Shown here: in pieces, positions 1 to 64,000 of the stretch
Layout of the letters: the number at the start of each line of letters is the position of its first letter
How positions within the stretch are numbered: position 1 is the first letter of the stretch
Sequence record: NC_050154.1
Origin: Escherichia phage D6
Length of the DNA stretch: 64,000 bases
Direction: 5' to 3' (one strand)
Notes under the pieces: model-generated
Seen by the model: the letters and a program-made list of their open reading frames with translations, nothing else
What the model was told of the DNA's origin: nothing
Database searches by the model: none
Made by a program: the position numbers and the translations under genes

Positions 1-98
1 CAATTATTTAAAGTTATAAAATGCCGATTTTTTTTAATCCATCATAGATTGATGATGACCAGTAACACGTTGCCTTCATGGTCTTTAATTAGCGAAGT

Positions 99-127
99 GT
101 GGTTTCTACGGTTGGTTTTCTAAAATT
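99..127 (+). promoter_or_regulatory. Tandem operator-like motifs (tggtttctacgg, ggttttctaaaatt) about 100 bp upstream of the 227..1264 gene
   Basis: Shares the core TTTTCTAAC seen at 4630, 9075, 10323, 11366, 21267 and 54208; position matches the autoregulatory operators upstream of P1 c1. Confidence 0.4.
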
Positions 128-197
128 GATGACAAAAAATCACAGTTCGATCCTTTACTCACTCTGTTATTCGACATAAATTTGTCATAGTAATTTT

Positions 198-210
198 ATG
201 TTAGAAAACT
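198..210 (-). promoter_or_regulatory. Inverted copy of the operator-like motif (plus strand atgttagaaaact) 17 bp before the ATG at 227
   Basis: Reverse complement agttttctaacat matches the dispersed core; sits over the expected promoter/RBS region. Confidence 0.4.
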
Positions 211-226
211 AAATCGAGTAGGAATA

Positions 227-1264
227 ATGAGTAAGAAGTCGATCGAGAAAGAGTACAAACGGTTCCTGCAAACCGCTGAACGGTGGAAAGAGCTGGTGGT
301 CGCAAACTCTGTTTTCCATGATACCAGTTATGCTGGCGAGGAATTCCGCCATGTTGCATTAACGCATGACCAAAACATATTAGAAGAAGCTGAAAAATGT
401 CTTGCTGAATGGAAAGCCTTCGTTGACATGTGCCGCGATGCCGACGGCAAAGCGTCGAACATTGTTGAGTCTGTATATTCTCCGATCCCATTCATCATTG
501 AGGACACCAATCAAAGCACGCATGTCGTTGTGCAAAGCGCTACAACAACACGTACATTTACACGTGAACAATTGCTAAAAAAATACGACAAAATCATAAA
601 GAAAAGCCTGAAAAATAGGGTTTTTTCTCAAATCGTAGGTGCTCTTGAAGAAGAACAGCGCTTCTTTGAAGCTGAGCCTGAAGGCGAGATCTACCGGGCG
701 CGTAAAGAGGCATATACAGATGTTGTGCTGACAACAAACATCGAAGGCAGCAATGCCCTTTCTCGCTTTAGAGTTGGCGCACATGGCGCATTGGTTTTCG
801 CAAGACTACCGAAGACAACGATCCCCGTTGTCAATAATGTTGGTGAACGCCGGAGCATTACAATTTATTCTGGCGTCGAATCGGTACCTTGCAGCCTTCT
901 CGGCGATTTTAACTTATATCGTGTTCGTGACCTGGAAAAACACCAGCCAAGCTACGTTGCGAAGTCGTACATCTTAAGGAACATCGATATTCGCAATGAA
1001 AGCCTTAAGCAGAAATCCGCTAAGATGCTGGAGGATGCCGATCCGGCTATTCGCCATATCATTGAGCGTAAGATACGTACATCACGTGAAGCAATGGCAA
1101 GGCTGGATAAAATGGATCTGGAATTGTTAGACGTAATGATGGCCTCTGGAGACGACCTGACCGGCATTAAACTGAATGAAGCTCGTAAAAAATACGGCAA
1201 AGCAATCGAAGAACGTTACGGATACACATTCCCCCAAACGCAGTACGCCGCGAAGCTCTGGTAA
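227..1264 (+). CDS. Hypothetical 345-aa protein; candidate immunity repressor (c1-position analogue), function unproven
   Basis: ATG start; convergent with pacB as c1 is in P1; two operator-like motifs immediately upstream; no domain recognisable by eye. Confidence 0.4.
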   Translation: MSKKSIEKEYKRFLQTAERWKELVVANSVFHDTSYAGEEFRHVALTHDQNILEEAEKCLAEWKAFVDMCRDADGKASNIVESVYSPIPFIIEDTNQSTHVVVQSATTTRTFTREQLLKKYDKIIKKSLKNRVFSQIVGALEEEQRFFEAEPEGEIYRARKEAYTDVVLTTNIEGSNALSRFRVGAHGALVFARLPKTTIPVVNNVGERRSITIYSGVESVPCSLLGDFNLYRVRDLEKHQPSYVAKSYILRNIDIRNESLKQKSAKMLEDADPAIRHIIERKIRTSREAMARLDKMDLELLDVMMASGDDLTGIKLNEARKKYGKAIEERYGYTFPQTQYAAKLW

Positions 1265-1271
1265 TCACAAC

Positions 1272-1291
1272 CGGCCCCGCATCGCGGGGCT
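1272..1291. terminator. Bidirectional hairpin terminator between the convergent 227..1264 gene and pacB
   Basis: ccccgc-atc-gcgggg stem-loop followed by T-rich tract. Confidence 0.5.
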
Positions 1292-2800
1292 TTATATATC
1301 CAGATCCGGCATTTCGATATCCGCCAGAACCTGATCTCGGAAAGTTGCCATTTCGGCACCAATATCTTCATTAGCAGGCACATAGTCCACCAGCATAGTG
1401 AAGCAGTAGGTATCCCATCGGTCAGGCGATTTGATGTTTAGCTTTTGCCGCATGTGCTCTTTGCGCATCATCGCCATTTTCCCTTCTTCATTCAGTAAAA
1501 AGGGGATTTTTGACGCTTGCTCTGCCGTTTTAGGGTCACTGTCTATCCGCATACGCCCTGACTTTATGGCATCACGCGCCATAATATTTGCGTAGGCACG
1601 CTGATTAACAAATCGCTCCCTGTCTTTGTTCGCAAACATGGGTTTTCCCCACCGAATACGTACCGGGTTCGCACCACGACGCACCAACTGCGCACACGTA
1701 TCAGAACCAAAACCATCAGCATCAACCGCGATTGTTATATTCGGGTATTTTTCCGGCGTACATTCGTTATATATGAAGTCAGCAAAGGCCAATGGGTCCA
1801 TAGTGCCAGACATCTCCATTACCTTAAAGTTAACAACGCGCCGCTTATCCCTGTGACCTGATACCTTGCAGATGTTGAGGACCGACTTATCTCGCCCATT
1901 ACCAACGTCAGCCGTTGCCACCCATCCCCAGTTTTTCTCCAACAACACCTTGCGGCGAGCAGCGCGATCGCATTCATCACGACCAAGCAAATAGCCGTTA
2001 ATTTCTCGTGGGAACTGACCAAGCACCTTGACCATGTACTCAATAGAATCGCGCCCGCCATATTCCAGAAGCTTCTGCTTGATGAATTGTGGTGTGACGA
2101 ACGGTGATTCTTCCGAGTTAAGAACAATTGCTGTCCAGATCCCTTTCGGGTTGTCTGGGGTTTTTGCTTGAGAATGGTGCGAATCGTAGAAATAACCACT
2201 TGGCCTTGTTGGCTGGGATAGCATCAACATCCGGTTATCTTCTTCAGTAAGAGCACCGGTCATTACGCCGATCGCCTTATCAGATATACCAGATGCTTCA
2301 TCCAGAATTAGAAGCAAATGTGCCGCGTGTTCCCCCGCCAGCGCTTCTTCGTTGCCGAGTCGATAACCTTTGCAGAGAACTTCCCAAATCCCCTTACGGG
2401 AGCGCTCATAAAACATGGTGTCAGAGAGGACAAAATAGGTCTGCAACCACCCATGACGCTTAACTGCATTCGCCCAATACTGTTTAACGTATTTGAATAC
2501 GCCTGTTTTTACCTGGCCTATCTTGTTAGCAACAATGATGACACGGGCATCGGGGAACAGGATCATGAAAATCAACAGCAACATCGCGGTAAGGGACGAC
2601 TTCCCCGTTCCGTGTCCGGACGTGACGGTCGTCCTACTCCCCGTTTCCTGCACGGACTGAATGATCTGCTGCTGCTGGTGGGAGGGGAACATCCCAAAAA
2701 TATCGACAACAGCTTGGGTAAAGTTGTAGCGGTATTTGATTACCATATCGCGCCAGCGTGGATCGCTGGTGACGCATTTAATCTTGCGCCCTCCAGCCAT
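1292..2800 (-). CDS. pacB: Terminase large subunit (PacB-like)
   Basis: 502 aa; Walker A GHGTGKS; start ATG overlaps the upstream gene stop (TAATG); P1 PacB-like size. Confidence 0.85.
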   Translation of the reverse strand: MAGGRKIKCVTSDPRWRDMVIKYRYNFTQAVVDIFGMFPSHQQQQIIQSVQETGSRTTVTSGHGTGKSSLTAMLLLIFMILFPDARVIIVANKIGQVKTGVFKYVKQYWANAVKRHGWLQTYFVLSDTMFYERSRKGIWEVLCKGYRLGNEEALAGEHAAHLLLILDEASGISDKAIGVMTGALTEEDNRMLMLSQPTRPSGYFYDSHHSQAKTPDNPKGIWTAIVLNSEESPFVTPQFIKQKLLEYGGRDSIEYMVKVLGQFPREINGYLLGRDECDRAARRKVLLEKNWGWVATADVGNGRDKSVLNICKVSGHRDKRRVVNFKVMEMSGTMDPLAFADFIYNECTPEKYPNITIAVDADGFGSDTCAQLVRRGANPVRIRWGKPMFANKDRERFVNQRAYANIMARDAIKSGRMRIDSDPKTAEQASKIPFLLNEEGKMAMMRKEHMRQKLNIKSPDRWDTYCFTMLVDYVPANEDIGAEMATFRDQVLADIEMPDLDI

Positions 2801-4164
2801 TAATCATCCTCCGGCGGTTCTATCGCGATATCATCATCTCCGGCGTCATACCCTGCATCAGATGCATCATAATCACCGTAAATATCAGCCGTTGCCGAAG
2901 GGTCAATATCCAGCTCTTCGTCGTTGGCCTCGAATTCTCCAGCTTTACGCTCGCCATTGCGGTCGTAATCTCCGCACCCCAATTCTTCAACAATGGTTGC
3001 CACATCCGCCCGGCGCTCTGCCAGCCATTGCGGATGGTTAGCCTGAAGCGTCGCAAACTCCCTCGCCTCTTTGTCCAGCTGTTCATCATCAACATCATTG
3101 ACGTCAGAAACAGGTGGTTCGAGAAGAGTGATAGCTTTCGCCGCGCGCGCCGCGAGGATAGCCGGGACGCTGACCCCCTGGCGCTCGATGTATTCAGCAA
3201 CACCGATATCATCCAGTTCCTCGCGCTCACGCATACGTATAGCGGCGGCGATAACTCTGGCAGCGCGTGCGTCAGCGCCAATGCGATATTCAATCTCTTT
3301 GCCACGCTGTTCGGCCTGTAGGCGTGCTAATTCGAGTTTTTCTCTGGCCTCAGCCTCTTTGAATGCTTGCTGGCGAGCGCTCTGACGAAGCTTTTCATCC
3401 CCCTGTCGCAGCTTTTGTTCGGACTGATATATAGCTGCCAACCTACTGATAAAATCATTCATGTAGTAGGCCGCGTCACTGATTAGACCGAGAAGGCGCT
3501 GCCCAGGGTGCATTCCTTCTGGCTCTTTATCGCCCAAGGCGTCTATTTCCGCCTGTAGACGTTCGGCCTCCTGATCAACAATGCTTTGATACTGAAGTGC
3601 GCGCTCTTGCGCCATTTGAATTGCTAACCGCAGGTGTTCTTCTGCGCCGTTCTTCATCATATCGCGAGCCACATTCGTAGTGGGCAATGTGGCACGCTGC
3701 ACAGCACCGCCAGGGATCATTGCTGAAGATCCCTCAATTTTTGGGGCGCTTTTATCTTCTTCGGGGATCATTTTCGCCATTTTTTCGCGCAATGATCTCC
3801 TGACAGATTCTTTTATCTCATTGTTATTATTGGTATTACTTTCATGATCCGAAGTTTTCTTTCTTGGCATACTTCGGAAAGAACCTGCACCCTGCGAATT
3901 GTCAATTTCTGTAAATTTTGTTTTTTCTGCACCCTCTTCCAGCTTTTTTGTTGCTCTTCCCGCCCGTTTTTTTTCAGGTGATTTGGTGCTTTTTTTTGTT
4001 GTCTTTACCTGCGACCGCACCTCATTTTTTTTCATATTGAGATGCTTTCTGGCTGTATTGAAGCTAAGGCCATGCTCCTCACAGTATTCCTTTACAGTGA
4101 TCCCTTTTTCTTCACGCAACGCTATAAAGCGGGCGCGGTGCTCCTCCCAATTAACCAGACTCAT
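2800..4164 (-). CDS. pacA: Terminase small / pac-recognition subunit (PacA-like)
   Basis: 454 aa; N-terminal HTH-like segment (KEYCEEHGLSFNTARKHL); acidic C-terminus; translationally coupled to pacB. Confidence 0.55.
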   Translation of the reverse strand: MSLVNWEEHRARFIALREEKGITVKEYCEEHGLSFNTARKHLNMKKNEVRSQVKTTKKSTKSPEKKRAGRATKKLEEGAEKTKFTEIDNSQGAGSFRSMPRKKTSDHESNTNNNNEIKESVRRSLREKMAKMIPEEDKSAPKIEGSSAMIPGGAVQRATLPTTNVARDMMKNGAEEHLRLAIQMAQERALQYQSIVDQEAERLQAEIDALGDKEPEGMHPGQRLLGLISDAAYYMNDFISRLAAIYQSEQKLRQGDEKLRQSARQQAFKEAEAREKLELARLQAEQRGKEIEYRIGADARAARVIAAAIRMREREELDDIGVAEYIERQGVSVPAILAARAAKAITLLEPPVSDVNDVDDEQLDKEAREFATLQANHPQWLAERRADVATIVEELGCGDYDRNGERKAGEFEANDEELDIDPSATADIYGDYDASDAGYDAGDDDIAIEPPEDD

Positions 4165-4553
4165 AAAGCAACACCACGCTTTTTAACGGCGGCATTCCAC
4201 AGCTTATTCGCCATGTCCACCAGCTCTCGTTGCTCTTTTCGCGCCTGTTCGACTGATTTCCTGCTACAGTTTTTAACCAGTAAGCTACCGTATTCAGGCG
4301 TGCGCCCGCGCACCTTGAACTGATATCCGTTCAGACCATGTAGCCAGTATTTTCGTGGATACACACGATCATCCAGCTCACAGATTGCCCTGCTTGAACG
4401 AACAAAATGACGAATGATGTTAGTTACACTTACTCGTGAAACATGGAGATGAGGGTATTTTTCTTTGGCGAGAGTGGTAATTTCAGTGACTGTCAGATAG
4501 CAGTCAGCCCTGATCATGATATCCGCAATTTCTGCGCTGCTGATTTGTTCCAT
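4161..4553 (-). CDS. Hypothetical protein in the late-promoter-activator position (Lpa-like?)
   Basis: 130 aa; overlaps pacA start (ATGA); operator-like motif 77 bp upstream, as for C1-controlled lpa in P1. Confidence 0.3.
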   Translation of the reverse strand: MEQISSAEIADIMIRADCYLTVTEITTLAKEKYPHLHVSRVSVTNIIRHFVRSSRAICELDDRVYPRKYWLHGLNGYQFKVRGRTPEYGSLLVKNCSRKSVEQARKEQRELVDMANKLWNAAVKKRGVAL

Positions 4554-4629
4554 TAATCCCCCGGGCAGGAAATGACCGAGGGGATGATAATGAGAATGTT
4601 AAAACTGTATAGACTGGTAAAAAGATGAT

Positions 4630-4643
4630 TGTATTAGAAAATT
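4630..4643 (-). promoter_or_regulatory. Operator-like motif (plus strand tgtattagaaaatt) upstream of the 4161..4553 gene
   Basis: Read in the gene's direction it is aattttctaataca; ~30-bp block closely resembles the reverse complement of the site at 54208. Confidence 0.45.
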
Positions 4644-4661
4644 AATATTAAATACCTAATG

Positions 4662-5054
4662 CTACCAGCGAGACAAACGAACAACATGTTTCACTTTTGC
4701 GATCCACTTTCCGCGATAACTATTGATTACGGCCTGTGCCAGCTTCAAATTGGCTTCAAAATCAGCCTTACTACCATCAGACTCCACCAGCATTCCTCCA
4801 TCTATTTCTGGTAAACATAGATAATCCTGCTCAACCTGCAGCGGCATTGATGGCTCTCTGAATGGCGTTACTTGCTCTGCTTTCCAGCGAAATCTAACCC
4901 TCATCCCCCTGGTGGTCATTACTAGATAGCCTGTTATAGTGCTTTTATGGCCCACATCAGTACGCGTGGCATTGCATGACACGATCTTACAGTTAGCGAT
5001 AGACCACTCCATATTGGTGGCCTGTTGAGTGCTTAATTTGGTAGTCCCGTACAT
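4662..5054 (-). CDS. Hypothetical protein
   Basis: 130-aa ORF; overlaps the upstream gene by start/stop coupling. Confidence 0.35.
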   Translation of the reverse strand: MYGTTKLSTQQATNMEWSIANCKIVSCNATRTDVGHKSTITGYLVMTTRGMRVRFRWKAEQVTPFREPSMPLQVEQDYLCLPEIDGGMLVESDGSKADFEANLKLAQAVINSYRGKWIAKVKHVVRLSRW

Positions 5055-5629
5055 CAGAAAGCCTCCCAGTCAGTCGCGATAATATCCACACCAGTTGCAA
5101 ACCAGTCTGTCTGCGCCTGTAAATCACCATTCATCATTACCAGGCGAGGCATCACCATCACATCGCACCCTTCCACAATATCGAATGCCTCTTCCGGCAA
5201 GAATTCGAAGAGCTTTTCTTTGCTGCCAATGCTGCCACGGAACATCGATATATAGCTCCCTTTAGGCCATGATGTCCGCCGGGCATCAAGCCCTTTCATC
5301 ATCCAGTAAAAAGCCGAGGAAAAAGGGATATTCTTTTTGCCAATGATTACATTATTCGCTTCTGTGTACTTCAGGAACTTAACTAACCTTACCATTGACT
5401 CGGATAACGCAACGTATGGCTCATGATTGATTGCTGACACGCTTACACCGTGCAATCCAACGCTTACCACTGTCATATCGCCGCTCTGTGCGGTTTCGAT
5501 ATTGACGCCTTTGCGAACTAATGAGGCGTAAAGTTCCTCTCGCTTTTGGGTCCAGCGTTCACGCTTCCCTATGAAGTCACTCAAAATGAGATCTTCTTCT
5601 GCATATGCGTTATCGTTCGCCATTAACAT
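5054..5629 (-). CDS. Hypothetical protein
   Basis: 191-aa ORF with ATG start; no recognisable motif. Confidence 0.35.
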   Translation of the reverse strand: MLMANDNAYAEEDLILSDFIGKRERWTQKREELYASLVRKGVNIETAQSGDMTVVSVGLHGVSVSAINHEPYVALSESMVRLVKFLKYTEANNVIIGKKNIPFSSAFYWMMKGLDARRTSWPKGSYISMFRGSIGSKEKLFEFLPEEAFDIVEGCDVMVMPRLVMMNGDLQAQTDWFATGVDIIATDWEAF

Positions 5630-6083
5630 AACGTCTCCTTTTTTACACGCGCGACTATCCCCCGGAAGTGCCGGTAGTGATGTCGTAACTTCGTATTAAT
5701 TAAGGGGTACAGCCTGAGCGGCTATATGATGAATTGAAAGGAGTTGTGGCGGTGGTGCCTCCACCTGCCAGGTTAGCCACTCCTGGCGACGTCACTTATC
5801 AGAACGTAGTGAATGAAAATGGCTTCGTCACGAGCGCATAGCCGCAATTACCACAACGGAAACGGCGCTCACGCTAATTAAACGCCTTTTCCTGTTGTGC
5901 GCCGTGCTCTTCCGGCTGTCACACCGAATCGCCAGGATGGTGAATCCTCGGTCCGACGATATGAACGGGGCTTGCACATTCCGGCTACCTGGTTTGTTGC
6001 CTGAGCTAGGGGAAAAGGTAACCCCTTTAACGTCACCAGACCGCTAACGACGCATGTGCCAGACGCCGTGTTACAACCAAATA

Positions 6084-6159
6084 TGGTGGCCCCTACCTGA
6101 CTTGAACCGGTGACCGTGCGATTATGAGTCGCCAGCTCTAACCACTGAGCTAAGGGGCC
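6084..6159 (-). tRNA. tRNA with anticodon CAT (Met or lysidine-Ile2)
   Basis: Hand-folded cloverleaf: acceptor GGCCCCT/AGGGGCC, D-arm GCTC..GAGC, anticodon loop CTCATAA, T-loop TTCAAGT, encoded CCA; one mismatch each in anticodon and T stems. Confidence 0.55.
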
Positions 6160-6168
6160 AATTAGTTT

Positions 6169-6279
6169 TTATTTTCGACGCCTGAGATTCTTCGCTACTT
6201 GTTCTACTCCGTATACGATCACAAGCAGAAATAGCAAAGACCATCCAGGGTTCTTATCAATATACGTCCAAAAATCCAT
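6169..6279 (-). CDS. Small hydrophobic protein (36 aa; tciC-like position)
   Basis: Hand-translated micro-ORF below the ORF-track cutoff; ATG overlaps upstream stop (TGATG); one predicted TM helix. Confidence 0.3.
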   Translation of the reverse strand: MDFWTYIDKNPGWSLLFLLVIVYGVEQVAKNLRRRK

Positions 6280-6443
6280 CATGAGTTCCTGAACGCAGCT
6301 TTAATAATCGGCAATAGCAATACCACAGCTACTGAAACCAGTGCCCCATCAGCCAACACCGACATCACTTTGCTGGTGAAATCCACCAGCACGGACAAAA
6401 CGAGAAAACCAATGGCGCACGCAATACGCGCCTTGCCAATCAT
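6279..6443 (-). CDS. Small membrane protein (54 aa; tciB-like position)
   Basis: Hand-translated micro-ORF; ATG overlaps the TerB-like gene stop (TAATG); two hydrophobic segments. Confidence 0.3.
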   Translation of the reverse strand: MIGKARIACAIGFLVLSVLVDFTSKVMSVLADGALVSVAVVLLLPIIKAAFRNS

Positions 6444-6877
6444 TACAGATAATCTTCCACACGAAGGCCCAAACGACGGCCTACTTCTTCCAGTACTTTG
6501 TGTTCTGCTGGCTCGATTTCACCGTCCGCTTCTGCAATCGTCAGCATGTTAACGAATACTTCTTCCGCTTCTTTTGGATCATTTTTGATATCTTCAATTT
6601 CGCGAAGGATATTCATGCGACCAACACGGAAACCAGCTTCCAGTTGCTCAGTAAAACGGGTGATTGTTGCGGTAATTTCGTTGCCAAAATGACTTAAGCG
6701 AGGATTAGAGCGGACAAGCTGATCAAGTTTCGCTGTTTCTTCCTTTTCGATTTCACCATCTGCGGCAGACACCAACAAACAGCCACCGATAATGGCCTCC
6801 ATCAGATCGCGATTCTCAACCCTTTTCAGCTCTACTTTTGCTGAAGCGACTTTCTTACCGAAAAATTTACCGAACAT
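6443..6877 (-). CDS. TerB-family protein (TciA-like)
   Basis: 144 aa; duplicated acidic EADGEIE motifs typical of TerB; P1 carries TerB-like tciA next to its tRNA genes. Confidence 0.55.
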   Translation of the reverse strand: MFGKFFGKKVASAKVELKRVENRDLMEAIIGGCLLVSAADGEIEKEETAKLDQLVRSNPRLSHFGNEITATITRFTEQLEAGFRVGRMNILREIEDIKNDPKEAEEVFVNMLTIAEADGEIEPAEHKVLEEVGRRLGLRVEDYL

Positions 6878-7144
6878 TGGTTATCCCTCAATAAACATGA
6901 CGTATTTATTAGGTTGCGGTGCCTGGTGCCTCCAGGTGACGTTAACCAGTTAACAATTAACGCCGGGATTTTTGACTTAACCACTAAGGAGGATTGTTTT
7001 AACTGTTCCGCGTGCGCTTAGCCGCATTCACCGCAATGGTAAGAGCACTTGGCTGGCTGGGCGGCGATGACGCCTGTACGCATTTGGTGATCCGGTTCTG
7101 CTTCCGGCATTCGCTTAATTAGCCAAATACTCTTAACGTTGCGC

Positions 7145-7231
7145 TGGCGGAGAGTAATGGAATCGAACCATCATCGCTTGCGCAATGGGACGGTTTTCAA
7201 GACCGCTTGAGCACCATGCGCCCTACTCTCC
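7145..7231 (-). tRNA. Atypical type-II tRNA-like gene (anticodon TGA, Ser?) or pseudo-tRNA
   Basis: Perfect 7-bp acceptor GGAGAGT/ACTCTCC with encoded CCA; anticodon arm GCGGT-CTTGAAA-ACCGT; variable arm with GCAA tetraloop; T-arm GATGG-TTCGATT-CCATT; D-arm not canonical. Confidence 0.4.
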
Positions 7232-7378
7232 GGCCGTTGTGGTGGCCGGTACTGAATCTCCGGCATACGGTGCAGCCAATTAGGACTACGGACGATCACC
7301 GCTCGCGAAAGGGAAGATTTGCGGCCGCATTTCCCTAACATCCAAGAAAGCTATCGCATCAGCCTGCGAATCCACCAC

Positions 7379-7466
7379 AACGTTGAGAACACTGGTTGTC
7401 ACGCTGCAACGCAACATTTATTCGTAGATTGGGATATGACCCCGTTACGCCAGTGTTCTCAACGTT
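7379..7466. repeat. Long-stem hairpin H1 (17-bp perfect inverted repeat, 54-nt loop)
   Basis: aacgttgagaacactgg ... ccagtgttctcaacgtt. Confidence 0.7.
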
Positions 7467-7608
7467 GTAGTGCCGGTTACGGTTCCGGCCAGGCCTCTTC
7501 CTCAACGGGGTGTTCTCCGTACGGACTACCGTTTATTGGTCGTTCCTGCGGTTTATGTTGTGAAGCCAGATGCTTATCTTCTGGTTGCTTCAAAGAGCTG
7601 CACTTCAT

Positions 7609-7695
7609 CACAACGGTAAGGGTACTTCGTAGGGATTCGAACCCTCTGCCAAGCTCGGCGATCTCCGACGTCGCAAAATACCCTTACCTGTTGTG
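7609..7695. repeat. Long-stem hairpin H2 (16-bp stem with one bulge) enclosing a T-arm-like GGTTCGAATCC element
   Basis: cacaacggtaagggta ... tacccttacctgttgtg; internal agggattcgaaccct; directly adjacent to tRNA-Thr; does not fold as a complete tRNA. Confidence 0.6.
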
Positions 7696-7696
7696 C

Positions 7697-7772
7697 TGGT
7701 GCCGATTAACGGACTCGAACCGCTGACATCCTGCTTACAAGGCAGGCGCTCTACCAACTGAGCTAAACCGGC
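7697..7772 (-). tRNA. tRNA-Thr (anticodon TGT)
   Basis: Clean cloverleaf folded by hand: acceptor GCCGGTT/AATCGGC, anticodon stem CCTGC/GCAGG, loop CTTGTAA, T-loop TTCGAGT, encoded CCA. Confidence 0.9.
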
Positions 7773-7774
7773 AT

Positions 7775-7850
7775 TGGCGATGGTGGATGGATTTGAACCA
7801 TCGACCCGTTGATTAACAGTCAACCGCTCTAACCGCTGAGCTACACCATC
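7775..7850 (-). tRNA. tRNA-Asn (anticodon GTT)
   Basis: Clean cloverleaf: acceptor GATGGTG/CACCATC, anticodon stem GTTGA/TCAAC, loop CTGTTAA, T-loop TTCAAAT, encoded CCA. Confidence 0.9.
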
Positions 7851-8353
7851 ACTTGCCGGGTACGTCTCCGGCGAGGGCTTCCACCTCCGTATGCTTTTCG
7901 GCGCACCGCGCCCTGGCTGCAATTCGGTAACAGGGGATGCACAACCCTGGCTTCCAGCGTGATTAGCGCCTTCAGCATGACGGGATATACCCGTTACAAG
8001 AAATTCCCCCAGGATGCCATTAAGCAATGGCTGTTACGCGGGAGGGACGTAACAGGTAAGGGCGCTGACCAGAAAGACCTGACCCTTCTCATTCATCTGG
8101 TTAATCACACCAGCGCCCTTGCCTGTTATGCCTCCCCGTTCCCTAATACACAGACGGGGACACTCTGCGGTCGATTTTTTGACGGGGGACGACTCATACC
8201 CCGTGGCGTCTGGCTTCTTAGGCCGCTACCATCATCAGATCATCGTTTGCATTTACTTTAATGGTCGGTTTCTAAACCGCCGCAAAGTCGCTAACCATGA
8301 CGAAAACCCTAAAAAAGCCCACCCGAAGATGGGCAAATACGCTACATCTCACA

Positions 8354-8432
8354 CAAGAAAGAAGCCGACTGCCTGAGCTGGATTCACTTTCAAATGCCCG
8401 CTGAAAGGGATCACAAGTCGGCTTCTTTCTTG
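8354..8432. repeat. Long-stem hairpin H3 (17-bp perfect inverted repeat, 45-nt loop)
   Basis: caagaaagaagccgact ... agtcggcttctttcttg. Confidence 0.7.
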
Positions 8433-8648
8433 ATGCGGCACTCTCTCCGCCCGTCACCGCTCTGTCTCGGTTGTCGCGTTTGCCACGCCAGCCATAACGA
8501 GGTTTAAAGTCTTTGCACGTTCCCATCACTCGACTGCCGTCTGTGGCTGTTCGTTGCAGCGGGGGTGCCTCCCCCTGGGGATATCCCCGGCCTTACCCCA
8601 TTCTTTCAAGACACAATGCAAGGCCACATCCGCATAGGTGCATTACCG

Positions 8649-8713
8649 CAACATTAAGGAGACTCAGGGCAAAAGGTAACCGCCACAAAAATCCCTATGC
8701 CTCCTTAATGTTG
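8649..8713. repeat. Long-stem hairpin H4 (13-bp perfect inverted repeat, 39-nt loop)
   Basis: caacattaaggag ... ctccttaatgttg; loop contains aaaaggtaacc, also present at 6013. Confidence 0.65.
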
Positions 8714-8941
8714 AAGATGTGCATTGATGATTAGATGCAGCATGTACCGTTACTCTCTGCCGGACCATCATCAATGAACACCTTAAAAAGACCTTCCGTG
8801 GCTCAACATGTATTGTCGTTTACTCCGCAAAGTGCTCTCTCTGAAACCACTTTCCGCACTAAACCTGCTGAACTTTGGCCTGCACGGTGCCAAAGCGTGC
8901 TCTTGCATTACTATACTTTTCTAACACTTTAATTTGTTAAA

Positions 8942-9015
8942 TGCTGGTGGGCGAACAATAACCAATAAGTGACTATCAAGCCCAGCAAGCGAAACGTGGG
9001 TACCGCCCACCAGCA
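8942..9015. repeat. Long-stem hairpin H5 (12-bp perfect inverted repeat, ~50-nt loop)
   Basis: tgctggtgggcg ... cgcccaccagca. Confidence 0.65.
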
Positions 9016-9074
9016 AGGAAAATTCTATGTTAAGTTACCTTCACAATCAATACATTCGAATTGTGATTTTAGAT

Positions 9075-9087
9075 TTCTAACACATTA
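9075..9087 (+). promoter_or_regulatory. Operator-like motif (tttctaacacatt) at the 3' end of the 407-aa gene, facing the ORF-free hairpin region
   Basis: Core matches the dispersed motif; preceded by gtgatttta as at the 54208 site. Confidence 0.4.
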
Positions 9088-10308
9088 TTTCCCGTAAAGA
9101 TCTTCTACACCCCCATTATTCTTATCCCATTCGTTCGCCCATACCCGGCAAGCGTCAATGATTTCCTGACGACGATCTCCTTGCATGAACGGAATGCTTT
9201 CATGGAAACAGCTTGGAATGCAGGCCACACTGAATACAGTATCAAACTCCGTCTGCTTGATTGCCTCCAGCGTCTCCGGACGCATTTTTAATTCATCGAT
9301 TGGCGCATCCTTAGAGTCCATAATCCGGCGATATAAGCACGGAAAATCCGTCTCCAGGTACGCCATAATTTTATCTGCGAGACATTCGTCTATGTCGGTA
9401 TTCCAGTCCTTTTCGAAGCCCGGCAGGCGATAGTAAAGCGGCGTTCCCCATACCGATGGGATCACATCCATCGTTAACAGGCGATTGGTTCTGATTTGTT
9501 GATGGTAATTAGCCGTCAGCAGTGCTTCGCCACGCTGCCCAGTTTCCGCAACCAGGCCGTGCGGATACTCATGGATGTAGGCAATGGCATCCCGCCCATC
9601 ATACATAAGTGGAAATGTCTCTGGTCTTTGTCCCATGCCACAAGCACGGTTCAGATCGTGACCAAGCTGTGAGCACTCTCGCTTTAATGTTTCGATAATG
9701 CTCTGCGCTGTAGCCAACTTTTTACGCAGTGTGACGCCTTCGCCTTGATAATCAATGCATTGCTGATTGAGCTTGGTTAAACGCTCTTTTAGTTCCCGGC
9801 GCTCTCTTTTCAGCGTGCGGTTATCCTTCTCCGCAACATCCAGCCGCTTTGTCAGGCTTGGCGGATAGTCTTTTTTGTAACGGTTCAAATCGGCTTCGGC
9901 AGATTTACGCAGTGTATTTGCCTGTTCAAGACGCGCTTCCAGATTGCCGATCTCATTACGCATATTCGCGGCAAATTGATTAACTGCATCACCCAGGCTT
10001 TCAACTGTCGCTGATACGCCTGTGACTTGTGAAAAACGGATCAAGCCATCATTAACGGCTTGTTGGTATTCCTCAAACTGATCCACCAGCTTATTGTAAT
10101 CAACTGCCCCATCATCAAGCAGCTTGTTGATTTCCGCCACCAGGTTATCTGTAGTGGCAATGACACTCTCGTGCAGTCGCTTTGACAGGTCATCACCAGG
10201 ATTCCGTTTCTGTATAAGAGCGATTTGTGTGCGCAGCGTTTCAATTGCTGTCGAGATAATTTCCAGATTAGAAGTATCAGTGTGTTGACTCATTGCTGTT
10301 CCCGTCAC
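9085..10308 (-). CDS. Hypothetical coiled-coil protein with a C-terminal globular domain carrying an HExxH motif
   Basis: 407 aa; N-terminal ~200 aa heptad-rich; HEYPH in AIAYIHEYPHGLVAE; several conserved-looking Cys; operator-like motif ~15 bp upstream of the start. Confidence 0.4.
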   Translation of the reverse strand: MTGTAMSQHTDTSNLEIISTAIETLRTQIALIQKRNPGDDLSKRLHESVIATTDNLVAEINKLLDDGAVDYNKLVDQFEEYQQAVNDGLIRFSQVTGVSATVESLGDAVNQFAANMRNEIGNLEARLEQANTLRKSAEADLNRYKKDYPPSLTKRLDVAEKDNRTLKRERRELKERLTKLNQQCIDYQGEGVTLRKKLATAQSIIETLKRECSQLGHDLNRACGMGQRPETFPLMYDGRDAIAYIHEYPHGLVAETGQRGEALLTANYHQQIRTNRLLTMDVIPSVWGTPLYYRLPGFEKDWNTDIDECLADKIMAYLETDFPCLYRRIMDSKDAPIDELKMRPETLEAIKQTEFDTVFSVACIPSCFHESIPFMQGDRRQEIIDACRVWANEWDKNNGGVEDLYGK

Positions 10309-10322
10309 TTTGTTAAATTAGT

Positions 10323-10335
10323 TTTCTAACATATT
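10323..10335 (+). promoter_or_regulatory. Operator-like motif (ttttctaacatat) immediately upstream of the 407-aa gene start
   Basis: Core match; lies between the upstream terminator and the start codon. Confidence 0.45.
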
Positions 10336-10375
10336 TTATTAGTTTGATGACGGTATCGGAAGATGCAATAAACAA

Positions 10376-10400
10376 AAAACCCGCTAATTGGCGGGTTTTT
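10376..10400. terminator. Rho-independent terminator (bidirectional)
   Basis: aacccgc-taatt-ggcgggtt followed by TTTTT, flanked by A-run. Confidence 0.6.
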
Positions 10401-10406
10401 ATGCAA

Positions 10407-10721
10407 TTACTGTGTTGCAGCCTGATAAATAAGATACGCGATAAATACAGGTACGATGGCCCATTGCAGCAATGAAAGTAGCCTCATTACTGTTATTGGG
10501 GTAACTCCATCCACGTATTGTTTCTCTGACATTTTCCCTAACCAACTAACCGACAACAGTGCCGAGTTTTCACCCAATTCCAGCTCTCTGAGAGCTTCAC
10601 GGATTAACGGCGCTGTCACAGCCTGAACCGGTGTGCTCAACGTGATACTCCGCGTCCTCCCCGCATCGTCAGCGAACGCCAGACTCACATAATATTTTTT
10701 GCTCAATGTACAAACTCCCAA
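10407..10721 (-). CDS. Hypothetical protein with C-terminal hydrophobic segment
   Basis: 104-aa ORF; C-terminus LLSLLQWAIVPVFIAYLIY is TM-like. Confidence 0.3.
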   Translation of the reverse strand: MGVCTLSKKYYVSLAFADDAGRTRSITLSTPVQAVTAPLIREALRELELGENSALLSVSWLGKMSEKQYVDGVTPITVMRLLSLLQWAIVPVFIAYLIYQAATQ

Positions 10722-10903
10722 TCATCAGCGCTTGCACTTTCCGGGGTTATGTGAACCTTATCGCCAGTAACAATATTGCGAGCTTCAAAACTTCCATTGA
10801 TACGTTTCGAGATCTCAATACATAGAGCCTGCTGCCATGAGCGACGACGAGCGATAGCATTAGTTCCTGCAGGGATAAGTTCTGCCACGTTATGTAAACG
10901 CAA
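10703..10903 (-). CDS. Hypothetical small protein
   Basis: 66-aa ORF overlapping neighbours in operon-like fashion. Confidence 0.25.
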   Translation of the reverse strand: MRLHNVAELIPAGTNAIARRRSWQQALCIEISKRINGSFEARNIVTGDKVHITPESASADDWEFVH

Positions 10904-10917
10904 AACGATTTCTCCGT

Positions 10918-11412
10918 TTAATCAAGACAAACATACTCCGTGATAGCTTTTATGGCTTCAGCGGCACTGCGCGCCTCAAAGCAGTAGTAACCGGCTTCTG
11001 TGAGGCGAGTCATCCAGACGAGTTGTTCGGGAGTCAGGCGATTTCTCCCATGTTTCATCTCAATGCGCATTCCGTGGTATCCCCCACAAGCAAGGTCTAT
11101 AGAAAGATCGGGATATCCCTTCTTTTGGCCCTCTGCCACCATTTTTATTGCCGTCCTTATGCCTCGCAGGCCACCGTTTGGAGTGGCGTGAGTATGCTCA
11201 TACACATAACGCATATTGCGATACATCCAGTCCAGGACGCGAACCTGCTCGTAATGCTCATGGTTCCTTTTGATTAGATCTGGGTTTTTCTCCAGTTCTC
11301 TAAGAGCTGCGGCATGTGGGGATGTTTCAGAATATTCACTGCGACGCCTTCTCTTTCGCGCTATTTTTCTAACACACCCATTGATAGTAAATATGCGAAA
11401 TAATAACAACAA
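10918..11412 (-). CDS. VRR-NUC domain nuclease-like protein (start codon uncertain)
   Basis: GYPDL ... LACGGYHGMRIEMK signature; an operator-like motif sits inside the annotated 5' end, so the true start is probably downstream. Confidence 0.55.
   Translation of the reverse strand: MLLLFRIFTINGCVRKIARKRRRRSEYSETSPHAAALRELEKNPDLIKRNHEHYEQVRVLDWMYRNMRYVYEHTHATPNGGLRGIRTAIKMVAEGQKKGYPDLSIDLACGGYHGMRIEMKHGRNRLTPEQLVWMTRLTEAGYYCFEARSAAEAIKAITEYVCLD
11366..11377 (+). promoter_or_regulatory. Operator-like motif (ttttctaacaca)
   Basis: Exact core match; upstream of the VRR-NUC coding core. Confidence 0.4.
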
Positions 11413-11548
11413 CGTTAGATTTGTAAAACAAGAGAGATACTACTCAAGGATGGTCTATATGCAACAGGTCGGATTTGCTTTTAGAGTAAAGAGCGACCTT
11501 AATCAACAAGGAGGGTAAATCGCATGGCATTTACCCAACCTGTTATTT

Positions 11549-11809
11549 TTAAAGGGTTATTTTATCCTGTTCGGATAATTCTTTGATTGTCTTGTCGATT
11601 GCGATCAACCAACCTTCATAGGTTAAATCATCAACAAGTTCTACCAACTTATCATCGGTGTGAGGAAAGTATATCCAGCTCCAGTTCGCAGGGTTTTCTG
11701 CTTTTCGCAGCGTAAAAACCTTCTTGTATCGGTGGAACTCAAGGATATACCCCTTCGATATGGAATATTCCTTTAGGTCTTCGACCGTAAACCTACGATT
11801 CTTTCGCAT
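11549..11809 (-). CDS. Hypothetical protein
   Basis: 86-aa ORF downstream of darB in the same orientation. Confidence 0.35.
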   Translation of the reverse strand: MRKNRRFTVEDLKEYSISKGYILEFHRYKKVFTLRKAENPANWSWIYFPHTDDKLVELVDDLTYEGWLIAIDKTIKELSEQDKITL

Positions 11810-11811
11810 GG

Positions 11812-12246
11812 CTACCCCATAATTCGATATTTCTCTATAGACTCGTCGTAACTTGTGTACACGTATGGCTCTGTATCATCGGCATAAGGTGCGACTTCCA
11901 GAGCATGAACAGGATTGTATACCGCGTCATTTTCCAGGCGATCGCTCGAATACAGATGCCCAGCCAAAACCGTAAGCGCCGGGCGACTCATTTTGTAGAT
12001 CTCTGCCACATCACTATCTACCACTTGTCCAAATGATATGTCGCCGCGCTCCAGCAATAACGTTTTAAGCGCAGGCCACCACGGCCCATAAAGGTGATAA
12101 AGCTGTGGATCTCGTTTCAGCCTTTCCACCATGCCATTCAGATATGCATCCAGAAACGCCTCTTCACTCCTGCCATTGAGCGCCTGCGGCAAAATGTCCT
12201 CAAGGTAGGATTCCGTCGGTTTTACAGTGTCAATTAATGTCGTCAT
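11812..12246 (-). CDS. Hypothetical protein
   Basis: 144-aa ORF immediately downstream of darB. Confidence 0.4.
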   Translation of the reverse strand: MTTLIDTVKPTESYLEDILPQALNGRSEEAFLDAYLNGMVERLKRDPQLYHLYGPWWPALKTLLLERGDISFGQVVDSDVAEIYKMSRPALTVLAGHLYSSDRLENDAVYNPVHALEVAPYADDTEPYVYTSYDESIEKYRIMG

Positions 12247-12282
12247 TCAAATTCGGCCCCGGTTGGGGCCGCTCCTTATCTG

Positions 12283-15200
12283 TTAGGCCGCATCGGCGAT
12301 TATTTTACGCAGTTCATCTACCGAGTAACGCGTAGATACCATCCATGCAGGACGGTCAAAGTTCACATCAGCAACCGGGTTTGCTTCAAAATTCCAGAAA
12401 CGCCCGCCAATCTTCTTAATCGCGTCTTTGGCGTTCCGTATTGTCGAGGAACCTGGTTGGTCGGCAATGAGATAAACCGCGCCAACGTCCTCGCTGACGC
12501 TCCACCAGCGCCCGCGAACACGCGCCTTAGCGCGAATCGGCTTATCATTAACCACAATGATATAGTCATCATTCGCCGCTTCATCAGCTCTGGCTTCAGC
12601 CACTGCCGCCTGCTCTTCTCTTTTGCTTTCAGCCTGCTCAAGCCTTTCCGCGATCTCTGATTCAGTGGCCCCGCCGTTTTTCAGCGATACATAGTCCTGC
12701 CACGTTGACGATTTGAGCGTATCCGGCAACTCATTCACATAGTCGCCGTCTTTCAACTCACGGGCGCGGCGGGTAGCCATTTCGACCAGGCGATTAACAG
12801 AAACAGCATCAGCAAAATCGTCCTTACTAATGTGTTTTTCATCAAATGCATTGATGACAGCCCCCACCTTAATCCACTGTGCTGCCGGTGATTCCAGGGG
12901 GTTATCAGCCTGAACAATGGCGAGTTTCGCTCCATCTACCCCATTATTCGCCAGCTGTTCCAATGCCGTCCATCCATCTGCATCACTGAGTGATTTATAT
13001 TGCTCAAACAATGCATCGCGCCAGGCCACCAGCGCAGAACGTGTTTTTTCGATCTTCGCCTTAATTTTCGCGATCTTGACCTGATTAAACATCCGTTCAA
13101 TATCATCGATATTGCTAAAGGCTTTCATCCTGCCCTGGAATAAACGGTATGCCAGCACGGTCCTCCAGAATGATTCCAGACCTTCTCCGGACGGTTTGCG
13201 GAACAAGCTAAGAATATCTTCAGAAGTGACTTTATTAAGCGAACGACCTGACAGACCACGCCCAGCCATCCAGTTTTCGAACTCCTGGGTAACATCATCC
13301 ATCGTTGCCTGTGCGCCCCATGCCTGCATTCCCTGGGTGTAATCATACCCATACAATGCCTGGAGGAATCCCTCGCCGTCCACGATATTCAGCGGGTTAT
13401 CACTGGCTTGTATTTTTGCCACTTCACGCTTCAGCGCCTCGTCGTTGCCATCAGGATATATCCATCGCTCAGGTGCTATATCCGATGCTCGCCCGATTTT
13501 TTGGCCTATCACGCCATCATAGGCCGATGACAGCGCGATCTGACCATCATCTGTGCGATATGCCCAGTATTTAATAGCTGACCCACCGCCCCATGCATTA
13601 CCAGGTTTACCAGCAATAACATTCATTACCCCATTGCGAATAGCATCATAGAACTGATCGCGAGTAAGTATTGTTGATAGCTGGTGGCACTGAACACCAC
13701 GCGCAGCCGTTGCGCGCGATTCAGCTACCCCCTCTTCAAAAGTTACCGCTTCAATCACAGAGTCAAACGGCAATGTAACGATTGCCCCCGGTGCTCGAGC
13801 GTAACGACTTGCTCTATCCAGCCAGGCGATACGGCAGAGGTATTGTGCTTTTTCACCGTCAATTTTTTCCACCCGGACAATCGCTGTTGTTTCGCGATCA
13901 TCAATGACTGCACGGTAATAACTACCTTTATGCAACAGGATATTCTTGTCAGTGCGCATATATTCCTGTGGGTTCTGAATAACATCGATACTGATATCCA
14001 GCACACCAGACTTAATAGCGCGCTCCACATCACCACGAGAGCGTTTCATTATGGTATCCGCGTCTTTTGCCCTGGTGATCGCAAACCGCAGCACCCGCGC
14101 ACGTTTTCTGTAGCTACTCAACTGCTCAAGCGCGTATTTTTGCCCATTCCTGTTCGTACCCGCTTTTATCAGGTCGTCAAGATTTCGCTGGTAATACTCT
14201 ATCTGTTCCATCGCGCTTTTCAGTTCTGTCTCCATCATGCCGATATCTTTTCCGGCGGCGTTTGCCGCTTTCAGGTAGATATCGAGAGCATTGTTGGCCT
14301 CGCGCTGTGCTTTCAGTTTCAGACGTTCTTCACGCTCTTGCGCCTGGCGAGCCATGATTGCGCGGCGTTCTTCCGGGTTTGCCGCCAGCATAATGGCGCG
14401 TTCATCAGCATCATCCGCATCACCATTGGCGATCTCTGACATGTCGGAGGTCATCACCATCTTGATCCAGTCTTTCTTACGTTTAAGCGTATCCAGACGG
14501 AAGTCATCGAATGTGCCTTTGCCACAATAGTAGTGAACATTGACCTTTTCTTGCGGTGAACCTACGCGCGCACCGCGCCCATTTCGTTGGTCGATACTGG
14601 CTGGTGTCCAGGGTAGTGTCAGGTGGTGGATATCGGTTGTCCCGATGTGCAGGTTAATACCTACTTCAGCCTTCTTGTTACAGATTATGATGCGCGTGCG
14701 ACCTTCGTTATAGTCGGCGGCAATACCTTCCATGCCCTCAAGGCCAGCATCATTTTTAGCGGAGAGATAATCCTCATATTGGGCAAGTTTGCTGTAGTAG
14801 GTTTCCCATGCCCCTTCTTTGTATTCACCGTTTTTGTTTGGAGTAGGTTCGGTCGGCTTATTCACCTTCTTCAGTTTGATGCCACCAGCCTGGCTAACTG
14901 TCGTCGCATTGATAATGCCAATCTCCTGCTCCGGCATTTGCAGTGCACTGGCGATAATACGGCGCAGCTTCTGGTGCTGGGCTTTTTCATCAATAAAGAC
15001 GATCTGCTTACCGTTCTTCAGACCTTCACGAAGATTTTCGATCAGCGCGGCATACTTCGGCGGGATGGGGTGCGATACCTGCTGCATATCAATGCCGGCA
15101 GCCGCAATGGCCTTCAGTATTTCAGCTTCCAGTTCAATGCTGGCACGTATTTCAACATGCGTCGGATGTTCACTAAAAGCGGTCTTCACTACCTTGCTGG

Positions 15201-18200
15201 TACGCGTACTGACCAGCCCGCCAGCGCCGTCTTCCTCGGCCTCATCAACATCATCTGCCACTTTACCGCCAGCTACTTTTGGCAAGGCATCAGCAATAGC
15301 TTTTACCTGGTCTGCAAGCTCAACGGGGAACTGGAATGTAATCGCACTGGCATACAGATCCGGGTCTATAGCAACCTTATCCATGTCACGGATGATGGAG
15401 AAGATGAAATCATCCGGTTTGTCGTTAGTGATATGCCCGTTTTCATCGACTGTCAGCTCATCATTGCGACTTAACTCCTGAGCACGCTTACGAAGCTCTT
15501 CATAAGCAGTCTCCTGCTCCCCTGTCATCGGGATCTGCAAGGTGTTCTCGATGATGTCGGGAATTTTAACCGTCGCTCCGACATCTGCAGCAGTCTTCAG
15601 AGTGGCCCAACGATGGAAAATACCACGCAGGCCGTCAAGGTTCTGGAAGCCCACCAGCCCCTGCTTCTCTTCCACTTCCCCGGAAATTTTCTGGACCTGA
15701 ACTGTGGCTGTTTTGCCAAACACACGAACGAAATCATCAGGCGTAATGATGCCCATACGCATCCACTCTTCCTGCGGAATGACAGTAGACAGCATGTTGA
15801 AGGCATCAATCGGACTGTTCACCAGCGGTGTTGCCGTCAGCATGACTACACCACGCCCGTTGTTGCGTTTCATCATGTACGCAGCTTTTACAGCCATGTC
15901 GCGGGCCATCTTGGATACTGCCGGGTTAGGCAAATATGCCAGTTGTCCCGCTTCACGCCCGGCATTAAAGGAGTTGCGGTAGTTATGCCCCTCGTCGGCA
16001 ATCACGCTATCGAAGTTCATATCCTCAAAGTACGGGATATTTTGCTTCTTCGTTGTACCGGTATTCGCGGCCTGATCCTTAATCTTGTTCTTCTTCTGCG
16101 CATCACGGTGTTTACCGGACGCCAGGTCAAGACGCCCCATTTCCACAGCATTAAAGACAGCTTGCTGTGAGTTCTCCTCGATGGTTTTTTCTCGTAGCGG
16201 GATAGACGCGAATTGTTCTTTTGTCATGATGACCGTTCGCCAATTTGACGACGGGATCATGTTCATACGCTGAACGATAACGGCGCTGGAGGACTCTTTC
16301 ACAACATTTCTGGTAAGAGGCTGCCCGTTACTGTCGAGGCGTGGTTCGCCATTTTCATCAAGCACCGGCGCGGTCAGAATATTTCCGCTGTCATCACGAA
16401 CTTCATCCAAACCGATAAACATCATATTGGCGAAGGCATCAGCACTGTAGAAACTCTGTGCCTCGTGATACCAGTTCTGATAAACCGCCTTCGGAACAAC
16501 AATACACGTGCGTTTAGTGCGACCTGTTTCGAAGTTATACGCCTCAAGCGCAAGCGCGGTCGTGGTTTTACCCAGCCCGGTACCAAATCCCATGATGCCA
16601 CGCCCATCTTCTGACAAGCGCCGAACTTCTTCATTCTGATAAGTCAGAGGAATGCGCTTTCCACTAATCCCTTCCAGGCCAAGCGGTGCGTCAGAATGTG
16701 TGAACGGAATGAAACCATTGAATGCGTCGTTATAGTCACGGGCTATCTGATCCGCCTGCGGGTGGGTGCGTAACCAGTCGTTAAAGCTAACTTCCAGTTG
16801 AGCAATTTTATCCAGGTACTCGTTAGCGTTCTGCCCACGCGGTTTAACACCGTTCAGGTAGTTTTCTAACTGGTTCAGGAAGCCGTCTTTATTGTTGGCC
16901 TTCTTGAACTCATTCCCGTTTTTGCCGTTTACGGTTCGTAGCTGATAGCCGGTAAATACCCCGTCCTTACCTTCGTAATCGTCCGGAGATACCAGAATGC
17001 CATCGACGACCTTCAGATCAGGTTCAGTGTACTTAAACTCGTCATAGCCCTGCTCTGCCAAGAACTCTTTTATCAAGCGGCGATCCAGCCAGCGGGCATT
17101 CAGATTAACGGTGACTTTATTTAGTGGCGTGAAAATGCGTTTCTCTTCGATTTTCGCCAACTGACGCTCAAAGTTCGCTTTCTGCTCACCTGTTGACGCA
17201 TCACGCCAGCCCACCAGCAGTGCTGTTTTGGTTGCAACATCGCCGCTGGTGGCGCGGTCCATCGGCAGCAGACAGCCATACCCATCAATAGCGATATCAT
17301 CAAATTTCGCCAGGTATTCAAGGACCGCGTCGTCGTCCTCTGGCAGTTCACCAGCAAACGCCTCACGAAAGTCGCCCAGCGTTATAGGATTAAGGGCTAC
17401 ATCACTAAAAAGATGTGCTATCACTTGTTCAGGACGTGTAAAGTCAATACCGGCAGCACCATCCGTTACATCAAGTCGCCCTGCCAGAAGGTCAGAAGTG
17501 GAACCATCCTGTTTCACATTGCCAGTGAACGTCATCCAGTTTTTAGCGCCAGCTTCAGCAAGCCCATTCAGCTTAATGGCGTGCGGTGGTCCATACTTCG
17601 CAACTTCTGCTGCCGCCAGGCGGGATGCATCTGCCAGTTTGTCATCAACGTTCACACCCAGGTTACGCAAATCAAGTGCCTTGTTGATCAACTGACCTAT
17701 CAGCGCACCGCGCATAACGCGCTCCCTGTCTTTTTCTCGCTGCTTGCCAGCAAAGCGAATCATTGCTGCCACTTCATCACTGACAACCGATGGATAGTCG
17801 GACGCGATCGCCGATATCTGGTCCCATGACAAAGCCAGAATCCCGTTTGTTGACTGGAACGCGATCTGCAGATCGCCAAACGTCGAAACACCATATCGAC
17901 TTACATCAAGCGCGGAGGATTTGGTTGTCGTGTCCTTAACCCATTTCAGACCATCAAACTCATGCCAGATACCGCCTACAAGGCGTTTATCGCCCACTTT
18001 CGCGCCCTGCCATGCCTGAGTAGTTACGCCGAGCAAATCCCAATTGATGCGACTATCAAAGCGACGAGATAGCGCGGTTTTCATCGACTCATTGGATACA
18101 CGACCGTCTTTTTTCACCACCAGGGTATTGCGGAAGCTGGTACGTTCCATGTCGCCGTAAACAAATCGCTTCCCTTCGGTTGTAAACCATTTTCCTTTGA

Positions 18201-19119
18201 GGAAGGTATCCCAAAGGACGTTTGCCGATTTGAGTGTTGAATCATCCGTGTCGGGGATCATCTCCAGGAAGGTTTCCGGGTGTTTACGCAATACCCATAC
18301 GTCCACCACGGTATCTGTACCGGATTCGCTGAACGTACCAGAAGGCATACGATGTGCGCCCAAAAATTCCGCTTTACGGCTGACTTTATCGCGCAATTTT
18401 TTATATTTCGCACCATCGGTCATGCCATTCGGCACCACCAATACGATAAGCCCACCAGGCTTAACCTTGTCGATCGTGCGCAGCACAAAGTAATTGCCAA
18501 CGTTCTTCTCGTTTGCATATGCCGGATCAAGACCGGCGACACCGGAACGCCCTTCACCAAACGGTACGTTACCAACAGCGTGATCATACATTGCGTCTTT
18601 CGCCGCCAGCGCCTCAAACGCCCCGATATTCACATCGTCTTCCGGGTGCAAAAGCTGGTTTATTCGACCGGAAATCGGAGACAGTTCGGCGCTGGTCATT
18701 ATCATGCCCTGCCGTTTTGTCTCCTGGAAAATACCTGTGCCCGCTGATGGTTCCAGTACGTGCCCGCCATCAATACCGTAGTCAGCAAACAGATCCCATA
18801 TACCTTCAGCCATAAACTGTGGCGTGTAGTATTCGTATTGGCTGCCCTCACCATCTGTCAGGCCGCCTTCACCGGTATACCCGGCAAGAATCTGACGTTG
18901 TTCGTCAGTTAATTTCGCCCCATCGAAGCCGGGCGGAAGGGAATTAAGAAGATTTACTGCGGCATTATTTGCTGCCCGGCGTGTTTTCTGAATACTGACG
19001 CCATCGGCTTTCCTGACGCCAAAGGTCGCAACAGCACGTAATTTATGCAACCGACTAACAATTTCAATCAGTTCGCCTAAGCTGGAGGCTTCACTGATTG
19101 AATGAAGTAGTTTGTCCAA
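12283..19119 (-). CDS. darB: DarB-like antirestriction protein (N-terminal adenine-methyltransferase domain plus superfamily-2 helicase)
   Basis: 2278 aa; MTase-like NVPFG and SAM-binding region; helicase motifs GFGTGLGKTT and DEGH; TTG start with strong RBS (GAGGGGG); size matches P1 DarB (~2255 aa). Confidence 0.8.
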   Translation of the reverse strand: MDKLLHSISEASSLGELIEIVSRLHKLRAVATFGVRKADGVSIQKTRRAANNAAVNLLNSLPPGFDGAKLTDEQRQILAGYTGEGGLTDGEGSQYEYYTPQFMAEGIWDLFADYGIDGGHVLEPSAGTGIFQETKRQGMIMTSAELSPISGRINQLLHPEDDVNIGAFEALAAKDAMYDHAVGNVPFGEGRSGVAGLDPAYANEKNVGNYFVLRTIDKVKPGGLIVLVVPNGMTDGAKYKKLRDKVSRKAEFLGAHRMPSGTFSESGTDTVVDVWVLRKHPETFLEMIPDTDDSTLKSANVLWDTFLKGKWFTTEGKRFVYGDMERTSFRNTLVVKKDGRVSNESMKTALSRRFDSRINWDLLGVTTQAWQGAKVGDKRLVGGIWHEFDGLKWVKDTTTKSSALDVSRYGVSTFGDLQIAFQSTNGILALSWDQISAIASDYPSVVSDEVAAMIRFAGKQREKDRERVMRGALIGQLINKALDLRNLGVNVDDKLADASRLAAAEVAKYGPPHAIKLNGLAEAGAKNWMTFTGNVKQDGSTSDLLAGRLDVTDGAAGIDFTRPEQVIAHLFSDVALNPITLGDFREAFAGELPEDDDAVLEYLAKFDDIAIDGYGCLLPMDRATSGDVATKTALLVGWRDASTGEQKANFERQLAKIEEKRIFTPLNKVTVNLNARWLDRRLIKEFLAEQGYDEFKYTEPDLKVVDGILVSPDDYEGKDGVFTGYQLRTVNGKNGNEFKKANNKDGFLNQLENYLNGVKPRGQNANEYLDKIAQLEVSFNDWLRTHPQADQIARDYNDAFNGFIPFTHSDAPLGLEGISGKRIPLTYQNEEVRRLSEDGRGIMGFGTGLGKTTTALALEAYNFETGRTKRTCIVVPKAVYQNWYHEAQSFYSADAFANMMFIGLDEVRDDSGNILTAPVLDENGEPRLDSNGQPLTRNVVKESSSAVIVQRMNMIPSSNWRTVIMTKEQFASIPLREKTIEENSQQAVFNAVEMGRLDLASGKHRDAQKKNKIKDQAANTGTTKKQNIPYFEDMNFDSVIADEGHNYRNSFNAGREAGQLAYLPNPAVSKMARDMAVKAAYMMKRNNGRGVVMLTATPLVNSPIDAFNMLSTVIPQEEWMRMGIITPDDFVRVFGKTATVQVQKISGEVEEKQGLVGFQNLDGLRGIFHRWATLKTAADVGATVKIPDIIENTLQIPMTGEQETAYEELRKRAQELSRNDELTVDENGHITNDKPDDFIFSIIRDMDKVAIDPDLYASAITFQFPVELADQVKAIADALPKVAGGKVADDVDEAEEDGAGGLVSTRTSKVVKTAFSEHPTHVEIRASIELEAEILKAIAAAGIDMQQVSHPIPPKYAALIENLREGLKNGKQIVFIDEKAQHQKLRRIIASALQMPEQEIGIINATTVSQAGGIKLKKVNKPTEPTPNKNGEYKEGAWETYYSKLAQYEDYLSAKNDAGLEGMEGIAADYNEGRTRIIICNKKAEVGINLHIGTTDIHHLTLPWTPASIDQRNGRGARVGSPQEKVNVHYYCGKGTFDDFRLDTLKRKKDWIKMVMTSDMSEIANGDADDADERAIMLAANPEERRAIMARQAQEREERLKLKAQREANNALDIYLKAANAAGKDIGMMETELKSAMEQIEYYQRNLDDLIKAGTNRNGQKYALEQLSSYRKRARVLRFAITRAKDADTIMKRSRGDVERAIKSGVLDISIDVIQNPQEYMRTDKNILLHKGSYYRAVIDDRETTAIVRVEKIDGEKAQYLCRIAWLDRASRYARAPGAIVTLPFDSVIEAVTFEEGVAESRATAARGVQCHQLSTILTRDQFYDAIRNGVMNVIAGKPGNAWGGGSAIKYWAYRTDDGQIALSSAYDGVIGQKIGRASDIAPERWIYPDGNDEALKREVAKIQASDNPLNIVDGEGFLQALYGYDYTQGMQAWGAQATMDDVTQEFENWMAGRGLSGRSLNKVTSEDILSLFRKPSGEGLESFWRTVLAYRLFQGRMKAFSNIDDIERMFNQVKIAKIKAKIEKTRSALVAWRDALFEQYKSLSDADGWTALEQLANNGVDGAKLAIVQADNPLESPAAQWIKVGAVINAFDEKHISKDDFADAVSVNRLVEMATRRARELKDGDYVNELPDTLKSSTWQDYVSLKNGGATESEIAERLEQAESKREEQAAVAEARADEAANDDYIIVVNDKPIRAKARVRGRWWSVSEDVGAVYLIADQPGSSTIRNAKDAIKKIGGRFWNFEANPVADVNFDRPAWMVSTRYSVDELRKIIADAA

Positions 19120-19270
19120 AGGATTTCCCCCTCTAAACCGTAAAAAATTCCGCTATGCGGTACGGTTGAGAGGGTATGGAGAATGTTATTTTCAGGGGGA
19201 CGATACTACCGTCAAAATCACATACTCCCCATAGTTTGCCTACTTATTAACCCATGACCGGGAGAAAAAT

Positions 19271-19756
19271 ATGGCAAACATTGAACCTCGCTGGCTAATT
19301 GAAGCCCGTAAGCACATTGGCCTGACTGAAATAAAAGGCGCTAAACACAACCCTGAAATCGTTCAGTTCTGGCGCGACATCAAGCGCGGCGGAATTAAAG
19401 ACGATGAAACGCCGTGGTGCGCAGCATTTGTCGGTGCAATGCTGGAACGTGTAGGCATCCGCTCAACAAGATTTGAGTCGGCAAAATCCTATCTGGATTG
19501 GGGCGAGAAATTAGATACACCGGCATACGGATGTATCGTTGTATTTACCCGCGTAGGCGGTGGGCACGTAGGCTTCGTTGTCGGACGCCGCGCCAATGGC
19601 GATCTGCTTGTCCTGGGTGGGAACCAGGGGGATGCGGTTAATATTCGCGCATTCCCAACATCAAGAGTGTCTGGCTATCGCTGGCCTGCTGGCGAACCAC
19701 GCAATACCGCTCTGTTACCAGTCGGAGACGCAGCAACCTCAACTAATGAGGCATGA
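19271..19756 (+). CDS. NlpC/P60-CHAP-type peptidoglycan hydrolase-like protein (TIGR02594-like)
   Basis: 161 aa; catalytic-type Cys (ETPWCAAFV) and His (GGGHVGFVVG) spaced as in CHAP/NlpC-P60 enzymes. Confidence 0.5.
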   Translation: MANIEPRWLIEARKHIGLTEIKGAKHNPEIVQFWRDIKRGGIKDDETPWCAAFVGAMLERVGIRSTRFESAKSYLDWGEKLDTPAYGCIVVFTRVGGGHVGFVVGRRANGDLLVLGGNQGDAVNIRAFPTSRVSGYRWPAGEPRNTALLPVGDAATSTNEA

Positions 19757-19780
19757 AAAAAGCCCCGGCCAGGCCGGGGC
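19755..19780. terminator. Hairpin terminator (T-run on minus strand) ending the icd/ant-like operon
   Basis: gccccggc-cag-gccggggc preceded by AAAAAA on plus strand. Confidence 0.55.
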
Positions 19781-19788
19781 ATCACGCT

Positions 19789-19989
19789 TCAAGTCACGAT
19801 CCAATCATTACCGACTATATCAGCCGTCGATAAATCAACTTCCCGGATCTGGAGTCCATTAATACAAAACCATCCGGTAGTAGAGTAATTATCAGGCCAG
19901 GCCCATACACCAACACTCCATGCTTTACGGCGGCACACTTCAGCCTGTCCTTCCCTGATTTTTTTTACCGCCTGCATGATGTCCATCAC
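19789..19989 (-). CDS. Hypothetical small protein
   Basis: 66-aa ORF, start overlaps stop of the upstream gene. Confidence 0.3.
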   Translation of the reverse strand: MMDIMQAVKKIREGQAEVCRRKAWSVGVWAWPDNYSTTGWFCINGLQIREVDLSTADIVGNDWIVT

Positions 19990-20693
19990 TCACCTCCCCA
20001 ACCGATCACCTGGAATTGCCCCATTTTGGGGTGATACCAGCGTTTTCCTCGGTGTTCAGCCTCCGACATCATCCGGTTAAAAGCATTCATGAAGGGAGAT
20101 AAGGCCACGATGGAACGACGCGACAATACCCCCTCTGGAGTTAAAAACTCATGCGTATCGGTGGGAATCCGGTAAGCGTTGACCAAGTTGCGACATTTGG
20201 CTTCGGTCAGGCCACATTTCGCCGCCAGCTGGCGGTAGCCAATGTAGCCTTCCGGCATATTGCCCTTCTTGATTTGCTCGACGGTTTCAGCGACCTGGCT
20301 AACCTTTGACTCAACAGCATGAAGCCGCTTTTGCTGCTGAACTGCATTTGCAGCCATTGCGGCGATCATCTCTATTTCGGTCAACGGCTGGCGTACTTGT
20401 TCTTCCAGTTCGCGCCAGCGGTCCACCAGCCGGGCGGTAAATTCGGGAGAAAGCTGCGCAACGACAATGATACTGTCACGCTTGCCTTGCTCGCCTTCGA
20501 AGACGTAGTGTGAATTTTTAACTTTAAATCCTAAGTTATTGATATTTTCGGAAACCTCCATTGGAGGAAGTGGAATAACACCTGATTTACTCAAGCGTTC
20601 AATAGTGCGTTTAACGTTATCCGGGCGACTTCCCACCAGCTCCGCGATCTCAATGCTGGTCATTGATGGCTTTTCAAGAATGCAGATTTCCAT
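19986..20693 (-). CDS. Antirepressor-like protein (Rha/ORF6N-type N-terminal domain)
   Basis: 235 aa; SIEIAELVGSRPDNVKRTIERL resembles phage Rha/Ant N-termini; strong RBS GGAGG; sits where ant sits in the P1 c4-icd-ant operon. Confidence 0.45.
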   Translation of the reverse strand: MEICILEKPSMTSIEIAELVGSRPDNVKRTIERLSKSGVIPLPPMEVSENINNLGFKVKNSHYVFEGEQGKRDSIIVVAQLSPEFTARLVDRWRELEEQVRQPLTEIEMIAAMAANAVQQQKRLHAVESKVSQVAETVEQIKKGNMPEGYIGYRQLAAKCGLTEAKCRNLVNAYRIPTDTHEFLTPEGVLSRRSIVALSPFMNAFNRMMSEAEHRGKRWYHPKMGQFQVIGWGGE

Positions 20694-20917
20694 CAGTGTG
20701 CCTCCGCAATTCCGGGATTGGTAATATTGCGATACCAGGGATTAGTGTTTGGTTGTGGGGAAGTAGAGAAACGACCAGTAAGAACACCATACTGATCAGG
20801 GATCAGAGAACGGGCTTCTTTTTCGGTTGCGGCAATTGCGAAGTGATCGCAGTGTTTTTGCAGGGAGTGGAAACGCCAGATGAATTCTGGGCGTGAGCAA
20901 GGATTGGCATTAACCAT
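20693..20917 (-). CDS. Icd-like small protein (position and size analogue)
   Basis: 74 aa (P1 Icd is ~73 aa, from memory); start codon lies 11 nt downstream of an antisense-target element; coupled to the ant-like gene (ATGA overlap). Confidence 0.35.
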   Translation of the reverse strand: MVNANPCSRPEFIWRFHSLQKHCDHFAIAATEKEARSLIPDQYGVLTGRFSTSPQPNTNPWYRNITNPGIAEAH

Positions 20918-20974
20918 AGTTACGGCCTCGTAAGTTGATAAACAACCTGCGACCCGCTGTCAAACAGGTGGCAG

Positions 20975-21015
20975 GACGTGACAGGGTTGACAGACTGGCA
21001 CTTACGAAACCAGCA
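20975..21015 (-). ncRNA. c4-like antisense RNA core (boundaries approximate)
   Basis: Transcript would carry CGUAAGU and CUGUCAA, complementary in the correct antiparallel order to two repeated target pairs (GUUUGACAG ... ACUUACG) at 21112..21134 and 20928..20965, the latter overlapping the icd-like RBS. Confidence 0.4.
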
Positions 21016-21266
21016 GGCCGAAGCCTCCCCATCACGCCCCACCATAATTCGGGCGTAACGTGGTTTTACGGACACAAAAATACCGCAATATCGGAAATGT
21101 GCGGTTGTCCGCGTAAGTATTCAGGCTGTCAAACCCGGTCGCAGAATTTGCTACGACGGCATGAATATAAGCCTGAAAACATGGAAGATCAACTAAAAAT
21201 TTCAGCAATGGATGACTTCAGTCGATGATGCAGATCATACATTCCGATTTAGAAACAGCAAATTAA

Positions 21267-21284
21267 TTTTCTAACACAAATCAT
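21267..21284 (+). promoter_or_regulatory. Operator-like motif (ttttctaacacaaatcat) upstream of the c4/icd/ant-like operon
   Basis: 18-bp identity with the site at 54208..54225. Confidence 0.5.
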
Positions 21285-21330
21285 CGAGCGAGCATTTTCC
21301 GATCATTGGGATGTTTTGTAGACACACAGG

Positions 21331-22293
21331 TCATCCCCTAAATCCCGCAGGGATTGACCAATCCTCACGGTCAAATTCAGACCGATAGCCACGCTGTTTC
21401 ATCAGGTCAAAGGCTTCACCAATGGTTGCACACCCCTGGGAGCCAGAATAATCCATTGAGAAATCCAGGGCACTGGATTGTTTAGGCTTATTCACTGCGG
21501 TAGCGGCACTACGTATCCATGCAAATTTTTTTGCCAGCTTTTCAGCGGTACGATACAGAGCCTGCCGTTTTGCGTGCCCCTCGTCTGAACGACGCTTTGC
21601 AGCTCTCGCTTTTGCCGCCGCCAGGCAGTGGTTGGTATGTTCTTCCCTGATTACTGGTTTTTTATCCAGTACCACGTTATCCGTTTGAGAACTATCTGCT
21701 GGTGAAGCCTTTGGCTGAACCGCGCATGATCTTTCTCTTCTTTTGGCTATAGAGTGACTCTTATTTTCTATTGGCTGTTCATTTTGAACATGGGGGGACT
21801 TGTTCAATTTGAACAGGGGGTTCCCAGTTTCAAAAAAATAACGAACCTTTGAAATCAACTGCTTAACCAGTTTTGTGGCGTTGGCAAATTTGATGCCCTG
21901 CTTACCCCCTATCTCCATTGCTACATGAATGAAGTGGAGAAATTGTGTCGTAAACCGATATACGTTACACACCTGGGCATTGTTATTCGCTACCTGATGT
22001 TGCTTAACAAGCATTCCGCACTTCGTCGCTTCAGTAAATGCCCGGCGCACAGTAGAAATACTGCGCCCTGTAATCTCAGACATATCAGCATATGAGCGAC
22101 GGATCATGTATTCATCGGTAGCCCCTGCAAGGTTGGCGAACTCGGCAATAATGGCGCTATGTGAAGGGGAAAGAAGACCGCTATGACGAGCAAAAAAACT
22201 CAACTGATGACCTTTGATTTTTTTGTGGTATTCAGTGTTGTTTTTATACTCAGAAGTGTTGAAAGTTACTGAAACTGAATTTAAAATATTCAC
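21331..22293 (-). CDS. HTH-containing hypothetical protein (possible replication or regulatory protein)
   Basis: 320 aa; HTH-like MSEITGRSISTVRRAFTEATKCGML; basic C-terminal half. Confidence 0.3.
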   Translation of the reverse strand: MNILNSVSVTFNTSEYKNNTEYHKKIKGHQLSFFARHSGLLSPSHSAIIAEFANLAGATDEYMIRRSYADMSEITGRSISTVRRAFTEATKCGMLVKQHQVANNNAQVCNVYRFTTQFLHFIHVAMEIGGKQGIKFANATKLVKQLISKVRYFFETGNPLFKLNKSPHVQNEQPIENKSHSIAKRRERSCAVQPKASPADSSQTDNVVLDKKPVIREEHTNHCLAAAKARAAKRRSDEGHAKRQALYRTAEKLAKKFAWIRSAATAVNKPKQSSALDFSMDYSGSQGCATIGEAFDLMKQRGYRSEFDREDWSIPAGFRG

Positions 22294-22354
22294 CAGATAG
22301 TTCCGTGAAAAAATCTATCTACCGTATAAATCTATGCCAGTGGATTTATACACC

Positions 22355-22388
22355 AAAAAGCCGCTTCTCAGCGGCTTTTGCTTTTTTT
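22355..22388. terminator. Bidirectional rho-independent terminator downstream of the protease gene
   Basis: gccgc-ttctca-gcggc followed by T-run; A-run upstream. Confidence 0.6.
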
Positions 22389-22493
22389 GGCAATCGCTAC
22401 CGGAGCAGTGACCGCGATCCTACTCGATCACATCGGACAGGATCAACAGTGTATATAAATACACTATGTTAGCAATTTAATTTCATACAGCGG

Positions 22494-23492
22494 TTATGCC
22501 CGTCGCGAAACGAAGAGTAATGGGGTAGTATTTTTGCTCTCCTTCGGCGATAACTCCGGCTCTTTCTTGCCTGATATCGGCAAGCCATAAGTCGCATTTG
22601 CCCCCATAGATTCAAGCATCGCAGCCACTATGCGAGCATCATCTTCAGACTGCATACGGCAGAGCGCCCGACGCTGTTCTGCGCTGATAAAAACAGGCAT
22701 TTCCTGGATAGCGTCACGCAAAATCCGGCGGCATTGCTTTGCATTTTCCCCCTGGCTTTCCATCATCGCTGTTTGAGCGCGCAGCTTATCTCGAAGCTGT
22801 ATGTTTTCCACTTCAAGGAGCATCAATTCTGATTCCAGGGCTTCACGATGTGCAGATTCGAGCATGGCTTGCTGATTTTTCATTGCTGAAAAGTGGTGAA
22901 CCAGATCCGTAGCAGCGTTATCGGTAAAACCTTGTTCGATAAGTGCTGCATGAATAGCCGCATCGCGCTCTTCTGCTGATTCAAGCATCAGGCTTTTCTT
23001 GTCGAGGCTGATATAGTTAGGCACAGTTACGTAATCAAAGCCGTGGAAAGACTTTACCAGGGATACCGATGAATCTGGACCAGATGTAGCCCACGACCAA
23101 CCACCAGCACCAGAATTAATCATGCCCTGAACAATACGCCCGGTGTCTGTATCCAGTATTTCCTGCGTATGAGTAACAATGCCGTTGTCGTCAATCGAAA
23201 TGTCGATAGTCCTGTTTGACGGCACGTTCTCCAATACAACAGGCTTCCCATCTACCATCACAACAGAGACTTCCGGCAAGTTCAGGCTTTTCGTTTTGTT
23301 ATAGTGCATCGCCCGGCGACCATGACCGTAATAACCATACATCTCACCCAGCGCGATACGCTCTTTTGTTTCTGGCGAGTTGAATGTGTCTCGTACCGAC
23401 TGAATGACGTAATTTCGGTTGTTCTGCGGTGTGTGTTTGCGGATTTTCTCTACCAGGGAGAAGCGATCCGTAACAGTATTCAGTGATTGCAT
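22494..23492 (-). CDS. Prohead protease/scaffold-like protein (Pro-like)
   Basis: 332 aa directly downstream of the portal-sized gene; GYYGHG motif; C-terminal coiled-coil-like region. Confidence 0.45.
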   Translation of the reverse strand: MQSLNTVTDRFSLVEKIRKHTPQNNRNYVIQSVRDTFNSPETKERIALGEMYGYYGHGRRAMHYNKTKSLNLPEVSVVMVDGKPVVLENVPSNRTIDISIDDNGIVTHTQEILDTDTGRIVQGMINSGAGGWSWATSGPDSSVSLVKSFHGFDYVTVPNYISLDKKSLMLESAEERDAAIHAALIEQGFTDNAATDLVHHFSAMKNQQAMLESAHREALESELMLLEVENIQLRDKLRAQTAMMESQGENAKQCRRILRDAIQEMPVFISAEQRRALCRMQSEDDARIVAAMLESMGANATYGLPISGKKEPELSPKESKNTTPLLFVSRRA

Positions 23493-23505
23493 TATTTCCC
23501 TCCGG

Positions 23506-25188
23506 TTAATTGCTCATCACAAATTTTGCAAAGTTTATTAACTGTTCTGGCGTCCAGTTTTCCGGATCGTCACCGGACGACAACGGCGCGGATTCGTACA
23601 TACCATGCTCGTTGTTTTGCTCTGATTCATTCGCCTTAAACTCTTTGATCATGGTGTTGAGAGTGTCATCGTCGATGTGCAACTGCTCAGTGAACAGATA
23701 ACGCATAAACGCGTCGCTACCAGCCAGTTTCGGGTTGTTCTGGATCTGGTCCATAATTTGGGAGATGACAGCAACAAAGTTGGCGCGTGCATCCAGTTCT
23801 CGGTTTTCCTCTTCCTGGATAGCAGTGTTCATTGAGTTGAATTGCACGTCATAAGGGCGGTTTGTTTCGGTGTAAACCTTGCCGTATTTATAAGCGAGGT
23901 GAATGTCCAGAAGCCGATAAATAGTTCGCTGGGCGGCCTGTCTGATCCAGTTCGCACGCAATGCAGCCTGGATAGCAGTTTGCTGCCAGCCGCCTTCTCC
24001 AAGCCCTCCGCTCATCTGATCAGCCCAGCCAAGCATTGTTGCGTCAATGCCGAGGCTTGCAGCAAGCTGCCGGAGGTGAAACATAACGTCTTCGATACCA
24101 CTGATATCTGCGGGTATGGATTGCGTATCAATGGTGATGCCGTTCTTCCCGTCTCCCATAACAGGTATCAGATGGTTAAGCACAGTCGGAATAGCGTTGG
24201 CATTAATCGACCTTTGCGCCACCAGGTCACTATGACGCTTCAATGCCTGGCTGACGCCACGCGTATAGTTCGCCGCATTAACCGGGTCCAGTGTGTTCGT
24301 CGTAAGAGCAATCAGGCGGTCAATTTTGGCTGCATTATTTCGCGTTGATTTCAGCGCGGCGAGCGAAGCACATAAATTAAGGTAAGGTTCATAGCTGTAT
24401 TCCAGGAATGAAGTTCCGTAATTCTGCGTCTCCATTAACGGCTTATCAGCCTGATCACTTAACAGTGAGTACCCTTTTGTGCCGTAGCTAACCGGAATAA
24501 CTTTATGCTGTGGCGTCCAATAGGGATTTTTCATGGAAACCAGATTCCACGGTTCGGTTATTACTCTGCGCAAACTATGCGTATCCAGAATGTAATCACC
24601 ACTGAAACCTACCAGCTGGCTACCACGATAAAACTCCTGGACGAAGTGTGGCAGAGTGTAATAACTGGACTCAATGCCTGTTATCCCCCTGCCCTGTTCA
24701 GCATAAGGTCGGACATAAGACACCCCAAAGATAGCCATAATCATGGCCCATGAAGGAAGTCCGTCATTAATCATCGCCCCCAAATCAGCGGTTAACTCTT
24801 CACATCTACTTACTGCCTCAGCATCGGAACCATCCTTTGGCGAAAGGATGAATGCTTGTCCGGTTTTTTTTGAAGGCGCAAGCGCATGTGCAATGTGAAT
24901 GTTTAAAGCCGTCGAGATAGTCGGGCTTTTAGCCATCGTTTCCAGGATGTTGTACTTTTGCAGGCGCTCGCCGGGCAGTTCAGCGGATAAAGAAATTGAA
25001 TCTGCTGCACTCGTCATGCCATCGCTGTTGCTCCCCAGTATACCTGGACGTAAAGCAGACAGGCCGGAACGAGCAACGACACTATGCCCGCTCGTAAAAA
25101 CGACCGGATCGGCGGGCGTAACATCACCACCGTTGAAGGCTTTCTTCAATGCTGACAGAAAGCCTTTGTTTTTGTCTTTCGTTGCCAT
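23506..25188 (-). CDS. Portal protein (Prt-like)
   Basis: 560 aa; immediately upstream of the protease-like gene; size and position as P1 prt. Confidence 0.5.
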   Translation of the reverse strand: MATKDKNKGFLSALKKAFNGGDVTPADPVVFTSGHSVVARSGLSALRPGILGSNSDGMTSAADSISLSAELPGERLQKYNILETMAKSPTISTALNIHIAHALAPSKKTGQAFILSPKDGSDAEAVSRCEELTADLGAMINDGLPSWAMIMAIFGVSYVRPYAEQGRGITGIESSYYTLPHFVQEFYRGSQLVGFSGDYILDTHSLRRVITEPWNLVSMKNPYWTPQHKVIPVSYGTKGYSLLSDQADKPLMETQNYGTSFLEYSYEPYLNLCASLAALKSTRNNAAKIDRLIALTTNTLDPVNAANYTRGVSQALKRHSDLVAQRSINANAIPTVLNHLIPVMGDGKNGITIDTQSIPADISGIEDVMFHLRQLAASLGIDATMLGWADQMSGGLGEGGWQQTAIQAALRANWIRQAAQRTIYRLLDIHLAYKYGKVYTETNRPYDVQFNSMNTAIQEEENRELDARANFVAVISQIMDQIQNNPKLAGSDAFMRYLFTEQLHIDDDTLNTMIKEFKANESEQNNEHGMYESAPLSSGDDPENWTPEQLINFAKFVMSN

Positions 25189-25272
25189 GAATCACCGCAA
25201 ATTGTTTCCAGTTTTGCGGCAGCATAATCAGTATGTGATTTGATAGGAGAGTTTTATTGGTGCTGTTAATGA

Positions 25273-25605
25273 TTACTTACACGCTTCCCTGCCCACATAG
25301 TCAGCGATGGAACCACTTACAATCCCCCCCATTTTGGGATCAGGTTTTGAATTTTTCATCTGTTCAAGCGTCTCCCCAGAACCAAGATACTTCACTTCAT
25401 TTGTCATGCAATTATATATTCTCTTCGAATATGCTTTCCCAGATGGGCCTTCCCTTTTTGTAATGATAGTTTTATATTCACCTTCACGACCAATATCCAG
25501 CACTGTATAAGTAGCTTTTGGATCAGAAGGGATTTTTATCTTATAGGGCGCAGCACAAACTGATGCAGAAGCTAATAAAGCACAAACCAGGATTATATTT
25601 CTCAT
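25273..25605 (-). CDS. Secreted small protein with signal peptide (possible MliC/PliC-like lysozyme inhibitor)
   Basis: 110 aa; signal peptide MRNIILVCALLASASVCA; SGSIADY resembles the MliC SxSGAxY motif; lies in an AT-rich island. Confidence 0.35.
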   Translation of the reverse strand: MRNIILVCALLASASVCAAPYKIKIPSDPKATYTVLDIGREGEYKTIITKREGPSGKAYSKRIYNCMTNEVKYLGSGETLEQMKNSKPDPKMGGIVSGSIADYVGREACK

Positions 25606-25649
25606 AACTATACTCCATGTTATAAATTATCAAAGCTAAGTAAGTAAAA

Positions 25650-26207
25650 CTAATCTGGATCAACAATAAGTTGTGAAACCTTCGCTGCAAGTCTTATATA
25701 GCGTTCAGCTTCATTTCTGGTGATTTCAAAATCCAGAAAGTGCGCGGCTTCATTTCTTAGCGAGCGAAGCCGTTTTAACAGCAAAGCAGCGGAATCTTCA
25801 AGTTTTCCTTCTTGAATCAACCAGTCAATGAATAGTTCTGGATTCCGTTTCGGCTTTAACCCTCCCTGTATAAAACCAGAGCGCCCGGCAGCCTCCTCTA
25901 CCATCAACCATGACTCCATAATAGCAGCTCTAGGTGAAAAATCAGCAATTCTCTCTAATTGTGCGATTTTATTTATATATTCAGAGTTATTATTACCATT
26001 GTTAATATTTCTATTCCCAACTGATGCTTCTGTTGCTAATACTTCTGCTGCGGTTAGTCCCGCATTAAACTCAGCTTCAGCTACTCCAATCTTGAATCTA
26101 CTCAGACGTACTATTAACTCCTTAATATCAACCCCATACTTATTAACAAACCACACAAACACCAATGGCCATGCAAGAGCTGAAACCAAATCTGTAAATG
26201 ATGACAT
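25650..26207 (-). CDS. Membrane-anchored HEPN-like protein (candidate toxin / abortive-infection effector)
   Basis: 185 aa; ATG start; N-terminal TM helix (LVSALAWPLVFVWFV); C-terminal LRSLRNEAAHF fits the HEPN R-x4-H motif; about 30% GC against ~45% in flanking genes. Confidence 0.4.
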   Translation of the reverse strand: MSSFTDLVSALAWPLVFVWFVNKYGVDIKELIVRLSRFKIGVAEAEFNAGLTAAEVLATEASVGNRNINNGNNNSEYINKIAQLERIADFSPRAAIMESWLMVEEAAGRSGFIQGGLKPKRNPELFIDWLIQEGKLEDSAALLLKRLRSLRNEAAHFLDFEITRNEAERYIRLAAKVSQLIVDPD

Positions 26208-26332
26208 CGGTTATCCTCATTCATTATATTTTCAGCTAGTTTACATATTATTAAACAGGAACAAAAATGAATTATGCGCCCATCTTCAGATATGTGATGA
26301 ACGCACAGAAAGAGCATTAAGTTACATTGATG

Positions 26333-27709
26333 TTACCCAACAGAGGTTGGCTCAAACATAGAAAAAATTAACCCTTTACCTTCGCCAAACTCAGTCTCAA
26401 TTTCATCAGAAACGGCAGATAAAATGCTACGCAGATCGACATCTCCGCCGCCGAACATATCGCCTAACGCTTGTTGTTGGTGAATAAGTTCATCGTTAAT
26501 TTTTTGCGCCAGTTTCTTGAAAGCGGCCCCCATTCGCTTAGCGCTTCGGTTGTTGGCAACAATAAACAGAGCAAGCGCTTCTGCTTCCGGAGTGCTATCT
26601 CCAAACAATCCACGCTGTGCGATCACCTCTTCTACTGCCTGACCGTTATCTTTTGCTTCACGAACAAGGTTAATTGCTTCCTGTAGCGCTGCAATAGCCT
26701 GTTTATCCAGACCATTCAATTGCTCTATACCGTCTACCAGTCCGGTTACCGTGTCATGGTGAACATCGCCAGACAGCGACTGCATTTGCGCAAAATCGCT
26801 GGCTGCCGTATTTAATGCGGTCAGGATATTACGCATTTCCGGATCTGGCTCTTCCGACACCAGCCGAACAAGCCTTTCATCCTTGTACGCTTTGGCAAAA
26901 ATTGCATTCTGGATGCGATCGATAAGCTGTTTCGTGGGACGCCCATCGGCAGTAAGCAAGCCTGCCGTCGCTGTATCGCCAATTTCGCGCAAAAACGCAC
27001 GAATAAACGCATCATTGGACCGCGCCAGCAGATTTCCATCATCTGAAGGATTAAATAGCGCCATGACGCTCTCAGTGAGAAATTGCGCATCCGCATACGC
27101 TTTTTCACTTGCTGCCATCTCTTGCAGATCGCTAATGTTTGAATCGCGGGCAAATTGAGCGCGGTCTACATCTGTGAGTCTTTCTCGCACCAGTACGGGC
27201 ATAGACATTTGCGAAATTTCGTCAGGATTCAGACCAAACTCTTTCGCATGGTCGATCAGGTACTGGCGATACTCATCCGCCTGTCCTTGCTCATAGGCAC
27301 GCCAGATACCCATACTCCTTCCGTTGCCGGATTCAACAACGTTGTCCGGACCAACTATCGGCGCTCCGTGGCTGCTCATACCGGAATCCATTAATTGTGC
27401 CGGGCGTAAATCGGAGGCAATACGGTTAACCTGGAGTTTGCTGGATAGCCGGGTACGATCTCGTGGTTGGAGTTCTTCCGGGAAGGCCGGGTTAATCGTA
27501 CCGTCAAGGTTGTTCGAAATGATCAGACTGCTGGCATCAACGACCTTAAAAGCCGTCTTTACCTCTGCACCTTTGCTGGTGACTACGTAGCTACTTCGCC
27601 CCAGGCGTGTTTCTTTCCTCTCTAATGAAGAAACCAGAGCAATGACGCTGTTAATATCTGCGGCCTCGGAAAGCGCAGAAGTAACTGATTTGTTCAAAAT
27701 ACACTCCAA
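26333..27709 (-). CDS. Hypothetical virion-associated protein (Ddr-like position)
   Basis: 458-aa ORF downstream of the darA-like gene. Confidence 0.3.
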   Translation of the reverse strand: MECILNKSVTSALSEAADINSVIALVSSLERKETRLGRSSYVVTSKGAEVKTAFKVVDASSLIISNNLDGTINPAFPEELQPRDRTRLSSKLQVNRIASDLRPAQLMDSGMSSHGAPIVGPDNVVESGNGRSMGIWRAYEQGQADEYRQYLIDHAKEFGLNPDEISQMSMPVLVRERLTDVDRAQFARDSNISDLQEMAASEKAYADAQFLTESVMALFNPSDDGNLLARSNDAFIRAFLREIGDTATAGLLTADGRPTKQLIDRIQNAIFAKAYKDERLVRLVSEEPDPEMRNILTALNTAASDFAQMQSLSGDVHHDTVTGLVDGIEQLNGLDKQAIAALQEAINLVREAKDNGQAVEEVIAQRGLFGDSTPEAEALALFIVANNRSAKRMGAAFKKLAQKINDELIHQQQALGDMFGGGDVDLRSILSAVSDEIETEFGEGKGLIFSMFEPTSVG

Positions 27710-27791
27710 CTATAGAGAAAGCTGTGAGTGTAAAAAGAGTGTGATTTATGTGAGAACAGAGAAGTGAAAGGGGCATTTCACCCCCTTTTGA

Positions 27792-28166
27792 TTACCCGGC
27801 ATAACCGTTGGCTTTCACCCAGCTTATGGTCTGCTCTTTAGCCTGCTCCAACGTAAGGAATTCACCAACATAGTTTGAGATCCCACGCAGCGCATCAATA
27901 AATTCCATTTGTGTGGACTTTGTGAACACGCCGCCCAGGAAGTCAGTCACTATCTTAGGAACTTCATCTGCAACAGGATCAGACTGTGGTTGTGGTTGCG
28001 GTTCCGACATCGGTTGAGCGGCAGTACCCAACCCCAGTTTAAGCATCAGATCAACAATCTGCTTACCAATGGCGACGCGTTGTAATACTGGCGCGGTTTT
28101 CTGCGCCTGCATTAAATCTGATAGCTCTTTACCCAATTTCAGACGGTCTAAAACAGAGATAGTCAT
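27792..28166 (-). CDS. Hypothetical protein (DdrA-like position)
   Basis: 124 aa, start/stop coupled to the darA-like gene. Confidence 0.3.
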   Translation of the reverse strand: MTISVLDRLKLGKELSDLMQAQKTAPVLQRVAIGKQIVDLMLKLGLGTAAQPMSEPQPQPQSDPVADEVPKIVTDFLGGVFTKSTQMEFIDALRGISNYVGEFLTLEQAKEQTISWVKANGYAG

Positions 28167-30142
28167 TAAGCACCTCCCTGCTGAATTTCAGCCAGAATGT
28201 TGATCAGGTAGTCAACTGCTGCGCCAACCGTTGATTCGTTCTCGTCGTATCGACCAGCACTGATAAGAGCGTTTGCAGCTTCCTGCACATGGTCAAGTTC
28301 GGCACTGATTACCGTCAGATCGCGAGATGTAAACTGCACCGGGACGGATTTAAGGTACTCCAACGCTTTATCTGCTTCCTGATCAGCTTCAGTTGCCGCT
28401 TCTTCAGCGTCTTCCGGCGTTGGCTGTTGCTCTGGTGCTGTTTGTGGGTGTGATTCTGGCTCAACTACAGGTGCTAATTCAGGATCTGGCGTTACTTCGT
28501 TTGAATGATTTTGAAGGGCGTTATATACGTCCATAATGAAAAGGTTCTCCCCATCACCAAGTGGATACGCCACGTTTGGAAACGCTTTGCGGAAAAGAAT
28601 TTTCACTTGCGCCTTGAATGTTTTCAGGTCACTGCCAAACAGGTCTACATAGCCATCAATATGTTTCGACATGCTGGACACAACCAATTGGCCTGCAAAA
28701 TCTTTCAGCTCATCTTCATCAGGAAGATAGAGCAACTCGTACTGGCTGACTTCTTCATCTGTCAGTTTACGGTCATACGTAATGATACCGTGACGAGCAT
28801 ATTCGTAATACTGATCAGCCTGGTCAGGACGATCAAGCACGGCTTTATTTCCATCCGGCACAGCACCAACACCAGCCGGGCGAGATAGAAGTGCATAGTG
28901 GTATTTACCTACATCCTGGCTCTCTGGTTGTGATACTGGGTTCGTCTCGGGGTCTGTCTGTGGTGGTTCGGGGTCTTCCTGCTGGCCTGGTAACACATCA
29001 ACTTTATATTTATCTGCGTTATGCTCTCGGTAGGCTTTAAGTAATTTGGTTGCAGCATCTGCCAAACTGCCTCCTTTGACAGCACTGGCATTAATACTGA
29101 ATTTACCTTCAGGTGCTACTATCGTAACGAAATTGTCACTGCCGGACGTGACATAATTAACTTCAGCGCCATTATCCAGCACTGTTTTTCCGTCAATGGC
29201 AAGATTATGTTTTACATGTCGCAGCTGGTCGCTAAACGCTCGTTCTTTCGTTTTTTCACCTTTAGCAGACAACAATTTATCGCGTGTTGCTTGTAATTCC
29301 TCGTTGATGGCTTTCTGGGCATCAAGTTTTTTTTGCATCTCCGTAAGAGCAGCACGCTTTTCAGTCAGCCCACGTTGCGCAACTTCCACCTGATCAATCA
29401 TTATTGACCGTTCTTCTGCCAGTTTATCTGCTTCATTGAGATAACTCTCAATATCTGCCTTCATTTTGTCCTGGCGCTCTTTTGCTTTCTTAAATTTTTC
29501 GCTGTTACGCTCAATCAAATTAGATAGCGCCTGGCATACCTGGCTTAAAGAAACATCTCTCCCACCAATCGGGGCGACAACGTGAGTTACGTTACGCTTA
29601 TTAAGTAAAAACTGAAATGCAACAAGCTCGTCGTTACTCTTTATTTTTGCCCCGTCAGCTGTTGGAGAGTGGAAAATTATGCTTGTACTCTGCCCGTCAG
29701 TAAGCGGTATCTGCGCGGTCAAAACAGGGATATTAGCTACCCGACGTACACGACCGATAATCGCACCACCAATACAATTACGTCCATTTTCATCGGTCCC
29801 AGCTTCATCAGTCCCTGCCATAATATTCGTACCATTCAGGCCACGATTCAGCGCACGGACGAAAGCTCGCATTGTTTGAGCTAACCGAATTCTGGTTGTA
29901 GTTATGGACTCAAACATAGCTTCGTCAGACACAACCAGAATTTCATTGCCCATATAGGCAAGCTCAATATCTTCTAAGGTCGCCGCCTCAAAAATCAGGT
30001 CATCTTCGCTTAATTCTTCTGAAGACCAGCGACTTGGCATATAGCCGGGGATCGTATCAGCAAAAGTAGACTGAATATTAATTCGTAAAGGATTGTTAAT
30101 CATGCTCATCCTCCAGGCGCGCGATTTCTTCTTTAAGAGCAC
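28166..30142 (-). CDS. DarA-like antirestriction/head-internal protein
   Basis: 658 aa (P1 DarA ~639 aa); downstream of holin/antiholin-like genes as in the P1 lydA-lydB-darA operon; acidic Pro/Glu-rich segments. Confidence 0.4.
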   Translation of the reverse strand: MLLKKKSRAWRMSMINNPLRINIQSTFADTIPGYMPSRWSSEELSEDDLIFEAATLEDIELAYMGNEILVVSDEAMFESITTTRIRLAQTMRAFVRALNRGLNGTNIMAGTDEAGTDENGRNCIGGAIIGRVRRVANIPVLTAQIPLTDGQSTSIIFHSPTADGAKIKSNDELVAFQFLLNKRNVTHVVAPIGGRDVSLSQVCQALSNLIERNSEKFKKAKERQDKMKADIESYLNEADKLAEERSIMIDQVEVAQRGLTEKRAALTEMQKKLDAQKAINEELQATRDKLLSAKGEKTKERAFSDQLRHVKHNLAIDGKTVLDNGAEVNYVTSGSDNFVTIVAPEGKFSINASAVKGGSLADAATKLLKAYREHNADKYKVDVLPGQQEDPEPPQTDPETNPVSQPESQDVGKYHYALLSRPAGVGAVPDGNKAVLDRPDQADQYYEYARHGIITYDRKLTDEEVSQYELLYLPDEDELKDFAGQLVVSSMSKHIDGYVDLFGSDLKTFKAQVKILFRKAFPNVAYPLGDGENLFIMDVYNALQNHSNEVTPDPELAPVVEPESHPQTAPEQQPTPEDAEEAATEADQEADKALEYLKSVPVQFTSRDLTVISAELDHVQEAANALISAGRYDENESTVGAAVDYLINILAEIQQGGA

Positions 30143-30731
30143 GTGTCTTAGCTACTTCCTGAGACAAGGCAGCTTTAACATTACCCGTATCTTGCATTAC
30201 TTTGTCTGACTTGCTCTGGAGTTTAGACAGTTTGTCGTTAGCATTAGCGATATCTTCACGGAGTGCATCACGTGATTCTTTCGCTTCAGCTAATTTCTGA
30301 GCGTTAGATTTAACTCCCTGCCGCTTCTTATTTCCGTCATCAATATTTTTTGCTGCACGAGCAAGTTTTCGAGCTAATGACTTCTGGAAAGAAGTTGCTC
30401 CACGATTAAATAAAGCCGCAAGAGATTGCCCCAAAGCCGACATTGTTTTTACTGGCTTGAACGGTACTGTTTTACCATTCAGTTTGATCCCAGATATATC
30501 ACCGGTATCGTTAACCTGAACTTCCATTGTCTGTTCATCAATACCAATAAGGGTAAACGTGCGCGTCATGATCCCATCTTTCTTCCTGCCATTACTTGCA
30601 GGGATCACCCTCGCTATCTTGTAACCACCTTTGCTGATTTCTTTGACGAGTTTTGACAGCCCCTTTTCGTTTAACTCATCATAATTAAGAAGAACATAAT
30701 TATTTTTATTTGACATCCCAGTCTCCTTCAC
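30096..30731 (-). CDS. Hypothetical protein (Hdf-like position), coiled-coil C-terminus
   Basis: 211-aa ORF between antiholin-like and darA-like genes. Confidence 0.3.
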   Translation of the reverse strand: MKETGMSNKNNYVLLNYDELNEKGLSKLVKEISKGGYKIARVIPASNGRKKDGIMTRTFTLIGIDEQTMEVQVNDTGDISGIKLNGKTVPFKPVKTMSALGQSLAALFNRGATSFQKSLARKLARAAKNIDDGNKKRQGVKSNAQKLAEAKESRDALREDIANANDKLSKLQSKSDKVMQDTGNVKAALSQEVAKTRALKEEIARLEDEHD

Positions 30732-31152
30732 GCTTTTCGATCGTAAACTGGCGCTCTATGCAGTCATTGATAGGGAAAATGCGATAAAGCGGATTCAGTC
30801 GGCAGTTACCGTTAGTCAATGTGACTTTCAGATCCCACTTCGTTGGCTCAAGATATTTCGTATCGATGAGCAAATACTCTTCTCTCTCACCGCGTTTTGA
30901 GGCGTCAACTGGTCGCGTTTTCCCTGAAATAACCACAGATGGATTTTTCAGGTCTTGCAACCAATATTCGATTTGAGCATTGCTCACCCAGCTTCGCTTA
31001 ACACGTAGCGAAACAGGAAATGCTATAGCGGATTCTTTCACTACAGCGTCACCAATACTCAAAATCTCAACACTCTTGCGACGAAAAATGAAACGGTCAA
31101 TGATGGCAACAAATGCCATGATAAAAATGAAATAATTTCCAAAGTTACCCAT
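30706..31152 (-). CDS. Antiholin-like protein (LydB-like), one N-terminal TM segment
   Basis: 148 aa; N-terminal hydrophobic helix; directly follows the holin-like gene. Confidence 0.35.
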   Translation of the reverse strand: MGNFGNYFIFIMAFVAIIDRFIFRRKSVEILSIGDAVVKESAIAFPVSLRVKRSWVSNAQIEYWLQDLKNPSVVISGKTRPVDASKRGEREEYLLIDTKYLEPTKWDLKVTLTNGNCRLNPLYRIFPINDCIERQFTIEKREGDWDVK

Positions 31153-31478
31153 TATTTCTCTCCACCTTTTCCCCCATTCGCTATTACGCTTAAGAGATTC
31201 AAGACGTTACTAGCTCTGGACTTCAAGCCCTGTAAAATTTCACTACCGTTGTTACTGGCAATCAGAACAACGCAGAAAATGATACCTTCAGGCCATTCTT
31301 GGCTAACCGCCACCCCATACCCCGCAAGCCCGGCTGTTACCGCAGTAAACAATTCACTCGCAAGATTGAGCAGGGACGCAGAAATGCGCCCGTCTCTAAC
31401 TCCGAGAAGGAATACGCCGGTTCCACTTAGTAGGGATGTTATGACTACTACAGCCAGATTTTCATAATCTGCAAACAT
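31152..31478 (-). CDS. Holin-like protein (LydA-like), three predicted TM segments
   Basis: 108 aa with three hydrophobic helices and a charged C-terminus. Confidence 0.45.
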   Translation of the reverse strand: MFADYENLAVVVITSLLSGTGVFLLGVRDGRISASLLNLASELFTAVTAGLAGYGVAVSQEWPEGIIFCVVLIASNNGSEILQGLKSRASNVLNLLSVIANGGKGGEK

Positions 31479-31556
31479 ACCCCTCCAGAAATAACATCTA
31501 ATGCGCCACTAACTTAGTCAGTTTGTTATTTCCTTACAGGACATCTTCTAGAATCT

Positions 31557-31579
31557 CCCCCCTTAACATACAAGGGGGG
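31557..31579. promoter_or_regulatory. GC-rich palindrome that would sequester the cin RBS
   Basis: cccccctt-aacatac-aagggggg; the GGGGGG run is the only SD-like sequence, 5 nt before the cin ATG. Confidence 0.35.
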
Positions 31580-31583
31580 ACAT

Positions 31584-32144
31584 ATGCTTATTGGATACAT
31601 TCGCGTATCAACTAATGACCAAAACACCGCTTTACAACGAAACGCCCTTGAAAGCGCAGGATGTGAGCTAATTTTTGAGGATAAGGCGAGCGGCAAAAAG
31701 GCTGAACGCCCAGGGTTAAAAAAGGTTCTGCGTATTCTTTCCAGAGGTGACACCCTGGTCGTATGGAAGTTAGATCGCCTTGGGCGCAGCATGCGTCACT
31801 TGGTTGTGCTGGTGGAAGAGCTGCGTGACAGAGGCATTAACTTCCGGAGTCTCACTGACTCCATCGACACCAGTACACCAATGGGGCGCTTTTTCTTTCA
31901 CGTAATGGGTGCGCTGGCAGAAATGGAACGTGAGCTTATCATTGAACGTACACGCGCTGGACTTGATGCAGCTCGCGCAGAAGGTCGTATAGGTGGGCGT
32001 CGGCCTAAATACCAAGAAGAAACATGGCAGCAAATGCGGCGATTGCTGGAGAAGGGCATCCCTCGTAAGCAGGTTGCAATCATCTATGATGTGGCTGTTT
32101 CCACGCTTTATAAGAAGTTTCCGGCATCATCATTTCAATCCTAA
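31584..32144 (+). CDS. cin: Cin-type serine DNA invertase
   Basis: 186 aa; near-identical N-terminus to P1 Cin/Mu Gin/Hin (MLIGYIRVSTNDQNT ... GDTLVVWKLDRLGRS); catalytic Ser in RVSTNDQ. Confidence 0.9.
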   Translation: MLIGYIRVSTNDQNTALQRNALESAGCELIFEDKASGKKAERPGLKKVLRILSRGDTLVVWKLDRLGRSMRHLVVLVEELRDRGINFRSLTDSIDTSTPMGRFFFHVMGALAEMERELIIERTRAGLDAARAEGRIGGRRPKYQEETWQQMRRLLEKGIPRKQVAIIYDVAVSTLYKKFPASSFQS

Positions 32145-32160
32145 ACCTTGGTTTAAGAGA
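32135..32160. promoter_or_regulatory. cix-type crossover site (left)
   Basis: aaaccttggtttaagagaa with AACCTTGGTT centre typical of cix/gix/hix sites; overlaps the cin stop codon. Confidence 0.6.
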
Positions 32161-32762
32161 ACTCGGTACCAGTGGTGAAAAGATCCCCCTGTTGAGTACG
32201 GCTAACACATGGAGTGCGCGCCAGACTTTCAATGGCGGGATCACCGGGGCGCTGATAGGGAACGCCGACACCGCGACGAAATTGAAAACAGCCATAAACA
32301 TTAATGGCGTCAGGTTCGATGGTTCGGCTGACATTAATATCAATACTCTGGTATCGCGTGGTCGCGTAACGGCTCTGGGGGCGAATGCACAGGGGACATC
32401 CGGGATTCAGCTGTATGAGGCATACAACAATGGCTATCCTTCCCCCTATGGCAATGTGCTTCACCTTAAAGGTGCCACCGCTGCTGGCGAAGGTGAATTA
32501 TTCATTGGCTGGAGTGTCTCGAGCGGTGACCATGCGCCCGTACATATCCGTTCGCGGCGTGATATTGATTCTGCCAACTGGTCTGAATGGGCACAGGTCT
32601 ATACGTCAAAAGATTCAGTTCCCGGCGTTAATGCCAAAGGGAATCAGGATACCTCTGGTAATGCGGCTACAGCGACCAAATTGCAGACGGCGTGTACTAT
32701 CAACGGTGTCTCGTTTGATGGTTCTAAAAACATTGAGCTAACGGCGGAAGATTTAAATCTTG
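32146..32762. repeat. Left inverted repeat of the C segment
   Basis: Encodes LLSTANTWSARQTFNGGITGAL ... ELTAEDLNL, mirrored at 35800..36413. Confidence 0.8.
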
Positions 32763-33712
32763 AGCAAACCGTAGAATTAGCCGCAGGAGCATTGCAGAAA
32801 AACCAGAACGGTGCAGATATTCCGAATAAAGATAAATTCATACAAAACACAGGGGCCTGTCGTGCATTTAGCGGTCAGACTGATATCGATGGTTCACAAG
32901 GTGAATGGTCGACAGTTGCATTTATCTCGTGGCTGGAGAATAACGGAGCTTTCCGACATCCATACTGGATGTGTAAAGGGTCATGGTCCTATGCCAGAAA
33001 CAGGGTTATTACGGATACCGGTTGTGGAAATATCTGCCTTGCCGGAGCCGTGATTGAGGTTATGGGAACCCGCGGCGCAATGACCATACGCGTTACCACG
33101 CCGAGCACGTCCAGCGGTGGCGGAATCACTAACGCTCAATTCACTTATATTAATCATGGTGATGCTTACGCTCCTGGCTGGCGACGAGACTACAACACGA
33201 AAAACCAGCAGCCTGCATTTGCTTTAGGGCAAACAGGACGCAGGGTCGCAAATGATAAAGCTGTTGGCTGGAACTGGAATAGCGGCGTTTATGATGCAGA
33301 TATCAGTGGCGCATCGACATTAATCCTCCACTTTAATATGAATGCGGGGAGTTGCCCTGCTGTACAGTTCCGCGTGAATTACAGAAATGGCGGTATCTTT
33401 TATCGTTCAGCGCGTGATGGTTATGGCTTTGAAGCTAACTGGTCAGAGTTTTACACCACAACACGCAAACCCTCTGCGGGAGATGTTGGTGCATATACGC
33501 AGGCAGAATGTAACTCAAGGTTTATTACAGGTATTCGCCTTGGCGGTCTGTCATCTGTTCAGACATGGAATGGTCCTGGCTGGTCTGACAGGTCAGGTTA
33601 TGTCGTTACTGGTTCAGTTAACGGAAACCGTGATGAATTAATTGATACAACTCAGGCAAGGCCAATTCAGTATTGCATTAATGGAACGTGGTATAACGCG
33701 GGGAGTATTTAA
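32192..33712 (+). CDS. Alternative tail-fibre variable segment Sv' (promoterless, silent in this orientation)
   Basis: Shares the N-terminal ~200 aa with the S variable part and then diverges; no independent start codon. Confidence 0.7.
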   Translation: MSTANTWSARQTFNGGITGALIGNADTATKLKTAININGVRFDGSADININTLVSRGRVTALGANAQGTSGIQLYEAYNNGYPSPYGNVLHLKGATAAGEGELFIGWSVSSGDHAPVHIRSRRDIDSANWSEWAQVYTSKDSVPGVNAKGNQDTSGNAATATKLQTACTINGVSFDGSKNIELTAEDLNLEQTVELAAGALQKNQNGADIPNKDKFIQNTGACRAFSGQTDIDGSQGEWSTVAFISWLENNGAFRHPYWMCKGSWSYARNRVITDTGCGNICLAGAVIEVMGTRGAMTIRVTTPSTSSGGGITNAQFTYINHGDAYAPGWRRDYNTKNQQPAFALGQTGRRVANDKAVGWNWNSGVYDADISGASTLILHFNMNAGSCPAVQFRVNYRNGGIFYRSARDGYGFEANWSEFYTTTRKPSAGDVGAYTQAECNSRFITGIRLGGLSSVQTWNGPGWSDRSGYVVTGSVNGNRDELIDTTQARPIQYCINGTWYNAGSI

Positions 33713-33714
33713 TT

Positions 33715-34248
33715 ATGATGCACTTAAAAAATATTACTGCTGGCAACCCTAAAACAAAAGAGCAATACCAGCTAACAAAGCAATTTAACATCAAATGGCT
33801 TTATTCAGATGATGGAAAAAACTGGTATGAGGAACAAAAGAATTTCCGGCCAGACACTTTGAAAATGGTCTATGACCATAACGGCGTTATTATTTGTATT
33901 GAAAAGGATGTTTCAGCAATTAATCCGGAAGGCGCAAGCGTCGTTGAATTACCTGATATTACAGCAAATCGCCGGGCTGATATTTCGGGTAAATGGATGT
34001 TCAAAGATGGCGTAGTGATAAAGCGAACTTATACCGAGGAGGAACAGAGGCAGCAGGCAGAGAATGAAAAGCAAAGCCTGTTGCAACTTGTCAGGGATAA
34101 AACCCAGCTATGGGACTCACAGCTACGGCTGGGTATCATTTCCGACGAGAATAAACAAAAATTAACCGAGTGGATGCTCTATGCGCAGAAGGTCGAATCC
34201 ACAGACACCTCCAGCCTGCCAGTAACGTTTCCAGAACAACCAGAATGA
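33715..34248 (+). CDS. Tail-fibre assembly protein U' (silent alternative)
   Basis: 177 aa; highly similar to the minus-strand U ([22 protein letters not shown] ...). Confidence 0.75.
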   Translation: MMHLKNITAGNPKTKEQYQLTKQFNIKWLYSDDGKNWYEEQKNFRPDTLKMVYDHNGVIICIEKDVSAINPEGASVVELPDITANRRADISGKWMFKDGVVIKRTYTEEEQRQQAENEKQSLLQLVRDKTQLWDSQLRLGIISDENKQKLTEWMLYAQKVESTDTSSLPVTFPEQPE

Positions 34249-34251
34249 AAC

Positions 34252-34278
34252 AAGGCCCGCTATCGGGCCTTAATTTTT
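34252..34278. terminator. Bidirectional hairpin between convergent U' and U
   Basis: ggcccg-ctat-cgggcc followed by T-rich tract. Confidence 0.5.
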
Positions 34279-34807
34279 ATTCAGGCTTTTGTGGCCATTC
34301 AGGATTTGCCGTATCCACACGGCTGACCAGAACACTGTAGCGTTCCCATGACTCCAGTCGTGCGCGTTCCTCATCCGTCGCCATATTCAGTCTGACAGCG
34401 CGTTCCAGTGGCTGAATAACGTTTTCTGCTTCGGAAAGTAACGCGGCCTTTTGTGATTCGGCCTGTTGTTGTTGCTCGTCTGCCGTATAAATCCGTTTAA
34501 CCACAGCTCCGTCCTTAAACATCCACTTCCCTGAATCATCGGCACGACGATTGGCTGTTATATCTGGAATCTCAACGACGCTAAAGCCTTCGGGATTAAG
34601 CGTTGAGGCATCTTTGGTTATGGCAACAATAATATTATTTTCGTCGTATACAATCTTTATGGTGTCGTCCTGAAAGTTATTTACTTCTTCATACCAGTTT
34701 TTACCGTCTTCGGACCATAACCAGATAACATCAAAATTCTTTGTTAGCTGATATTGTTCTTTCGTTTTAGGATTTCCAGACTTAATATTTTTTAAATGCT
34801 GCATCAT
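34277..34807 (-). CDS. U: Tail-fibre assembly protein U (expressed orientation)
   Basis: 176 aa Tfa-like protein directly downstream of S. Confidence 0.75.
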
Positions 34808-37633
34808 TTACACCTGTGCGACGTTATACCATGTGCCATTGATGTATTTTTGTATTGGCCTGAAGATGGCTTCATCATCGCCATCTACTTCACCAATGAT
34901 TCTTAATCCGGTAATTGCGTGTCCGGCTTTTTCATAACGACCACCACGCGCCATCAATTGAACAACACGTGTGCCAAGTCGGACATCTCTCACATAGCGT
35001 GAGTCAAAATTGCCATAATTGCCGGGAATAACTTGCGCACCACAAAGCCAGTTACCGTTATTATCCATGTACGCCTGACCATCGGTGCCATTGGCTGTCC
35101 TTGAGTTATTAATCATGTAGATGCCAAATTGCTTGTTCCCCAGTCCACCTATCATGAACTTTCGGTCGGCGTGATTCTGGCGAAGTAACGCCTGAGCGCT
35201 ATCAGTGTTAACTATATTTTTCCCAAAGATAGCGTTGTTATCGCGCATCTGAATCCACATACCATTACTGCTGTTAATAGCAAAACGGTCTGAAAGTGTC
35301 TCCCCTGAAACATTAAGACCACGTCCCATCGAAACAGCGCCAGTAGCGTTATTAATCCATAATGGCCTTAATCCGTTATAAGTCCCCATGTTGTCACCGG
35401 AGTTTGTCAACATGAAGTATGTATTTGAACCATCATTACGAATAAAGAATCCGTAATTACCATAAGCAATACGTAGGCCGTTTGCTGATTTTGATATGAC
35501 TTCGCCATTTACAATGGCATTGACAAGAACATACAAAGCATCCCATTTAAGATTCATCAGGTCTTTTGTTGTGGTACTTTGTTTGCTTCTCCATTTGAAA
35601 TATTCATTGCCGTTGTCGCCTGTCTCAAACCACATGTATGAATCAGTATCGCTGTCGGCATCATTTTTAAAACCAATCTTCGCCCAGTCAGTATTCCGAA
35701 TCCAGGCAAGGATTGAGTCGTTTTCAAAAGTAAGTCCACCGGACAAGGTATCGCCTGTCTTTTGAACCGCGTTATCAGCCTTGTTTACCGTTTCCTGTAG
35801 ATTTAAATCTTCCGCCGTTAGCTCAATATTTTTAGAACCGTCAAACGAGACGCCGTTGATAGTACATGCTATCTGCAATTTGGTCGCTGTAGCCGCATTA
35901 CCAGAGGTGTCCTGATTCCCTTTGGCATTGACGCCGGGAACTGAATCTTTTGACGTATAGATCTGTGCCCACTCGGACCATGCCGCAGCAGTGCTATCTC
36001 TTTTGGATCGAATGAAAGCAGGTGCATGAGCGCCATTTGTGCCACTCCAGCCAATGAATAACTCACCTTCGCCAGCAGCGGTGGCACCTTTAAGGTGAAG
36101 CACATTGCCATAGGGGGAAGGGTAGCCATTGTTGTATGCCTCATACATCTGCAATCCAGTAGCAGCACCTTGCGTTGTACCGGTAAGCGCAGTAACGCGT
36201 CCTCTAGACGTAATTGTTGGTATCGAAATGTTCGTAGAACCATCGAACCTGACGCCATTAATGTTTATGGCTGTTTTTAATTTCGTCGCGGTATCGGCGT
36301 TCCCTGTCAGCGCCCCGGTGATCCCGCCGTTGAAAGTCTGGCGTGCACTCCACGTGTTAGCCGTGCTCAACAGGGGGATCTTTTCACCGCTGGTACCGAG
36401 TTCTCTTAAACCAAGGTATTGGATAACGGCCAGTGTGCTTGTTTTAGCCAGAATATCGCGACCGACTGACGTTAAATCAGTCTGCGCTACCGTATCCTTA
36501 CCGGTGAAATAAGGCAGTTTGTTTGCACCAGTCGCAAGGCCAGCGAGCGCGGTTAAAGTTGCATCCAGAGGCTGTTTGCCTGCCAGCGCATTTGTCATTG
36601 TTGTCGCAAAGTTCGGGTCATTACCAAGTGCTGCGGCAAGCTCATTCAGGGTATCAAGAGCTTCTGGTGATGAACCAACCAATGCGGATATGGCAGCTCT
36701 TACATAAGCGGTCGTAGCAATCTGCGTGTTATTCGTACCCTGTGCAGCGGTAGGCGCAGTAGGTATTCCCGTTAATGCAGGACTTGCTAAAGGAGCTTTA
36801 AGAGCCAGAGCATTGTTGATAGTTGTGCTGAAATTCGGGTCGTTATTGATCGCAGCCGCTATTTCTTTCAGCGTGTCCATCGTTCCCGGAGCACCATTGA
36901 TAAGCGCATTTATAGCAGCATAGACAAAGGCCGCATTTGCGATCTGTGTGTTGTTTGTACCGGGTTCAGGTGTCGGCGAAGTCGGCGTACCTGACAGATG
37001 CGGACTATCGAGCGGAGCTTTTGTATCAACCAAATCATGGAGAGTTTTGACAGCCAGAGGTGTAGCCGCTTTTCTTTCTTCTGTACTGCTTATTTCATTA
37101 GAGAATTCGACACCAACAGCACGGTTAACCCGGTATTTAAGCACAATCATTTCTTTAGTCACAGCCGTTGCGCCGTTAGGCACGATAACTCGACATAATT
37201 CAATTTGATTCTGCCCAATAGTATTGTCCGTACGCGCGTAAATTCTTGCAGCACTGACAGAAGATGCGCTATCTACCTGTGTCGTTTTTACACCATGTTC
37301 AAAATTGGCTTCCAGCACAATAATGTTGGTAGCCCCAGCCTTTACCGAGACAGTCACATCTTCTATTTGCTGAACGGATATCTGAACATTATTTACATCT
37401 ACTGAAGCAGCCCCTTTACCTTCTGAGTTTTCAGAAGTTATACGAACACTCAACCCTGTGCCGGGAACTGGTTCAAATCCACAGTAAAAGCCAGGCAAAA
37501 CAATATTTTTAAGTTTTCTGTTAAGAGCCGAACTACTATAGAGTTCGAAATATTGAACATCAGCAAGCAAAGGCTGTGAGACACCAGAGGATAGTGTCAT
37601 TATGTTGTTCGTTTTATCAGCCCCCATAATCAA
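34808..37633 (-). CDS. S: Tail fibre protein S (constant part fused to the currently selected variable part)
   Basis: 941 aa; spans cixR; C-terminal half includes the inverted-repeat region. Confidence 0.8.
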   Translation of the reverse strand: MIMGADKTNNIMTLSSGVSQPLLADVQYFELYSSSALNRKLKNIVLPGFYCGFEPVPGTGLSVRITSENSEGKGAASVDVNNVQISVQQIEDVTVSVKAGATNIIVLEANFEHGVKTTQVDSASSVSAARIYARTDNTIGQNQIELCRVIVPNGATAVTKEMIVLKYRVNRAVGVEFSNEISSTEERKAATPLAVKTLHDLVDTKAPLDSPHLSGTPTSPTPEPGTNNTQIANAAFVYAAINALINGAPGTMDTLKEIAAAINNDPNFSTTINNALALKAPLASPALTGIPTAPTAAQGTNNTQIATTAYVRAAISALVGSSPEALDTLNELAAALGNDPNFATTMTNALAGKQPLDATLTALAGLATGANKLPYFTGKDTVAQTDLTSVGRDILAKTSTLAVIQYLGLRELGTSGEKIPLLSTANTWSARQTFNGGITGALTGNADTATKLKTAININGVRFDGSTNISIPTITSRGRVTALTGTTQGAATGLQMYEAYNNGYPSPYGNVLHLKGATAAGEGELFIGWSGTNGAHAPAFIRSKRDSTAAAWSEWAQIYTSKDSVPGVNAKGNQDTSGNAATATKLQIACTINGVSFDGSKNIELTAEDLNLQETVNKADNAVQKTGDTLSGGLTFENDSILAWIRNTDWAKIGFKNDADSDTDSYMWFETGDNGNEYFKWRSKQSTTTKDLMNLKWDALYVLVNAIVNGEVISKSANGLRIAYGNYGFFIRNDGSNTYFMLTNSGDNMGTYNGLRPLWINNATGAVSMGRGLNVSGETLSDRFAINSSNGMWIQMRDNNAIFGKNIVNTDSAQALLRQNHADRKFMIGGLGNKQFGIYMINNSRTANGTDGQAYMDNNGNWLCGAQVIPGNYGNFDSRYVRDVRLGTRVVQLMARGGRYEKAGHAITGLRIIGEVDGDDEAIFRPIQKYINGTWYNVAQV
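35800..36413. repeat. Right inverted repeat of the C segment
   Basis: Reverse complement of 32146..32762 at high but imperfect identity. Confidence 0.8.
36399..36426. promoter_or_regulatory. cix-type crossover site (right)
   Basis: ttctcttaaaccaaggtattggataa, mirror of the left site with the same AACCAAGG centre. Confidence 0.6.
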
Positions 37634-38076
37634 CCCTCAACTTGCTCGATTGTCATGAGAATACTGTAACGTTTACCTTTATAGAGGGTATCTTGCTGGG
37701 TGCAAAGCACACCAAAAGCCCGTTCCTCAGCATCAACAAGCACAAGCGTGTTAAAATCGTAAGGCGTGTTATCCGGCATTCTTTCTTGTGGGAAGGCTGC
37801 ATTGATAGTGATAATCCCATCCACGCTGGACAATATCAGATCGGACACAGCAAACTGTTGAGCGTCACTCAATTTAAAATCGAGTGGAATGTCCGCTATA
37901 TTCCAGCCTCCTGCACCATTAGCAGTTACCAGACTAGATTTGCACCAATACGCCTTAGAGATAACAAAACGCGCACCTTTGCCGATCGCCGACTCAGCGC
38001 GGCGTGAATAATAGTAGGAAAGCAATTGTGCCTTATACAGGCGGTTACCATCTCTTGCCTTTAAATTTTCAGCCAT
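37630..38076 (-). CDS. Tail fibre / baseplate-associated protein (R-like)
   Basis: 148 aa; immediately upstream of S. Confidence 0.4.
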   Translation of the reverse strand: MAENLKARDGNRLYKAQLLSYYYSRRAESAIGKGARFVISKAYWCKSSLVTANGAGGWNIADIPLDFKLSDAQQFAVSDLILSSVDGIITINAAFPQERMPDNTPYDFNTLVLVDAEERAFGVLCTQQDTLYKGKRYSILMTIEQVEG

Positions 38077-38170
38077 ACGAACATAGCTCCTTCATAAGCA
38101 ATGAACCAAAGGAGAGTATGCTCAGTTTGTGATTTCCGTTGTTCTTCCCCCAAATGCGGGGGAGGAATTA

Positions 38171-39016
38171 TTAAACAGGTTGAAGGTGGTAATCCAAAGG
38201 CCACGCATCGAGTGGGGTTACATCAAGATGTAATTGCTTTTCTGCCGTTCGGTTCGGTATGGCGTTAAGAGAAATATTGTCTACCTGGCAGGAGGTATCA
38301 CTACGGGATAGCATATCAGCCATACTCTCAGTAACATAAACACCTTCAATTACCGAAACATCCGTAGACAAGCAATTTAGTATTTCTGCCACTTCAGGGA
38401 ATACAGCACTAAGCCGAAACGAGACGCCATCAAAAACAATATGCAATGGCAATAAAGGGGCTATTACTGTTTCGAAGTCAGATAACAATTTCTGTACAGC
38501 GGCTTCTTTATCCTGCTCTCCATATGAGCGATATAGCTTGTTCTGATCAACAACGACCAGCCCCCTTGATGTCAGGAAGAACTCACCGAATTGAGCCTGT
38601 GCCGTAGGTATTTCTATTTCGGTCGCAAAATATGAACCATAGGGGTGTTTTTCTATATTTACAGGTGCATACAGCGGTTCCCAACTAACAGGAATACAAC
38701 CGAATTCACGCCAGAATGTCTGCTCAATTGGCAAGATAGTGCCTTTAAAGTGCACTTCATCTAAACGTTGTGCCAGCAGCATTGGCCTACGAGCCTTATC
38801 TTTTTCAGTGATAACGAAAAAACGCCCGTATTCAGCAATGCGGGCATCCATGTCCTCACTGTCCATAGTGAAGAAGGATTTTCTGTTACTTATTCTTGTT
38901 AATATTGGTTCTACTGCCTCATTCCAGACATCCTGTAAAGCGTCTATAAATGCACTCCAGAGATGTGAATCCTGTTTTACTTTAGTTAATCGTTCCTTAA
39001 GCCAATTATCTTTCAT
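38171..39016 (-). CDS. Baseplate protein (gene 16-like position)
   Basis: 281-aa ORF between baseplate J-like and R-like genes. Confidence 0.35.
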   Translation of the reverse strand: MKDNWLKERLTKVKQDSHLWSAFIDALQDVWNEAVEPILTRISNRKSFFTMDSEDMDARIAEYGRFFVITEKDKARRPMLLAQRLDEVHFKGTILPIEQTFWREFGCIPVSWEPLYAPVNIEKHPYGSYFATEIEIPTAQAQFGEFFLTSRGLVVVDQNKLYRSYGEQDKEAAVQKLLSDFETVIAPLLPLHIVFDGVSFRLSAVFPEVAEILNCLSTDVSVIEGVYVTESMADMLSRSDTSCQVDNISLNAIPNRTAEKQLHLDVTPLDAWPLDYHLQPV

Positions 39017-39026
39017 GCTAACCTCA

Positions 39027-40457
39027 TTACGGGTAAGAAATGCTGAACGTTGAAGATTTCACGTCAAGATAAATGAAGTCATTAAAGTAAACTGCATCTT
39101 TCATATTTTGTATTGTTATGTCATAAGAGAGAAACATATCCAGCGACTCTATTACTCGCCAAATATCTTTAACTTTTACCTGTGCATAACATTGCTGAGA
39201 ATCATCATCACTCTGTAGTAATAAACTGAATGATGACGAATCACGACCAAAATTTTCTTCCAACGCTGCTTTAATAGCATTTTGAGCGTCGTCTATCAGA
39301 ACATTTTTACGTGCAATACCTGTAAATTTTATAGTAAATGGTTGTTCATTTGTATCTACATACTCAAACCGCTTGTTCAACTCATTTGGAACATTCTCTA
39401 GAGCTTTCAGTATTTCTGATTTTAGCTGAGCCTGGCTTACACCTGGCTTATGTCCGCAAAAGAAAATCTTGTTGATGTTTCGAACGTCAAACCCAGTTAT
39501 TTTCTCTTGCAACGCTTCGCCCCAAACGTTCAACCATGAAGTTCCATGAACAACATTCTGAATGAATTGGCGATAATCACCGCCCCATACCACTTGTTCA
39601 TCGTATGCAACATAATACTGAGCACGATTTCGAGTTTCTTCTGTAGTTTCCATACCACTACCACCGGTAATGATCGAATCAGTTTTAAACTCTAGTGACT
39701 CCACATATTGAGCGATATTTCCAGCCGGTTCTAACTTTTGTCCTTCAGCCAAAGTATAGTCGCCAAGGCTAGCCATAACATCGATTCGAACCTGACAGCC
39801 TGCTGGAGGCATCATACCCATAGAACCATCACCAAACTTGACTCCAAGTTGTTCTGTAGGTTTATATGCCAATGAATAGTGCTTACTCTTGTCTCTGGAC
39901 ATTCTAAATAATGGGTTATATGTCCATTTTTCTTCTACGCCATCTGTAATAACATAAACATCCAGGCTAGAGACTTCTTTTGTTAATTCTCTGGAAAGCA
40001 ACAATGTCAGAAATAAAGTTTCCTTCTCAATATCAAATGTAACGCTAACAGCTTCATGCTGTTTAGTTTCTACGCCAGAAACAGTTCCTCCAGCAGGAAT
40101 TACAACACTGTTAATAATTGCCAAAGGTGTTTGGTCATTGGCAAGCAATTCAGCCCCGGCTGGTAACGTAATATCCCGATCAGTTTTATTGGTTATAGAC
40201 GTTGTTCCGTATGAAGCACTAACAAATCGCCCTACGTAGCTACGGTCTTCAGCAACCGCTAAAATACTTGAGCGGCGCGTAGCCGTTGAAATAAGTCCCT
40301 CAGTGAGGCCGCGGCTTGCAAATGTACGGGCAATATAAATAAGCTGTGATCCGAATATAGCGTGCATCTGCACAAACTGACTATTTACAAATCGTGACCA
40401 CCATGTGTTTTCATTTAACTTGGCGTTAAATTTGTCCAGTAATTCTGTAATCGTCAC
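39027..40457 (-). CDS. Baseplate J-like protein (BplA-like)
   Basis: 476 aa downstream of the W/gp25-like gene; classic myovirus baseplate order. Confidence 0.45.
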   Translation of the reverse strand: MTITELLDKFNAKLNENTWWSRFVNSQFVQMHAIFGSQLIYIARTFASRGLTEGLISTATRRSSILAVAEDRSYVGRFVSASYGTTSITNKTDRDITLPAGAELLANDQTPLAIINSVVIPAGGTVSGVETKQHEAVSVTFDIEKETLFLTLLLSRELTKEVSSLDVYVITDGVEEKWTYNPLFRMSRDKSKHYSLAYKPTEQLGVKFGDGSMGMMPPAGCQVRIDVMASLGDYTLAEGQKLEPAGNIAQYVESLEFKTDSIITGGSGMETTEETRNRAQYYVAYDEQVVWGGDYRQFIQNVVHGTSWLNVWGEALQEKITGFDVRNINKIFFCGHKPGVSQAQLKSEILKALENVPNELNKRFEYVDTNEQPFTIKFTGIARKNVLIDDAQNAIKAALEENFGRDSSSFSLLLQSDDDSQQCYAQVKVKDIWRVIESLDMFLSYDITIQNMKDAVYFNDFIYLDVKSSTFSISYP

Positions 40458-40828
40458 GCGCCCACCCCACTTGATTTCTGCATAACAATATCCATGCTCC
40501 CACCTTTCGCATAAAAACTAATTAATAAAGAATCTTCAGAAATTGATGTGCAACGAATCCCCTGCACATCCAAACCTGGCAAGTCTTGTCGTAGTTTTTT
40601 CATCATTCTCCCTTCAATAGCCACTTCAACTATGTGCGAAGTTTCAGAGCCGAATGGTTCATGCTTAAATTCTTCCATTGGATTCCCCCAAGAGGGTAAA
40701 CCATAAACACTCCCTTCAGGGGTTCGTAGCCACTCGTCAAGTCGGGCCATCCATGCTGCGGAACTTCCTTCTGCAATAATGACACCGCTCTCATTCGTTT
40801 GAAGTCTTGCGTCTATTTCATAAAGCAT
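40454..40828 (-). CDS. Baseplate wedge gpW/gp25-like protein
   Basis: 124 aa; directly downstream of the tape-measure gene and coupled to the J-like gene. Confidence 0.45.
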   Translation of the reverse strand: MLYEIDARLQTNESGVIIAEGSSAAWMARLDEWLRTPEGSVYGLPSWGNPMEEFKHEPFGSETSHIVEVAIEGRMMKKLRQDLPGLDVQGIRCTSISEDSLLISFYAKGGSMDIVMQKSSGVGA

Positions 40829-40833
40829 CTTTA

Positions 40834-43800
40834 TTAATCCTCAAGCAGAGCATCCAGCGACGGGTCATTAATAGTTGTGCTAGCACGTGGTCGCGGTTGC
40901 GGCTGCGATGTTTTGACAACCTTATCCGGATCGCCTTTTGTATTGTTCTTGTTCACATTCAGAAGATCGTTCAGGATAGAGCAGATGTTATCCAGCGCCT
41001 TCAACATAGCAGGATCGTTATTTATAGTGTCAGTAGTTAATGGTTGTCTTATTCCGCTTCGTGCGAGATCTGTTACAGTAGGAAGCTGTGGTGGCATAGC
41101 AAGAAAAGGTTCTTGCACGGCTGACGCAGAGCCAAATATGGCATTATTGGCTTCGTTTGATATACCTCTAATGCTATCTGCGGTTTGTTGAATACCATTA
41201 TTCAGCCAACTACCGGCGCTCCTGGTAAGCGGGCTAATAGCCCTAGCAATTGTTGAGTTCTGCCCAGTAGCCTGATAAACCAAATCATTAACAATGCCAG
41301 TGCCATCTACCCCACCAATAAGTCGTGAAACGTTATCGCCAATTGCAGGTAACACAGCAGAGCTAATACGTTTCAGACCTGTTAATGACGAGTCAAACAA
41401 AGAGCCAAGCACCCCCTTATCTTCACCATCAATTACCTTGTATCCATTGTCATAAACTGGAATCCCCCTTGAGTTTACAGGGATTTTTTCACTCTCACTT
41501 GCCGAAGAAACACCGGAAAGAAGATCCACTGAAGGCATATCGCGTTCAGCTTTTGGTCTTTTTTGTAAAGCGTCTCTTATATCAGTTACCTGGCTTGCTT
41601 TTTGAAATCCAAAAGATTTACCGGTTAAGCTGGATATCTTTTCAGTAAGAGCCTGATCCATTCCTTTCGCTTTTTCGGAAAGCGAAGATATAGAACCAAA
41701 CGAAGTCGCCGACGCAAAATCCTTAATCAGGCCAAGGCTTGTACCAGCAAGGCTGGTAGCCGCACCTCCAAATAAATTACCTACCCCGCTGTCATTTATA
41801 GCGATTAATCTCTCAAGCAGACTTGATGGAGAGCCAGTATTAACATCAACGTTCTCTGGATTAATCGGTTGCGATTGATTGCCTGTTTTTTGTGGCTTTT
41901 TGACTGCCTGGGCATATTGTGCAACCTCAATTGGCTGTTGTGTTGCTGTCGGAACGGCATTCAAAACTGGTTGAGCTGGAGATTTTCCATTAACATATTT
42001 TATCTTGCGACCAACACTATATTGCGAATCGCGGGCAATTAGCTGACCACCATTTTCTTTCTGAATTTTATTAATCCGCGCCAATGTTTCGTCAGAGAAT
42101 TGTCCCTCCCATCGACCAGTATTTGTGTTAAATGCCCCAAGAGCATTCTTTATGAACTCATTGTTAACCGCCGGGTTTCCACCTTCTTTCGTCGCTATTG
42201 CACGAACTAATTGCGTCATAACCTCTGGGTTGCTGACGTCTATTTTTTCATTAGGCGAGACGCCAAGATATTTGCTGACGTTATCAATATATTGATTAGT
42301 ATTGTTCTCCTTTGGGGGTGCCCATTTGGAAATAATACTGGATACCGTCTGTAGCTTCTGATACCCAGCAGCGGCGCTGGTGCCGTTGTAATAGCTTGAC
42401 ACCTGGTTTGCCAGCGCCCTGATCCCTTCTTCAGGCGTGTTAAATCGCGCAAAACGTTGTTCACCTTTTGCATTTGGTGCTTCCAGCGTCGCCCCTTCCT
42501 GATTAGCGAAAACAAGGTTGCCGAGATTATTATTCCGGTAATTGCGGTTTTTGGCGTTGCTGCCACCAATATTCAGATCCGCTGCAATGGTGTTGCTGGT
42601 AGGGGCATTAAATTCAGCCGGGGAAGTATACCCGTGCTCACCAACACCATCTTCACCATCACGCCCGCCTTGTAGCTGCTCACCTAAAGAATGAATCGCA
42701 TCGACAGTTTTTTTGGTGCCGTCTTCAACAGCTTTTTTTACTTGTTTTGTGTTTTCGTCAGTGGATAAAAATGTATCCTTAAGGCTACCAAAAACAGATT
42801 TTGTGATATCTACCGCGCCGTTAACACCACGAGCAATATCTCCGGTATCAAAATTCTGAAGTTTTTCACCTGCTCTTTCAAATCCTAGCGCAGAAATTCC
42901 TTTCCCTATCAAGTTTGTTGCGCCCGACACCAAGCCCCCCATATCGAGCACATTAGCTGTTGCGTAAGCCGTTTTTTGCTGTTCGGATACAGCATCATCG
43001 TCACTTAAACCAAAGGCTGCCTTTTGCGCCTCTGTATCTGTGTAACCATCTATGGCGTCATATCCAGCCATTGCCAGCGAACCGATGATAGGGACCGCTC
43101 TTGCCGCAGTGGATGCTGCTGATTTAACTCCTATTTTTGCAGCACTTTTGAGGGCTACAGATTCAGTTTTTTTCTTTGCAATGGCTTCGCCGGTTTTAAT
43201 GGTGGCATCTTCAGCCACAACACCAGCTGACTTCACGGCCTTAGCAGTATTTTTTGTTTCCTTTGCAATCCCCTTTGATGTATCGCTGATAGTGCTTACA
43301 TCTTTGGGTTTGCTGATCTCATTTTTAACTACTTTTGCTGCTCCGACACCAGTGCCAGCTGCAGCGCTACCGGCAGCAACTTTTTCGCCAACGGAGAGTG
43401 CTTTTTTCCCAAGATTGCGGCCTTTCCTTTTCGATTTATTCCGTTTATTTTTTCCCGTTTGATCACCAATATTGATTTTATTTCTTCTGCTTGCTCGATT
43501 TTTCCAGAGATCACTTAAGCCGAACTTATTTCCAGAAGACACTGATTTCCGAAGCTTAACTATCTCGTCAGAAACATTTTCCAGACCATCAATTATTTTG
43601 TTGTCATTGGTCTGAAGGATTTTGGTTTGCTCTTCTACTGCTTGTGCGGATTTTGTCTCAACAGCGTTATTGAACGCTTTTGCAGATGTTGCTTTTTGAG
43701 AATTCACCGCCGCCGGATAAGTAATTACTGGTGATATCGCTTTCGAGGTTGATGTTTCTTTTTTCCCCTTTTCTACCCATTCTTTAAGAGATTCTGCTTT

Positions 43801-44616
43801 ACCTGTGATCTCTTTAGTTATGTCGTACATGCCTCGAGCCGCCATCCATAACGGCCCACCAGCACCGACACCAGCTGCATTTGTTAAAGACTCTTCACTG
43901 GAAGACTGATTGCCATCTACCCCCATAATGGAACCTAGCTTTCTGAGAAAGCCAGCTTGTAATTTTGCGTCGGCTTTACGTGCGTTCTGCAATTCTTTTT
44001 TTCTGGCTATATCCTCATTGCTTTTTTGGGATACAAAACGTCCATTACTATCCCGCAGCGGGCCTTTTAGACTTTGGGGGGATTGTGGTTCAAGAGGGGC
44101 TGAATTAGCCGCTACCGGTATAAAACCGTCCGATTTTCGGATGGTCTGACGTGATTGCACGGAGCGAACACTTTCTGGTGTGTTCGTTGCAACGATAGCG
44201 CGGTCCACGGTTTGGTTTATCGGTGCCCTTTCCTTTTTAGCAGGGAGACGTTTTTTATATGGGTTAGTTTGGGCATCTCTAACGCTATCAGATGTACTTT
44301 GCTCGTAGTCTTTACGCCTGCGTGATAGTCTGTTGCTAACTCTGCCTTGCTTTTCGTCCTGTTGAGTTATGGTGCCTACCCCAGAAAGAATGGCGTCTTT
44401 TACCTCAGCAAGAGCTTTAAGTTCGTTTGTGCTCGCCTCCTGAATAGCGTCAATTATTGCGATACGGTCTTTATTCTCTTTCAAAATAACCTCTCTTTTA
44501 CCAGCGCGATCAACGTTTCCCGGCTTGAGCTTTGTATTTTTCTTCCAGGGCTTTTGACATATGGAGTGCTCGCCATTGCGGTAATTGTTCAACGTCGCTA
44601 ACGGGCTGATATCCAT
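40834..44616 (-). CDS. sit: Tape-measure / structural injection transglycosylase (Sit-like)
   Basis: 1260 aa; Ala/Gly/Ser-rich repetitive body; central region resembles lytic transglycosylase domains; position before baseplate genes. Confidence 0.55.
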   Translation of the reverse strand: MDISPLATLNNYRNGEHSICQKPWKKNTKLKPGNVDRAGKREVILKENKDRIAIIDAIQEASTNELKALAEVKDAILSGVGTITQQDEKQGRVSNRLSRRRKDYEQSTSDSVRDAQTNPYKKRLPAKKERAPINQTVDRAIVATNTPESVRSVQSRQTIRKSDGFIPVAANSAPLEPQSPQSLKGPLRDSNGRFVSQKSNEDIARKKELQNARKADAKLQAGFLRKLGSIMGVDGNQSSSEESLTNAAGVGAGGPLWMAARGMYDITKEITGKAESLKEWVEKGKKETSTSKAISPVITYPAAVNSQKATSAKAFNNAVETKSAQAVEEQTKILQTNDNKIIDGLENVSDEIVKLRKSVSSGNKFGLSDLWKNRASRRNKINIGDQTGKNKRNKSKRKGRNLGKKALSVGEKVAAGSAAAGTGVGAAKVVKNEISKPKDVSTISDTSKGIAKETKNTAKAVKSAGVVAEDATIKTGEAIAKKKTESVALKSAAKIGVKSAASTAARAVPIIGSLAMAGYDAIDGYTDTEAQKAAFGLSDDDAVSEQQKTAYATANVLDMGGLVSGATNLIGKGISALGFERAGEKLQNFDTGDIARGVNGAVDITKSVFGSLKDTFLSTDENTKQVKKAVEDGTKKTVDAIHSLGEQLQGGRDGEDGVGEHGYTSPAEFNAPTSNTIAADLNIGGSNAKNRNYRNNNLGNLVFANQEGATLEAPNAKGEQRFARFNTPEEGIRALANQVSSYYNGTSAAAGYQKLQTVSSIISKWAPPKENNTNQYIDNVSKYLGVSPNEKIDVSNPEVMTQLVRAIATKEGGNPAVNNEFIKNALGAFNTNTGRWEGQFSDETLARINKIQKENGGQLIARDSQYSVGRKIKYVNGKSPAQPVLNAVPTATQQPIEVAQYAQAVKKPQKTGNQSQPINPENVDVNTGSPSSLLERLIAINDSGVGNLFGGAATSLAGTSLGLIKDFASATSFGSISSLSEKAKGMDQALTEKISSLTGKSFGFQKASQVTDIRDALQKRPKAERDMPSVDLLSGVSSASESEKIPVNSRGIPVYDNGYKVIDGEDKGVLGSLFDSSLTGLKRISSAVLPAIGDNVSRLIGGVDGTGIVNDLVYQATGQNSTIARAISPLTRSAGSWLNNGIQQTADSIRGISNEANNAIFGSASAVQEPFLAMPPQLPTVTDLARSGIRQPLTTDTINNDPAMLKALDNICSILNDLLNVNKNNTKGDPDKVVKTSQPQPRPRASTTINDPSLDALLED

Positions 44617-44630
44617 ATAGAGTCAGGTTG

Positions 44631-45452
44631 TTAATAATGGTTAGCCATCCATTCAGATCTAATTGATGGGATAAACTCTCTATTGAGAAAGGGGACGTAC
44701 AGTGTGGTTGTCACATCTGCACCCTCCTTAGCGTTTTTGCAATGTTGCGGAGGCAGGATCAGTCGGCTTGTGCCTCTCTCAATAGACATTTTCAGGCCGT
44801 GGCGTAGGTCTTTTTGCATAAGCTGTATGCGAGCCACAAGCGGAGTAAATTCGGTTTCAAGCGCCATGCTTTCAATGATGTCAAAGCGTCGGTTAGCGGC
44901 CTGCGTGAAGTCCTCCGGATCGTCTTCAAGCGCCGTGCATAAAGCGAGTTCAGCAATTCGCATCCGTGCCACGCCAGCACTGTATTCGGGGCTTTTCATA
45001 TCAGGAAGTGACGCTCGCATTCGTTCAAGGAGTTCCGCGCCTTTCCCGGTTAATGGTTTAAGTATCCAGTCAGTTGGTATTCCATTTACTGGTACGTTGG
45101 TTTTCACGTAAGGAGGTACAGTGAGTATTTCTACTGTTTGGGCCAGGTCGCTCAGGTTAATATCTGCATGATGCGTATTACCGCAGTGACTGCACTCATA
45201 GGAGTAGGTCATTACTGCATCGGGGCGCGAATTAACAAATATCCACCAAAGAGCAGTTCTGCGATCCTGAACTGTCCAGTTAGCACTGTCGTTAATTTCA
45301 CCATCCTGCATAGAGTTAAGGTACTCTGTAGTAGTTGCCTCATCTTCTGCCGGGTTCAGGTCAGAATATTTCAGCGCATCCTTCACGGTAGGGGCGTGGA
45401 ACTGAATTTCTGTCTCAGGACGGGAAGGCAATGGGAATTTTGGAATGTTCAA
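44631..45452 (-). CDS. Tail-assembly-associated protein with Zn-ribbon (PmgB-like position)
   Basis: 273 aa; CSHCG motif; first gene of the tail operon. Confidence 0.3.
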   Translation of the reverse strand: MNIPKFPLPSRPETEIQFHAPTVKDALKYSDLNPAEDEATTTEYLNSMQDGEINDSANWTVQDRRTALWWIFVNSRPDAVMTYSYECSHCGNTHHADINLSDLAQTVEILTVPPYVKTNVPVNGIPTDWILKPLTGKGAELLERMRASLPDMKSPEYSAGVARMRIAELALCTALEDDPEDFTQAANRRFDIIESMALETEFTPLVARIQLMQKDLRHGLKMSIERGTSRLILPPQHCKNAKEGADVTTTLYVPFLNREFIPSIRSEWMANHY

Positions 45453-45698
45453 TTATTCCTCCGAAAAGCAGGTATCTGTTCATTTTCCAGAGGATAGGGA
45501 GTGTGTGATTTGCGATGGGGATTGAATGAAGATCTTTGCCGGTCGAGAAGCGATTATTGAGGGTGATTTTTACACCTTAAGTGACGCTACTCACATATCC
45601 ACAGAGTATTTTTATAAACCTTTTTCCATTTTTAATCCTTTTTAGATCCTTTTTAGGCGTCGCTGGAGCCAGTAGTGGCGCGGGCTGTAGAGGAGGCT

Positions 45699-45816
45699 GG
45701 TGTAAGATTTGCCCTCAATTAAATACGATCGGTGTAAGATTTGCCCTCAAAAGGTGTAAGATTTGCCCTCAAAAGGTGTAGTAATTGCCCTCAAAGTGAT
45801 GTAAAAATTGCCCTCA
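45699..45816 (+). repeat. Five direct ~20-bp iterons upstream of repA (origin / incC-like)
   Basis: ggtgtaagatttgccctcaa x3 then ggtgtagtaattgccctcaa and gatgtaaaaattgccctca, at ~22-bp spacing. Confidence 0.8.
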
Positions 45817-45840
45817 CCATTTGAAGGATCACACAGGGTT

Positions 45841-46596
45841 ATGAACAGAGCGGAATTAACAGCAAAAGCCGTCAGCCTGATTGAGTCAGCGACACCTATT
45901 AGTCGTAGTTTGGCACAAGCCAATGAGATCACGGAGGCTGCTTATCACCTGACTCGCGACCAAAAGCGACTGTTGTTTATTGTGGTGGGAAGACTTCGCT
46001 ATGCTTCTAAGGATGGCGTTCTTGGTTCAGGTGCCTGTGAGTTGACGGTCAACGAATATGCAGAGATGTATAATTTGCCCTCTGCTGAAGCCAGCAAGGA
46101 TATTCGTAAGGCCATTTCAGGTCTTAGCGAGAAGAAAGTTACGATATATAACCCTGATGAATCGACCGAATCAGAAGACAGTTATGAGTCTTATCCTTGG
46201 ATGATTAAGGATGCCTATTCACCACGGCGCGGGACTTACATTATTCATCTTAATCCATATCTCATGCCGTTTTTTACTCTGCTTGATAAGAGATTCACAA
46301 GGCTGAATTTTACCGAAGTATCTCGCCTTACAAATCCTTATTCTATGCGGCTTTATGAGTCCTTATGCCAGTACAGGAAGGATGATGGAAGCGGCTTTGC
46401 CATACTTGGCGTCGAATGGATGCGGGAGCGTTATGGGTTACCAAAAAGCTATCAGCGGTATGCCGAATTTAAGAGAAGTTTTTTAACGAAGGCTGTAGCA
46501 GAGATTGAAAAAAATACAAAAATGAAAATAGTCTTCTCAGAGGTGACGGAAGGCGGCAAAGTTACCAGGATAAAATTTACCTATCAGCAGTCTTAA
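45841..46596 (+). CDS. repA: Iteron-binding plasmid replication initiator (RepA-type)
   Basis: 251 aa from the first ATG (track ORF begins at an upstream TTG inside the last iteron); flanked by iterons on both sides as in the P1 R replicon, but different iteron sequence. Confidence 0.6.
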   Translation: MNRAELTAKAVSLIESATPISRSLAQANEITEAAYHLTRDQKRLLFIVVGRLRYASKDGVLGSGACELTVNEYAEMYNLPSAEASKDIRKAISGLSEKKVTIYNPDESTESEDSYESYPWMIKDAYSPRRGTYIIHLNPYLMPFFTLLDKRFTRLNFTEVSRLTNPYSMRLYESLCQYRKDDGSGFAILGVEWMRERYGLPKSYQRYAEFKRSFLTKAVAEIEKNTKMKIVFSEVTEGGKVTRIKFTYQQS

Positions 46597-46889
46597 GGGC
46601 AATTTTTACACCCTTCTCAAGGTGTAGAATTTGCCCTTAACGATCGGCAATTGAGGGCAATTTTTACATCTTAATTGCATGTATCTTGTTATTAGCAAGT
46701 TGTGTTTTTATATAACGTATTGATATATAAGGGTTATGTAAAAATCACCCTCAACCAATATCGTGCGTATCGTGCATTCTTATTGCGCTTTTTTATTATC
46801 ATTCACTGTGTTAACTGATTGATATTATTGAAATGTGTAAAGAATGCCTTCATTACAGATGAATTGATGATGTAAAAAATGCCCTCAAA
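46593..46889. repeat. Downstream iteron array in mixed orientation (incA-like copy-control locus)
   Basis: ttaagggcaatttttacaccc, ggtgtagaatttgcccttaa, ttgagggcaatttttacatc, tatgtaaaaatcaccctcaa, gatgtaaaaaatgccctcaa. Confidence 0.7.
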
Positions 46890-46977
46890 ATTGCGCTACC
46901 TTCCCTACCCGCTATCGTTGAGGGCGTGGGTGCTGACGGGAAATGAGCAACCCTCCAGCACACATAATTAAAGCGCT

Positions 46978-47685
46978 TCAGAATTTAATCACTCCACTCA
47001 CAGCTCCCTTTAACGCACTTGTAGCCATGCCTGCGGCACCGTTGACCAAAGCAGAAACACCTGAGCCTGCGGATGTGTATTTCTGGAAAGTGATTGGGTA
47101 TGACAAGAACTCTGACACCTGATCACGTGAGCGAGTGATTTCCCCAAGTTGTGTAGGAAATACGCGCATTTCTTCTTCCAGTTCTTTTCCGCCGTCCTGA
47201 GTTACCCGGTAGACACGGATTTTCATCAGATATTCCGGAGGAAGGTTTATTGTTCCATCAGGATTTGTTACACGAGAACGACGCTCTTTGAACCAGTCCA
47301 TGATCTTGCCATCTTCGGTATCCCTCACGGTCATAGTGACCGGTCCGGCGCTAACATAGGTTGGCTTGCTGAATTCTACGCTGCCGATCACCTTGCTTTC
47401 TGTCTCGATGTTCCCACTGCTGTAGGTGATATCCTTCACGAACATATCGAAGCCGTTCAGACCATCCACTTCAACGGTCCACTGCCACCCCTGGGCGTAA
47501 CGGATACGCATAGCGGCAGCAACAATATTTTTCCCGTAGGCAATATCGCTACTGTAATTCCCGCTTACCCCGCCGCCTGATATGGCTTTATCAAGAATGT
47601 CGCTAATGAGGTTGCTGGTGAATGATTTCGTGTTAAATGACAATGCGGTGGTCAACGTTCTACCAACGCTGCTGAAAATACTCAC
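46978..47685 (-). CDS. Hypothetical structural protein
   Basis: 235-aa ORF at the end of the head/sheath operon. Confidence 0.3.
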   Translation of the reverse strand: MSIFSSVGRTLTTALSFNTKSFTSNLISDILDKAISGGGVSGNYSSDIAYGKNIVAAAMRIRYAQGWQWTVEVDGLNGFDMFVKDITYSSGNIETESKVIGSVEFSKPTYVSAGPVTMTVRDTEDGKIMDWFKERRSRVTNPDGTINLPPEYLMKIRVYRVTQDGGKELEEEMRVFPTQLGEITRSRDQVSEFLSYPITFQKYTSAGSGVSALVNGAAGMATSALKGAVSGVIKF

Positions 47686-47700
47686 TCTGCGCCTCCAGCG

Positions 47701-48252
47701 TTAAAAAATGGTAGCCCCCGGAATAATGGCCCGGTTTGAGGACATTTTTTCCTCAATCTCCTGCACGCGGGCATATAGCGTGGCTTCATCGGGCAGATCG
47801 GAGTAGTCAAATTTCCCGTCGATGGATGCTCTACGCTGCCGGGCGACATTTCTTACGTTGATAAGCGCCTCCAGATATTCCTCCAGCATTCCAATGATTG
47901 CAGGAGGCACTTGCCATTCATCCAGCTTTCTGTCGCGTAGATTAACCAGATACAGCATTCGAAAAGGCCAGCGTTCTGAACCTGTTAGCTCTAATTCAAT
48001 AAAGCCGGATAATTCATCCGAATAGACCAACAGGCCGTTGTTGTCGGTAACATGAACCAGAGAGAGATAATCTTCTGGCAACGGGATTGCAGTACCACCA
48101 GCTCTTTCAAGTTTTAACGTTTTCACTACCCCTGCCCTGTCCTGATACGTGGTCAGAGCTTTGATCAGGAATGCTTTCAACGTTTCTTCTTCACGCACAA
48201 GCAGCGGATTAAATCGCTCTTTAACGCTTTCTAATAATTCAATTGGTGTCAT
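47701..48252 (-). CDS. Hypothetical structural protein
   Basis: 183-aa ORF. Confidence 0.3.
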   Translation of the reverse strand: MTPIELLESVKERFNPLLVREEETLKAFLIKALTTYQDRAGVVKTLKLERAGGTAIPLPEDYLSLVHVTDNNGLLVYSDELSGFIELELTGSERWPFRMLYLVNLRDRKLDEWQVPPAIIGMLEEYLEALINVRNVARQRRASIDGKFDYSDLPDEATLYARVQEIEEKMSSNRAIIPGATIF

Positions 48253-48306
48253 TGTTGCCTACAACTCAATAACAAGGATGTTCCCGCCACAAGGGCGGGA
48301 TAGGGA

Positions 48307-48798
48307 TTATTCCGCCCAGTTGTAAACAATGCGCAGGGAAGGTTTAACGACCGCCGTTACGTCTTCGGATGAGAAGTCCACGGCGTCGGAATACACTTTG
48401 CAATGAGAATATGTGCGGATCAGACCTTTATGGTTACCGCTATTCGATTCAGCCGCCGCCTGTAAGGTAATTTCCAGATATTCTTTTCCGTATACCATCT
48501 GTTTTACAGCGGCGAGAACTGCGCCTTCGATAGTTTCCGCGCATGTGACCTGAAATTCACCAGAGTTGCGTAATGGTCCGTGCTGGTTGAATTTCATGCC
48601 ACCAGGGGCGTAATCCTCCACATCTTCACGTGTCATTTCTGGTAACTGAGCTGTACGAACTAGTACAGACAGATGTTCGTAACCCTTAATGGTCATCCAA
48701 TATTCAGAACCAATAAGTTTTTCGCCTGCAGCCAGGTTTTTATTAAACCGGGATTTTAGAAAGGCCATATCGGCTTTTGTATTTGCAAAACCGGACAT
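48307..48798 (-). CDS. Hypothetical structural protein (possible tail tube)
   Basis: 163 aa; size and position downstream of the sheath-like gene. Confidence 0.3.
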   Translation of the reverse strand: MSGFANTKADMAFLKSRFNKNLAAGEKLIGSEYWMTIKGYEHLSVLVRTAQLPEMTREDVEDYAPGGMKFNQHGPLRNSGEFQVTCAETIEGAVLAAVKQMVYGKEYLEITLQAAAESNSGNHKGLIRTYSHCKVYSDAVDFSSEDVTAVVKPSLRIVYNWAE

Positions 48799-48806
48799 AA
48801 ATACTC

Positions 48807-49397
48807 CTACACAAAAACAGATGAGATATTGCTACGGTTGATCGATGTGTTACCGCTGCATTGCAGGGTTACCGTGTTATGAGTGAAATAGCCTTCCGGT
48901 GTGCGCGGGGCGTCCAGTTGGTAACTCACGCTTTTGATAACAACGTCGGTAAGGGCTATGTTCCTACCTATGTTTAACGTTACTGTCTCCGGGCGACGAC
49001 CGAATGGCGCTACATTGTTCAGTTCCGGCGATTCCATCTTCAGCAATGCTGTAATGGCTGCGTTCACTTCAAGTTGCGCATTCACTGTCGCCATGAAATC
49101 AATTACCAGATTAAATTCAGGCGGTTGCTGACCTTCCCAAACAAGCATTGAGTTGAAGAGGGTTTTTGTTGTTACGCCGGTTGCGGTCTGAAGCGTATCT
49201 GCAAGAGAGCCAGCCGCAGCGCTAATACCGCCAAGCAAACCTCCTACTGACTGGTTTTCAAATGGTGATTGCCACATTGATGACAGTTCTGCGGTAGATC
49301 CTTCACCGATATAACCGACGACCATATCCTCTGAAGAGAGGATATAAACCTTCATTAACGGACTTATTCCGTCAGGCATTATCGCGCCGCAAATCAA
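48807..49397 (-). CDS. Hypothetical structural protein
   Basis: 196-aa ORF. Confidence 0.3.
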   Translation of the reverse strand: MICGAIMPDGISPLMKVYILSSEDMVVGYIGEGSTAELSSMWQSPFENQSVGGLLGGISAAAGSLADTLQTATGVTTKTLFNSMLVWEGQQPPEFNLVIDFMATVNAQLEVNAAITALLKMESPELNNVAPFGRRPETVTLNIGRNIALTDVVIKSVSYQLDAPRTPEGYFTHNTVTLQCSGNTSINRSNISSVFV

Positions 49398-49446
49398 ACG
49401 CTATTTCTCCCAGGTAGAGGCCACCTTTGCAGGCGGCCTGTGTCAC

Positions 49447-50187
49447 TTACAAACCGCGTTTTTTGCGAATGCGCATTGATTTTTTGCGGTTGATATTCGC
49501 TACGGATGTATGTGCTTTGCGGCGTGCTTTTTTCAGCGCCTGTTTTTGCAATGACGTCATGCGGCGAGGACGCGGGCGTTTACGGATGATGGTAACCTTG
49601 CCATCACGAACCACTTTTTTACGTACCGCTTCCAGCATTGCGCTATCACCACCAGCAACGGTGTAAATGGCAATAGCTGTTTCCATCATGTCGGTGTCGC
49701 TTTCGGAAAGAGCGTCATAAACACGTTCGGCAGCTGAGTCATCTTCATCGTCGATCATTTCGGTTACATCGTCCTGATCAGCGCCAAGCGCAACAGCTGC
49801 ATCAGCAAGAGCTGCGAGAGCATCGTTATAAGCATCGATTTGCTCATCGGTGAAATCGGTGTCTTCATCGATATCAGCCAGGCCAGCCATAGTGATTGCT
49901 AATGCATCAAATGAGTCAGCCTCCGGATCACCATCTTCAACCCAACCAGCAAGCATGGAAGCTGCCAGGCTGCGCATATCACCTTGTGCACGGGATTCAA
50001 CCGCTTCCATCATCGCGGTTTCAATGTCGTCTTTGGGCTTTGGTTGAGTGTCCTTTCCTTTCTGTCCTGCGCTTTCCAGCATGGCGTTATCATTATTGTC
50101 CTGCGTGGATTTATCACCGCTTTCAAAGCAGCCAGAACCGAAAATCGCACGCATAAAAGGATCAGCAGTATAATTTTTCATATTCAA
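49447..50187 (-). CDS. Acidic protein with basic C-terminal tail (scaffold or internal-protein-like)
   Basis: 246 aa; Asp/Glu-rich body, RKRPRPRR and KKARRK C-terminus. Confidence 0.3.
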   Translation of the reverse strand: MNMKNYTADPFMRAIFGSGCFESGDKSTQDNNDNAMLESAGQKGKDTQPKPKDDIETAMMEAVESRAQGDMRSLAASMLAGWVEDGDPEADSFDALAITMAGLADIDEDTDFTDEQIDAYNDALAALADAAVALGADQDDVTEMIDDEDDSAAERVYDALSESDTDMMETAIAIYTVAGGDSAMLEAVRKKVVRDGKVTIIRKRPRPRRMTSLQKQALKKARRKAHTSVANINRKKSMRIRKKRGL

Positions 50188-50224
50188 ACCTCTCTCCCCC
50201 GCATCATTTAGCGGGGGTTATAAA

Positions 50225-51883
50225 TCAGCGCATCAGAATTGGCTTACCGACGATTCGGCGAGCTGTACCGGTCGGACAAACAGACCAGGACACTTCCCAC
50301 AGATCGATGTCCTTTTGGACAACCTGAACAACATATGGATCTTCACCCTGGGACTTGTCACGTGGAGTAACCAGCGCACCGGCTGCAACGTAACGGTCAA
50401 GCAATTCAGTCATTGCTTTCATTAGCGTTTCTTTGGTAATGCCATCCGGTTCGTGCTTAATCGCCTGAGCTACTTCATAGAAATCTCTGGCGATGGCGTT
50501 CATCAAGGAAGACACATGCTGGAATCGCAGATAGTTGTTTTTGCTGTAAGTTGTTAAAGAGTCGTCAATGTAAACGGACCCGTCAGCAGCAACTGAAACT
50601 GGATTAATGCGCGCAAGAACGAACGCTTCACGATCAACTGCACCGATATTTGGAATTCGGGCAATGTTCTGTCGATCAATAATCGCGCGTGATATACCTG
50701 CCGGTGCGTAATGCCAACCACCAACATCCGGTACCAGCGCCACTCCTTTTGCTTTCGCTACGAATGCGTCGCAGCTAATGCCATAGACGACATTCATTCC
50801 AGTGAAAGTATCTCGGCAGGAGAGCGGGAAGTAGTAACGGCTTGGTTGATGTGAGCCGCCAAAACTATGGCTTTTCGCTTCTGAAATAGCGTTTTCAGGT
50901 GTCTGGTTGCCCTTCAGGTCATAGAACATGTCTACGCGAACATCTTCAGCCAGCTTTTTGATTGCGGCTAAGGCGGATGCGTCATAACAACCCAGTGACA
51001 GCAATGCGGTGTAATTAACCTCTGAAGCTTCGAGAACCTTTAATGCTTCCAGATAGTCTTCAGTGTCAATTTCGGACAGATCTCCATCAGTACCACCTTC
51101 AAAAGCTACATCCTCAAAAATGAGTTGAGCAGCGGATGCTTCTGCATTATCTGCCAGTACGGCACCAATGCGAGTGGACTGGCTTTCAAGCAGTGTCGGA
51201 ATCCATGCTGGTTGGCCCATGTCGTTAGTGCCTTCTGGATTGAAAGACACTTGGTGGCTTTCCAGCACCTCAATGGACCCATCGGTTTGTTTTTCTTTCA
51301 GCGTCAGCGTAAAGAGTTCGCTTTCTTCATCATCGCGAGTTAGTGATAACGTGCGATTTTGAGATGCATCACCATCTTTGATGAAGAATAATGCCTTCTC
51401 TTCACCTTTAATCTGGGGCGTCTCTTTGGGTGTGAAGGACACTGATTGAGTCGTTGCAGTTGAAGCAACACCAACGCTTAATGTGTCACCTGGATTTACT
51501 GTGGTTTCAGTAGGTTCAACGGAAAGTTCTTTGCTCGCCTTTGCCGCTTTTGCTTTGCCCACAACGGAAACAGAAATACCCGGCACCTTCATGTCTTTAG
51601 CGCAAACTCGAACGACATATCCAGATCCGCCTTTTACTGCACGCTCCACGTGGCGATATGGTTCAAATGCCGCGCCCTGGCGAGGGTGAATCGGTGAACC
51701 TAATACGCTTTGATAAGTCGTATCGTCAACTTTCAGTACCTTACCCGGTGCGCCACGACGCGATATTACAAGCCCAGCAAAGACGGATGCGCCACCGCTG
51801 GTATTGGTGAGGGTAGCGTCAGCATTTACTGACATTACAGCAACGCCAGCTGCCTGCCCTACCGAAAAACTAATCTTATTCAT
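50225..51883 (-). CDS. Tail sheath-like protein
   Basis: 552 aa (~59 kDa); size and position as P1 gp22. Confidence 0.4.
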   Translation of the reverse strand: MNKISFSVGQAAGVAVMSVNADATLTNTSGGASVFAGLVISRRGAPGKVLKVDDTTYQSVLGSPIHPRQGAAFEPYRHVERAVKGGSGYVVRVCAKDMKVPGISVSVVGKAKAAKASKELSVEPTETTVNPGDTLSVGVASTATTQSVSFTPKETPQIKGEEKALFFIKDGDASQNRTLSLTRDDEESELFTLTLKEKQTDGSIEVLESHQVSFNPEGTNDMGQPAWIPTLLESQSTRIGAVLADNAEASAAQLIFEDVAFEGGTDGDLSEIDTEDYLEALKVLEASEVNYTALLSLGCYDASALAAIKKLAEDVRVDMFYDLKGNQTPENAISEAKSHSFGGSHQPSRYYFPLSCRDTFTGMNVVYGISCDAFVAKAKGVALVPDVGGWHYAPAGISRAIIDRQNIARIPNIGAVDREAFVLARINPVSVAADGSVYIDDSLTTYSKNNYLRFQHVSSLMNAIARDFYEVAQAIKHEPDGITKETLMKAMTELLDRYVAAGALVTPRDKSQGEDPYVVQVVQKDIDLWEVSWSVCPTGTARRIVGKPILMR

Positions 51884-51950
51884 GCTGGTTCTTATCCTCT
51901 AAAGCGAGAGAACGAGGCAAGGCTACCCACGGTTAATGGGCAGCCTCTGA

Positions 51951-52229
51951 TCAGGATTCGCTTACCGTGAAGTTGTCGCCTACGGTTACTTCTTTCGTAG
52001 TTGGTTCAACACTGACGGCGCTTACGCTTTTAGGTGCCTCCCTAACAGTGACTGTGCACTGTGCGGTTTTATTGCCGTCATTTGTTTTGATTGTCAGCAC
52101 TGCCTGCCCGGCCTTAAGAGCGGTACATGTAGTGCCATCAACCTGGACAATTTCAGGGTGATCTGACTCAACAGTGAAAGATTTGTCTGTTGCGTCAGAT
52201 GGCGTGATAGTTACTTGAATGTTTGCCAT
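51951..52229 (-). CDS. Ig-like (Big_2-type) domain protein
   Basis: 92 aa; TITPSDATDKSFTVESDHPEIVQVDGTT ... TVTV pattern typical of bacterial Ig-like folds. Confidence 0.35.
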   Translation of the reverse strand: MANIQVTITPSDATDKSFTVESDHPEIVQVDGTTCTALKAGQAVLTIKTNDGNKTAQCTVTVREAPKSVSAVSVEPTTKEVTVGDNFTVSES

Positions 52230-52376
52230 TCTTTTCTCCTGAACGCCCCTTATTCAGGGGCGTGTTTTTGCCTTACTTCTGCTTTGTTTTTTTCTGTGCC
52301 TTTGAAGTGTTCGCGGCGATAGTTTCACCTTCATCTACGTCAAGTGACGTTGGTGATACCGACACGTTCGCCACCA

Positions 52377-54074
52377 TCACTTTTTTTCGTTAACCTTGCC
52401 TGTCAGCATGTCGATAGCACCTTCTTTGGCACGAGTCAGACGCAGGCGGGTGAAGTAGTTTTCACCGTTGCGAGGATGTACTTCGTTGATGGCACTGCCC
52501 CAGAGAGTGGTACGGTTAACGAGAGACGGATTGGTTTCGTGCACGTAAGGGATTGCTGGGACTGCATCACCAGCAATCAGACCGGCTTTACCGATGCCTT
52601 CGCCACGCCCATAGAAGAAGATGTCATCCAGCCCGAAGTCATATCCCTGTGCCTGGAATTGCTCACAGACAGGTTGCGGCACTTCGTAAATACGAATCGT
52701 GCCAAACAGGGTGCCGATGTACTGTACATACGGCGACTGAACGTAACCTGGTGCGATCTGGAAGTGCTGTGGAGGCAGAGAGCGCAGGAAGTTCGCGGCG
52801 TCACCACCAGCAAAGCCGCCACGAATACCCGTTGTCAGGGTACGATTTGCCATTTCTTGAGACAGAGCGTTTACTACGTGACGCAGGAGGCCGACCCAGG
52901 ACTCATAGTTTTGAGCTTCCGGCAGAGCCACATCAAATTCACGACCATAAACGGTATGGAATACCAGGGTGCGCAGACGCATGATGTCGGTTTCATGGGA
53001 GATCCAGTTACGCATCGCGGAGAACTGAAGTGCCGCTAATTCAAGGCCGTGCTCACGGCTTAAATCGGATGCGGACATTACCGTGTGTTCGGAAGCAATT
53101 ACGTACTGGGACGGACGAACTTCGTACTTACGCATAGCCTGGTTGATCACCGGAATCAGGCTTGGATTGCGCTCGATGTTAATTTCGACCTGAACAGCAA
53201 TTTCAGTACCTTCTGGCGGAGCCTGGGTAAATGTAATGTCAATGACACCAGTGTCATAGGCAACTTTGGCAGTCGCTGAGAAAGCATTACCTTTGCTGTC
53301 TTTAGCATTGAAATAAAGGTTGCCATCGCCGTCGTCAACTTTGGACGGTTTGCGGTTGATCAGCAGTTTGTTATAACCAGCGCGAAGCGGGCAGGATTGT
53401 CCCTCAAAATTTTGGATGTCGAACTGGAAGGTTTTGGTGCTGCCATCCCCTTTAGTGGAAAGGGTATACAGGCGCTTCATTTGAGAATAAACACCAGCTG
53501 ACTGCATATTCAGTTCGTCACCTTGTTTGAAGGTGCCGAATTTTGTGCCTGCTACGTTGACCAGTTCATAAATATTTGACTCGTCACGATCACAAGGAAC
53601 AAAAGTACAGGCATCACTGGTAGCAGCGCCCAGAGAGGCAGGCAGAATTAGAGCAGCATATTGAGCAACTTTCATTACGCCGTCAGAGCTACGCATTGAT
53701 TGCGCGACAGACTCAAACATTGCCTTACCCGTGCCTTCATGGGTATCACTGGCACATTCAGTCATCAAGCGTTCAAGAGCCATGTGTGCGTTCGCCAGGA
53801 TGTCACTTGCCGGGTAATGACCATGTTGACGTTTATACTCATGCAGAGACATAGCCCACCCACCAGTGATCTGACGAGCGACCTCTGGATTTACGCCTTC
53901 AAACATAGGCACTTTCTGGATTGCTTTATCCAGGTTTTCCATCATTACTGCCTGGTCAGCAATCATGTTTCCTGCTGCATCGGTGGTCGGATCGACGGTC
54001 ATAGCCATGACGCTTGCCGCCCGATTCATAATCTCGCGCTCGCGATCACGAGCTGGCTGAATGTTTTTATTCAC
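52377..54074 (-). CDS. Major capsid-like protein
   Basis: 565 aa (~62 kDa), as for P1 gp23 precursor; first gene of the head/sheath operon. Confidence 0.4.
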   Translation of the reverse strand: MNKNIQPARDREREIMNRAASVMAMTVDPTTDAAGNMIADQAVMMENLDKAIQKVPMFEGVNPEVARQITGGWAMSLHEYKRQHGHYPASDILANAHMALERLMTECASDTHEGTGKAMFESVAQSMRSSDGVMKVAQYAALILPASLGAATSDACTFVPCDRDESNIYELVNVAGTKFGTFKQGDELNMQSAGVYSQMKRLYTLSTKGDGSTKTFQFDIQNFEGQSCPLRAGYNKLLINRKPSKVDDGDGNLYFNAKDSKGNAFSATAKVAYDTGVIDITFTQAPPEGTEIAVQVEINIERNPSLIPVINQAMRKYEVRPSQYVIASEHTVMSASDLSREHGLELAALQFSAMRNWISHETDIMRLRTLVFHTVYGREFDVALPEAQNYESWVGLLRHVVNALSQEMANRTLTTGIRGGFAGGDAANFLRSLPPQHFQIAPGYVQSPYVQYIGTLFGTIRIYEVPQPVCEQFQAQGYDFGLDDIFFYGRGEGIGKAGLIAGDAVPAIPYVHETNPSLVNRTTLWGSAINEVHPRNGENYFTRLRLTRAKEGAIDMLTGKVNEKK

Positions 54075-54207
54075 GGTTAAGCCCTAAATTCGGGCGCGGC
54101 GTGAAGGTTCTTTTGACGGGCTAACAATACCTACTTTGTGATTTAGTCAATAGGTTTAGTAAAATAAAATCTATTAACACTCATGTTGTTATGTGATTTA
54201 ATTTTGG

Positions 54208-54225
54208 TTTTCTAACACAAATCAT
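54208..54225 (+). promoter_or_regulatory. Operator-like motif (ttttctaacacaaatcat) 8 bp upstream of the 54233 start
   Basis: 18-bp identity with the site at 21267; preceded by gtgattta. Confidence 0.5.
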
Positions 54226-54232
54226 TAGAGTT

Positions 54233-54625
54233 ATGGCGTATCGAATCTTTGTTTCGTATAAAAATGGCGCTAAGAGCCACTCTCTGAACACAACAAGTCG
54301 CTTTCTTGTTGAGGCGCAGTTGGCATCAATTCTTGCCGAAAGTGAGATACTCTCGCTCGCTGAACGGATCGTTATCCAGTTTTCTGGTAGAGATATACTC
54401 AATGCCCCCGCCCTCACTCCGGCCTCCGAAGTTATGGAATCAATTAAATGGCCTGTATGCGGATGTCCTGCCAGGGTTGAAGAGCCGGTAACAGCAACGC
54501 TCTACATGCCGAAAGCAGTAAGAGATTGGCTTGCTATGGTTGGTAATGGGAAAGTCAGTGCTGGACTTCGCAAGTTAATTGAAATGGCAGATATTCCTGA
54601 GTTAAAAAATGCATGGCGACAATGA
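54233..54625 (+). CDS. Hypothetical protein, possible DNA-binding C-terminus
   Basis: 130 aa; ATG start; CGCP motif; C-terminal KAVRDWLAMVGNGKVSAGLRKLIEMA. Confidence 0.35.
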   Translation: MAYRIFVSYKNGAKSHSLNTTSRFLVEAQLASILAESEILSLAERIVIQFSGRDILNAPALTPASEVMESIKWPVCGCPARVEEPVTATLYMPKAVRDWLAMVGNGKVSAGLRKLIEMADIPELKNAWRQ

Positions 54626-54641
54626 GTAAACAAGGGACAAA

Positions 54642-55100
54642 ATGAGTCACGTTAACCCATCAAAAACACAATATCGCTTAATGCTGGCGATCGCGTCAGC
54701 TATACCAACCAGCCTGAATCCCCCGGCAGGCTATCCCGCTGTTGTTGATGATTGTTTTCAGTATTACGGAGAAGACATCCTGAGCCAGTCAAAAGCGCTC
54801 AAGCAGTTATGTAAGGCAGGTATTCTTCACTGTATCGGAGATCCGGACGATTTTGTTGTTATGCTGGCGGATCGTGACTCTTTTCTACTGTCCTGGAAAG
54901 CTGGTGCGCGCGAAGCACGTTTGGGGAATGGTATTGGTTACATAGACTATAGCGATTGTCCGCTGGCATTTGCTGGTGGATATATGCATTGGCATGAGCG
55001 AAATAGGGGCCGTCAGCGTCAGTATCGTTTGAGTGACTTTAACGTCTGTCACGGTTTCGAAGAAGCTGACAGCCAGGACATCTGGCTTCAGGAGCCTTGA
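54642..55100 (+). CDS. Hypothetical protein
   Basis: 152-aa ORF 17 bp downstream of the previous gene. Confidence 0.35.
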   Translation: MSHVNPSKTQYRLMLAIASAIPTSLNPPAGYPAVVDDCFQYYGEDILSQSKALKQLCKAGILHCIGDPDDFVVMLADRDSFLLSWKAGAREARLGNGIGYIDYSDCPLAFAGGYMHWHERNRGRQRQYRLSDFNVCHGFEEADSQDIWLQEP

Positions 55101-55420
55101 TCCCCCTTCCCTTCCCAAATCTCCCTGTTTCTTTGGTTATTCAGTGCGTTTCGTTGGTTGCATTCGTCGATCGTGCTGAATAACTGTTCAGCGTATGTCG
55201 GATACTTGTTTAACAGCACTGGCGTGTCTTCTGGCACTAAACAAGGGGAGTAATCAATCAGATTTGCCTGCGGCTTGCTGGTGGCTTCTACGGTAATTTT
55301 CACTGGCACGCTGGTTGATGGCTTTTGCCCGTTCCCGCTGCATCCTGATAACGTCATCAGGCACACGCACATCGTTAATCCCAGCACGGCGTAACGCATT
55401 TTCAAGGCGAGTGATTTCAT
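55088..55420 (-). CDS. Outer-membrane spanin lipoprotein (Rz1-like), overlapping the i-spanin gene out of frame
   Basis: Lipobox LSGC after a hydrophobic signal; Pro-rich mature region with Cys; RBS GAGAGGAAAG before ATG at 55420. Confidence 0.55.
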   Translation of the reverse strand: MKSLALKMRYAVLGLTMCVCLMTLSGCSGNGQKPSTSVPVKITVEATSKPQANLIDYSPCLVPEDTPVLLNKYPTYAEQLFSTIDECNQRNALNNQRNREIWEGKGDQGS

Positions 55421-55727
55421 TCTGGCTTTCCTCTCGTTGTTTGATTAGGTTGGCATTCAGTTCTGCTGTTTTGCGCTGGTACTCCTTTTCCAGTGCTTTA
55501 ATTCTTTCGTTTTCGGTCAGCATGGCTGAGCGAGCGTTCTCACTTAACTGTAATGCGGTAGAAAGCGTGTTGTTCGTGCTTTCCAGTTGTGATTTTGAGT
55601 CTTCAAGCGATCGGACATACCTGATGTGTTCGATAACTGCCGTCGTTGTTCGGTAAATTCCAGAAATGGCTAAAAGCGCAATTACAATCAAAATTATCTT
55701 TTTCAAAACCATCCTCTTCAGGTTCAT
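55254..55727 (-). CDS. Inner-membrane spanin (Rz-like)
   Basis: 157 aa; N-terminal TM helix followed by coiled-coil periplasmic domain; contains the Rz1-like frame. Confidence 0.55.
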   Translation of the reverse strand: MNLKRMVLKKIILIVIALLAISGIYRTTTAVIEHIRYVRSLEDSKSQLESTNNTLSTALQLSENARSAMLTENERIKALEKEYQRKTAELNANLIKQREESQNEITRLENALRRAGINDVRVPDDVIRMQRERAKAINQRASENYRRSHQQAAGKSD

Positions 55728-55782
55728 TTTCGGTGTTAAACATGTACCAAATTACATCCTTTTGTGTGCCTAAGTGGTGTTG

Positions 55783-56589
55783 CTATGGTTCCTTTTTGGT
55801 GTTCTTTTGGAGCGCATCGATAACGCCTTGTGGCATGATTAAACTGATTGCCGGACTCATTACTGCATCATCCAGTAGAGAACCAGTTAACGTGATGGCG
55901 ACAGCGTTCTCTAAACCTTTGGTTGCCTGAGTGGTTGACGTTTTAATGCGACCTGTAAGGGCTACGACACTCTCACTTGCTGAGTTAATTTCGGAGAGTA
56001 AAGCTTCGGCGGCTGTCACTGCTTCCCGTAAAGCATCAATTTCATCCTGAGTAATGACTGGAGCCTGAGCGCCCCCAGCACCACCCTGTCCACCATTGCT
56101 ATCACCACCACCAGCACTTCCGGCAGCTTCAATTTTTGCGTTAATGGCGTTCATGGCGGTTTTCAGAGCATCAAGTTTTAGCGCCGTCAATGCGTCCGTT
56201 AGAGATTGCGGAATGGAAACATTCCCCATTCCCTCAACAAGGGCGAAAGCAGGTATGGGGGTCAGCTCGTTACCTTTTGCGTAGCATTCCCAGCCAATCT
56301 TCATCTGTAACAGCTCTGATGGCTTGGTGTATGGGGAAAGAGAATCAGCCAGTAATGAAGACGCTTTGCTGGCCTCATTGAGCTGTTCAGAAAAGCCAAG
56401 CAATTGAGTAGTCCAGGCCGAAACAGAATCAGGATAGGTTTTATCGGCGTGAACTATTCCCTGTATGGCGCTGGCGAGCGATGAGGCTTTTACAGAAGCT
56501 GCTCGGCTTATGGTTATAGATTCTGGTGTAGAGATACCGGCATCTGACAGAATTTTGAAGGCTTTAACTTCACCTATTGAATCAAGCAT
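55783..56589 (-). CDS. Hypothetical Ala/Gly-rich protein
   Basis: 268 aa from ATG at 56589 (overlaps PAAR stop, TAATG); the track's longer ORF uses an upstream alternative start. Confidence 0.35.
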   Translation of the reverse strand: MLDSIGEVKAFKILSDAGISTPESITISRAASVKASSLASAIQGIVHADKTYPDSVSAWTTQLLGFSEQLNEASKASSLLADSLSPYTKPSELLQMKIGWECYAKGNELTPIPAFALVEGMGNVSIPQSLTDALTALKLDALKTAMNAINAKIEAAGSAGGGDSNGGQGGAGGAQAPVITQDEIDALREAVTAAEALLSEINSASESVVALTGRIKTSTTQATKGLENAVAITLTGSLLDDAVMSPAISLIMPQGVIDALQKNTKKEP

Positions 56590-56873
56590 TATGCAACCTG
56601 AAAAATATCCTCGCCGTTGGCGATAACAGAACCACAAGAAAGCAGATCGCCTACACAGACAACTCCCTTTCCACCTATCGAAAACCATGCTCGCGTCGAT
56701 ACAGCTGCCCCTGGATGTGCACTGTTACCGTCAGTGTGACTGGGAAACATGGCACCATCTACAACAACTGGCTTACCGTTAACGGTGAACCAGGGAACGG
56801 TTTCAGCTACCAGTCGCGGCGGAAATCCTCCGTGACCAGAACAAAGGGTGTCGCTGGTGGCTATTGCGCTCAT
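56589..56873 (-). CDS. PAAR-domain spike-tip protein
   Basis: 94 aa; CSGHGGFPP and VCVGDLLSCGS pattern typical of PAAR; strong RBS AGGAGG. Confidence 0.7.
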   Translation of the reverse strand: MSAIATSDTLCSGHGGFPPRLVAETVPWFTVNGKPVVVDGAMFPSHTDGNSAHPGAAVSTRAWFSIGGKGVVCVGDLLSCGSVIANGEDIFQVA

Positions 56874-56957
56874 TCTTCACCTCCTGGTTATCCTTCTATT
56901 GTCATCACTTTGTTATTTCGTCATTCAAACGGAGAGTTAAATTTCGGAATATTTTTG

Positions 56958-57116
56958 TATTCTCAATTCGCTCTCAAATTTATCTCACTATCAGACCATC
57001 ATTCGGTGGGTGATTAAGATATTCTCAAAATAAACTCAACAAGCGCCCTTTTTTATCTCGTTTGGTGTGGATTTTTGGGGGCTTCTCTTTTAAAATTACA
57101 TTTTGATTCTCAAATG
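56958..57116 (+). repeat. parC-like centromere region with repeated TTCTCAA(A) motifs
   Basis: tattctcaattcg, gctctcaaattt, atattctcaaaat, tgattctcaaatg upstream of parM. Confidence 0.4.
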
Positions 57117-57139
57117 TGTCTCAGAAGTGGAGCAAGAAG

Positions 57140-58096
57140 ATGCGCATTTTTATCGATGATGGTTCAACCAATATCAAAATGCTGTGGGAGCACGACGGGG
57201 AAACTCGCACTCACATCAGCCCTAACAGCTTTAAGCGCGGATGGTCAGCAACATTTGGTGCGGGCAAGCCGTTTAACTATGTCATTGACGACGAAAAGTA
57301 TTCATACGACTTGATATCGCCAGATGTTCTGCCGACGAATAATGTGGAATGGCAATACAGCCCGCTTAACGTCCTGGCTGTTCACCATGCCCTGCTGACA
57401 AGCGGTATTGAGCCGCAGGAAGTAGAAATTGTGGTCACGCTGCCTCTGGCAGAGTTTTACGACGACGACGCGCAATACAATCTCGATAACATCGAGCGCA
57501 AGAAAGCCAGTCTTATGCGCCCCGTCACGCTGAATAAAGGCAATGTATTCACTATTAAGAAAGTTACGGTACGCCCGGAGTCTATCCCGGCGGGAATTAG
57601 CCTGTGCGACAATCTGAACCCTGCCCACTCTGTTCTTATCGTCGATTTGGGTGGAACTACCCTTGATGTTTCAATGGTCGCTGGACAAATGACGGCAGTT
57701 TCCCGTGTTTTTGGCGATTCGAATCTTGGTGTATCACTGGTCACCAGGGAAGTAAGGCAAGCACTTGCAAGGGCCAATACCGAAACGTCAAATTACAATG
57801 TTGATCAGCTCATTATTAACCGCCACGATGAAGATTATCTGAACGACAATATCAATGACCCATCAGCGATTGGTGATGTGAAAAAGGCCATTGCCGCAAG
57901 CATTGACCGTCTGCGTACCCGCGTTCTTGATGTGATTGGCGACTTTAAAGGATATACGCATGTCATGGTGATCGGTGGTGGCGCACCGCTGGTGGCAGAT
58001 GCAATTCGCGAGCAAGTTAATATTCGTGATGACCGTTTCTTCGTGGCGGATGACCCGCAACTTGCTCTTGTTCATGGCCTGAAAGCAATCGGTTAA
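57140..58096 (+). CDS. parM: Actin-like plasmid segregation ATPase ParM (StbA)
   Basis: MRIFIDDGSTNIK ... ISPNSFKRGW ... VAVHHALLTSG closely parallels plasmid R1 ParM; ATG at 57140 with GGAG RBS. Confidence 0.85.
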   Translation: MRIFIDDGSTNIKMLWEHDGETRTHISPNSFKRGWSATFGAGKPFNYVIDDEKYSYDLISPDVLPTNNVEWQYSPLNVLAVHHALLTSGIEPQEVEIVVTLPLAEFYDDDAQYNLDNIERKKASLMRPVTLNKGNVFTIKKVTVRPESIPAGISLCDNLNPAHSVLIVDLGGTTLDVSMVAGQMTAVSRVFGDSNLGVSLVTREVRQALARANTETSNYNVDQLIINRHDEDYLNDNINDPSAIGDVKKAIAASIDRLRTRVLDVIGDFKGYTHVMVIGGGAPLVADAIREQVNIRDDRFFVADDPQLALVHGLKAIG

Positions 58097-58102
58097 CGAG
58101 GT

Positions 58103-58447
58103 ATGTCCATGTCTCAGGAACGTAAGAAAGTGATGATTTATCTTCGCCCAGAGGCTTATGCCAATGAAAAGGCGGCGAGCGAGAAGATAAAAAAACATAG
58201 CGATATGGCAAGAACTGCATTGTTGGCAGGGCTTGCGCTGGGAGAAGTCGATAGCAGGCTTCCAGGATTACTGGCTTCCCTGCTGACCGAAGACAATAAC
58301 CCGGAGCTGATCCGAAAAATGCTGGCATCCTTCTTGGAACTACCAGCTGCGGTTGAGGAGCGCCCTGCCTCCATTGAGCCAGTGAAGGAGCAATTTGTTG
58401 CCAAAAGCGCGTCGGCGCGCAATCTGGCTGACTCTCTACCTGATTGA
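58103..58447 (+). CDS. parR: ParR (StbB) centromere-binding adaptor
   Basis: 114 aa; RTALLAGLAL matches R1 ParR RAALTAGLAL; directly downstream of parM. Confidence 0.7.
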   Translation: MSMSQERKKVMIYLRPEAYANEKAASEKIKKHSDMARTALLAGLALGEVDSRLPGLLASLLTEDNNPELIRKMLASFLELPAAVEERPASIEPVKEQFVAKSASARNLADSLPD

Positions 58448-58465
58448 CAGAAGATGTGCTGGTTT

Positions 58466-58490
58466 AAGGCTGCAAATTGCAGCCTTTTTT
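58466..58490 (+). terminator. Rho-independent terminator after parR
   Basis: aaggctgca-aat-tgcagcctt followed by TTTT. Confidence 0.65.
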
Positions 58491-58500
58491 ATGCCTTAAT

Positions 58501-58570
58501 GGTGTCTAATTAGTGTTAATCTGGCACCAGTTAGGTGCTGTTATGGTGCAATTTTGTATCTGGTTCCAAT
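58501..58570. repeat. GGTGC/GGTTC-type repeats at ~11-bp phasing upstream of parA (putative centromere/operator)
   Basis: ggtgtc, ggcacc, ggtgct, ggtgca, ggttcc spaced about one helical turn apart. Confidence 0.4.
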
Positions 58571-58734
58571 TTGGGGCTGCTTTCGTGTTAAATAGGATGC
58601 AATATAAGGTGTATTTGGTCTGATTGATGTTATACTTTGCCAAACATTCATGACTCCATTATAGAGCCTGTCCCGCATCAAAAAGGCTCTTATCTGGAAC
58701 CGTTTTGATACCAAAATCACACCGAGGAACGGAT

Positions 58735-59376
58735 ATGATTATATTGGTAGTCAGCCAAAAAGGTGGCTGTGGAAAATCAACCACAAGCGTAAACATCTGT
58801 GCGGAGCTTGCCCGCGAAAATAAGGATGTAGTGTTACTAGATGCAGACAAGCAAGGAACAGCTGCCCGCTGGGCAGCTGACCGTAACACGGCAGAGGTTT
58901 CTCCTGTAATTCATTGTGTCCAGAAGTTTGGTAATATTCGAGAAACACTTCTCGATCTGGATAAGCGTTATGAATTTGTAGTTGTTGATACAGCCGGGCG
59001 CGATAGCAAAGAGATGCGTACAGGCATAACCGCTGCAGATATTGTGTTGGTCCCATTCAGACCATCTCAACCAGATTTAGACACGCTGGCACACTTTGTT
59101 GAAGTGTTTGAAGAGGCTTTGGACCTGATGCCTAATCCTAGCATCAAGGCGTTCGCAGTCTTAACAATGGCCCCATCCAATCCGGTTGTGAATGAAACCA
59201 ATGAGGCCAAAGAGTACCTGGCTGAATATCCGCAACTGAAGTTGCTGAAAACCATCATTCGTGATCGTAAGGTTTACCGCGATTGCATGGCTGAAGGGAA
59301 GGGCGTTGTTGAGATGGACAACGGGAAAGCTAAAGGTGAAATCCAGATGTTGGTTAAGGAGTTATTAAGTGATTAA
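58735..59376 (+). CDS. Small ParA-family partition ATPase (type Ib)
   Basis: Walker A KGGCGKST; 213 aa from ATG at 58735 with GAGGAA RBS. Confidence 0.75.
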   Translation: MIILVVSQKGGCGKSTTSVNICAELARENKDVVLLDADKQGTAARWAADRNTAEVSPVIHCVQKFGNIRETLLDLDKRYEFVVVDTAGRDSKEMRTGITAADIVLVPFRPSQPDLDTLAHFVEVFEEALDLMPNPSIKAFAVLTMAPSNPVVNETNEAKEYLAEYPQLKLLKTIIRDRKVYRDCMAEGKGVVEMDNGKAKGEIQMLVKELLSD

Positions 59377-59656
59377 GCCTCGTAAATCGGTAAAAGCCCC
59401 CGAAGTAAAAGACCCTGATCTTGAACGCCGAATTGAGGATTTTGCCAGTAAGGCTGATTTGGTGCCGGGTGAGCAACCAGAAGACAACAAAGTGCTCGAT
59501 AAGGACGCTCCACGTGATTTTAAATCTATTCGTGTTGGTTTCAATGAATACGAGTACCAAGTACTTGATGCGTTAAGTAAAAAGCATAATCGCAGCAAAT
59601 TGAATATGATCCGCCATGCTATCCTCATGTTAGCGGAGTCTGAGGAAGCAAAATAA
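59369..59656 (+). CDS. ParG-like centromere-binding protein (ribbon-helix-helix C-terminus)
   Basis: 95 aa; GTG start with AAGGAG RBS overlapping the parA stop; C-terminal IRVGFNEYEYQVLDALSKKHNRSKLNMIRHAI is RHH-like. Confidence 0.5.
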   Translation: MIKPRKSVKAPEVKDPDLERRIEDFASKADLVPGEQPEDNKVLDKDAPRDFKSIRVGFNEYEYQVLDALSKKHNRSKLNMIRHAILMLAESEEAK

Positions 59657-59690
59657 AGTCTTTCAGGTTGGTTTTAGAACTTAAAAAGTC

Positions 59691-59760
59691 TTGAACCAAA
59701 GGTGCACCAATACACCACTAATTTGGTGCACCTTTACATCCTTTTTGGTTCCAATTGTGT
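59691..59760. repeat. Second block of GGTGCACC / TTGGTTCC repeats downstream of parG
   Basis: Palindromic GGTGCACC twice (25-bp spacing) plus ttggttccaa; includes a terminator-like hairpin. Confidence 0.4.
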
Positions 59761-59924
59761 ACCATTTGTCATTAATTTACTTATGCGCAAAAGTGGGCTT
59801 CATGAAAAAGCTCATTATTGAAATAACGATAGAAAGCAATTTCTAATCAACTAGTGGTTGTCAGCCTATTCGGCTTATAAGATCATACGCTGTTATACGT
59901 TGTTTACGCTTTGAGGAATCCACA

Positions 59925-61586
59925 ATGAGTGAGGCAGAAGCCCGCCCGACTAACTTTATTCGTCAGATCATCGATGAAGATCTGGCCAGTGGTAAGCACA
60001 CCACAGTACATACCCGTTTCCCGCCGGAACCGAATGGCTATCTGCATATTGGTCATGCGAAATCTATCTGCCTGAACTTCGGGATCGCCCAGGACTATAA
60101 AGGCCAGTGCAACCTGCGTTTCGACGACACTAACCCGGTAAAAGAAGATATCGAGTACGTCGAGTCGATTAAAAACGACGTTGAATGGTTAGGTTTTCAC
60201 TGGTCTGGCAACATCCGTTACTCCTCCGATTATTTTGACAAACTCCATGCCTATGCTGTTGAACTGATCAACAAAGGCCTGGCGTATGTTGACGAACTGA
60301 CGCCGGAACAGATCCGCGAATACCGCGGCACCCTGACGCAGCCGGGTAAAAATAGCCCGTACCGCGATCGCAGCGTTGAAGAGAACCTGGCGCTGTTCGA
60401 AAAAATGCGTGCCGGTGGTTTTGAAGAAGGTAAAGCCTGCCTGCGTGCGAAAATCGATATGGCTTCGCCGTTTATCGTGATGCGCGACCCGGTGCTGTAC
60501 CGCATTAAGTTTGCTGAACACCACCAGACTGGCAACAAGTGGTGCATCTACCCGATGTACGACTTCACCCACTGCATCAGCGATGCGCTGGAAGGTATTA
60601 CGCACTCTCTGTGTACGCTTGAGTTCCAGGACAACCGTCGTCTGTATGACTGGGTACTGGACAACATCACCATTCCTGTTCACCCGCGCCAGTACGAATT
60701 CTCGCGCCTGAATCTGGAATACACTGTGATGTCCAAGCGTAAGCTGAACCTGCTGGTGACCGACAAGCACGTTGAAGGCTGGGATGACCCGCGTATGCCG
60801 ACCATTTCCGGTCTGCGTCGTCGTGGTTACACTGCTGCTTCTATTCGTGAGTTCTGCAAACGCATCGGCGTGACCAAGCAGGACAACACCATTGAGATGG
60901 CGTCGTTGGAATCCTGCATCCGTGAAGATCTCAACGAAAATGCGCCGCGCGCAATGGCGGTTATCGATCCGGTGAAACTGGTTATCGAAAACTATCAGGG
61001 CGAAGGCGAAATGGTCACCATGCCGAACCATCCGAACAAACCGGAAATGGGGAGCCGTCAGGTGCCGTTTAGCGGTGAGATTTGGATTGATCGCGCCGAT
61101 TTCCGCGAAGAAGCTAACAAGCAGTACAAACGTCTGGTGCTGGGTAAAGAAGTGCGTCTGCGTAATGCTTATGTGATTAAGGCAGAACGCGTCGAGAAAG
61201 ATGCCGAAGGTAATATCACCACCATCTTCTGTACTTATGACGCCGATACCTTAAGCAAAGATCCGGCAGATGGTCGTAAAGTCAAAGGTGTTATTCACTG
61301 GGTGAGCGCGGCACATGCGCAGCCGGTTGAAATCCGTTTGTATGACCGTCTGTTCAGCGTGCCGAACCCAGGTGCTGCGGATGATTTCCTGTCGGTGATT
61401 AACCCGGAATCGCTGGTGATCAAACAGGGCTTTGCTGAACCGTCGCTGAAAGATGCGGTTGCGGGTAAAGCATTCCAGTTTGAGCGTGAAGGTTACTTCT
61501 GCCTCGACAGCCGCCATTCTACGGCGGAAAAACCGGTATTTAACCGCACCGTTGGGCTGCGTGATACCTGGGCGAAGTTAGGTTAA
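59925..61586 (+). CDS. glnS: Glutaminyl-tRNA synthetase
   Basis: 553 aa; HIGH motif (HIGH at residues ~40-43), VMSKR motif; near-identical along its length to E. coli GlnS as I recall it. Confidence 0.95.
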
Positions 61587-61611
61587 TAGGTATTTCGCCA
61601 CATAAAAAAGT

Positions 61612-61636
61612 AAACGCCGCTACTGCGGCGTTTTTT
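61612..61636. terminator. Bidirectional rho-independent terminator between glnS and dam
   Basis: aacgccgc-tact-gcggcg followed by TTTTTT; A-run upstream. Confidence 0.7.
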
Positions 61637-62540
61637 ACTTCATTATTGCAATTATATCGTTAGCAACTACACGTGTTGACGCCTTGCAGGACACCGACCG
61701 TCTGGCTGCCATATGATGTACTTTAAACCCGTTTCCTTCATATAGTTCACGGATGTTTGGCGCACCACTATTTGTTATCACTACCTTAGCGCCGCGCTGG
61801 TGGGCTTCCACCAATAGAGATACCAGCCGTTTCTGTTCGTCGAAACGGAAGCTATTTCCTGAATAACTGGTAAACCCTTCTGTATCCGGCAGCGGTTCAT
61901 ACGGCGGATCGCAAAAAATCACATCGCCTTCACCAGCCGCCTCGATGACGCCAGCAAAGTCACCTGATACAAAGGACGTGTTTTTGAGTACGTCATCAGC
62001 CAAAAATGCCTCCATCTCTGCATGTGGGAAGTAGGGCGCTTTGTATTTGCCATACCCCACGTTGAACTCGCCATTTTGGTTGTACCGCGTTACGCCATTA
62101 AAACAGTGCCGATTAAGGTACAAAAAGGCGGCAGCATGATGTAGCTGGTCATACTTTCCTCTGTTAAATGCCTCACGCACTTCGAGGTAAGCGTCAGCGT
62201 TGTTGTAATTTTGGAAAAAACTATATGACAGCGTGACGAGCGAATGTCCTTCTCGCTGCAATGTCTGATAGAAGTTAATCAGGTCACCGTTAATATCATT
62301 AAGCAGGTTGTGGCGAAATCCTGCATTCGTAAATACGGAACCGCCACCAACGAATGGTTCTATTAACCGCTTACCGTGTGGTAGATGCTCAAGCACTGTA
62401 GGCAATTCTGAGAATTTACCACCTACCCATTTGAATATCGGACGCTCATATTCATCCGGAGTCCGAATGGTGCGCATATAGCTAATTTCAGCCATCGTAT
62501 CCTGTTTTTCTATGGCTATGCTTGCTATAGATTTACTCAT
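61635..62540 (-). CDS. dam: Dam-family N6-adenine DNA methyltransferase
   Basis: KWVGGK, FLYLNR, EFNV and DPPY motifs aligned to E. coli Dam; ATG at 62540 overlaps the upstream gene stop (ATGAGTAA). Confidence 0.8.
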   Translation of the reverse strand: MSKSIASIAIEKQDTMAEISYMRTIRTPDEYERPIFKWVGGKFSELPTVLEHLPHGKRLIEPFVGGGSVFTNAGFRHNLLNDINGDLINFYQTLQREGHSLVTLSYSFFQNYNNADAYLEVREAFNRGKYDQLHHAAAFLYLNRHCFNGVTRYNQNGEFNVGYGKYKAPYFPHAEMEAFLADDVLKNTSFVSGDFAGVIEAAGEGDVIFCDPPYEPLPDTEGFTSYSGNSFRFDEQKRLVSLLVEAHQRGAKVVITNSGAPNIRELYEGNGFKVHHMAARRSVSCKASTRVVANDIIAIMK

Positions 62541-63213
62541 AGAGCACCCCCTTATTCGCTTCGAAAACTGCCTTTGCGAATCCATGTGGAGTAGCACTTC
62601 GAAAATTAGCCCTGTCAGGCCCTGGTGGCGCGGCATGGATTCTGTTATCTGGCTTGCCTAATGATTCGTCCATTAGGGCATCAGGCATGACAAAGCCCTG
62701 GCCGCTCCAGAGGCATGTTTTTTTGGTGTAGTTATCTTCCTGACAATATGCAGTGAAGAAGTAAGGGTGAAAGATGTGATCTGGCTTACGCCAGAATGTC
62801 GATATTTTGCTGACCGGATTTTCAATCATGTACGGACAACCGATCATCTTTGCAATGTCATAACACTGCCAGACAACCTGCATTGCTTTGAACTGGAAAA
62901 CCGGATCTTTATTAGCCTTGTCCGAAAACCAGCGCGCGCCGGAAACAGCCAGGTCAGTACACGGTGGGAACCCGGCCAGAAACACGATGCGCTGCAAATT
63001 CTTACGGAGAAAAGCGTATACTTCATCGCTATCGATGATCGCACTAATACGCGTCAGAACGGCACCTGATTGCATCCGCTCGTCACTGGTCGATAAGTGC
63101 TGTGGATCGACGATAGCGGCATCGACACCGTATTCCAGCCAGGGGGCAACCATTGCCCCCGTAAAATCACAAAGACTCACAACAAGCGGTCGGTTATTAT
63201 CGTTCTGCTTCAC
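62533..63213 (-). CDS. Compact C5-cytosine-methyltransferase-like protein (start uncertain)
   Basis: [12 protein letters not shown] (PC motif IV-like) and YMIENP (ENV motif VI-like); candidate GTG start at 63213 with GGAGG RBS; too short for a full C5-MTase with target-recognition domain. Confidence 0.4.
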
Positions 63214-64000
63214 CGCCAATGGCCTCCACCAGCGCGTTAAACAGTGCAGATAATTCGCCCGTAAAGAGCACGAAATCAGCATCAAATCGTTGTGCTACAT
63301 CCTCCCGGTCGATATCGTCGTTCTGGTCATAGAGATCATCACAGAATGTCAGGGCTTTGATACTCATATCATCGTTGACTCTGAACGACGCGCGGTCCAT
63401 CCAGTTAATTGCAACGGTCGTAGCTACTTTCCCCGCCTCAATGTGAGACATAATCTCGTCGGACTGTAGATCAACTTTGTTGCAGCGAACGGCACCACCA
63501 TTATCGAGCAGACCCTTTAATGTGGCGTCTTCACCTGCTGTAAATCCGGCAGGGAAGCCGTTTTTAAACCACTCGGTCATTGTAATTTCCAGCGGTTCGC
63601 GTGGTGTGAATGGAATGACAGGCAGGCTGCCGAGCGATTTTCGCAATAAAGCCAGCTGGTCCTCTGCCTTTTTGGCGCTGCTTGCCTCAACGAATACCAG
63701 ATGGTTTCTGCGGTCGATCAGGATTTTGGCGAGTGATTTTCTCGTGAAAGCACGAGGAAGAAGAGAGTGAAGCACTTCATCCTTCAGCGAATCTTTTTCG
63801 GTCTTCTTCAGCTTTCTGTCTTGCTCTTCTTCAAGTGTCAGGATTTTTTTCTGTAACTCTTCTTTGAGCACTTGAGAAGGTAGGATTTTTTCCTCTCGTT
63901 TATGCTGTATCAGAAGAAAACCCTGGTATTCATGGGTGAGGTTGTCACCAAGAACGGAGGTCCAACCAGCTTTAGCCATATCCTGAGAACCGCATGGGGT
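63197..64000 (-). CDS. rdgC: RdgC-like recombination-associated protein (5' end beyond window)
   Basis: EEKILPS ... [21 protein letters not shown] ... [20 protein letters not shown] matches E. coli RdgC over its C-terminal ~260 aa; P1 carries a homologue (hrdC) next to dmt. Confidence 0.85.

What the first reader, a model, noticed from the sequence alone, without database searches (positions are those of the whole stretch)
3715..3849. GATC cluster inside pacA: candidate pac site
Five GATC sites fall within 135 bp (3715, 3728, 3766, 3794, 3846), four of them in a TGATC context on one or other strand. P1 pac is a cluster of Dam-methylated TGATC(A/G) hexamers inside pacA. The position here, about 330-440 bp into pacA, is further in than I would expect, so this is tentative.
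Basis: partly seen in the sequence, partly recalled or inferred. Interest (0 to 1): 0.35.

Follow-up and report, generated by a model that had tools for sequence, protein, structure and literature searches.

The report
Phage D6 packaging-start site in pacA
The five clustered GATC sites inside the pacA gene of phage D6 are very probably the site where DNA packaging starts, the counterpart of the phage P1 pac site, but they use a different repeat sequence and a more compact layout.

Summary
The window is phage D6, or a near-identical plasmid prophage. pacA lies at 2800-4164 (-), and GATC occurs at 3715, 3728, 3766, 3794 and 3846.

Density alone is weak evidence: five GATC within 135 bp somewhere in 64 kb has P of about 0.2. 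Comparison with relatives is the real support.
- All five sites are kept in D6-like pacA genes down to about 66% nucleotide identity in this part of the gene, which is its most diverged part.
- Three sites are kept down to 41% protein identity.
- Every PacA lineage examined, P1 included, has 3-6 times excess GATC at nt 100-520 of pacA.

The repeat is not the P1 hexamer TGATCA/G. It is an oriented GGATCW (consensus GGGGATCATT) used in both directions. It occurs in all three reading frames, inside a linker predicted to be disordered, so selection acts on the DNA.

A site resembling the P1 IHF site lies between the first and second GATC. The D6 clade lacks the gene-proximal arm that sister lineages and P1 have. 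D6 carries its own Dam methylase. The site points towards rox, as P1 pac points towards lox.

Verdict: a probable Dam-controlled pac site, a variant of a known kind. Cleavage has not been shown.

The parts
3713..3850 (-). Candidate D6 pac site: five Dam (GATC) repeat units plus an IHF-like site, at pacA nt 315-452
3845..3850 (-). Unit 1, GGATCA on the coding strand (pacA nt 316). Specific to the D6 clade.
   Evidence: Unchanged in all 28 distinct D6-clade sequences. Absent in L008 and L090-L093.
3814..3826 (-). IHF-like site TAACAATGAGATA (pacA nt 339-351), between units 1 and 2
   Evidence: The pattern WAACAR-N4-WTR, taken from the annotated P1 IHF site AAACAAAGAGTTA, occurs exactly once per pacA gene and at the aligned position in the D6 clade, L008, L090, L091, L092, P1 and L068. 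About 0.1 per gene is expected by chance. The pattern was defined after seeing the data, so this is an inference.
3793..3798 (-). Unit 2, AGATCA on the coding strand (pacA nt 368). It reads GGATCA in the diverged relatives.
   Evidence: The column is conserved down to 41% protein identity. It forms an inverted repeat with unit 3: GGGGATCATT / AATGATCTCC. One near-identical variant, L017, has GACC here.
3765..3770 (+). Unit 3, GGATCA on the + strand (TGATCC on the coding strand, pacA nt 396). It starts 28 nt after unit 2.
   Evidence: The 27-28 nt spacing to unit 2 is kept in D6, L008 and L090-L093. GGGATCATT is a direct repeat with unit 5. Variant L041 has GACC here.
3727..3732 (-). Unit 4, GGATCT on the coding strand (pacA nt 434)
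   Evidence: Unchanged in the D6 clade, although the codon switches between GGA (Gly) and AGA (Arg).
3714..3719 (+). Unit 5, GGATCA on the + strand (TGATCC on the coding strand, pacA nt 447)
   Evidence: The column is conserved in all D6-type lineages except L047.
2800..4164 (-). pacA, small terminase subunit, 454 aa. The site lies in codons 106-150.
   Evidence: Annotated in AY753669. 20% identical to P1 PacA. The AlphaFold model gives aa 1-45 as a three-helix domain, aa 46-159 with pLDDT below 50 and no secondary structure, and aa 160-400 as long helices.
4030..4164 (-). Codons 1-45 of pacA: predicted helix-turn-helix domain and proposed reader of the repeat units
   Evidence: The third helix reads NTARK[HQRK] in all 10 D6-type sequences and NTARR[EY] in all 6 P1-type sequences. 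This split coincides with a single split in the tree.
1292..2800 (-). pacB, large terminase subunit
   Evidence: 56% identical to P1 PacB. Weak Terminase_6N match.
61635..62636 (-). Phage-borne Dam-family N6-adenine DNA methyltransferase
   Evidence: PF02086, E = 2.7e-56. E. coli Dam structure 2G1P, E = 2e-58.
1..16 (.). Right half of the rox recombination site. The window starts at the centre of rox.
   Evidence: pacA is transcribed towards rox, about 3.7 kb away. This matches the geometry of P1 pac and loxP.

Best explanation
Window 3713-3850 is the packaging-initiation (pac) site of phage D6, or its recognition core. It is built on the same principle as P1 pac. Short repeats containing GATC are embedded in the part of pacA that encodes a disordered linker. 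The N-terminal helix-turn-helix domain of PacA reads them. Dam methylation, from the host and from the phage's own Dam, controls them. An IHF-like bend site lies among them. PacA and PacB then cut nearby, and headful packaging runs towards pacB, c1 and rox.

What is shown here:
- where the sites are;
- that selection on them acts at the DNA level;
- the family-wide pattern of GATC clusters;
- the repeat consensus;
- that a Dam gene is present;
- the gene order and orientation.

What is inferred from P1:
- PacA binding;
- dependence on methylation;
- IHF binding;
- the cut position, guessed at about 3797-3845, between unit 1 and unit 2;
- the direction of packaging.

D6 differs from P1 in two ways. 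The repeat unit is the oriented GGATCW (consensus GGGGATCATT), used in both directions, not TGATCA/G. The layout is 1 + IHF-like + 4 units in 135 bp, without the separate gene-proximal arm.
For: 1. Conservation against a diverged background. Among 28 distinct D6-clade sequences, 18 of 20 GATC columns never change, against 102 of 310 other columns in pacA nt 151-480 (Fisher P = 5e-7). This stretch is only 55-68% identical between subclades. GATC sites elsewhere in pacA (589, 634, 681, 1032, 1147, 1180) are specific to single lineages.

2. Units 2, 3 and 5 occupy the same alignment columns down to 41% protein identity.

3. Selection acts on the DNA, not the protein.
- The same motif occurs in all three reading frames.
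- Arg/Gly swaps keep the GATC core.
- Every codon difference lies outside the four-base core, while background synonymous identity is about 0.5.
- The Lys codon in front of GATCC is always AAG.
- The region is predicted to be disordered.

4. All 14 representative PacA lineages have 5-9 GATC at nt 101-520, against 1-2 expected. P1 is among them, and there the cluster coincides with the annotated IHF and cleavage sites.

5. An IHF-like site sits at a conserved position and has the same form as the P1 site.

6. D6 carries its own Dam gene.

7. The gene order lpa-pacA-pacB-c1-rox and the roughly 3.7 kb distance to rox mirror P1.

8. P1 pac biology as described in PMC10028697.
Against: - No virion DNA ends or cleavage data exist for D6 in anything I could read.
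- Density alone is not significant across the window.
- None of the five sites is the P1 hexamer.
- There is no second arm, whereas P1 needs both arms (my own knowledge of Sternberg and Coulby 1987).
- No IHF consensus with one mismatch or fewer lies inside the cluster. The IHF-like pattern was defined after seeing the data.
- Two near-identical natural variants each lack one site, so single sites can be lost, at least in prophages whose viability is unknown.
- The match between the PacA helix and the repeat type amounts to one evolutionary event.
Confidence: 0.75

Rival explanations
1. The cluster is a different Dam- or SeqA-dependent element that happens to lie in pacA, for example one that times pacA/pacB expression or senses replication. 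The real cut site would be elsewhere.
For: Only GATC conservation and the Dam gene are shown directly. The site lacks the second arm and the P1 hexamer.
Against: P1 has its mapped cleavage and IHF sites inside the equivalent cluster. No promoter-like site is found in or near the cluster on either strand. The flanking bases of the repeat are conserved beyond GATC (G at -1 in 49 of 53 sites). That points to a sequence-specific reader rather than SeqA or Dam alone.
Confidence: 0.12
2. The conservation reflects short peptide motifs in PacA (Asp-His, Gly-Ser, Met-Ile-Pro), and the GATC sites are a by-product.
For: Ile-Pro is conserved at units 3 and 5, and Ile133 never changes in the protein alignment.
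Against: The same DNA motif sits in three different reading frames and so encodes different peptides. Amino acids change (Arg/Gly) while GATC stays. Synonymous positions inside the core never vary. The segment is predicted to be disordered.
Confidence: 0.05
3. It is a chance cluster with no function.
For: The window-wide scan gives P of about 0.2, and overall GATC is not enriched.
Against: The sites are conserved position by position across lineages, and the same enrichment recurs in all 14 lineages.
Confidence: 0.03

Closest known systems
Bacteriophage P1 pac site (161-162 bp inside pacA; Sternberg and Coulby 1987, 1988; Skorupski et al. 1994, as summarised in PMC10028697)
   Same: Both lie in the 5' third of pacA, between lpa and pacB. 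Both are built from repeats containing GATC (Dam sites). Both have an IHF-type site among the repeats. Both phages encode an adenine methylase. Both sites sit about 4 kb from the lox/rox recombination site and point towards it.
   Different: The P1 unit is TGATCA/G, mostly palindromic; the D6 unit is the oriented GGATCW in both directions. P1 has 4 + 3 units, 7-15 bp apart, around a 96-bp spacer. D6 has 1 + 4 units, 13-52 bp apart, with no separate proximal arm. The PacA proteins are only 20% identical. Cleavage and methylation control have been demonstrated for P1 but not for D6.
Two-armed GATC clusters in pacA of D6-type sister lineages (Enterobacter, Klebsiella and Raoultella plasmid prophages: L008, L043, L090-L093, L047). 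As far as I could find these are undescribed.
   Same: They use the same GGGATCATT-type unit. The distal module is the same: one unit, 27-28 nt (start to start), an inverted unit, then a further inverted unit. The IHF-like site sits at the same aligned position.
   Different: They carry an extra proximal arm at nt 160-240 (GGGATCWTT once or twice, plus AAGATCCC in most, though not in L008). That arm falls in an alignment gap in the D6 clade. The D6 clade has unit 1 instead.
pac sites inside the small-terminase genes of other headful phages (P22 gene 3, SPP1 gene 1, Sf6). From my own knowledge.
   Same: The recognition site is embedded in the gene for the small terminase that reads it, and packaging is by headful.
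   Different: Those sites are not built from Dam sites and are not known to be controlled by methylation.

Membership tests
P1-type pac site | Lies within the 5' third of pacA, in the gene order lpa-pacA-pacB-c1-lox | tested here: met
   pacA nt 316-450 of 1365. The order lpa, pacA, pacB, c1, rox is seen. P1 has its sites at nt 195-376.
P1-type pac site | Cluster of Dam (GATC) sites | tested here: met
   Five sites in 135 bp, conserved. Enrichment is seen in every PacA lineage.
P1-type pac site | Repeat unit is the hexamer TGATCA/G | tested here: not met
   There are no TGATC[AG] sites between 3700 and 3860. The units read GGATCA, AGATCA, TGATCC, GGATCT and TGATCC.
P1-type pac site | Two arms (4 + 3 hexamers) flanking a central spacer that holds the cut site | tested here: not met
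   The D6 clade has no proximal arm. Its layout is 1 + 4 around a 48-bp AT-rich spacer.
P1-type pac site | IHF binding site between the arms | tested here: inconclusive
   No match to WATCAANNNNTTR with one mismatch or fewer lies in the cluster. TAACAATGAGATA at 3814-3826 has the form of the annotated P1 site and its position is conserved.
P1-type pac site | Cut by PacA and PacB at the site, with headful packaging starting there | not testable with these tools
   This needs mapping of virion DNA ends or a cleavage assay.
P1-type pac site | Cleavage depends on adenine methylation of the repeats | not testable with these tools
   Only the components are shown: GATC cores and a phage Dam gene.
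D6-type pac site (a grouping proposed here) | Oriented GGATCW units (consensus GGGGATCATT) in both directions, including a pair of inverted units whose GATC cores start 27-28 nt apart | tested here: met
D6-type pac site (a grouping proposed here) | PacA third helix reads NTARK[HQRK] | tested here: met
   D6 has NTARKH. The pattern holds in 10 of 10 D6-type sequences, against 0 of 6 P1-type. It coincides with one split in the tree.

The most novel reading that the evidence does not exclude
The D6 clade runs a working pac site that has lost one of the two arms thought essential in P1. The site is compacted to a single unit, an IHF-like bend site and four units within 135 bp. The switch from TGATCR to GGATCW recognition is set by one or two residues (Lys/Arg and its neighbour) in the third helix of the PacA N-terminal domain. 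If so, packaging specificity in P1-family vectors could be reprogrammed by swapping a few residues and a short DNA cassette.
Probability: 0.3. Interest if true: 0.5.

Novelty: new variant of a known kind. Interest (0 to 1): 0.4.

Why it matters
D6-like phage-plasmids are common in Escherichia, Salmonella and Shigella: 121 PLSDB plasmids carry this pacA. D6 is also the source of the Dre/rox recombinase tool. A defined pac site would allow D6-based phagemids or transducing vectors that do not cross-package with P1. It would also help predict which host DNA such phages transduce. The comparison gives a natural series of pac layouts, from 0 + 5 to 7 + 2 units, and two repeat dialects. That series could be used to test how a small terminase reads a methylation-gated site. 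The idea that D6 has a pac site in pacA is itself expected. The value lies in the details.

Tried and rejected
**Literature**
- The three papers most likely to discuss D6 or P1 pac are not held: Sauer and McDermott 2004, Gilcrease and Casjens 2018, and Lobocka et al. 2004.
- Searches of the held library found nothing on a D6 pac site.
- I therefore cannot rule out that the site has already been described. The D6 GenBank record annotates no pac feature, but neither does the same authors' P7 record.

**Density test**
- It is not significant across the window, so I dropped it as primary evidence.

**Homologue searches**
- tblastn of D6 PacA against the phage collection found only D6 itself. P1 had to be reached through PacB.
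- The scan of species-representative genomes returned only three P1-like loci.

**Other features checked**
- The strict IHF consensus has no match in the cluster. The exact match at 3579-3591 lies 124 bp beyond the cluster's end. Relatives keep the protein there but not the consensus or the adjacent GATC, so I did not treat it as part of the site.
- The promoter scan found nothing in the cluster. One weak terminator-like hairpin at 3732-3746 lies on the antisense strand and I judged it to be chance.
- The A-tracts upstream (3916-4032) are about 23-35 bp apart by reading the sequence, so they are not in phase with the helix. I did not pursue them as a bend element.
- The split between PacA helix and repeat type is perfect (16 of 16), but it maps to a single split in the tree, so I count it only as a lead.

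**Not possible**
I ran it on D6-type sequences only.

Full report
**What the locus is**

Window 2700-4600 is 100% identical to the immC region of Escherichia phage D6 (AY753669). That record annotates:
- lpa at 4161-4553 (-);
- pacA at 2800-4164 (-), 454 aa;
- pacB at 1292-2800 (-);
- c1 at 227-1264 (+).

The window starts at the centre of the rox site: window 1-16 is the right half of rox. No pac feature is annotated in the D6 record. PacB is 56% identical to P1 PacB. PacA is only 20% identical to P1 PacA and matches no Pfam family.

**The observation**

GATC occurs at 3715, 3728, 3766, 3794 and 3846. These are pacA nt 447, 434, 396, 368 and 316. Four of the five are TGATC on one strand or the other. 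This is the tightest 4-site and 5-site cluster in the window.

Density alone is weak evidence:
- The window as a whole is not enriched for GATC (232 found, 240 expected).
- Five sites within 135 bp somewhere in 64 kb has P = 0.24 with uniform placement, and arises in 57 of 300 third-order Markov simulations.
- For one pre-chosen 135-bp stretch, P = 1.6e-4.

**Conservation**

PLSDB holds 121 plasmids with this pacA, spanning 100% down to about 67% nucleotide identity. IMG/VR added 75 loci.

All five GATC sites sit at identical positions in D6-clade genes, including those only 66-69% identical over the first 600 nt. The stretch nt 280-480 is the most diverged part of the gene, at 55-68% identity. 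Among 28 distinct sequences, 18 of 20 GATC columns never change, against 102 of 310 other columns in nt 151-480 (Fisher P = 5e-7; the sequences are related, so this is indicative only). The two exceptions are single T-to-C changes in two near-identical variants, L017 and L041.

GATC sites elsewhere in pacA (589, 634, 681, 1032, 1147, 1180) are specific to single lineages. Only the one at nt 63, in the well-conserved 5' end of the gene, is shared.

**Selection acts on the DNA, not the protein**

- Every codon difference between D6 and the diverged subclades at the ten codons touching a GATC falls outside the four-base core. Examples are CAT/CAC, AGA/GGA, GGA/AGA and TCT/TCA.
- Two of those differences change the amino acid (Arg/Gly) and still keep GATC.
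- Background identity of synonymous codons is about 0.5.
- Across D6-type lineages the same DNA motif lies in all three reading frames and so encodes different peptides.
- The Lys codon before GATCC is always AAG, in an A-rich setting.
- An AlphaFold model built from 19 D6-type sequences gives residues 1-45 as a three-helix domain (pLDDT 74-86), residues 46-159 with pLDDT below 50 and no secondary structure, and residues 160-400 as long helices. The cluster, codons 106-150, lies in the predicted linker.

**The family-wide pattern**

All 14 representative PacA lineages have 5-9 GATC at nt 101-520 of pacA, against 1-2 expected from their flanks. Each P value lies between 2e-2 and 6e-5.

In P1 these sites are the known HEX4 and HEX3 groups (GATC at nt 195-229 and 325-348, with a further GATC at 376). 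They flank the annotated IHF site (nt 256-268) and the cleavage sites (nt 275-285). PMC10028697 summarises the P1 biology:
- a 161-bp site inside pacA with seven TGATCA/G repeats that carry Dam sites;
- an IHF site between the two groups of repeats;
- a proposed sequence in which pacase binds the hemimethylated site and cuts after further methylation;
- about a nine-fold drop in phage titre after synonymous recoding of the repeats.

**The repeat unit differs from P1**

P1-type lineages (P1, L068, L014, L062/L065, L049) use TGATCA/G almost exclusively. D6-type lineages (the D6 clade, L008, L090-L093, L047) use GGATCW in both orientations. The oriented consensus of 53 D6-type sites is GGGGATCATT, with G at -1 in 49 of 53. 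By comparison, 29% of other GATC sites in the window read GGATCW on one strand or the other.

The D6 cluster contains no TGATC[AG] at all.

On the coding strand the five D6 units point forward, forward, reverse, forward, reverse. GGGATCATT is an exact direct repeat at 3713 and 3764, and is inverted at 3791-3800.

**The architecture differs from P1 and from sister lineages**

In a codon-aware alignment, units 2, 3 and 5 occupy the same columns in all D6-type lineages except L047, down to 41% protein identity. The second and third units start 27-28 nt apart in all of them. The sister lineages also carry a proximal arm at nt 160-240: GGGATCWTT once or twice, plus AAGATCCC in L090-L093. That arm falls in an alignment gap in the D6 clade. 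The D6 clade has unit 1 instead. It also has unit 4, which has an approximate counterpart in L008.

Unit counts (proximal + distal arm) range widely:

| Lineage | Units |
|---|---|
| L049 group | 6-7 + 2 |
| P1 | 4 + 3 (+1) |
| L008 | 3 + 5 |
| D6 clade | 0 + 5 |

If unit 1 is counted as a minimal left arm, the D6 clade is 1 + 4. The D6 cluster corresponds to the distal arm only.

**An IHF-like site**

The strict consensus WATCAANNNNTTR, allowing one mismatch, has no match in the cluster. The annotated P1 site itself deviates from that consensus: it reads AAACAAAGAGTTA. The pattern WAACAR-N4-WTR occurs exactly once in pacA of the D6 clade (TAACAATGAGATA, nt 339-351, window 3814-3826), and once each in L008, L090, L091, L092, P1 and L068. 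It is always on the coding strand. In D6-type genes it is always at the same aligned position, 16 nt before unit 2. About 0.1 occurrences per gene are expected by chance. I defined the pattern after seeing the data, so this is a lead and not a test.

**Supporting context**

D6 encodes a Dam-family methyltransferase at 61635-62636 (-). It matches PF02086 at 2.7e-56 and the E. coli Dam structure at 2e-58. pacA is transcribed towards rox, about 3.7 kb away. In P1, pac lies about 4 kb from loxP.

**The proposed reader**

The third helix of the PacA N-terminal domain reads NTARK[HQRK] in all 10 D6-type sequences and NTARR[EY] in all 6 P1-type sequences. A neighbour-joining tree places the two types on either side of a single split. 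The correlation could therefore reflect one event, and I treat it only as a hypothesis about specificity.

**Mechanism proposed**

The sequence of events below is inferred from P1, except where stated.
1. Late in infection, Lpa-dependent expression supplies PacA and PacB.
2. PacA binds the GGGATCATT units through its N-terminal domain.
3. Binding or cutting depends on Dam methylation, which limits cutting to fully methylated copies.
4. IHF or an intrinsic bend at 3814-3826 folds unit 1 towards units 2-5.
5. The complex cuts nearby. By analogy with P1, where the cut is 7-17 nt past the IHF site, this would be around 3797-3807. That figure is a guess.
6. The end on the pacB side is threaded into the prohead, so rox is packaged early and can lie in the terminal redundancy, where Dre could circularise the DNA.

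**Rival explanations**

I considered three rivals: another Dam- or SeqA-dependent element, a peptide-motif constraint, and chance. They are given above with their evidence. The comparative data leave them about 0.2 in total.

**Limits**

- No packaging ends, binding data or methylation data were available.
- The key D6 and P1 papers could not be read, so an earlier description of this site cannot be excluded.
- The lineages sampled are few and related.

Noticed in passing
window 59925-61586 (+): A full-length class I Glu/Gln-type aminoacyl-tRNA synthetase (553 aa). It matches PF00749 at 6e-130 and has both anticodon-binding domains. It is encoded on this phage-plasmid next to the Dam gene and an RdgC homologue (63197-63979, -). 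This is unusual cargo for a P1-like element.
   Followed up: no
window 22416-22444: Three GATC sites within 29 bp, the tightest triplet in the window. They lie in the gap between two ORFs that have no Pfam match (21331-22293 and 22494-23492, both -). This could be a Dam-sensitive origin or regulatory site.
   Followed up: partly
window 20794-20848 and 40929-41070: Two further GATC groups: three sites in 55 bp, including TGATCAGGGATCAG, and four sites in 142 bp. Their function was not examined.
   Followed up: no
window 3572-3591 (pacA nt 574-593): An exact IHF consensus, TATCAAAGCATTG, lies next to a P1-type TGATCA hexamer, 124 bp beyond the cluster's end. The consensus and the GATC are present only in the 92% or more identical D6 group. 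It is probably a coincidence of the coding sequence.
   Followed up: partly
L046 (end) and L035 (start), IMG genome 2537562191: Two contigs of one draft assembly break inside pacA at nt 320-329, with a 10-nt overlap. The break lies immediately after unit 1 and before the IHF-like site. It may be an assembly accident, but the position is striking.
   Followed up: partly
window 3895-3918 (pacA nt 247-270): A DNA island, AAATTTACAGAAATTGACAA, is conserved in the D6-type lineages other than L047, between the two arms of the sister lineages. The four-fold degenerate codon ACA and the codon GAC are identical in those ten sequences. It encodes Phe/Leu-Thr-Lys-x-Asp. Whether the constraint is on DNA or protein is undecided.
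   Followed up: partly
window 5054-5629 (-): An ORF with a Tad2-like (Thoeris anti-defence 2) domain, PF11195 at 1e-9, lies upstream of lpa. The same gene sits beside lpa in relative L093.
   Followed up: no
window 3916-4032 (pacA nt 133-249): Four runs of six to eight A (AAA Lys codons) and a shorter run of four lie in the linker-coding region, including three A8 runs. Such runs are prone to slippage. This may be why several database entries annotate a shortened PacA of 323-326 aa.
   Followed up: no

Follow-up and report, generated by a model that had tools for sequence, protein, structure and literature searches.

A terB cassette with two overlapping small membrane protein genes in the tRNA cluster of a D6/P1-like phage-plasmid

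The analyzed DNA, a stretch of 64,000 nucleotides (nt) referred to as the window, belongs to a D6/P1-like phage-plasmid, and its positions 4100-7300 share 99.3% identity with pYU39_89, a D6-like plasmid. On the minus strand, from 6877 to 6169, three ORFs are arranged in series and each is joined to the next by a 1-nt stop/start overlap. The TAA stop codon of terB (6445..6443) shares a single base with the ATG of an ORF of 54 amino acids (aa), giving TAATG, and the TGA stop codon of this ORF (6281..6279) shares a single base with the ATG at 6279 of a 36-aa ORF, giving TGATG. A sequence-only reading of this DNA had described these ORFs, their overlaps, and their end just before a CAT tRNA, with two hydrophobic segments in the 54-aa ORF and a hydrophobic 36-aa ORF; positions, strand, and hydrophobicity were all as described. 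The features of the locus and its surroundings are:

6877..6443, minus strand: terB (tciA of P1, terB of P7), 144 aa; Pfam PF05099, PHROG 632
6443..6279, minus strand: tciB homologue (DUF3927), 54 aa; Pfam PF13064, PHROG 1470 "TciB-like"
6279..6169, minus strand: tciC-like gene, 36 aa, MDFWTYIDKNPGWSLLFLLVIVYGVEQVAKNLRRRK; position and architecture of P1 TciC and P7 Upf69.6
6159..6084, minus strand: tRNA with anticodon CAT (P1 trnI, ileX-like tRNA-Ile2); ARAGORN, Rfam
6915..7035, minus strand: partial RNA element resembling STnc100, in the leader immediately 5' of terB; Rfam RF02076, below threshold
7145..7231, minus strand: tRNA-Ser(TGA); ARAGORN
7697..7772, minus strand: tRNA-Thr(TGT); ARAGORN
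7775..7850, minus strand: tRNA-Asn(GTT); ARAGORN

The Ser, Thr, and Asn tRNA genes lie upstream of the cassette on the same strand and in the same cluster, a layout that matches P1 and P7. By analogy to P1, the cassette is probably cotranscribed with these upstream tRNA genes. The upstream homology of the window to P1 and P7 ends at 8337. Downstream of tRNA(CAT), the window harbors a Tad2-like gene, a hypothetical gene, lpa, and pacA, whereas ban is found there in P1 and P7. The cassette is located directly upstream of this Tad2-type anti-Thoeris gene. A P1-type C1 operator was not found in the 64-kb window, and thus the Pban/Op72 regulation of P1 is not simply transferable.

The CAT tRNA was called as tRNA-Met(cat) by ARAGORN and matched the Rfam tRNA model with 58.5 bits, while PGAP and the P1 record label it as tRNA-Ile. 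Upstream of terB, a search of a 311-nt stretch yielded a match to STnc100 that remained below the gathering score (39.6 versus 47 bits; E = 2e-7) and spans model positions 31-147 of 206. The same partial element is present 5' of terB or tciA in P7 and P1, respectively, and 5' of a replacement gene in the related locus L007 (see below). Full-length STnc100 elements above the threshold flank the TerB-DUF3927 genes of two lambdoid prophages, L010 (100.8 bits) and L015 (80 bits).

The first gene of the cassette encodes a TerB-domain protein. It matches PF05099 with 54.4 bits (cut-off, 24.4; E = 2e-14) over profile positions 2-113 of 118, PHROG 632, a family named tellurite resistance, with E = 6e-63, and the TerB structure 2jxu in the PDB with E = 2.3e-7. 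It shares 99% identity with P7 TerB. The AF2 model is all-helical with six helices (pLDDT, 91.1; pTM, 0.84); its best PDB fold match is 2h5n, with a probability of 1.00, TM-scores of 0.52 (query) and 0.59 (target), and a weak E-value of 0.03. Two DGxIxxxE motifs were detected, D40/G41/E47 and D118/G119/E125, which are invariant between the window protein and P1 TciA and are invariant or at least 90% conserved across 30 homologues. We take these duplicated D-G-x-I-x-x-x-E motifs to be the proposed metal-binding positions of the TerB family. By profile, motifs, and all-helical fold, the protein belongs to PF05099. With a pI of 4.9, it is predicted to be acidic and soluble, and its N-terminal helix is basic (+6/-1 in residues 1-20). 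The NCBIfam DjlA model also matched the TerB-like region, residues 36-142 (E = 8e-6), with 25.6 bits, far under its cut-off of 162 bits. The terB start codon is preceded by GAGGG at a distance of 7-8 nt.

The 54-aa ORF matches PF13064 (66.8 bits; cut-off, 25; E = 1.6e-18) and PHROG 1470 (E = 3.5e-21) and is 67% identical to P7 Upf69.4. Residues 7-20 and 26-47 form its two hydrophobic stretches, with DFTSK between them. These intervening residues belong to a VDFTS...SVL.DG core, in which D21, F22, T23, S24, S28, V29, D32, and G33 are invariant in seven diverse DUF3927 members. When modeled alone by AF2, the peptide forms one continuous 52-residue helix and not a hairpin. Relative to other alleles, the pN/pS ratio is approximately 0.27-0.4. 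The tciB homologue lacks a good Shine-Dalgarno sequence, and therefore its translation initiation probably depends on coupling to terB. When both gene junctions were analyzed for RNA structure that could underlie coupling, the z-scores (-0.9 to +2.0) were not significant, and no structure was conserved between the window and P1. A tblastn search of a phage collection with the 54-aa peptide yielded three matches and was uninformative owing to the short query and the low-complexity filter. A profile search of genome contigs with a narrow, three-sequence DUF3927 alignment retrieved two loci, and a broader alignment was then used on viral contigs.

The claim that both small ORFs are unannotated was correct for the 36-aa ORF only, which is missing from the PGAP annotation. 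RefSeq copies of the same element routinely annotate the 54-aa ORF as "DUF3927 family protein," and all three genes are included in the GenBank records of P1 and P7. The window-type tciC allele carries no annotation in the RefSeq/PGAP records of this element type, and a published annotation of a D6-like element names only tciA and tciB (PMC6799933).

Since a frame of 36 codons stays open by chance with a frequency of approximately 0.18 [(61/64)^36], the case for a third gene rests on its conservation and not on its openness. Translation could also begin at another in-frame ATG, at 6282 (ATGA overlap), which would extend the ORF to 37 aa, as in the list of ORFs; the homologues in a representative library and the P1 and P7 annotations all start at the position of the 6279 ATG, which has AGGA 7 nt upstream. 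The peptide contains one hydrophobic stretch (approximately residues 12-29) followed by KNLRRRK, and the positive-inside rule predicts a single-pass protein with the N-terminus outside and the basic C-terminus inside. Its stop codon is 9 nt from tRNA(CAT). Alignment of the two small proteins to their P1 counterparts, as proposed in the sequence-only reading, gave 61% identity for TciB and, for TciC as for P7 Upf69.6, 31% over 35 residues with 11 invariant columns. TciC-type peptides share the pattern M-x-F-W-x-[FY]-x-D-K-x-P, a hydrophobic core, and a basic tail. Database searches did not link the 36-aa peptide to P1 TciC: tblastn against the phage collection (short query, low-complexity filter) gave no match, the PHROG match had E = 0.17, and phmmer against 1.84 billion representatives returned no P1-type sequence. 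We argue from position and architecture that the two proteins are probably homologous. The same phmmer search revealed relatives of 36, 45, 39, and 33 aa, among them matches with E = 1.5e-15 and 1.7e-7; their gene calls were made independently. A further candidate, the 857-aa low-complexity protein P0009, was dropped as spurious. A weak environmental relative, P0010 (E = 1.2e-4 over the transmembrane [TM] segment), is coupled to another TM protein and has no TerB nearby; this similarity may be compositional.

We then asked how well these data agree with the alternative that the 36-aa frame is not a gene and is open by chance in the tciB-tRNA spacer. A frame of this length is not improbable by itself, and chance would fit the missing PGAP call in this allele type and the insignificant PHROG match and would also be in line with the pN/pS ratio of approximately 0.9 between P1-type and L008-type alleles, a value that is based on 12 substitutions only. 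In comparison to the nearest allele, that of L007, pS is 0.80 and pN is 0.18; thus, synonymous sites are saturated and nonsynonymous sites are not. Judged by this codon comparison, the tciC-like gene is under purifying selection. The TciC-type alleles range from 34 to 42 aa; in all of them, the frame and the overlap are preserved and the stop codon is located 3-9 nt before the tRNA. The length class, motif, core, and tail are retained while the DNA identity of the alleles drops to 33-69% between flanks of 95-97%. The frames are therefore kept across alleles of related elements, a point that the sequence-only reading had proposed to check, with codon-level constraint in the 36-aa frame. In addition, the L007 allele is annotated by PGAP (WP_260733251.1), relatives were called independently by gene callers, and the Shine-Dalgarno sequence before 6279 is optimally spaced. 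We consider a chance frame extremely improbable.

The trio is the counterpart, in position and in sequence, of P1 tciA-tciB-tciC, as had been suggested. In P7 (terB-upf69.4-upf69.6-tRNA-Ile; AF503408) and P1 (tciA-tciB-tciC-trnI; AF234172), the genes occupy the same place in the tRNA cluster, in the same order and on the same strand, with the same 1-nt overlaps and with tRNA(CAT) directly downstream. Gene sizes are also alike (144 or 141 aa, 54 aa, and 35-36 aa), the window TciC having 36 aa and those of P1 and P7 having 35 aa. The window trio is closer to that of P7 than to that of P1, whose TciA is only 30% identical to the window TerB. In contrast to terB, tciB-tciC of the window represent a different allele from P1 and P7: DNA identity is approximately 95% in terB, falls to 33-68%, and returns to 95-97% at the tRNA. 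These comparisons show that the locus is the accessory cassette tciA-tciB-tciC of P1, or terB-upf69.4-upf69.6 of P7, inside the phage tRNA cluster. The cassette is real, was correctly identified, and is already known, tciABC having been named in P1 since the 2004 annotation (AF234172). The P1 genes are transcribed in lytic infection (bioRxiv 10.64898/2025.12.28.696737), plaques still form upon CRISPRi knock-down of tciA, tciB, and tciC (PMC10695390), and tciABC is counted among the hypervariable regions (PMC9603915).

The first two genes are found together far beyond this lineage. In all 80 IMG/VR loci (viral contigs) with DUF3927, its start overlaps a TerB ORF by 1 or 4 nt, and the pair is present at a coverage of at least 80% in 678 of 5426 complete E. 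coli genomes, in lambdoid prophages. These Stx-type, CP-933-like prophages carry a TerB gene coupled to DUF3927 near tRNAs, including a CAT tRNA, and near STnc100, but they differ from the window in several respects: the genes overlap by 4 nt and not by 1 nt, the pair is placed between Q and the lysis genes, the tRNAs are upstream and not downstream, and a TciC-type third gene is lacking, the short frame after DUF3927 overlapping STnc100 and varying from 26 to 78 aa. The pair was also found in Klebsiella, where the early operon of P2/186-like prophages contains a TerB with 88% identity to that of the window, followed by a 60-aa DUF3927 protein with a TGATG overlap. There, the pair is set between the Fil and Dam/GpA genes without a tRNA or TciC, and a hairpin follows DUF3927. 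An Aeromonadaceae MAG carries the pair as well, and one natural in-frame TerB-DUF3927 fusion protein was detected (P0037). In a Pseudomonas prophage, an unrelated 67-aa protein with a single TM segment takes the place of DUF3927 and is coupled (GTGA) to a member of the same TerB subfamily, which suggests that the constant feature is TerB plus a small membrane protein.

TciC has a different distribution. It follows TciB in all 45 P1/D6-like loci carrying TciB, always with 3 or 9 nt between its stop codon and the tRNA, and it is confined to P1/D6-like elements, being absent wherever the tRNA is not directly downstream. L007 has an unrelated ORF for a 77-aa membrane protein with two TM segments in place of TerB and TciB, while TciC and its overlap are kept and the breakpoint to the window falls exactly at the TciC start. 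Thus, TerB and DUF3927 are the evolutionary core, a portable two-gene module of P1/D6-like, lambdoid, and P2/186-like prophages, and TciC is an add-on of the P1/D6 lineage that is fixed beside the tRNA-Ile2 gene. Mosaic breakpoints are sharp and lie at gene borders, and the cassette slot holds other membrane modules in relatives; together with the hypervariable listing, this is the behavior of cargo.

The explanation that we favor, with moderate confidence, is a P1-type tciABC cassette in which TciB and TciC tether TerB at the inner membrane. Translational coupling would provide the three products in roughly matched amounts, and TciB, with TciC, would anchor or partner the TerB domain on the cytoplasmic side of the inner membrane. 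During lysogeny or while the phage develops, the tethered module would alter a host property connected with the envelope or with ions, and the cassette would be an exchangeable set of cargo genes, dispensable for lytic growth, and not a lysis or toxin module. Gene linkage, coupling, the one fusion protein, and analogy point to such a tether, and the charges are also counted in its favor, TerB being acidic with a basic N-terminal helix and both small peptides being basic and hydrophobic. Two analogies suggest themselves. In the ter (terZABCDEF) operons for resistance to tellurite, colicins, and phages, a TerB of the same Pfam domain and fold class as the window protein has been reported to interact with TerC, an integral membrane protein (PMC11003894). 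The similarity of the Klebsiella ter TerB to the window TerB is low (E = 2.3e-7), and no ter gene (terC, terD, terE, etc.) was present among the neighbors checked around the cassette, namely the tRNAs, the Tad2-like gene, lpa, and pacA; a study on D6-like elements states about the ter genes that "the operon is incomplete" (PMC6799933). The ter-operon analogy therefore may not transfer. The second analogy is DjlA, in which an N-terminal TM anchor combined with a TerB-like domain and a J domain holds the TerB-like domain at the inner membrane; in contrast to DjlA, the window TerB has no J domain, and its anchor, if any, would be a separate polypeptide.

The sequence-only reading had also proposed that the small ORFs encode toxins or holin-like factors, that is, membrane-damaging peptides of the type I toxin or holin/antiholin kind, with TerB as a regulator or an unrelated neighbor. 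Both peptides are indeed tiny, hydrophobic, and basic, and in this they broadly resemble Hok, TisB, and pinholin-type peptides; TciC has a single TM segment with a charged C-terminal tail. The coupling itself can be counted for a toxin, as mok/hok also uses translational coupling to an upstream frame. However, neither peptide matched a toxin, holin, or defense family in Pfam, PHROGs, NCBIfam, or PADLOC, and neither a convincing antisense promoter facing the small ORFs nor an Rfam antitoxin RNA was found at the locus. No endolysin adjoins the cassette, and in the lambdoid prophages the TerB-DUF3927 pair is upstream of a separate holin candidate, which is followed by lysozyme and Rz-type genes. 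The plaques formed upon knock-down in P1 argue in the same direction. Finally, DUF3927 never occurs without TerB in the 80 loci, a pattern more in keeping with a partner of TerB than with a toxin acting on its own. Altogether, a toxin or lysis function appears quite improbable.

A reading of TciC as independent of TerB and TciB is also doubtful. Since TciC occurs without TerB and TciB in L007 and the lambdoid and P2-like copies are without TciC, TciC may not belong to a TerB complex. It could instead be a generic membrane partner of whichever membrane protein precedes it, as in L007 and around P0010, or its translation could mainly modulate the maturation of tRNA-Ile2, the 5' end of which is only 3-9 nt beyond the stop codon. 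The breakpoint at the TciC start and the strict linkage to the tRNA speak for such an independent TciC. Against a role of translation alone, the low pN relative to pS indicates that the peptide itself matters and not merely the act of translating it. Moreover, TciC follows TciB in every P1/D6-like locus with TciB, and the P0010 match may reflect composition. A broader proposal, to which we give a low probability, is the following: a portable module of TerB and a cotranslated small membrane protein would be spread across temperate phages, and TciC would additionally link translation to tRNA-Ile2 maturation. The lineages concerned are P1/D6, lambdoid, P2/186, and a Pseudomonas prophage, with the module in early or late operons. 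If this proposal holds, the module would retune the inner membrane or ion homeostasis, e.g., to keep out superinfecting phages or colicins or to weaken a host defense that acts on the membrane.

The practical weight of the finding is small, because the genes have been named in P1 since 2004, two of the three are annotated in RefSeq, and the cassette is nonessential for lytic growth of P1. It nevertheless provides an annotation correction, as PGAP consistently overlooks the tciC-type gene of 36 aa in records of this allele type, although the gene is under purifying selection. It also defines a cleaner unit, with TerB and DUF3927 as an obligate coupled pair over at least three phage lineages and TciC as a tRNA-tied add-on. 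The preferred explanation, a TerB protein tethered to the membrane, would offer a concrete hypothesis for a gene pair present in approximately one-eighth of complete E. coli genomes.

Three consecutive open frames occupy 6169-6877 on the minus strand and are followed by a tRNA gene:

6877..6443, minus strand: terB, 144 aa
6443..6279, minus strand: tciB homologue (DUF3927), 54 aa; its ATG takes the A of the terB TAA stop (TAATG)
6279..6169, minus strand: tciC-like frame (ORF3), 36 aa; its ATG begins on the last base of the tciB stop TGA (TGATG)
6159..6084, minus strand: tRNA with anticodon CAT, 9 nt past the tciC-like frame

The coordinates, both overlaps, and the 36-aa length agree with the sequence-only reading, which had proposed a TerB-like gene coupled to two hydrophobic micro-ORFs, arranged like tciA-tciB-tciC of P1. 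The positional match was correct: in the GenBank entries for P1 and P7 the three genes are all annotated, likewise with 1-nt overlaps, and the same tRNA, there named tRNA-Ile2, comes after the cassette. Hydropathy was also in line with the description. In the 54-aa product, DFTSK separates hydrophobic stretches at 7-20 and 26-47; in the 36-aa product a single core (about 12-29) is flanked by an acidic N-terminus and the tail KNLRRRK. Both peptides are basic and hydrophobic. The ORF listing gives an alternative tciC-like start one codon earlier (6282; 37 aa). GAGGG lies 7-8 nt upstream of the terB ATG and AGGA 7 nt upstream of ATG 6279, and no convincing ribosome-binding sequence was found upstream of the 54-aa frame. 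This set of ribosome-binding sequences fits a coupled operon.

The cassette is already known, as tciABC in P1, as terB-upf69.4-upf69.6 in P7, and through the Pfam families TerB and DUF3927. TerB scored over the Pfam TerB threshold (2e-14), matched PHROG 632 (6e-63), and retains two D-G-x-I-x-x-x-E motifs; its identity is 99% to P7 TerB and 30% to P1 TciA. The protein is soluble and acidic (pI 4.9), its N-terminal helix is basic, and its model is confident and all-helical (pLDDT 91). By sequence, its best solved-structure match was Klebsiella TerB (2jxu); by fold it was 2h5n, at TM 0.52-0.59 and a weak E-value. The 54-aa frame encodes a DUF3927 protein (1.6e-18) matching a PHROG named 'TciB-like' (3.5e-21), with 67% identity to P7 Upf69.4 and 61% to P1 TciB. 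A TciB hairpin is putative; AF2 draws one 52-residue helix. The 36-aa product is 31% identical to P1 TciC/P7 Upf69.6 and shares with them the pattern M-x-F-W-x-[FY]-x-D-K-x-P, followed by a hydrophobic core and a basic end. Of the two phages, P7 is the closer relative.

Phage P7 matched the region at about 90-93%, and phage P1 matched part of it. Many non-mobilisable E. coli and Salmonella plasmids of 75-95 kb matched at 98-99.9%, among them pYU39_89 (CP011430), published as a D6-like plasmid prophage (PMC6799933). These matches identify the window as a D6/P1-family phage-plasmid. Exact copies of the cassette are present in many sequenced plasmids. Further features bear on its surroundings:

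6915..7035, minus strand: partial STnc100-like sequence forming the terB leader, likewise in P7 and P1
7145..7231, minus strand: tRNA-Ser(TGA), between terB and the Thr/Asn tRNAs
8317..8334, minus strand: strong terminator-like hairpin, GCCCATCTTCGGGTGGGC then T6, exactly at the end of P1/P7 homology
12283..19119, minus strand: very long ORF, 2278 aa
5054..5629, minus strand: Tad2-like ORF, 191 aa (Thoeris anti-defence Tad2-like domain PF11195, 1.1e-9)
4662..5054, minus strand: hypothetical gene, 130 aa
4161..4553, minus strand: lpa (PF25716, 5e-57)
2800..4164, minus strand: 454-aa ORF, 'DNA pacase A subunit' in PGAP

After the tRNA, the window continues with the Tad2-like gene, the hypothetical gene, lpa, and pacA, whereas P1 and P7 continue with ban/dbn and have no Tad2-like ORF at that position. 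The Tad2-like ORF follows tRNA-Ile2 across a gap of about 450 nt; RefSeq names it 'Thoeris anti-defense Tad2 family protein', and older records 'MW1434 family type I TA system toxin'. According to its record features, P1 carries the cassette behind the C1-controlled ban promoter. This control cannot be transferred to the window because the P1 C1 operator consensus ATTGCTCTAATAAATTT had no match in the whole window with 3 mismatches allowed, upstream homology to P1/P7 stops at 8337 beside the hairpin, the downstream genes differ, and a consensus scan detected no promoter in the terB leader. The immunity specificity of the element presumably differs from that of P1. P1 has an annotated dicF-like region close to the place where the hairpin lies, and Rfam gave no DicF match for the hairpin. 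The tRNA-Ser(TGA) gene is also present in P7 (4239..4325 of the P7 locus L001), without annotation in the GenBank record, and P1 lacks it; additional tRNA genes, for Tyr(GTA) and Arg(TCT), occur in this region of related elements.

Compared with P7, identity was about 95% through terB, dropped as soon as tciB begins (to 75%, then 60%), was lowest in tciC (33-45%), and returned to 95-97% in the tRNA. The E. coli O45:H2 plasmid L007 showed the reverse pattern: it matches in the leader and the tRNA, lacks terB and tciB, and becomes similar again precisely where tciC starts. The slot that separates the tRNA cluster from tRNA-Ile2 acts as a point of exchange, with breakpoints that coincide with the overlapping gene borders. 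This agrees with a survey of P1-like phage-plasmids in which tciABC is one of eight hypervariable regions and about half the members of one subgroup have lost it (PMC9603915). In L007 the slot holds an unrelated ORF of 77 aa with two TM segments, coupled to TciC (2585..2815, minus strand), and in Punavirus Ro157c2YLVW a 78-aa membrane protein and an SPFH/Band 7 protein (L100 1490..2534, minus strand); this other cargo is likewise membrane-associated.

We scanned IMG/VR with a 7-member TciB alignment and analysed the best 80 loci. Each of the 80 has a TerB ORF directly against the start of DUF3927, overlapping it by 1 or 4 nt. In 45 loci (P1/D6-like) the pair is followed by TciC and a CAT tRNA; the other 35 (mostly lambdoid) lack both. 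Lambdoid copies instead have CAT and Arg tRNAs upstream of the pair. The lambdoid pair comes after Q and before the lysis genes, and of 5426 complete E. coli genomes 678 carry it at >=80% coverage. It is flanked by full STnc100 sRNA genes (prophage loci L010 3800..3972 and L015 3094..3280); this distribution suggests that lambdoid and P1-like phages have exchanged the cassette together with its flank. Independently, a 2026 preprint linked STnc100/Pas sRNAs with TerB genes in Stx-phage regions. A short frame starting MLDFFVCCLLKTLLHGESPCA (L010 3889..3984, minus strand; also L062-L089) has an 8-nt overlap with the lambdoid DUF3927 stop and overlaps STnc100; its varying length (26, 31 or 78 aa) suggests that conservation belongs to the RNA, not the peptide. 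The early operon of Klebsiella P2/186-like prophages contains, between fil and dam/gpA, a TerB 88% identical to that of the window, then a 60-aa DUF3927 gene with a TGATG overlap. The pair also occurs in an Aeromonadaceae MAG.

An open 36-codon frame alone is not improbable, so constraint was taken as the test of ORF3. P1/D6-like elements carry four allelic forms, all in frame: those of the window, L007 (MNFWAFADKNPGWTFLFLLVVAYGVEQAAKALRGSGKKRKRN; PGAP WP_260733251.1), and P1/P7, and a fourth type (MGFWDFADKYPIVLIIIVAIVVGGIVSAIEALSKQ and slight variants of it). Their lengths are 34-42 aa; each begins on the stop codon of the gene before it and finishes 3 or 9 nt short of the tRNA. Over 33 codons, window and L007 differ with pS 0.80 (saturated) and pN 0.18. 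For the two P1-type alleles pN/pS was about 0.9, from just 12 substitutions, and the amino-acid changes exchange one hydrophobic residue for another. Among 1.84 billion representatives, phmmer found peptides of 36, 45, 39 and 33 aa that had been called independently (E 1.5e-15 to 5.6e-4), all starting at the position of the 6279 ATG. We conclude that the third frame is a gene; a chance frame is highly improbable. The sequence-only reading had called both micro-ORFs unannotated. This holds for the 36-aa ORF in this element type, which PGAP leaves unannotated in the inspected copies of window-type and P7-type cassettes, and fails for the DUF3927 gene, which is annotated. The D6-like paper lists tciA and tciB and nothing else of the cassette (PMC6799933).

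We infer that the small proteins would serve as a membrane partner placing TerB at the inner membrane. This model draws on the strict TerB-DUF3927 linkage and coupling; on a Pseudomonas prophage in which DUF3927 is replaced, next to a TerB of the same subfamily, by an unrelated protein of 67 aa with a single TM segment, again coupled (GTGA); on the TerB-TerC partnership reported in ter operons (PMC11003894); and on weak similarity of TerB to the TerB-like domain of membrane-anchored DjlA. One metagenomic protein (P0037, JGI, 171 aa) is an in-frame TerB-DUF3927 fusion (…RLGLRVEDY-SELRVLDSLRPALALLLAFMVVAVDFTSYLL…), which could be real or a sequencing or stop-loss artefact and, as a single case, lends weak support. 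Since neither terC nor terD was found near the cassette, classical tellurite resistance is not to be assumed. The earlier suggestion that the micro-ORFs are toxins or holin-like is unlikely, given that they have no match to such a family, no endolysin adjoins them, and P1 tciA, tciB and tciC are not needed for plaque formation and not required for lysis (PMC10695390). The three P1 genes are transcribed in lytic infection (bioRxiv 10.64898/2025.12.28.696737).

An autonomous or tRNA-linked role of TciC is plausible, at a low probability. TciC occurs without TerB and TciB in L007, which is also a weak point of the membrane-partner model, and its distance to the tRNA is fixed at 3-9 nt, but the peptide sequence itself is constrained. 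The tciC stop lies close to the tRNA 5' end in all 45 P1/D6-like loci examined, at 9 nt in the window (6160..6168) and 3 nt in P1/P7-type alleles (L002 3269..3271). A ribosome that terminates there would sit over the 5' region of the tRNA, so that RNase P processing and translation might hinder each other.

The new results are modest: TerB and DUF3927 form an obligate coupled pair in at least three phage lineages, there is evidence of selection on the unannotated tciC-type ORF, a gene that comes in several alleles, and the membrane tether that the small proteins may provide for TerB is a testable hypothesis.

Follow-up and report, generated by a model that had tools for sequence, protein, structure and literature searches.

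The window, that is, the whole stretch of 64,000 nucleotides of DNA that was analysed, comes from a P1/P7-like phage-plasmid, and its positions 7145-7231 are a genuine serine tRNA gene with anticodon UGA (Table 1). An earlier note on this DNA had placed a tRNA-like gene with this anticodon at the same positions and had proposed ARAGORN as a check: the program returned a tRNA-Ser (anticodon tga) at exactly 7145-7231, and the homologues and the covariation described below both support the gene. ARAGORN put it on the minus strand, a point that the earlier note did not contain. The resemblance to a tRNA is well beyond what chance would give, with homologues in 325 phage, 571 plasmid and 335 E. coli records.

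In minus-strand order, the 5' half of the gene reads GGAGAGUA-GG-GCGC-AUGGU-GCUC-AA-GCGGU-CUUGAAA-ACCGU-CC and is followed by the variable arm; the 3' half reads CAUUGC-GCAA-GCGAUG-AUGG-UUCGAUU-CCAU-UACUCUCC-G-CCA. The acceptor stem (pairs GGAGAGU/ACUCUCC), the anticodon arm, the GNRA-capped variable arm, the T-arm and the encoded CCA recognised in the earlier note were all present on this strand. Directly 5' of the gene (window 7232-7251, minus strand) lies a hairpin, CCGGCC-ACCACAAC-GGCCGG, whose last two G's are positions 1-2 of the tRNA. This hairpin was found only in P7-type copies, the 5' flanks of other lineages being unrelated, and it might influence 5' processing.

Table 1. The tRNA-Ser(UGA) gene, its parts and the neighbouring genes (positions in the window)
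Feature	Position	Strand	Description	Basis
tRNA-Ser(UGA) gene, probable (8/4) architecture	7145..7231	minus	87 nt with encoded CCA	ARAGORN, Rfam near-miss, homologues, covariation
Acceptor stem, 5' strand GGAGAGUA, tRNA positions 1-8	7224..7231	minus	A8 at 7224 opposite U at 7156	
Linker GG before the D-arm	7222-7223	minus	2 nt	
D-arm GCGC-AUGGU-GCUC	7209..7221	minus	4-bp stem, 5-nt loop with GG	
AA after the D-arm, ahead of the anticodon stem	7207-7208	minus	2 nt	
Anticodon arm GCGGU-CUUGAAA-ACCGU	7190..7206	minus	anticodon UGA at 7197-7199	
Long variable arm	7172..7187	minus	6-bp stem CAUUGC/GCGAUG, GNRA loop GCAA as cap	sequence
T-arm	7157..7171	minus	4-bp stem AUGG/CCAU, loop UUCGAUU	sequence, covariation
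Acceptor stem, 3' strand UACUCUCC	7149-7156	minus	part of 7145..7156	
Discriminator G73	7148	minus		sequence
Encoded CCA	7145-7147	minus		sequence
tRNA-Thr(UGU)	7697-7772	minus	canonical, upstream of tRNA-Ser	ARAGORN, Rfam
tRNA-Asn(GUU)	7775-7850	minus	canonical, upstream of tRNA-Ser	ARAGORN, Rfam
tRNA with anticodon CAU	6084-6159	minus	downstream of tRNA-Ser; tRNA-Ile in P7 and RefSeq relatives	ARAGORN ('Met')
TerB-family ORF	6443..6877	minus	144 aa, downstream of tRNA-Ser	

Neighbourhood of the gene

ARAGORN called four tRNA genes in the window (CAU, Ser, Thr and Asn), all on the minus strand, and the tRNA-Thr/tRNA-Asn pair scored 72.9 and 74.5 bits with Rfam. A spacer of 465 nt lies between tRNA-Thr and tRNA-Ser in the window; there is none in the SSU5-like elements (Cyrano and others), in which the gene directly follows Asn-Thr and the three genes stand in tandem as Asn-Thr-Ser. 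In P7-type elements, the TerB-family ORF and tRNA-Ser travel as a module.

Near tRNA-Ser, the window is about 92% identical to phage P7. The P7 homology ends at 8337, at a strong terminator-like hairpin (8334-8317), and the P1 homology that runs past tRNA-Thr ends near 7357, beside a terminator-like hairpin at 7369-7354; tRNA-Ser(UGA) is absent from P1. From these junctions, the tRNA-Ser/terB block looks like a swapped module.

The window contains the C4 antisense RNA, with C4 RNA and its a1/b1 targets at 20964-21170. Scanning the whole 64 kb for the P1/P7 C1 operator consensus ATTGCTCTAATAAATTT gave 0 matches at up to 3 mismatches, the P7 operator Op(ban) was absent from the window, and a sigma-70 scan gave nothing useful upstream. 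The missing C1 operator matches suggest either another immunity specificity or operators that lie outside the window. Because no C1 operator was matched and the P7 homology ends at 8337, the P7 model of a C1-controlled ban operon is not simply transferable to this element.

Several structured segments were noted around the gene. Directly downstream of tRNA-Thr, the minus strand of 7609-7696 holds an inverted repeat (7615-7627 / 7676-7688) whose stem, about 20 bp long, encloses a T-arm-like hairpin, GGGUUCGAAUCCC; neither ARAGORN nor Rfam made a call there. The segment also occurs in P1, beneath the 'plp' CDS, and part of it is found in Sashavirus and in P22-like phages of Salmonella; candidate identities are a remnant of a tRNA, an att-like duplicate and a hairpin used in processing. 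Within the Thr-Ser spacer, window 7373-7472 carries an inverted repeat of 23 nt whose arms are 96% complementary and lie 54 nt apart, and the spacer as a whole folds unusually well (-182 kcal/mol, z = -5.5). Between tRNA-Ser and the terB-like ORF, window 6915-7035 (minus strand) gave a sub-threshold match to the Rfam sRNA STnc100 (39.6 bits, threshold 47, E=1.5e-6), and the same place in P7 scored 43.0 bits. The TerB-family gene may have this STnc100-like segment as its 5' leader.

Distribution of the gene

Window 7054-7300 is 100% identical to the Salmonella plasmid pYU39_89. P7 has a 98.9% identical copy that is unannotated in its GenBank record and was called by ARAGORN, as were the copies in Cyrano and phita32. 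The version in the rV5-like Vequintavirinae has 91 nt, 89-91% identity and the same 8/4 layout. An 8/4 tRNA-Ser(UGA) whose D-arm has a tetraloop (GUGG, AUGG) is present in Klebsiella Jiaodavirus and in Boggle, a Klebsiella phage of 113 kb, and a related 8/4 tRNA-Ser from a Klebsiella phage bears a pseudogene annotation.

Among complete E. coli genomes, 331/5,426 (about 6%) carried the gene, and 334 of its 336 places were on plasmids, P1-like or SSU5-like, with sizes near 90 kb or 110 kb. The earlier note had given P1 tRNAs for Asn, Thr and Ile only: that holds for P1, but a fourth is present in P7 and in hundreds of phage-plasmids of the P1-like and SSU5-like types. In E. coli plasmids, the common allele is annotated by RefSeq as tRNA-Ser.

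About 90 nt 3' of the gene (window 7054-7144, minus strand) are about 83% identical in Vequintavirinae, for example in phita32 and HMD-6. As this flank is also conserved, tRNA-Ser and its 3' flank have moved together between virulent myoviruses and phage-plasmids. In phita32, the 8/4 tRNA-Ser adjoins an irregular tRNA-like gene (L003 1385-1483) that is unannotated in the record: ARAGORN called it as a 99-nt 'tRNA-???' with a 4-base anticodon (atcc), and it scored 35.5 bits with the Rfam tRNA model. In some P1-like plasmids, tRNA-Arg replaces tRNA-Asn as the first gene of the cluster (e.g. E. coli plasmid p92_MLI108-2, L156 881-957), and a gene for the Thoeris anti-defence protein Tad2 lies downstream. 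The tRNA cluster of P1-like plasmids is a variable cargo region.

Fold of the tRNA

For the analysis of covariation, relatives were gathered from IMG/VR phage sequences with two patterns, which fixed the D-loop, the anticodon loop and the T-loop, and were trimmed by acceptor complementarity. The set was divided on position 8, and the 58 distinct non-U8 sequences were aligned with MAFFT. The minimum-free-energy fold of the 87-mer was a non-cloverleaf rod for both alleles (A or C at position 12, see below); it was uninformative and was replaced by the energies of explicit cloverleaves.

Two cloverleaves were compared: one with an 8-bp acceptor stem and a 4-bp T-stem (8/4), and a canonical 7/5 tRNA-Ser in which A8 is unpaired, G49·U65 is a wobble pair and a 3-nt connector precedes the D-stem. 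Since U65 of the window could pair either with A8 or, as G·U, with G49, the 8/4 assignment rests on covariation at the level of the class and on nearest-neighbour energy. Among the 58 distinct relatives, the 8:65 pair was A-U in 46, G-C in 7, C-G in 1 and other in 4 (Watson-Crick in 54/58), and we therefore take A8 as part of an eighth acceptor pair and the T-stem as four pairs. The 49:65 pair of the same sequences was mostly G·U (41), with A-U in 4, C-G in 3, G-C in 2 and other in 8. Where position 65 was C, position 8 was G in 7/7 cases, and in 5 of those 7 position 49 was a mismatched A. Counted over the whole non-U8 group, 8:65 was Watson-Crick in 58/62 and 49:65 in 9/62, being mostly G·U. 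The U8 control group was reversed: 8:65 was Watson-Crick in 2/25 (and paired at all in just 5/25), and 49:65 in 17/25.

Under 8/4, 97.8% of the cells were paired in the 58 relatives, versus 74% in shuffles and at most 50% in slid controls, and double-sided changes were seen in 17/21 helix pairs. All 4 pairs of the D-stem covaried (94.8% paired), as did 3/4 pairs of the T-stem AUGG/CCAU (4 pairs, 98.7% paired). G1:C, G2:C and A3:U were close to invariant across the class, and the discriminator was G in 51/62 and U in 11/62. In the window gene, the 8/4 fold gives an acceptor/T helix of 12 bp (8-bp acceptor and 4-bp T-stem), leaves the usual 2-nt connector ahead of the D-stem and is 3.4 kcal/mol more stable than 7/5 for both alleles.

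We regard the 8/4 fold as highly probable and the 7/5 fold as unlikely. The latter would draw on a G49·U65 pair that can form in the window and on a standard 49:65 pair in 50/58 relatives; total pairing is near equal (97.8% for 8/4, 97.5% for 7/5), and three A8 sequences (L080, L133, L145) plainly use C49-G65, leaving A8·G65 unpaired. Against the 7/5 fold, 8:65 tracks the changes at position 65 through A-U, G-C and C-G, while 49:65 is left as an A·C mismatch in 5/7 of the cases with C65 and the U8 controls show the opposite pattern. The 7/5 fold also needs a connector of 3 nt where 2 is usual, it carries the energy deficit given above, and the best Rfam alignment is to tRNA-Sec, a model with a long acceptor. 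A canonical class II 7/5 tRNA-Ser has U8, 7 bp in the acceptor stem, 5 bp in the T-stem and a D-stem of 3-4 bp closed by a loop of 8-11 nt; the window gene, by comparison, has A8, a 5-nt D-loop and a G·U at most as a fifth T-stem pair.

The two oddities in the earlier note can be reassessed on this basis. The A at position 8 is present, but it is no independent anomaly, being the eighth acceptor pair of the 8/4 architecture. The D-arm, described as non-canonical, does form only 3/4 pairs in the window (GCGC-AUGGU-GCUC: G-C, C·U, G-C, C-G); the D-arm of the class, on the other hand, is a compact yet regular covarying 4-bp stem with an AUGGU loop containing GG, broken in the window by a single A-to-C. 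The unpaired D-stem position is specific to the window allele, which the earlier note had not recognised. The odd look of this tRNA-Ser(UGA) thus comes from a described architecture plus one rare point mutation that unpairs one D-stem base pair.

Rfam models and the selenocysteine reading

At its gathering score (29-bit threshold), the general Rfam tRNA model did not report 7145-7231; the other three tRNAs of the window scored 58-75 bits with it. When the scan was made permissive, the top Rfam family for the gene was tRNA-Sec, at 43.1 bits (E=1e-6) against a threshold of 47, and the alignment showed a long acceptor stem with a T-stem of 4 bp. tRNA-Sec was also the top model for the homologues in P7 (46.6 bits), Cyrano (42.8 bits) and phita32 (41.5 bits), all below the same threshold. 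That general tRNA models fail and tRNA-Sec models nearly fire is explained by an (8/4) tRNA-Ser: allo-tRNAs and (8/4) tRNA-Ser are described as having been discovered as false positives for tRNA-Sec, and the latter as occurring in bacteriophages and proteobacteria (Mukai et al., 2017; PMC5389517).

A selenocysteine tRNA, or another recoding tRNA, is effectively refuted by the anticodon and by the 12-bp helix. tRNA-Sec (RF01852) resembles the gene in that its acceptor stem has at least 8 bp, its variable arm is long, its D-arm is compact and SerRS serylates it, as is predicted for the window gene, and it is the best Rfam family; the 43.1 bits, however, remain below the gathering threshold. The anticodon of the window gene is UGA, which reads the serine codon UCA, and not UCA, which reads the stop codon UGA; the acceptor/T helix is 12 bp and not the 13 bp (8/5) of tRNA-Sec; and the D-arm has a stem of 4 bp and a loop of 5 nt, where tRNA-Sec has 6 bp and 4 nt. 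A 9-bp acceptor stem, as drawn by the Rfam alignment, was rejected: its ninth pair, -1:73, is not conserved and was Watson-Crick in just 17/62 sequences.

The window allele

The D-stem of the window is GCGC/GCUC, versus GAGC/GCUC in P7, Cyrano, Vequintavirinae and most IMG/VR copies: an A12-to-C change at window 7220 (tRNA position 12) produces a C·U mismatch at the second D-stem pair. Only 6/335 E. coli records were 100% identical to the window allele, nearly all others being at most 98.9% identical. It is no sequencing error, since it turns up repeatedly: in plasmids of E. coli, in plasmids of Salmonella, and in IMG/VR contigs that have three different 3' flanks. The close family comprised 64 copies with 12 distinct sequences, in which 8/10 stem substitutions keep pairing. 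A double compensatory change, C:G to U:A at the loop-closing pair of the variable arm, occurred in 10 related copies, and A12C and U48A were the only pair-breaking variants. This pattern points to purifying selection on the family, with the window allele among the few variants predicted to be structurally damaging.

The earlier note had allowed for a pseudo-tRNA, an option that is limited to the C12 window allele. The window copy would then be a decaying or inactive member of the same family, in which A12C destabilises or mis-registers the D-arm: the RNA would be poorly folded, processed or charged, and the gene would survive merely as dispensable. We judge this possible but doubtful. In the explicit cloverleaves, the C·U mismatch costs 4.5 kcal/mol, and C12 permits an alternative register, GCGC/GUGC with an AUG triloop, that would bury the GG needed for contact of the D-loop with the T-loop. 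The RefSeq label of the 100%-identical copy is "tRNA-OTHER", versus tRNA-Ser for the A allele; the allele is rare and is one of the two pair-breaking variants of the close family; and its absence from P1 shows that the gene is not essential. Weighing on the other side, the window copy is one substitution from the consensus and all its other helices and conserved loops are intact, A12C being its sole pair-breaking change, where a pseudogene would be recognised by multiple disruptive substitutions or by lost conserved loops or ends. ARAGORN still calls it as tRNA-Ser, and its spread over plasmids of two genera and several flanks means that it has persisted. Many functional tRNAs tolerate a single mismatch in the D-stem. 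Finally, C is the class-consensus base at position 12 (C:G in 28/58) and equals C11 of the host serT. A12-to-C probably weakens the tRNA without necessarily abolishing it, and the chances that the C12 allele retains useful activity appear even.

Serine identity and probable role in codon supply

The host serT, whose sequence was verified in all 5,426 E. coli genomes, shares with the window gene the anticodon, the loop CUUGAAA, G1:C72, G2:C71, A3:U70, G73, the long variable arm and the encoded CCA. The long variable arm, G73 and related features are those used by SerRS, and the G73 discriminator argues against a Leu or Tyr identity. Of the options raised in the earlier note, an unusual tRNA-Ser is the best reading, on the strength of the ARAGORN call, the SerRS identity features and the RefSeq annotation of the common allele as tRNA-Ser; for a tRNA-derived regulatory element, there was no evidence of a regulatory, non-tRNA role.

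In the 49 long ORFs of the window, UCA was used at 14.2 per 1000 codons (21% of the Ser codons), ACA at 17.1 and AUA at 11.3. In E. coli K-12, UCA is used at roughly 7-8 per 1000, ACA at 7-8 and AUA at 4-5; the use of the three codons in the element is about double these values. They are the codons of the element's Ser(UGA), Thr(UGU) and Ile(CAU) tRNAs and, because the codons that the element uses frequently are those that its own tRNAs read, codon supplementation is the most economical role.

The most likely role, judged from the sequence, is that of a tRNA charged by the host SerRS and reading UCA-type codons. On the minus strand, the gene would be co-transcribed with the element's Asn, Thr and Ile tRNAs, and the RNA would be processed by the host and serylated by the host SerRS via the long variable arm, G73 and the G1:C72/G2:C71/A3:U70 pairs shared with serT. 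EF-Tu would deliver it, since its acceptor/T helix has 12 bp as in ordinary tRNAs, and it would decode UCA (UCG and UCU by wobble), supplementing a codon used about twice as often as in E. coli. The (8/4) and (9/3) allo-tRNAs tested in E. coli are described as folded, processed, serylated and used by ribosomes (PMC5389517). Two points speak against this reading: the host serT has the same anticodon loop, and P1 does without this tRNA.

The family very probably consists of translating tRNA-Ser, whose expression, charging and decoding we infer. Taken as a whole, the locus likely encodes a phage-plasmid elongator tRNA-Ser(UGA) of the (8/4) class, with the window copy as a rare allele.

Possible evasion of tRNA-targeting defences

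The unusual body could instead serve as a nuclease-resistant replacement or decoy for the host tRNA-Ser that escapes tRNA-targeting defences or toxins, which we find quite improbable. Phage tRNAs are described as able to evade or neutralise such defences (PMC10264068, PMC11464382). The body of the window tRNA (8/4 stem, mini D-loop, no U8) is strongly unlike that of the host serT, and virulent phages that are unrelated, namely Vequintavirinae, Jiaodavirus and the Klebsiella phage Boggle (113 kb), have the same architecture. However, the CUUGAAA loop is the same as in the host serT, so the known escape route through the anticodon loop is not used, and the codon counts already fit a supply model for all the tRNAs of the element that read A-ending codons. 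We know of no Ser-specific anticodon nuclease linked to these hosts.

The recurrence of the 8/4 body in P1-like and SSU5-like elements, Vequintavirinae, Jiaodavirus and Boggle is also the basis of a broader idea, to which we give little credence: that the body is an adaptation and not a neutral variant, for example one conferring insensitivity to a factor that recognises the elbow or the D-arm while charging by SerRS is kept. Such a factor, from the host or from a competitor, may be a nuclease, a modification-dependent checkpoint or near-UV s4U8 crosslinking; lacking U8, an 8/4 tRNA-Ser has no s4U8. If the body were adaptive, C12 could restore the SerRS-identity base C11 at the cost of pairing, a functional tuning and not decay.

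Significance

Returning to the (8/4) tRNA-Ser reading, our literature search found no description of a tRNA-Ser(UGA) in P1-like phage-plasmids. The (8/4) kind is already in the literature, and RefSeq already lists the gene as tRNA-Ser on hundreds of plasmids; the window gene is an unremarked member of the published class in P1-like phage-plasmids. The value of the result lies mostly in annotation and interpretation, namely in a fourth tRNA of the P7-type P1-like phage-plasmids that is missing from the P7 reference record. Automated pipelines treat the gene inconsistently (tRNA-Ser, tRNA-OTHER or pseudogene), and recognition of the (8/4) form helps to keep it from being miscalled as a selenocysteine tRNA or a pseudogene. 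This non-canonical tRNA architecture is present on phage-plasmids in about 6% of complete E. coli genomes, and E. coli with P1/P7 genetics offers a convenient natural system for the processing, modification and use of 8/4 tRNAs, in which A12 and C12 form a natural allele pair for the tolerance of D-stem defects.

Comparison with known systems

The copies in P7, Cyrano and Vequintavirinae are direct homologues with the same 8/4 layout, and Vequintavirinae also share the 3' flank of about 90 nt. They differ from the window in their paired GAGC/GCUC D-stem, and the Vequintavirinae copy additionally has a 6-nt D-loop and a variable arm that is 3 nt longer.

The tRNA-Ser(UGA) of phage T4 is likewise phage-encoded, has the same anticodon and lies in a tRNA cluster next to tRNA-Thr. 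It was considered as a characterised 8/4 example and rejected: it is canonical, with U8, a large D-loop and a 5-bp T-stem, and the 8/4 form is therefore not general in coliphage tRNA-Ser. Beyond the features that it shares with the window gene, the host serT is a canonical class II 7/5 tRNA: position 8 is U, the D-arm combines a stem of 3 bp with a loop of 11 nt, the T-stem has 5 bp, and one D-stem pair is C11:G24. In the phage-plasmid tRNA, position 8 is an A that pairs with U65, the D-loop is a mini-loop, and the pair equivalent to C11:G24 is A:U, or C·U in the window.

The closest described system is the (8/4) allo-tRNA class (Mukai et al., 2017, Nucleic Acids Res 45:2776; PMC5389517). As this class is described there, the likeness extends to the 12-bp helix split 8/4, the length of the variable arm, the discriminator G73, an anticodon for serine, occurrence in phages and proteobacteria, and sub-threshold tRNA-Sec matches; it may also extend to a compact D-arm of the tRNA-Sec type in which GG is followed by a pyrimidine. 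The D-arm of the window, with a 4-bp stem and a 5-nt loop, departs from the allo-tRNA consensus described as a 'long stem and tetraloop' (PMC5389517), and 2 nt (AA) stand between its D-stem and the anticodon stem. The stem becomes 5 bp if A15-U19 closes, so that the loop is either AUGGU or the triloop UGG, with a U after GG. The window gene has the 8-bp acceptor stem, the 4-bp T-stem, the long variable arm, G73 and the serine anticodon of an (8/4) tRNA-Ser, and its D-arm fits the class loosely.
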